From positions 1-13,076 of the forward strand of contig JANYCR010000053.1 in NCBI GenBank assembly GCA_025360185.1: DNA of 13,076 nucleotides, read 5' to 3'. The DNA is from Leptospiraceae bacterium. GTDB taxonomy: Bacteria; Spirochaetota; Leptospiria; Leptospirales; Leptospiraceae. The stretch's first letter is position 1; every line of letters starts with the position of its first letter. Shown piece by piece: positions 1-13,076 of this stretch. A program made the position numbers and the translations under genes. The notes under the pieces were generated by a model. The model had not been told where the DNA came from and made no database searches. It was given only the letters and a program-made list of their open reading frames with translations.

Positions 1-7917: not shown

Positions 7918-8304
7918 ATGAAAGTAAAAATTAGCGTCTTGTTAGCGAGTATTGTTCTTGTAGCAGGATTATATCCAAATGATTTCGGCTCCAATTTCAT
8001 TTCGTCGCTTTCGTCAGGAGATTGTAAGGGAATCGCAAGCAAAGACAAGAGCTGGTGCACTACAAACGATTGTAAAGCAATTGCAAGCGGAGACAAAAGT
8101 TGGTGCCAGTCAAGCGACTGTAAAGGAGTAGCGGCTAAAGACAAATCATGGTGTAGTTCAAGTCTTTGCAAAGCATGGGCATCAAGTGATAAAAGCTGGT
8201 GTAACGATAGCGATTGTAAAGGAGTAGCCTCAAAAGATAAGTCCTGGTGTAGTTCAGCACAGTGCAAAGCAATTGCAAGTGGTGATAAAAGCTGGTGCAA
8301 TTAA
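7918..8304 (+). CDS. Secreted Cys-rich tandem-repeat protein (signal peptide + 6 x 16-aa 'DCK[GA]xASxDKSWCxxx' modules)
   Basis: - Strong RBS AAGGAG at 7903-7908, 9 nt before ATG 7918.
- N-terminal 'MKVKISVLLASIVLVAGL' is a Sec-type signal peptide (no lipobox Cys).
- Then six modules each with Cys-x10-Cys (12 Cys in total), rich in K/S/D/W.
- Codon-level repeat conservation implies a real ORF. Confidence 0.7.
   Translation: MKVKISVLLASIVLVAGLYPNDFGSNFISSLSSGDCKGIASKDKSWCTTNDCKAIASGDKSWCQSSDCKGVAAKDKSWCSSSLCKAWASSDKSWCNDSDCKGVASKDKSWCSSAQCKAIASGDKSWCN
8020..8301 (+). repeat. Six tandem 48-nt coding repeats (last one 42 nt) with alternating A/B subtypes (96-nt super-repeat x3)
   Basis: - Repeat units start at 8020, 8068, 8116, 8164, 8212 and 8260.
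- Odd units encode CKG(I/V)A(S/A)KDKSWC; even units encode CKA(I/W)AS(G/S)DKSWC.
- There are no spacers, so this is not CRISPR.
- The 129-aa minus-strand ORF 7911-8300 is a mirror artefact of this repeat. Confidence 0.9.
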
Positions 8305-8316
8305 TCCAACCGTTTA

Positions 8317-11067
8317 TTGGAAGATGGATATAAGTCATTGAGTAACGAAAACGAATCTATTCTAGAATTAAAAAATGAAATTGAACTTTTAAAATTAGAA
8401 AAAGAAGAGCTAAATAGATTCTTTTCACTAAATTTAGATTTACTTTGCATTGCTAACCAGGAAGGTAATTTTCTTAAATTAAACAAGTCTTGGGAGTCAA
8501 TTTTAGGTTATCCGCTAGAAGAATTACAAAACCAAAAATTTTTTAATCTAATTCATCCAGAAGATTTACAGTCAACGAATGATGCATTGGCAAGGCTAGA
8601 TGCCAGCCAACCGGTCTTAAATTTTGTAAACCGCTATCGTCACAAGAACGGGACGTATAAATTTTTAGAATGGAGTGGGCAACAGTATGGTAAATTCATT
8701 TATTGTACTGCAAAGGACATTACAGAACAAATCGAAATTCATAGTAAGATTCAAAAAAATGAAGAGTCTCTTCGTAAAGCTCAGAGTCTTTCTAAAATAG
8801 GAAGTTGGGAATTTGATCTAATCAGTTTTGAATTAATTTGGTCAGATGAACATTATAAAATCTTTGAATTGGAAAAGCAACCCTCCGATAAATTATATTC
8901 TGCCTATCGATCAAAAATTCATCCAGATGATATTTCTGCCTTAGATAAAGTCGTAAATGATGCGATCGAAAGCGCAGCAAACTTTGTATATGAGCATAGA
9001 GTTATTTGTAAGGATGGAAGTATTAAAAAAGTAGTCGGAATCGGAGAAGTAATTAAGGATAATAAGAATAAGCCGATTAAACTACACGGAACTGTTCAAG
9101 ATATTACAGAGCGCGAAATTTCAGAAATATCTTTGCAAAAAAAAGAGCAACAATTACGTCTCGCACTCAGTGGGGGAAACCTCGGAATATGGGAATGGAA
9201 TTTTTCGACTGGTAAATTAGAAGTAGACGACCGCTGGATGGCAATTCTTGGATTGGATAATGACCATAAACCTACAATAGAATCTTGGAGTTCCCTTGTT
9301 CATCCGGAGGATATTGGCAAATTAGATATTCTCGTTCAAGAAGTAATCCTAAATCCTTTTGGCACTTCCTTCGAAACAGAGATACGAGCAATGCATAAGA
9401 ATGGCAATTATATTTGGATTTTAGACAAAGGCGCAGTTGTAGAAAGAGATAAGGATGGTAAGCCACTCTATATCATTGGTACTCATATGGATATTACGGA
9501 AAGCAAAGAGGCGCAGCGAACTTTAAGTTTGCGGGAAAAATCTTTAGCTGCTATATCACAAGGAGTTCTATTGACTGATCCGAATCGAAAAATTACCTAC
9601 GTGAACAAAGCCTTTGAAGAAATTACCGGTTACACTGAAGCGGAAATGTTAGGGCAAACATGCATTATGCTGCAAGGTAAAGAAACAGACCAGGCTACGG
9701 TTCTTGCAATTCGTGCTGCATTGCAAAACCATGTACCTATACAAACCGAAATTTTAAACTACGCCAAAGATGGTAAAACATTCTGGAATCTCTTGGCGAT
9801 TTCTCCTGTATTCGATGCGAGTGGAAAATTAATCCAATTCGTAGGAGTGCAAAAAGACATCACAGGAAGAAAGCAAATAGAAATCGAACTCATCCAAGCA
9901 AAAGAGCAGGCGGAGGCGGCAAATCGTGCTAAGTCGGAATTTCTTGCAAATATGAGCCATGAGATACGAACGCCTCTCAATGCAATCATCGGCTTCACAG
10001 ATTTACTCACTCTCTCAAATCTAAATGATACGGAGAAACAATATTTAAACATAGTATTTCAATCTGCAAATTCGCTTTTAGAATTATTGAATGATATATT
10101 AGATTTTTCTAAAATAGAAGCAGGAAAGTTGGAGCTTCACCTTGAAAAGGTTGATCCATATGAATTGCTTAAGCAAGTAACAGATATACTTAAATTCAAA
10201 GCCCTGGCTAAAGGAATTAAAGTATTTTTAACCAGTCCAGTAAATATTCCCCATTTTATCTGGACTGATCCGATTCGACTGCGGCAAATTATGATAAACC
10301 TGTTAAGTAATGCAGTAAAATTTACAAACCATGGCGAAATAGAAATAAAAGTAGAAGTAAATGATCATAACCCGCACGATAATACTTCTAATCTTCATTT
10401 TTCTGTAAGGGATACAGGGATAGGTGTATCTAAAGAAAATCAAGAAAAAATATTTGAAGCATTCTCTCAGGTAGATAGTTCAAACAATCGTAAATTTAGA
10501 GGCACTGGACTCGGGCTTACAATTTCAAATGACTTACTGGCACTCATGAATAGCAAATTAGAAGTAAAGAGTGAACTCGGTGTTGGCAGCATATTTTATT
10601 TTTCCCTATCTGTAAAAATAGAATATGCAGAAAATATTTATATGCAACCTAATAGCCCCGAAAATAAAACTCTGCTCGAAAGTAAATTTAAGATTCTGCT
10701 TGTAGATGATGATCTATTAAATCTAAGTTTAATAAAAACTATTATCAGAAATATTCTGCCTAATGCAATTTTATTGGAAGCTAGTAATGGTAGAGAAGCA
10801 GTTGAACTTTTTATAAAAGAGCAACCGGATATTATTTTCATAGATATTCAAATGCCAGAAATGAATGGACATGAGGCAACAAATACAATTCGAAAATTAG
10901 AAACAAATAAAAAAATACCGATTATCGCAGTCACAGCTGGCGTCACCGATGGAAATAGGGATAAATGCTTTGCATGCGGTATGGATGATTTTACGAGTAA
11001 GCCTGTAACAAAAACAAAGCTTAAACTTCTACTCCAGAAGTGGCTTGTAACAAAAGCATTGCAATAA
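8317..11067 (+). CDS. Cytoplasmic multi-PAS / LOV hybrid sensor histidine kinase (PAS x3 - LOV - HisKA - HATPase_c - receiver)
   Basis: - 916 aa; the only available start is TTG at 8317 (no in-frame ATG for about 300 codons).
- The frame is continuous with the upstream repeat gene, interrupted by its TAA at 8302-8304.
- N-terminal coiled coil, then PAS-like blocks.
- LOV-like domain around nt 9550-9870.
- H-box 'EFLANMSHEIRTPLNAIIGF' (His codon 9958-9960).
- HATPase 'LLSNAVKFTNHGEIEI', 'DTGIGVS', 'GTGLGLTIS'.
- C-terminal receiver 'ILLVDDDLLN', 'IIFIDIQMPEMNG' (Asp codon 10843-10845), 'IIAVTAG', 'DFTSKP'.
- No TM segments. Confidence 0.85.
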   Translation: MEDGYKSLSNENESILELKNEIELLKLEKEELNRFFSLNLDLLCIANQEGNFLKLNKSWESILGYPLEELQNQKFFNLIHPEDLQSTNDALARLDASQPVLNFVNRYRHKNGTYKFLEWSGQQYGKFIYCTAKDITEQIEIHSKIQKNEESLRKAQSLSKIGSWEFDLISFELIWSDEHYKIFELEKQPSDKLYSAYRSKIHPDDISALDKVVNDAIESAANFVYEHRVICKDGSIKKVVGIGEVIKDNKNKPIKLHGTVQDITEREISEISLQKKEQQLRLALSGGNLGIWEWNFSTGKLEVDDRWMAILGLDNDHKPTIESWSSLVHPEDIGKLDILVQEVILNPFGTSFETEIRAMHKNGNYIWILDKGAVVERDKDGKPLYIIGTHMDITESKEAQRTLSLREKSLAAISQGVLLTDPNRKITYVNKAFEEITGYTEAEMLGQTCIMLQGKETDQATVLAIRAALQNHVPIQTEILNYAKDGKTFWNLLAISPVFDASGKLIQFVGVQKDITGRKQIEIELIQAKEQAEAANRAKSEFLANMSHEIRTPLNAIIGFTDLLTLSNLNDTEKQYLNIVFQSANSLLELLNDILDFSKIEAGKLELHLEKVDPYELLKQVTDILKFKALAKGIKVFLTSPVNIPHFIWTDPIRLRQIMINLLSNAVKFTNHGEIEIKVEVNDHNPHDNTSNLHFSVRDTGIGVSKENQEKIFEAFSQVDSSNNRKFRGTGLGLTISNDLLALMNSKLEVKSELGVGSIFYFSLSVKIEYAENIYMQPNSPENKTLLESKFKILLVDDDLLNLSLIKTIIRNILPNAILLEASNGREAVELFIKEQPDIIFIDIQMPEMNGHEATNTIRKLETNKKIPIIAVTAGVTDGNRDKCFACGMDDFTSKPVTKTKLKLLLQKWLVTKALQ
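9550..9870 (+). other. LOV (light-oxygen-voltage, flavin-binding) domain within the hybrid kinase, reactive Cys retained
   Basis: 'VLLTDPNRKITYVNKAFEEITGYTEAEMLGQTCIMLQGKETDQATVLAIRAAL...EILNYAKDGKTFWNLLAISPVFDASGKLIQFVGVQKDIT' compared with the canonical LOV pattern:
- '..ITDP...IVYVNDAF..LTGY..EEVLGRNCRFLQG.DTD' (Cys codon tgc 9661-9663).
- 'LNYTKSGKKFWNL', matched by ours.
- 'FIGVQLD', matched by 'FVGVQKD', including the conserved flavin-contacting Gln.
- Deviation: 'GQTCIMLQG' instead of 'GRNCRFLQG', so the Arg and Phe after the Cys are not conserved. Confidence 0.7.
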
Positions 11068-11070
11068 TTT

Positions 11071-11766
11071 TTAACCCATTCTCTTTTTTAATTCAGAATA
11101 AACTTTTCTTGATACAGGAAGCTCTGTTTCATTTTTTAATTCTAAAGTATATTTTCCGCCCGTTTTAGATTTAAGAAACTTTCCTTCCCGTAAATTAACC
11201 AAGTAGGATTTGTGAATTCGAAAGAAATGCGAGGGCAAAATTTTGCATAAAGAATCTAGAGTTTTACGATGAGTATCCGTTTCTCCATTTTTGCGATGAA
11301 TTAGAGTATAATTATCCTGACCTTGAATATAGCAAATTTCTTTTATGGGGATAATTTCTATTTTGTCCTCCTTCTTTACACTCAGGAATTTAGTATAACG
11401 AGAATTTGCCGCTAAATTTTTCCATTTTTGCAATGCTTTAGTAAGACGTTCTTTATTTATAGGTTTCGGAACAAAATCTAAAACACCAAACTCAAAAGCC
11501 TGGATTGCTTTTTCTGTCATTCCTGAAACGATAATAGTATGAAAAGACTCAGCGATAATATTTCTAAGCAGGTCAAATCCTTCTCGCCCATCCAAGTTTA
11601 AATCTAAAAAAACAAGATCAACCGAATGCTCCTCTAAAAAACACTCAGACCCAACAAGACTACGTTCCATTTTTAAAGAGGTAATTTCTTTTCCATAAAT
11701 TTCTCGAAGCAATTTTTCTAAGCCTCTTGCGGCTACTGCCTCATCTTCCACAATTAAGATTCTCAT
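11071..11766 (-). CDS. LytTR-family (LytR/AlgR/AgrA-type) response regulator
   Basis: - 231 aa. N-terminal receiver: 'MRILIVEDEAVAARGL', 'VDLVFLDLNLDGREG', 'TIIVSG', 'LDFVPKP'.
- C-terminal LytTR DNA-binding domain: 'IPIKEICYIQGQDNYTLIHRKNGETDTHRKTLDSL...FFRIHKSYLVNL'.
- RBS GAGGAA upstream of ATG (reverse complement of 11770-11776).
- Its stop is 3 nt from the stop of the convergent LOV kinase. Confidence 0.9.
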   Translation of the reverse strand: MRILIVEDEAVAARGLEKLLREIYGKEITSLKMERSLVGSECFLEEHSVDLVFLDLNLDGREGFDLLRNIIAESFHTIIVSGMTEKAIQAFEFGVLDFVPKPINKERLTKALQKWKNLAANSRYTKFLSVKKEDKIEIIPIKEICYIQGQDNYTLIHRKNGETDTHRKTLDSLCKILPSHFFRIHKSYLVNLREGKFLKSKTGGKYTLELKNETELPVSRKVYSELKKRMG

Positions 11767-11806
11767 TTTTATTCCTCTAACCTTGATTGAATATTGGTGA
11801 AATGCA

Positions 11807-13076
11807 TTAGGATACTATCGTAATGCCGCTTTCCCATCCGCCCTTGACGGGTTTAGAGTAAAATTCCCATTTGCCGGGAAATGCTTCTTCTAGCCTTGAT
11901 CGAATATATTTTATCCCAGTGCCTGAAGTTTCTCTCGATGACTCGACAGGCAAGCCATCATTGAATAAAATAAATCTAGTTTTCTTGCCATCAAGTTTTT
12001 TAGTTAAAATAAATTCGCCCGATTTTCTTCCAGGATAACCATGAGTAACTCCATTCTCGACAAGCGTATGTAAAGCAACAGGCGGAATTAGCTCTTTGCC
12101 GCTAATGTCTTCTGTCCTAAGCGAAAACTTAACATCTTTTCTAAGGCTCATAATTTCTAAGTATCGTTTGCAAATTTGAATTTCCTCTGAAATGAAAATT
12201 GTTTTTTTATTAGAAAGTTTTAAAATATAATGAAGCTCATCGGAGAGAGCAGATAGAAGTTTCTTCGCGTTAGCCGGATCTTCATCGAGCCAGATAATTG
12301 TAGCATTAATGGAATTAAGTAAAAAATGAGGATGGATATTACTTTTTAAAAGCTCGACCTCCATTCTAGCAGAAACAAGTTTTGCGTCTTGGGACTCCTG
12401 CCTGTAATAAGAAGCTCTCTCTTCTGCTTTTGTTTTTTCGCGGTTAATAATTGTAATCTTGTAGGCAAGCCCTAGAGATAGAAGGCACATCTCGACCGCA
12501 GAACCAACCTGTAATCCATACTCCGTAAAGGTATTGGTTGGAAAAATTCCGAGTCCTTTAAAAGCATAAATCCCTACTCCAAAAAGAAGAGAAACCCAGG
12601 CGATAATAAAATACCGCGCCGGCTTATAGCCCTTATCCCAACATACAATCCCGACTATAAAAATAGAAATTGCAAATACAATGACAAGACTTGCAAGTAA
12701 ATAAATATTTACAAAGTAAGAAAAAATAAAAGAGGATAACATAAGTAATCCCATACAACCCATCAAAATCTTTTGTAATTTATCCAGAAAAGGAACGTTT
12801 TTCTTGGAGTTTAAAAAACTTCTAGTAAACTGAATTCCCCAGAGAAGCGCAAATCCTCCCAGGAAAGGCAAACTGATATTAGCCCAATACGGAGAATTAG
12901 GCCAGAGGTATTGAAATGCTAATCCATTAAGTATTGACTGACTCGCTCCGTAATTGATTACATAGAGCAGGTAATAGAAATAACCAATATCACGAAGCAT
13001 AAAAAGTAAAATCAAATTATAAACAATCAAAACGAGTAAAATTCCATAATAAACACCAAAGGCAAATTCTTCTCTC
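11807..13076 (-). CDS. LytS/YehU-family multi-TM sensor histidine kinase (N-terminus beyond window end)
   Basis: - Six or more hydrophobic TM segments.
- After them, the His_kinase internal region with H-box 'HPHFLLNSINATI', characteristic of the LytS/YehU/7TMR-DISM kinases, and a C-terminal HATPase ('LIPPVALHTLVENGVTHG', 'GTGIKYIRSRL').
- The frame stays open upstream of the track's TTG 'start' at 13030 to the window edge ('...REEFAFGVYYGILLVLIVYNLILLF'), so the gene is 5'-truncated by the window.
- 40 nt upstream of, and on the same strand as, the LytTR regulator. Confidence 0.85.
   Translation of the reverse strand, partial: REEFAFGVYYGILLVLIVYNLILLFMLRDIGYFYYLLYVINYGASQSILNGLAFQYLWPNSPYWANISLPFLGGFALLWGIQFTRSFLNSKKNVPFLDKLQKILMGCMGLLMLSSFIFSYFVNIYLLASLVIVFAISIFIVGIVCWDKGYKPARYFIIAWVSLLFGVGIYAFKGLGIFPTNTFTEYGLQVGSAVEMCLLSLGLAYKITIINREKTKAEERASYYRQESQDAKLVSARMEVELLKSNIHPHFLLNSINATIIWLDEDPANAKKLLSALSDELHYILKLSNKKTIFISEEIQICKRYLEIMSLRKDVKFSLRTEDISGKELIPPVALHTLVENGVTHGYPGRKSGEFILTKKLDGKKTRFILFNDGLPVESSRETSGTGIKYIRSRLEEAFPGKWEFYSKPVKGGWESGITIVS

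Follow-up and report, generated by a model that had tools for sequence, protein, structure and literature searches.

A conserved and undescribed family of exported six-module cysteine-repeat proteins in Leptospiraceae, myxobacteria and Bdellovibrio-like bacteria, with a predicted helical-repeat fold

What is the product of a small gene that encodes, behind an export signal, six similar 16-residue modules with two cysteines each, and is it cut into peptides or does it act as one folded protein? This question is raised by an ORF on contig JANYCR010000053.1 of a Leptospiraceae bacterium. We analysed a stretch of 13,076 nucleotides of this contig, which as a whole is called the window. A first-pass annotation, made from the letters of the DNA, had described the ORF as 128 aa long and consisting of a signal peptide and six 16-aa modules, which agrees with the ORF list and the translation (Table 1). 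The K/S/D-rich composition noted at that time is found as well, the mature part of about 11.8 kDa having 25 S, 15 K and 12 D among 111 residues. The N-terminus of the protein starts with the basic n-region MKVK, continues with a 14-residue hydrophobic stretch and has small residues at −3/−1. Our results show that the exported Cys-repeat protein is encoded by a real gene that is under selection and carries export signals.

Table 1. Coordinates of the Cys-repeat gene, its parts and its two immediate neighbours in the window
Feature	Position	Strand	Basis
Major-vault-protein-like protein, 829 aa, upstream, co-directional, 26-nt gap	5402..7891	+	Pfam MVP_shoulder 3.5e-24, Vault_3, Band_7
Shine-Dalgarno-like AAGGAG, 8 nt 5' of ATG	7904..7909	+	direct sequence reading
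Exported six-module Cys-repeat ORF, complete, 128 aa + stop	7918..8304	+	ORF list, translation
Predicted Sec signal peptide MKVKISVLLASIVLVAG, probable cleavage between VAG and LY	7918..7968	+	deduced from sequence features
Conserved N-terminal capping motif YPNDFGSNFISSLSSG, 5' of module 1; family consensus W-x3-[YWF]-I-x2-L-S-S-G	7972..8019	+	alignment A1, AlphaFold2
Module 1 DCKGIASKDKSWCTTN	8020..8067	+	translation; AlphaFold2 helix 33-41 and 3-10 turn 44-46
Module 2 DCKAIASGDKSWCQSS	8068..8115	+	translation; AlphaFold2 helix 50-57
Module 3 DCKGVAAKDKSWCSSS	8116..8163	+	translation; AlphaFold2 helix 66-73
Module 4 LCKAWASSDKSWCNDS, L at position 1 and W at position 5 invariant in the close subfamily (A1)	8164..8211	+	AlphaFold2 helix 82-89
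Module 5 DCKGVASKDKSWCSSA	8212..8259	+	translation; AlphaFold2 helix 98-105
Module 6 QCKAIASGDKSWCN	8260..8301	+	translation, alignment; AlphaFold2 helix 114-121
PAS / histidine kinase / receiver hybrid sensor, downstream, co-directional, 12-nt gap	8317..11067	+	Pfam

A mirror ORF of 129 aa on the minus strand (7911..8300) is also open in the window, and an alternative reading would be that this is the real gene or that there is no gene at 7918..8304 at all. Exact look-up in a collection of 15 billion proteins finds neither the Cys-repeat ORF nor the mirror ORF, and both flanking genes are present there. Comparison with relatives speaks against this reading. Between the window and the repeat region of its closest orthologue (L007, from a Leptospiraceae MAG) there are 34.8 synonymous and 10.2 non-synonymous differences, and dN/dS of the plus frame is 0.02 with dS saturated. 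The plus-strand Cys-repeat ORF is under strong purifying selection and has homologues in several phyla. The mirror frame contains a stop in L007 and in 64 of the 76 distinct family loci, and its product is a low-complexity L/H/Q/S string without homologues. The minus-strand ORF had been regarded as an unlikely gene already in the first-pass annotation. The comparative data confirm this and refute the mirror-ORF or no-gene reading, to which we assign practically no probability. The source annotation apparently skipped the Cys-repeat gene.

Each of the six modules has exactly two Cys, 10 residues apart, and the invariant DKSWC, as had been noticed from the sequence initially. A short conserved cap between the signal peptide and module 1 reads NDFGSNFISSLSSG; W23 and S32 of the capping motif are nearly invariant in alignment A1. 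The last Cys is located one residue from the C-terminus, which is also the case in 79 of the 118 called family proteins that were tallied. Amino acid identity is about 0.77 within modules 1, 3 and 5 and within modules 2, 4 and 6, and about 0.63 between both sets; the A/B alternation of modules in the window protein is real but modest. In most relatives, the closest relative L007 included, module 2 is of the 'G' type, and therefore strict A/B alternation is not a family trait. At the DNA level, Tandem Repeats Finder reports a period of 48 at 8020-8125 (2.2 copies, 79% matches) and a period of 96 at 8113-8297 (1.9 copies, 78% matches). The 48-nt units had been described as two alternating subtypes that form a 96-nt super-repeat present three times. 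The alternation is found here, but three clean 96-nt copies are not, and the relatives do not alternate strictly. Nor are the DNA units nearly identical, as was claimed: their pairwise nucleotide identity is 52-79%, and about half of the codons differ where residues are identical across modules. For the conserved Ser of DKSWC, four modules use AGY codons and two use TCN codons, and these two codon classes do not interconvert by one synonymous step.

It is important to place the protein among its relatives. Pfam-A (E ≤ 0.01) and NCBIfam scans of the window ORF gave no family, which is in line with the earlier statement that no characterised family could be recognised. A word-indexed search found 25 close homologues of the window protein with E down to 3e-45, an exhaustive profile search of 1.84 billion proteins found 184 related cluster representatives, and a scan of one genome per species gave 84 genomic matches in about 75 genomes. 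The genomic matches are mostly from Myxococcota (Kofleriaceae, Polyangiaceae and the cultured Minicystis rosea), about 19 are from Leptospiraceae, Leptospirales or other spirochaete MAGs, and a few are from Bdellovibrionota or loosely labelled proteobacterial MAGs. The genus Leptospira occurs in none of the record titles of the 80 loci kept. Judged by sequence similarity, the Cys-repeat protein belongs to a conserved, undescribed domain family of Leptospiraceae, myxobacteria and Bdellovibrio-like bacteria. Two long 'fusion' matches, P0043 and P0151, turned out to be low-complexity false positives and were rejected.

The number of modules is highly conserved in this family. Exactly six C-x10-C modules are present in 78 of the 86 fetched loci, which come from at least three phyla; the exceptions are three clusters with four modules and one Bdellovibrionales protein with nine. 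All 12 Cys are invariant in alignment A1, as are L83 and W87 of module 4, and the Q ahead of module 6 is nearly so. The module-specific motifs LCKAW (module 4) and QCKAIA (module 6) are kept across phyla in the close subfamily. When the window protein is compared with orthologues from Kofleriaceae and other myxobacteria, same-numbered modules are 0.86-0.91 alike and different-numbered modules 0.69-0.79. Since the six modules are fixed and specific to their positions across phyla, the array should be older than the lineages, or than transfers between them. From these alignments the six-module array is judged to be old and fixed, neither recently expanded nor prone to copy-number change. This is contrary to the initial proposal of a recent expansion at a locus of variable copy number, for which a comparison of copy number across relatives had been suggested. 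The comparison reveals hardly any variability, the DNA units are diverged, and module-specific residues are conserved between Leptospiraceae and Kofleriaceae.

The window protein is 67-72% identical to L008, L009 and L016 (Kofleriaceae/Myxococcales MAGs). G+C content of the repeat region is 44% in the window as compared to 57-66% in the myxobacterial orthologues. High protein identity despite this gap points either to a horizontal transfer with later amelioration or to very strong constraint. Several genomes have two paralogues of different types, for example L007 and L025, L009 and L075, and L016 and L076.

Modules of one protein also tend to change together. In the whole family, modules within one protein are 72% alike as compared to 57% for same-numbered modules of different proteins. 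Specifically, positions 8-12 shift jointly in all six modules between lineages (GDKSW, GDRSW, RDRYY, GDASY, NSDSY, NNDAY), and DKFY is a further lineage variant of this turn. Recent gene conversion is not an explanation for the co-variation here, given that the DNA units of the window have diverged. More likely, selection keeps the stacking or the surface of the array uniform over its length.

Where the domain works can be approached from its export signals and fusions. In a heuristic scan of 135 family members, a signal-like hydrophobic N-terminus was detected in 111 and a lipobox in at least 39; together with the signal peptide of the window protein, this is the pattern of Sec-exported or lipoprotein envelope proteins. 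A Tat-like RR motif is present in only 3 of the 111 signal-bearing members. In many family members, the anchor and the repeat domain are separated by a long linker of low complexity. The array also forms the terminal domain of larger exported proteins, for example of a WG-repeat lipoprotein with 964 aa and of lipoproteins with 260-500 aa. In some members an N-terminal Cys knot precedes the array, which we take to be somatomedin-B-like by eye from its Cys pattern. Sec and lipoprotein signals together with fusions to lipoproteins and Cys knots point to an extracytoplasmic domain that folds in an oxidising compartment, and in such a compartment six structural disulfides are the natural reading. 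We infer from the sequences that the 12 Cys form six disulfides, the simplest pairing being C-x10-C within each module. Structural disulfides seem likelier than the thiol/metal-binding repeat that had been offered as a second possibility initially. Regarding connectivity, correlated Cys losses among relatives provide one informative case. In the nine-module array of L058 (positions 810-1265, Bdellovibrionales MAG) Ala takes the place of two Cys, namely the second one of module 3 and the first one of module 4, and this paired loss hints at C-x4-C pairing between modules, which it fits better than C-x10-C.

The knot signature CxCDxxCxxxGDCCxDYxxxC is present in P0033, P0036, P0038-P0040, P0046, P0051, P0052, P0055 and P0121. 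In several of the Cys-knot members, the three regular modules at the start of the array are followed by an additional insertion that contains Cys.

The structure of the window protein was predicted with AlphaFold2 using a 16-sequence alignment and five models. The prediction has a pTM of 0.77 and a mean pLDDT of 89, which rises to 95-98 in the repeats, and the five models range from 87 to 89. Averaged by segment, pLDDT is 87 in residues 21-30 and 98 in residues 31-40. Every module is modelled as an 8-residue helix followed by a 3-residue 3-10 helix, and the six-module array is predicted to be one rigid helical-repeat body. The natural four-module relative P0018 gives a poor, non-helical model with pLDDT of 53, and the fold thus rests on one confident prediction together with sequence logic. 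Several conserved positions of the module are in agreement with the helices. In 90% of family modules S/T is found at position 15, as would suit a helix N-cap, and in 64% D is found at position 1. G, K or N predominates at position 8, as would suit a helix C-cap, and positions 5, 6 and 12 are hydrophobic. Conservation of the capping residues supports the helices independently of AlphaFold2. W at position 12 goes with A at position 6 in 81% of the modules, and Y/F/L goes with V/L/I; this pairing suggests volume compensation between two residues packed together in the core. A sequence-profile search of the PDB gave only a chance match (E=0.68), and a fold search of the PDB with the window protein gave no match. 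Literature on the motif or on disulfide-stapled helical solenoids yielded analogies only (CagY, Hcp and alpha-solenoid reviews).

Taken together, we find it moderately probable that the gene encodes an exported, disulfide-stapled helical-repeat domain that is not cleaved and works as a rigid binder or scaffold in the envelope or at the surface. If this is true, the small Cys-repeat protein would be exported by the Sec pathway and fold as a single domain, in which an N-terminal cap is followed by six 16-residue modules stacked as a rod-like helical solenoid. Each module would form an 8-residue alpha-helix, with S/T at position 15 and D at position 1 as N-cap and G/N at position 8 as C-cap, and then a 3-10 turn. 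Together with the two Cys, positions 5 (I/V), 6 (A/V) and 12 (aromatic) would make up the small core. In the oxidising periplasm the 12 invariant Cys would be converted to six disulfides, in the simplest case one C-x10-C staple per module. Such a protein could act, uncleaved, as a compact, protease- and stress-resistant extracytoplasmic binder, scaffold or spacer. The organism studied here would have a free periplasmic or secreted form of the domain; in relatives the domain would be hung on a lipid anchor or membrane helix via a flexible linker, or placed at the end of larger surface proteins. The disulfide state and connectivity, the solenoid geometry and the binding or scaffold role are what we infer. 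Nearly all conserved positions can be explained structurally, and binding is therefore the role assumed by default.

A more far-reaching form of this explanation can be put forward tentatively, and we are inclined to doubt it as a whole. The family would then have a new fold, an alpha/3-10 solenoid with 16 residues per turn, a disulfide-ladder core and jointly changing turn motifs (DKSW, DRYY, DASY, SDSY, NDAY). It would be an undescribed extracytoplasmic family, probably shared horizontally by Myxococcota, Bdellovibrionota and non-pathogenic Leptospiraceae. Its surface, with a period of roughly 1 nm and an invariant Lys/Arg ladder, would bind a periodic envelope polymer.

Other functions have to be weighed against an uncleaved structural domain. 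The 12 Cys could stay reduced and form a ladder of thiolates along the repeat. Similarly to copper-storage proteins and metallothioneins, this ladder would serve in the periplasm as a metal buffer, by taking up soft metals, e.g. Cu(I), or as a redox buffer against oxidants. The invariance of all 12 Cys and their regular C-x10-C-x4-C spacing are compatible with this, a Cu-binding_MopE motif occurs in the upstream neighbour at two myxobacterial loci, and structure prediction does not distinguish disulfides from metal sites. On the other hand, Sec or lipoprotein signals with hardly any Tat-like motifs mean that the chain folds in an oxidising compartment, and the array is fused with somatomedin-B-like disulfide knots. 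Conserved His/Met co-ligands are lacking, metal-handling genes are not among the conserved neighbours, and Pfam gives no match to any metal-binding family. We consider such a buffer unlikely. The same holds for a specific inhibitor or immunity protein, a rigid repeat that blocks a secreted lytic enzyme (protease, lysozyme-like enzyme or peptidoglycan hydrolase) and thereby shields the envelope of predatory or competitive bacteria. Myxococcota and Bdellovibrionota are predatory, and the family is concentrated in these two groups and in environmental Leptospiraceae. Its proteins are small, exported, disulfide-rich and often lipid-anchored, and helical-repeat immunity proteins, ankyrin and Sel1-like, are a known precedent. 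Yet toxin or hydrolase genes are not consistently adjacent, there is no Pfam match to known inhibitor families, and no conserved surface patch was identified. An inhibitor or immunity role is a more specific version of the binding idea, improbable as it stands and without direct support.

The proposal that we started from was a multi-copy precursor from which six disulfide-cyclised peptides of about 12-16 residues would be cut out as pheromones or toxins. It was suggested by six similar modules that follow a signal peptide and could each form one disulfide loop. Our results make it very unlikely. The linkers contain no conserved cleavage site and no protease motif, dibasic or of another kind; residues vary at positions 14 and 16, and the linker residues that are conserved (positions 15 and 1) are those of the helix caps. 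Differences between modules are conserved by position, as in LCKAW and QCKAIA, and copy number is fixed at six. Instead of separate peptides, the array is predicted as one rigid domain, and it also stands at the end of lipoproteins of 260-960 aa. Moreover, no peptidase, modifying enzyme or exporter is found among conserved neighbours at the 86 loci. The six-module Cys-repeat gene gives no evidence for a new peptide-signalling or toxin system.

There are known proteins with which an uncleaved, disulfide-stapled repeat domain can be compared. The leucine-rich repeat variant (LRV) fold of Azotobacter vinelandii forms a superhelix of alternating alpha- and 3-10-helices, and the predicted repeat of the window protein resembles it in this alternation. 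Beetle antifreeze proteins (Tenebrio/Dendroides) have 12-13 aa repeats with two Cys each, the disulfides of which form a regular solenoid core. The likeness lies in very short two-Cys repeats with disulfides, putative in our case, as the core of a solenoid. However, the beetle proteins are beta-helices with a TxT ice-binding ladder, whereas the window protein is predicted to be helical and has no TxT ladder. A paper on disulfide mapping in Dendroides is cited in PMC2581425. By analogy, the window protein seems closest to two Helicobacter systems, the Sel1-like repeats of Hcp proteins and the helical, Cys-rich A/B modules of CagY, and it is a member of neither. HcpB and HcpC of Helicobacter are exported tandem alpha-helical repeat proteins with a disulfide-stapled Cys pair in each repeat (PMC2581425), and they share with the window protein the two Cys per repeat in an exported bacterial array of helical repeats, predicted in our case. 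Their repeat, a helix-turn-helix of 36 aa matching the Sel1 profile, contrasts with the 16-aa unit here and its predicted single helix and 3-10 turn. The window protein has no Pfam Sel1 match (E ≤ 0.01), and the Sel1 unit is 36-44 aa of alpha/alpha as compared to 16 aa. For the middle repeat region of Helicobacter pylori CagY, disulfides have been proposed to stabilise a surface-exposed array (PMC2581425). Both proteins have tandem modules of two alternating types (A/B), alpha-helical by prediction in the window protein, with regularly spaced Cys and many Lys. CagY motifs are much longer (38-39 aa for the A motif), number dozens and vary in copy number by recombination, and CagY is a type IV secretion component, while the window array is fixed at six in a small stand-alone protein. 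Membership among copper-storage proteins or metallothioneins is not indicated by Pfam, NCBIfam, or PDB sequence and fold searches, none of which gave a match. In kind, the family may be placed with cysteine-stapled tandem-repeat proteins, and it belongs to none of the systems compared.

The family defines a domain of unknown function that is missed by curated libraries and can be skipped by gene callers. If the model holds, its repeat would be among the shortest helical-repeat units known, and the domain a disulfide-cored alpha-solenoid without a solved relative. This would be of interest for the classification of repeat proteins and for protein design, as a very small, rigid and oxidation-stable scaffold. 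That the family is restricted to environmental Leptospiraceae and to bacteria of predatory or social habit suggests that its members have an envelope or surface function in common.

Genomic context is specific to close relatives. No terminator-like site was found between the vault-like, Cys-repeat and PAS kinase genes, and co-transcription of these three packed genes is therefore plausible. The arrangement recurs only in the closest relative L007. The vault-like gene was accordingly rejected as a conserved partner, its adjacency being confined to the window and L007, and the neighbourhood comparison excludes the PAS kinase gene as a partner across the family. Clustering of the flanking ORFs of 86 loci revealed no neighbour family common beyond close clades. 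Annotated neighbours are unrelated by Pfam and include a HAD hydrolase, FliD, a fatty-acid desaturase, a restriction enzyme, a nitroreductase and others.

The vault-like protein has a 90%-identical orthologue in L007. Bacterial MVP homologues are listed only for Myxococcales, Cytophagales and Oscillatoriales in a preprint (bioRxiv 10.1101/872010). Outside the three central genes, the contig is rich in signalling genes. An MCP fragment, CheW, CheA, CheB, a HATPase-only kinase-like protein and a receiver are located at 2..5305 on the plus strand, and reading of the translations assigns a probable LytTR-type regulator with a membrane sensor kinase to 11071..13030 on the minus strand.

Follow-up and report, generated by a model that had tools for sequence, protein, structure and literature searches.

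A short-loop LOV domain, probably a photosensor, in a hybrid histidine kinase of a Leptospiraceae bacterium

The kinase gene and its fourth PAS domain

The window analysed here is a 13,076-nt stretch of DNA (contig JANYCR010000053.1, assembly GCA_025360185.1) from a Leptospiraceae bacterium. The locus under study contains three genes on the same strand:

5402-7891, + strand: gene for an MVP-like protein (MVP_shoulder, 3.5e-24), a conserved upstream neighbour of the kinase
7918-8304, + strand: ORF for a 128-aa Cys-rich repeat protein, a conserved upstream neighbour with the MVP-like gene on one side and the kinase on the other
8317-11067, + strand: hybrid sensor histidine kinase gene (916 aa, TTG start; no membrane segment noted)

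The gaps between these genes measure 27 and 13 nt, which suggests co-transcription. The initial annotation had placed the kinase beside an MVP homologue; the MVP-like gene is present, but the 128-aa ORF intervenes and the two do not directly adjoin. The kinase itself is made up of the following modules:

8422-9501, + strand: three PAS_3-type PAS domains (about aa 36-140, 141-270 and 271-395; approximate borders derived from alignment)
9511-9558, + strand: A′α-like N-terminal flanking helix of the LOV module, AQRTLSLREKSLAAIS (helix in the AF2 model, superposition on MrLOVe)
9559-9864, + strand: LOV core, Pfam PAS_9, aa 415-516 (Pfam, PDB sequence matches, AF2 and Foldseek)
9856-9960, + strand: DIT motif (aa 514-516) and 31-residue helical linker to His548 (9958-9960) (alignment; AF2 helix after DIT)
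9928-10125, + strand: HisKA (DHp) domain, aa 538-603 (Pfam, 1.1e-22)
10264-10614, + strand: HATPase_c catalytic domain, aa 650-766 (Pfam, 1.5e-27)
10693-11028, + strand: receiver domain (Response_reg), aa 793-904 (Pfam)

Pfam recognized PAS_3 in several stretches of the kinase (7.6e-59) and PAS_9 at aa 415-516 (3.9e-38), in agreement with the architecture first proposed, three PAS domains followed by LOV, HisKA-HATPase and receiver; the segment initially singled out as a blue-light sensor, 9550-9870, corresponds to aa 412-518, the fourth PAS of the 916-aa protein. The likely phospho-acceptor of the receiver, assigned by motif, is D843 (10843-10845) in FIDIQMP, and no HPt domain was found within the 916 residues. 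Only generic kinase and PAS models of NCBIfam matched the kinase, all below their cut-offs.

A phmmer search of PDB sequences with the fourth PAS returned CagFbFP (6rhg) as the best match (E=2.3e-29, ~50% identity), and the top ~50 matches were all experimentally established LOV domains, among them CagFbFP, YtvA, Brucella LOV-HK and phototropin LOV2. We then modelled a 135-aa query with AF2, using as alignment input the sequences from a word-index search with the 118-aa domain; this search gave 47 candidates, of which those listed were short canonical LOV proteins of 127–159 aa, the window protein being absent. The model reached a pLDDT of 86.8, with a helix at residues 2-14 and another predicted after DIT, and was weakest at CIMLQGKETD, where the mean pLDDT was 66 and no helix was called. 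The 50 PDB matches listed by Foldseek were LOV domains or LOV fusion proteins, headed by MrLOVe (9vf7), YF1 (4gcz), CagFbFP and Brucella LOV-HK, and the superposition on MrLOVe (TM 0.90) took in the N- and C-terminal helices, giving a PAS α/β fold with A′α and Jα flanks. By sequence and predicted fold, the fourth PAS is a LOV-clade PAS, which bears out the close match to the LOV signature noted at the outset.

Several known proteins offer a frame for the window domain. CagFbFP derives from Cagg_3753 of Chloroflexus aggregans, named a ‘multi-sensor hybrid histidine kinase’ by its depositors and thus in the same protein class as the window kinase; its fold resembles the model (rmsd 1.4 Å over 104 residues), but it carries the canonical GRNCRFLQG and a longer Aβ-Bβ loop (TDAGADQPIVFVN), where the window domain has GQTCIMLQG and TDPNRKITYVN. 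Bacillus subtilis YtvA (2pr5) and its kinase fusion YF1 (TM 0.84-0.85 to 4gcz) share with it the DIT motif followed by a helical linker into the DHp, and the Jα coiled-coil signalling model applies (PMC13322254); their effectors are STAS or FixL, whereas the natural effector in the window protein is a HisKA kinase of the hybrid type, with its own receiver. LOV-controlled kinases are represented by the histidine kinases of Brucella abortus, Caulobacter and Pseudomonas (3t50, 6ph4; E ~1e-23, TM 0.74-0.80). The Brucella protein has an N-terminal LOV followed by PAS (LOV-PAS-HK constructs) and a canonical motif; unlike it, the window kinase carries a variant motif and has LOV as the fourth and final PAS, with no domain between it and the HisKA DHp. 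The kinase of Brucella is of the HWE/HisKA_2 type.

Motif and flavin-pocket residues

Alignment to YtvA and codon reading located the following features in the LOV core:

9574-9591, + strand: shortened Aβ-Bβ loop TDPNRK, aa 420-425 (alignments)
9586-9588, + strand: R424 in the Aβ-Bβ loop
9652-9678, + strand: variant motif GQTCIMLQG, aa 446-454 (alignment to YtvA, codon reading)
9661-9663, + strand: Cys449 (TGC) at the adduct position, aligned with YtvA C62 and AsLOV2 C450
9664-9666, + strand: I450, after the Cys (codons ATT ATG follow TGC)
9673-9675, + strand: Q453, equivalent to YtvA Q66
9712-9714, + strand: R466 on Fα, the phosphate-binding Arg that is kept (YtvA R79; role per PMC3836802)
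9757-9789, + strand: N481 (9757-9759) and N491 (9787-9789), equivalent to YtvA N94 and N104, which hydrogen-bond the isoalloxazine ring
9850-9852, + strand: Q512 on Iβ, equivalent to YtvA Q123, which contacts flavin N5/O4 and relays the signal

The signature region reads LLTDPNRKITYVNKAFEEITGYTEAEMLGQTCIMLQGKETDQATV...ILNYAKDGKTFWNLLAISPV...FVGVQKDIT, with LTDP in the strand that had been quoted as ITDP. The YtvA alignment that had been proposed as a check gave identity at 17 of 22 motif and pocket positions, including C62, L65, Q66, V75, I78, R79, L82 and N94 as well as N104, L106, I108, F119, G121 and Q123. The adduct Cys and the Gln residues expected of a LOV domain are thus in place (C449, Q453, Q512), and N481, N491 and R466 accompany them, whereas a pocket in which such residues were mostly absent had been named as grounds for rejecting the assignment.

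The changes relative to YtvA are V28L, K60Q (at the variable ‘x’ of the motif), N61T, R63I and F64M. The C-I-M sequence reported in place of C-R-F is real by codons, but the deviation is wider than described, since the Asn before the Cys is replaced by Thr and the Aβ-Bβ loop is shortened. Of the seven specified positions of GXNCRFLQ, four match in GQTCIMLQ, and the full consensus, on which LOV censuses filter (PMC12202551, PMC4428443), is therefore missed. [quoted passage not shown]

For the replacement of Arg by Ile near the phosphate, the best precedent is the R66I variant of PpSB1-LOV from Pseudomonas putida, in which an Arg-phosphate salt bridge is removed, the 447/390 nm photocycle is kept and dark recovery is ~100-fold faster; PpSB2-LOV likewise combines fewer such salt bridges with FMN binding and a faster photocycle (PMC6047819). 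The comparison is by analogy, as R66 of the PpSB proteins lies on Fα, outside the post-Cys position, and their NCRFLQ Arg is intact.

The short-loop subclade

The Aβ-Bβ loop of the window domain is three residues shorter than that of YtvA (length 9 versus 12) and lacks D36 and N37. In a neighbour-joining tree of domains, 12 short-loop domains formed a clade, all with a loop length of 9 and all bearing the Cys (12/12). We define this type in the present analysis. In a search of representatives that ranked by summed score, giant multi-PAS proteins filled the top 150, and each domain was re-scored separately to recover the true relatives. In species-representative genomes, the short-loop type made up 73 of the best 80 of >550 genome matches, spread over Betaproteobacteria, methanotrophs, Verrucomicrobia and Planctomycetes.

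Among these 73 domains the Cys is kept in 68, the two Asn (N83 and N93, corresponding to N481 and N491 here) in 73 and 69, and the second phosphate-binding Arg/Lys in 66. The residue after the Cys is free to vary (A in 25, S in 18, R in 11, K in 10, N in 4) and is non-basic in 52; Ile at this position was found in none of the 73. In a cultured organism, Rubrivivax gelatinosus DSM 1709, a subclade domain with the motif GSSCALLQG is part of a PAS-GGDEF-EAL protein. The window domain shows the traits of the group, namely the short loop with its Arg, the Cys, the pattern [S/T/N/P]-C-x-[F/L/I/V/M]-L-Q-G and monophyly in the domain tree. As judged from these alignments, the variant motif characterises a large subfamily and is not a private mutation.

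The loop suggests where a substitute for the lost post-Cys Arg might lie. The position of R424 holds Arg in 55 and Arg or Lys in 57 of the 73 domains, and in the alignment of the window domain's six nearest relatives both this Arg (R26) and the Cys (C51) are invariant. A basic residue occurs at the loop site and/or the post-Cys site in 64 of the 68 Cys-bearing domains. The two sites covary (Fisher p=0.006, uncorrected), but on the tree a handful of clades account for most of this signal, so the independent events are few, and we keep it as a working hypothesis. D36 in the Aβ-Bβ loop of YtvA contacts the guanidinium of R63 (PMC3836802), and from this one contact we infer that R424 lies near the phosphate. 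By analogy, R424 may be a relocated phosphate ligand, a candidate replacement for the post-Cys Arg.

The short-loop LOV subtype is widespread and apparently uncharacterised. Our literature searches found no experimental work on the window kinase or on any member of the subclade and no relevant LOV work for Leptospira, Rubrivivax, Methylomonas and similar taxa, and a search that did not take in the Glantz 2016 census found no characterised LOV domain with a residue other than Arg after the Cys.

Signal transfer, alternatives and meaning

The link from sensor to kinase is conserved among orthologues. The spacing from DIT to the phospho-His is 31 residues in P0001, P0002, P0003, P0004 and P0007, and this constancy is in keeping with a signal that travels along a PAS-HK coiled coil (PMC13322254). 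In the window protein H548 lies in SHEIRTPLN and is followed by HATPase_c, completing the LOV-DIT-linker-DHp layout of a LOV histidine kinase. The sensor in front of the linker is exchangeable: of the orthologues in the same neighbourhood, P0002 and P0007 lack the LOV module and P0003 has another PAS in its slot. The LOV module is thus a swappable cassette among orthologues, and the core kinase can do without light input. Of the segments that the window protein shares with P0004, LOV shows the highest conservation (69% versus 51–67% in the others), which fits purifying selection. A recent horizontal gain of the cassette found no support, since the slight rise in GC (0.37-0.41 over the third PAS, LOV and DHp versus 0.32-0.33) extends beyond LOV, and LOV is conserved against P0004 like its neighbouring domains.

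The firm ground of this report is the homology, the predicted fold, the conserved pocket residues, the place in the subfamily and the constant linker register. We consider it probable that this soluble hybrid kinase has a working LOV photosensor in its fourth PAS, one of a non-canonical, short-loop kind, and the sequence evidence points most strongly to a flavin photosensor that would gate the kinase from a rearranged phosphate pocket. Flavin, most likely FMN, would be held non-covalently through R466 and, in place of the lost post-Cys Arg, probably R424. Blue light would drive formation of an adduct between Cys449 and flavin C4a, a change that Q512 on the β-sheet would read and pass through the DIT motif and the 31-residue helical (coiled-coil) linker to the DHp helix. 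His548 autophosphorylation and transfer to D843 of the fused receiver would be altered as a result; that light controls the kinase, and in which direction, is our extrapolation. Given the lost Arg-phosphate salt bridge and the Asn-to-Thr change at the ribityl contact, a weaker grip on the phosphate and a faster dark recovery than in canonical LOV domains would be expected.

Three other readings were weighed. It is unlikely, in our view, that the domain is a flavin-binding sensor of redox state or oxidative stress, like the FAD-containing PAS domains of MmoS and NifL, with a Cys kept for redox purposes or incidentally. The organism comes from wastewater-type metagenomes, its relatives belong to numerous soil and sediment taxa that are not phototrophic, and the LOV-motif protein RprR of Ralstonia, which gave little light phenotype, illustrates that such proteins need not yield one (PMC12802281). 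The phosphate pocket is altered, and the tandem PAS protein MmoS of Methylococcus capsulatus (3ewk) has in its FAD-binding PAS-A an equally short Aβ-Bβ loop (ITDLQGRILYAN) and shares a general PAS_9-like sequence. MmoS even came second with the subclade profile, but this rank arose from the summing of two weak domain matches, and we rejected it as the closest relative: per domain it scored 77 bits against 143 bits for CagFbFP, the best single-domain match. At the adduct position MmoS has H rather than C (GQDHRIVNSG), and LQG is missing, whereas the window domain has the Cys and stands closer to LOV than to MmoS PAS-A; its nearest group keeps the Cys, both Asn and the Iβ Gln, the set specific to LOV photochemistry.

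Less likely still is a PAS of LOV descent that has lost flavin binding and acts as a structural or dimerisation spacer, or takes a different small ligand, with decay of the cofactor site showing in the missing Arg and Asn. The grouping of three substitutions in the Cys-bearing Eα motif, the low model confidence there and the dispensability of the cassette in orthologues would all fit such a loss. The ring-contacting residues are nevertheless all intact, C, N, N, Q and R would not persist jointly in a decaying site, the LOV segment is the best conserved against P0004, and the recurrence of this relaxed motif, Cys included, in 68 domains of four or more phyla is unlike decay.

Fungal LOV domains that bind FAD accommodate its adenine with an Eα-Fα insertion. 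With no such insertion in the alignment, R466 kept and R424 available for the phosphate, it is improbable that the domain is a working LOV photosensor whose rebuilt phosphate pocket takes riboflavin or FAD instead of FMN, even though the R63- and N61-equivalent contacts are lost, the shorter loop may open the pocket mouth, and YtvA-LOV takes riboflavin, FMN and FAD in vitro (PMC3836802).

Taking the domain as a short-loop LOV photosensor, a broader reading can be offered tentatively, and with more doubt than belief: the short-loop domains could be an unrecognised, phylogenetically wide LOV class in which an Arg of the shortened loop took over the flavin phosphate, making the NCRF Arg dispensable, possibly with a different cofactor preference or photocycle speed, and Leptospiraceae kinases could gain and lose light input as a register-preserving cassette. 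LOV domains are the main blue-light optogenetics toolkit and are catalogued largely by GXNCRFLQ. If the broader reading is true, motif-based censuses under-count short-loop domains, and the working definition of LOV would widen to a Cys-keeping subtype without the motif Arg and Asn. The subclade would then also supply a natural phosphate-pocket series, differing in the post-Cys residue (Ala, Ser, Asn, Lys or Ile), with which cofactor affinity and dark recovery could be tuned, and the subtype could be tested in cultured organisms such as Rubrivivax gelatinosus, Rhodocyclus tenuis and Methylobacter psychrophilus. The relevance is mostly to those who catalogue or engineer light sensors. For the organisms themselves, the kinase family represents a natural experiment in sensor-module swaps with an unchanged coiled-coil register, and the window domain is a candidate blue-light input for an uncultured Leptospiraceae lineage.

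The kinase gene and its neighbourhood

The contig is complete at 13,076 bp and bears a 916-aa open reading frame, which encodes the hybrid histidine kinase and lies among the following features (domains from Pfam).

Features of the window
2-5305, +: chemotaxis-like cluster, preceding the MVP-like gene
3678-4925, +: 415-aa protein with a HATPase_c domain only, in the cluster
~4940-5305, +: CheY-like receiver, in the cluster
5402-7891, +: MVP-like protein, 829 aa (MVP_shoulder 3.5e-24, Vault_3, Band_7)
7918-8304, +: 128-aa ORF, hydrophobic N-terminus, then repeats
7911-8300, −: long antisense ORF overlapping the 128-aa ORF
8317..11067, +: kinase, with PAS_3 in several stretches, PAS_9 (aa 415-516, 3.9e-38), HisKA (aa 538-603), HATPase_c (aa 650-766) and a receiver (aa 793-904)
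11071-13030, −: LytTR response regulator (231 aa) and 7TMR-DISM/His_kinase (LytS-type) sensor, convergent

The gene order, CheW, CheA, CheB, HATPase protein, REC, MVP-like, small Cys-rich ORF and kinase, then the opposite-strand LytTR regulator, recurs in the metagenomic contigs L002 and L003, which hold the kinase orthologues P0003 and P0002 respectively; L001, which holds P0004, retains the MVP-like–kinase pair in an otherwise different neighbourhood. The initial annotation had placed the kinase beside an MVP homologue, and such a gene does lie upstream, but the small Cys-rich ORF sits between them. In each of the four loci examined, L001 included (L001 7397-9898; L002 3485-5974; L003 5234-7723), a bacterial major vault protein homologue sits directly 5′ of the kinase orthologue; the 829-aa protein has no NCBIfam match. 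The 128-aa ORF, with no match in Pfam or NCBIfam, carries about eight copies of a ~16-aa unit, DCKGIASKDKSWCxxS (TRF periods 48 and 96 nt), and a 127-aa ORF occupies the matching position in L002; the antisense ORF is probably just a consequence of the repeat. The chemotaxis-like cluster, whose order is kept in L002 and L003, includes CheW, CheA and CheB as well as the C-terminal part of an MCP truncated by the edge of the contig. The LytS-type sensor is N-terminally truncated relative to the 614-aa L002 version, which additionally has a 7TMR-DISMED2 domain. The CheB protein of the window clusters at 90% identity with several entries called 'Leptospiraceae bacterium', and the closest LOV-bearing homologue sits in a cluster of that name too, which identifies the source as an uncultured Leptospiraceae member.

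LOV identity of the fourth PAS domain

Positions 9550-9870 encode aa 412-518, the fourth PAS of the kinase, and the Pfam layout bears out the earlier reading of a LOV domain in this place followed by HisKA-HATPase and REC. The LOV signature quoted there is essentially right, except that the strand has LTDP for ITDP. The DNA reads GGG CAA ACA TGC ATT ATG CTG CAA GGT, giving G-Q-T-C-I-M-L-Q-G (Cys codon 9661-9663), and the reported C-I-M deviation is thus present in the codons TGC ATT ATG. A phmmer search of aa 403-533 against all PDB sequences returned experimentally established LOV domains as top matches: Chloroflexus aggregans Cagg_3753 LOV (CagFbFP, 6rhg; E=2.3e-29, ~50% identity), YtvA, YF1, Brucella LOV-HK and phototropin LOV2. 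The AlphaFold2 model (mean pLDDT 86.8), with helices flanking both ends, matched a Meiothermus LOV having both helices at TM 0.90 and CagFbFP at 1.4 Å rmsd.

On alignment to YtvA, 17 of 22 motif and pocket positions were identical (T30, G59, C62, L65, Q66, G67, V75, I78, R79, L82, N94, N104, L106, I108, F119, G121 and Q123); the other five differ as V28L, K60Q (the motif's variable 'x'), N61T, R63I and F64M. The initial annotation had foreseen as an objection that the two Asn, the Gln and the phosphate Arg might be mostly absent; this falls away because N481, N491, Q512 and R466 are all present. The domain does not match the strict GXNCRFLQ consensus, the field's LOV definition and census filter (PMC4428443; PMC12202551), and of the four reported YtvA ligands of the ribityl chain and phosphate, two, N61 and R63, are altered (PMC3836802).

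We consider it probable that the fourth PAS functions as a flavin photosensor, with Cys449 forming a light-driven adduct. That it is instead a flavin redox sensor seems unlikely, and that it is a purely structural PAS with no cofactor slightly less likely still; least likely of these is a photosensor binding riboflavin or FAD. An MmoS-type identity is ruled out by the per-domain scores and the presence of the Cys.

The short-loop subfamily

Every PAS domain in 270 fetched proteins was re-scored individually, and a neighbour-joining tree grouped the window domain with 11 others in one monophyletic clade. Every one of the 12 keeps the Cys and has an Aβ-Bβ loop three residues shorter than that of YtvA. 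The motif deviation is thus a trait of a subfamily. Invariant in the alignment of the six nearest members are, among others, the Cys, both Asn, LQG, the Iβ Gln and the shortened-loop Arg (R424 in the window protein).

Motifs of the six nearest members
Window: GQTCIMLQG
P0004: GISCKFLQG
P0268: GRSCAVLQG
P0247: GRTCRVLQG
P0155: GKPCSILQG
P0256: GKSCNVLQG

Scanning one genome per GTDB species with this alignment yielded at least 550 relatives; 73 of the best 80 are of the short-loop type. Among these best 80, short-loop domains occur in Rubrivivax gelatinosus, Rhodocyclus tenuis, Azonexus caeni and Rhodoferax, in Methylobacter and Methylomonas, in the Verrucomicrobia Chthoniobacter, Terrimicrobiaceae and Opitutaceae, and in the planctomycete Schlesneria.

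Residue counts in the 73 short-loop domains among the best 80 of at least 550 relatives
Cys position: C 68
After Cys: A 25, S 18, R 11, K 10, N 4, others 5
Before Cys: S 33, N 18, T 10, P 6
Loop Arg: R 55, K 2
Second Arg (YtvA R79): R 54, K 12
First Asn: N 73
Second Asn: N 69
Iβ Gln: Q 41, T 19, L 9

As read from these counts, selection acts on the Cys and the ring contacts and not on the canonical Arg. Ile after the Cys occurs in the window protein only, against the 73 domains counted. The outputs vary, as is usual for a modular sensor: Rubrivivax and Rhodocyclus have PAS-GGDEF-EAL, Methylobacter an ETR1_N hybrid kinase, Azonexus HisKA_3 and Schlesneria a HisKA hybrid kinase. In Methylobacter psychrophilus Z-0021 (L032, 2795-6853), a 1353-aa hybrid kinase joins ETR1_N (1e-32) to a short-loop LOV-type domain (GKSCAILQG), HisKA, HATPase, REC and HPt, and may sense both ethylene/copper and light. 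The metagenomic protein P0125 (735 aa) has three such domains in tandem at residues 318-695 (NCRFLQ, NCKFLQ and NCKFFQ), each with the Cys and with N or T in place of the Iβ Gln. Literature searches found no paper on any member of the subclade.

In 64 of 68 Cys-bearing short-loop domains, at least one of the loop and post-Cys sites is basic. Where the post-Cys basic residue is lost, a loop Arg/Lys is present in 43 of 47 cases; where the loop Arg/Lys is missing, R/K after the Cys is kept in 8 of 12. The association (Fisher p=0.006) is carried by a few clades on the tree. In YtvA, D36 of the Aβ-Bβ loop touches the R63 guanidinium (PMC3836802), which would place a shortened-loop Arg beside the phosphate site. 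We hypothesize that R424 compensates for the lost canonical Arg. Tolerance of such a loss has a precedent in PpSB1-LOV R66I, which lacks one Arg–phosphate salt bridge and keeps its 447/390 nm states, with recovery ~100 times faster (PMC6047819). With its rebuilt phosphate pocket, the window domain probably grips the phosphate less tightly and recovers faster in the dark.

The LOV cassette and its proposed role

The slot between PAS3 and DHp varies among the kinase orthologues. The window protein and P0004 have a LOV domain there (the two domains are 69% identical) and P0003 an unrelated PAS (22%), and the slot is empty in P0007 and in P0002, the closest orthologue overall (73%). In all five proteins the last DIT motif lies exactly 31 residues from the phospho-accepting His; modules are therefore swapped or deleted DIT-to-DIT with the helical register undisturbed, and the LOV module is a cassette in this family. 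Such exchange agrees with signalling via the PAS–kinase coiled coil, the route reported for YF1 and its kin among kinases (PMC13322254). P0004 and P0007 carry a MASE1 membrane module in place of the two N-terminal PAS domains.

When the window protein is compared with P0004, LOV shows the highest identity of any segment (69%; PAS3 65%, DHp 67%, CA 51%, REC 58%). This speaks for purifying selection, and against the module being newly acquired or decaying. GC content is slightly raised from PAS3 through DHp, not in the LOV alone.

In the proposed mechanism, Cys449 would form the flavin adduct upon illumination, and the signal would pass from Q512 through the DIT motif and linker to His548 and on to the fused receiver. 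Since the window kinase lacks an HPt domain, phosphotransfer would require a separate partner.

LOV domains in multi-sensor hybrid kinases are already well known, and the parent of CagFbFP, the best structural match, is annotated as one (PDB entry 6rhg); novelty is therefore limited to the variant, not the LOV-kinase as such. The value of the finding lies in an apparently uncharacterised short-loop subtype and in the cassette polymorphism of the kinase family.
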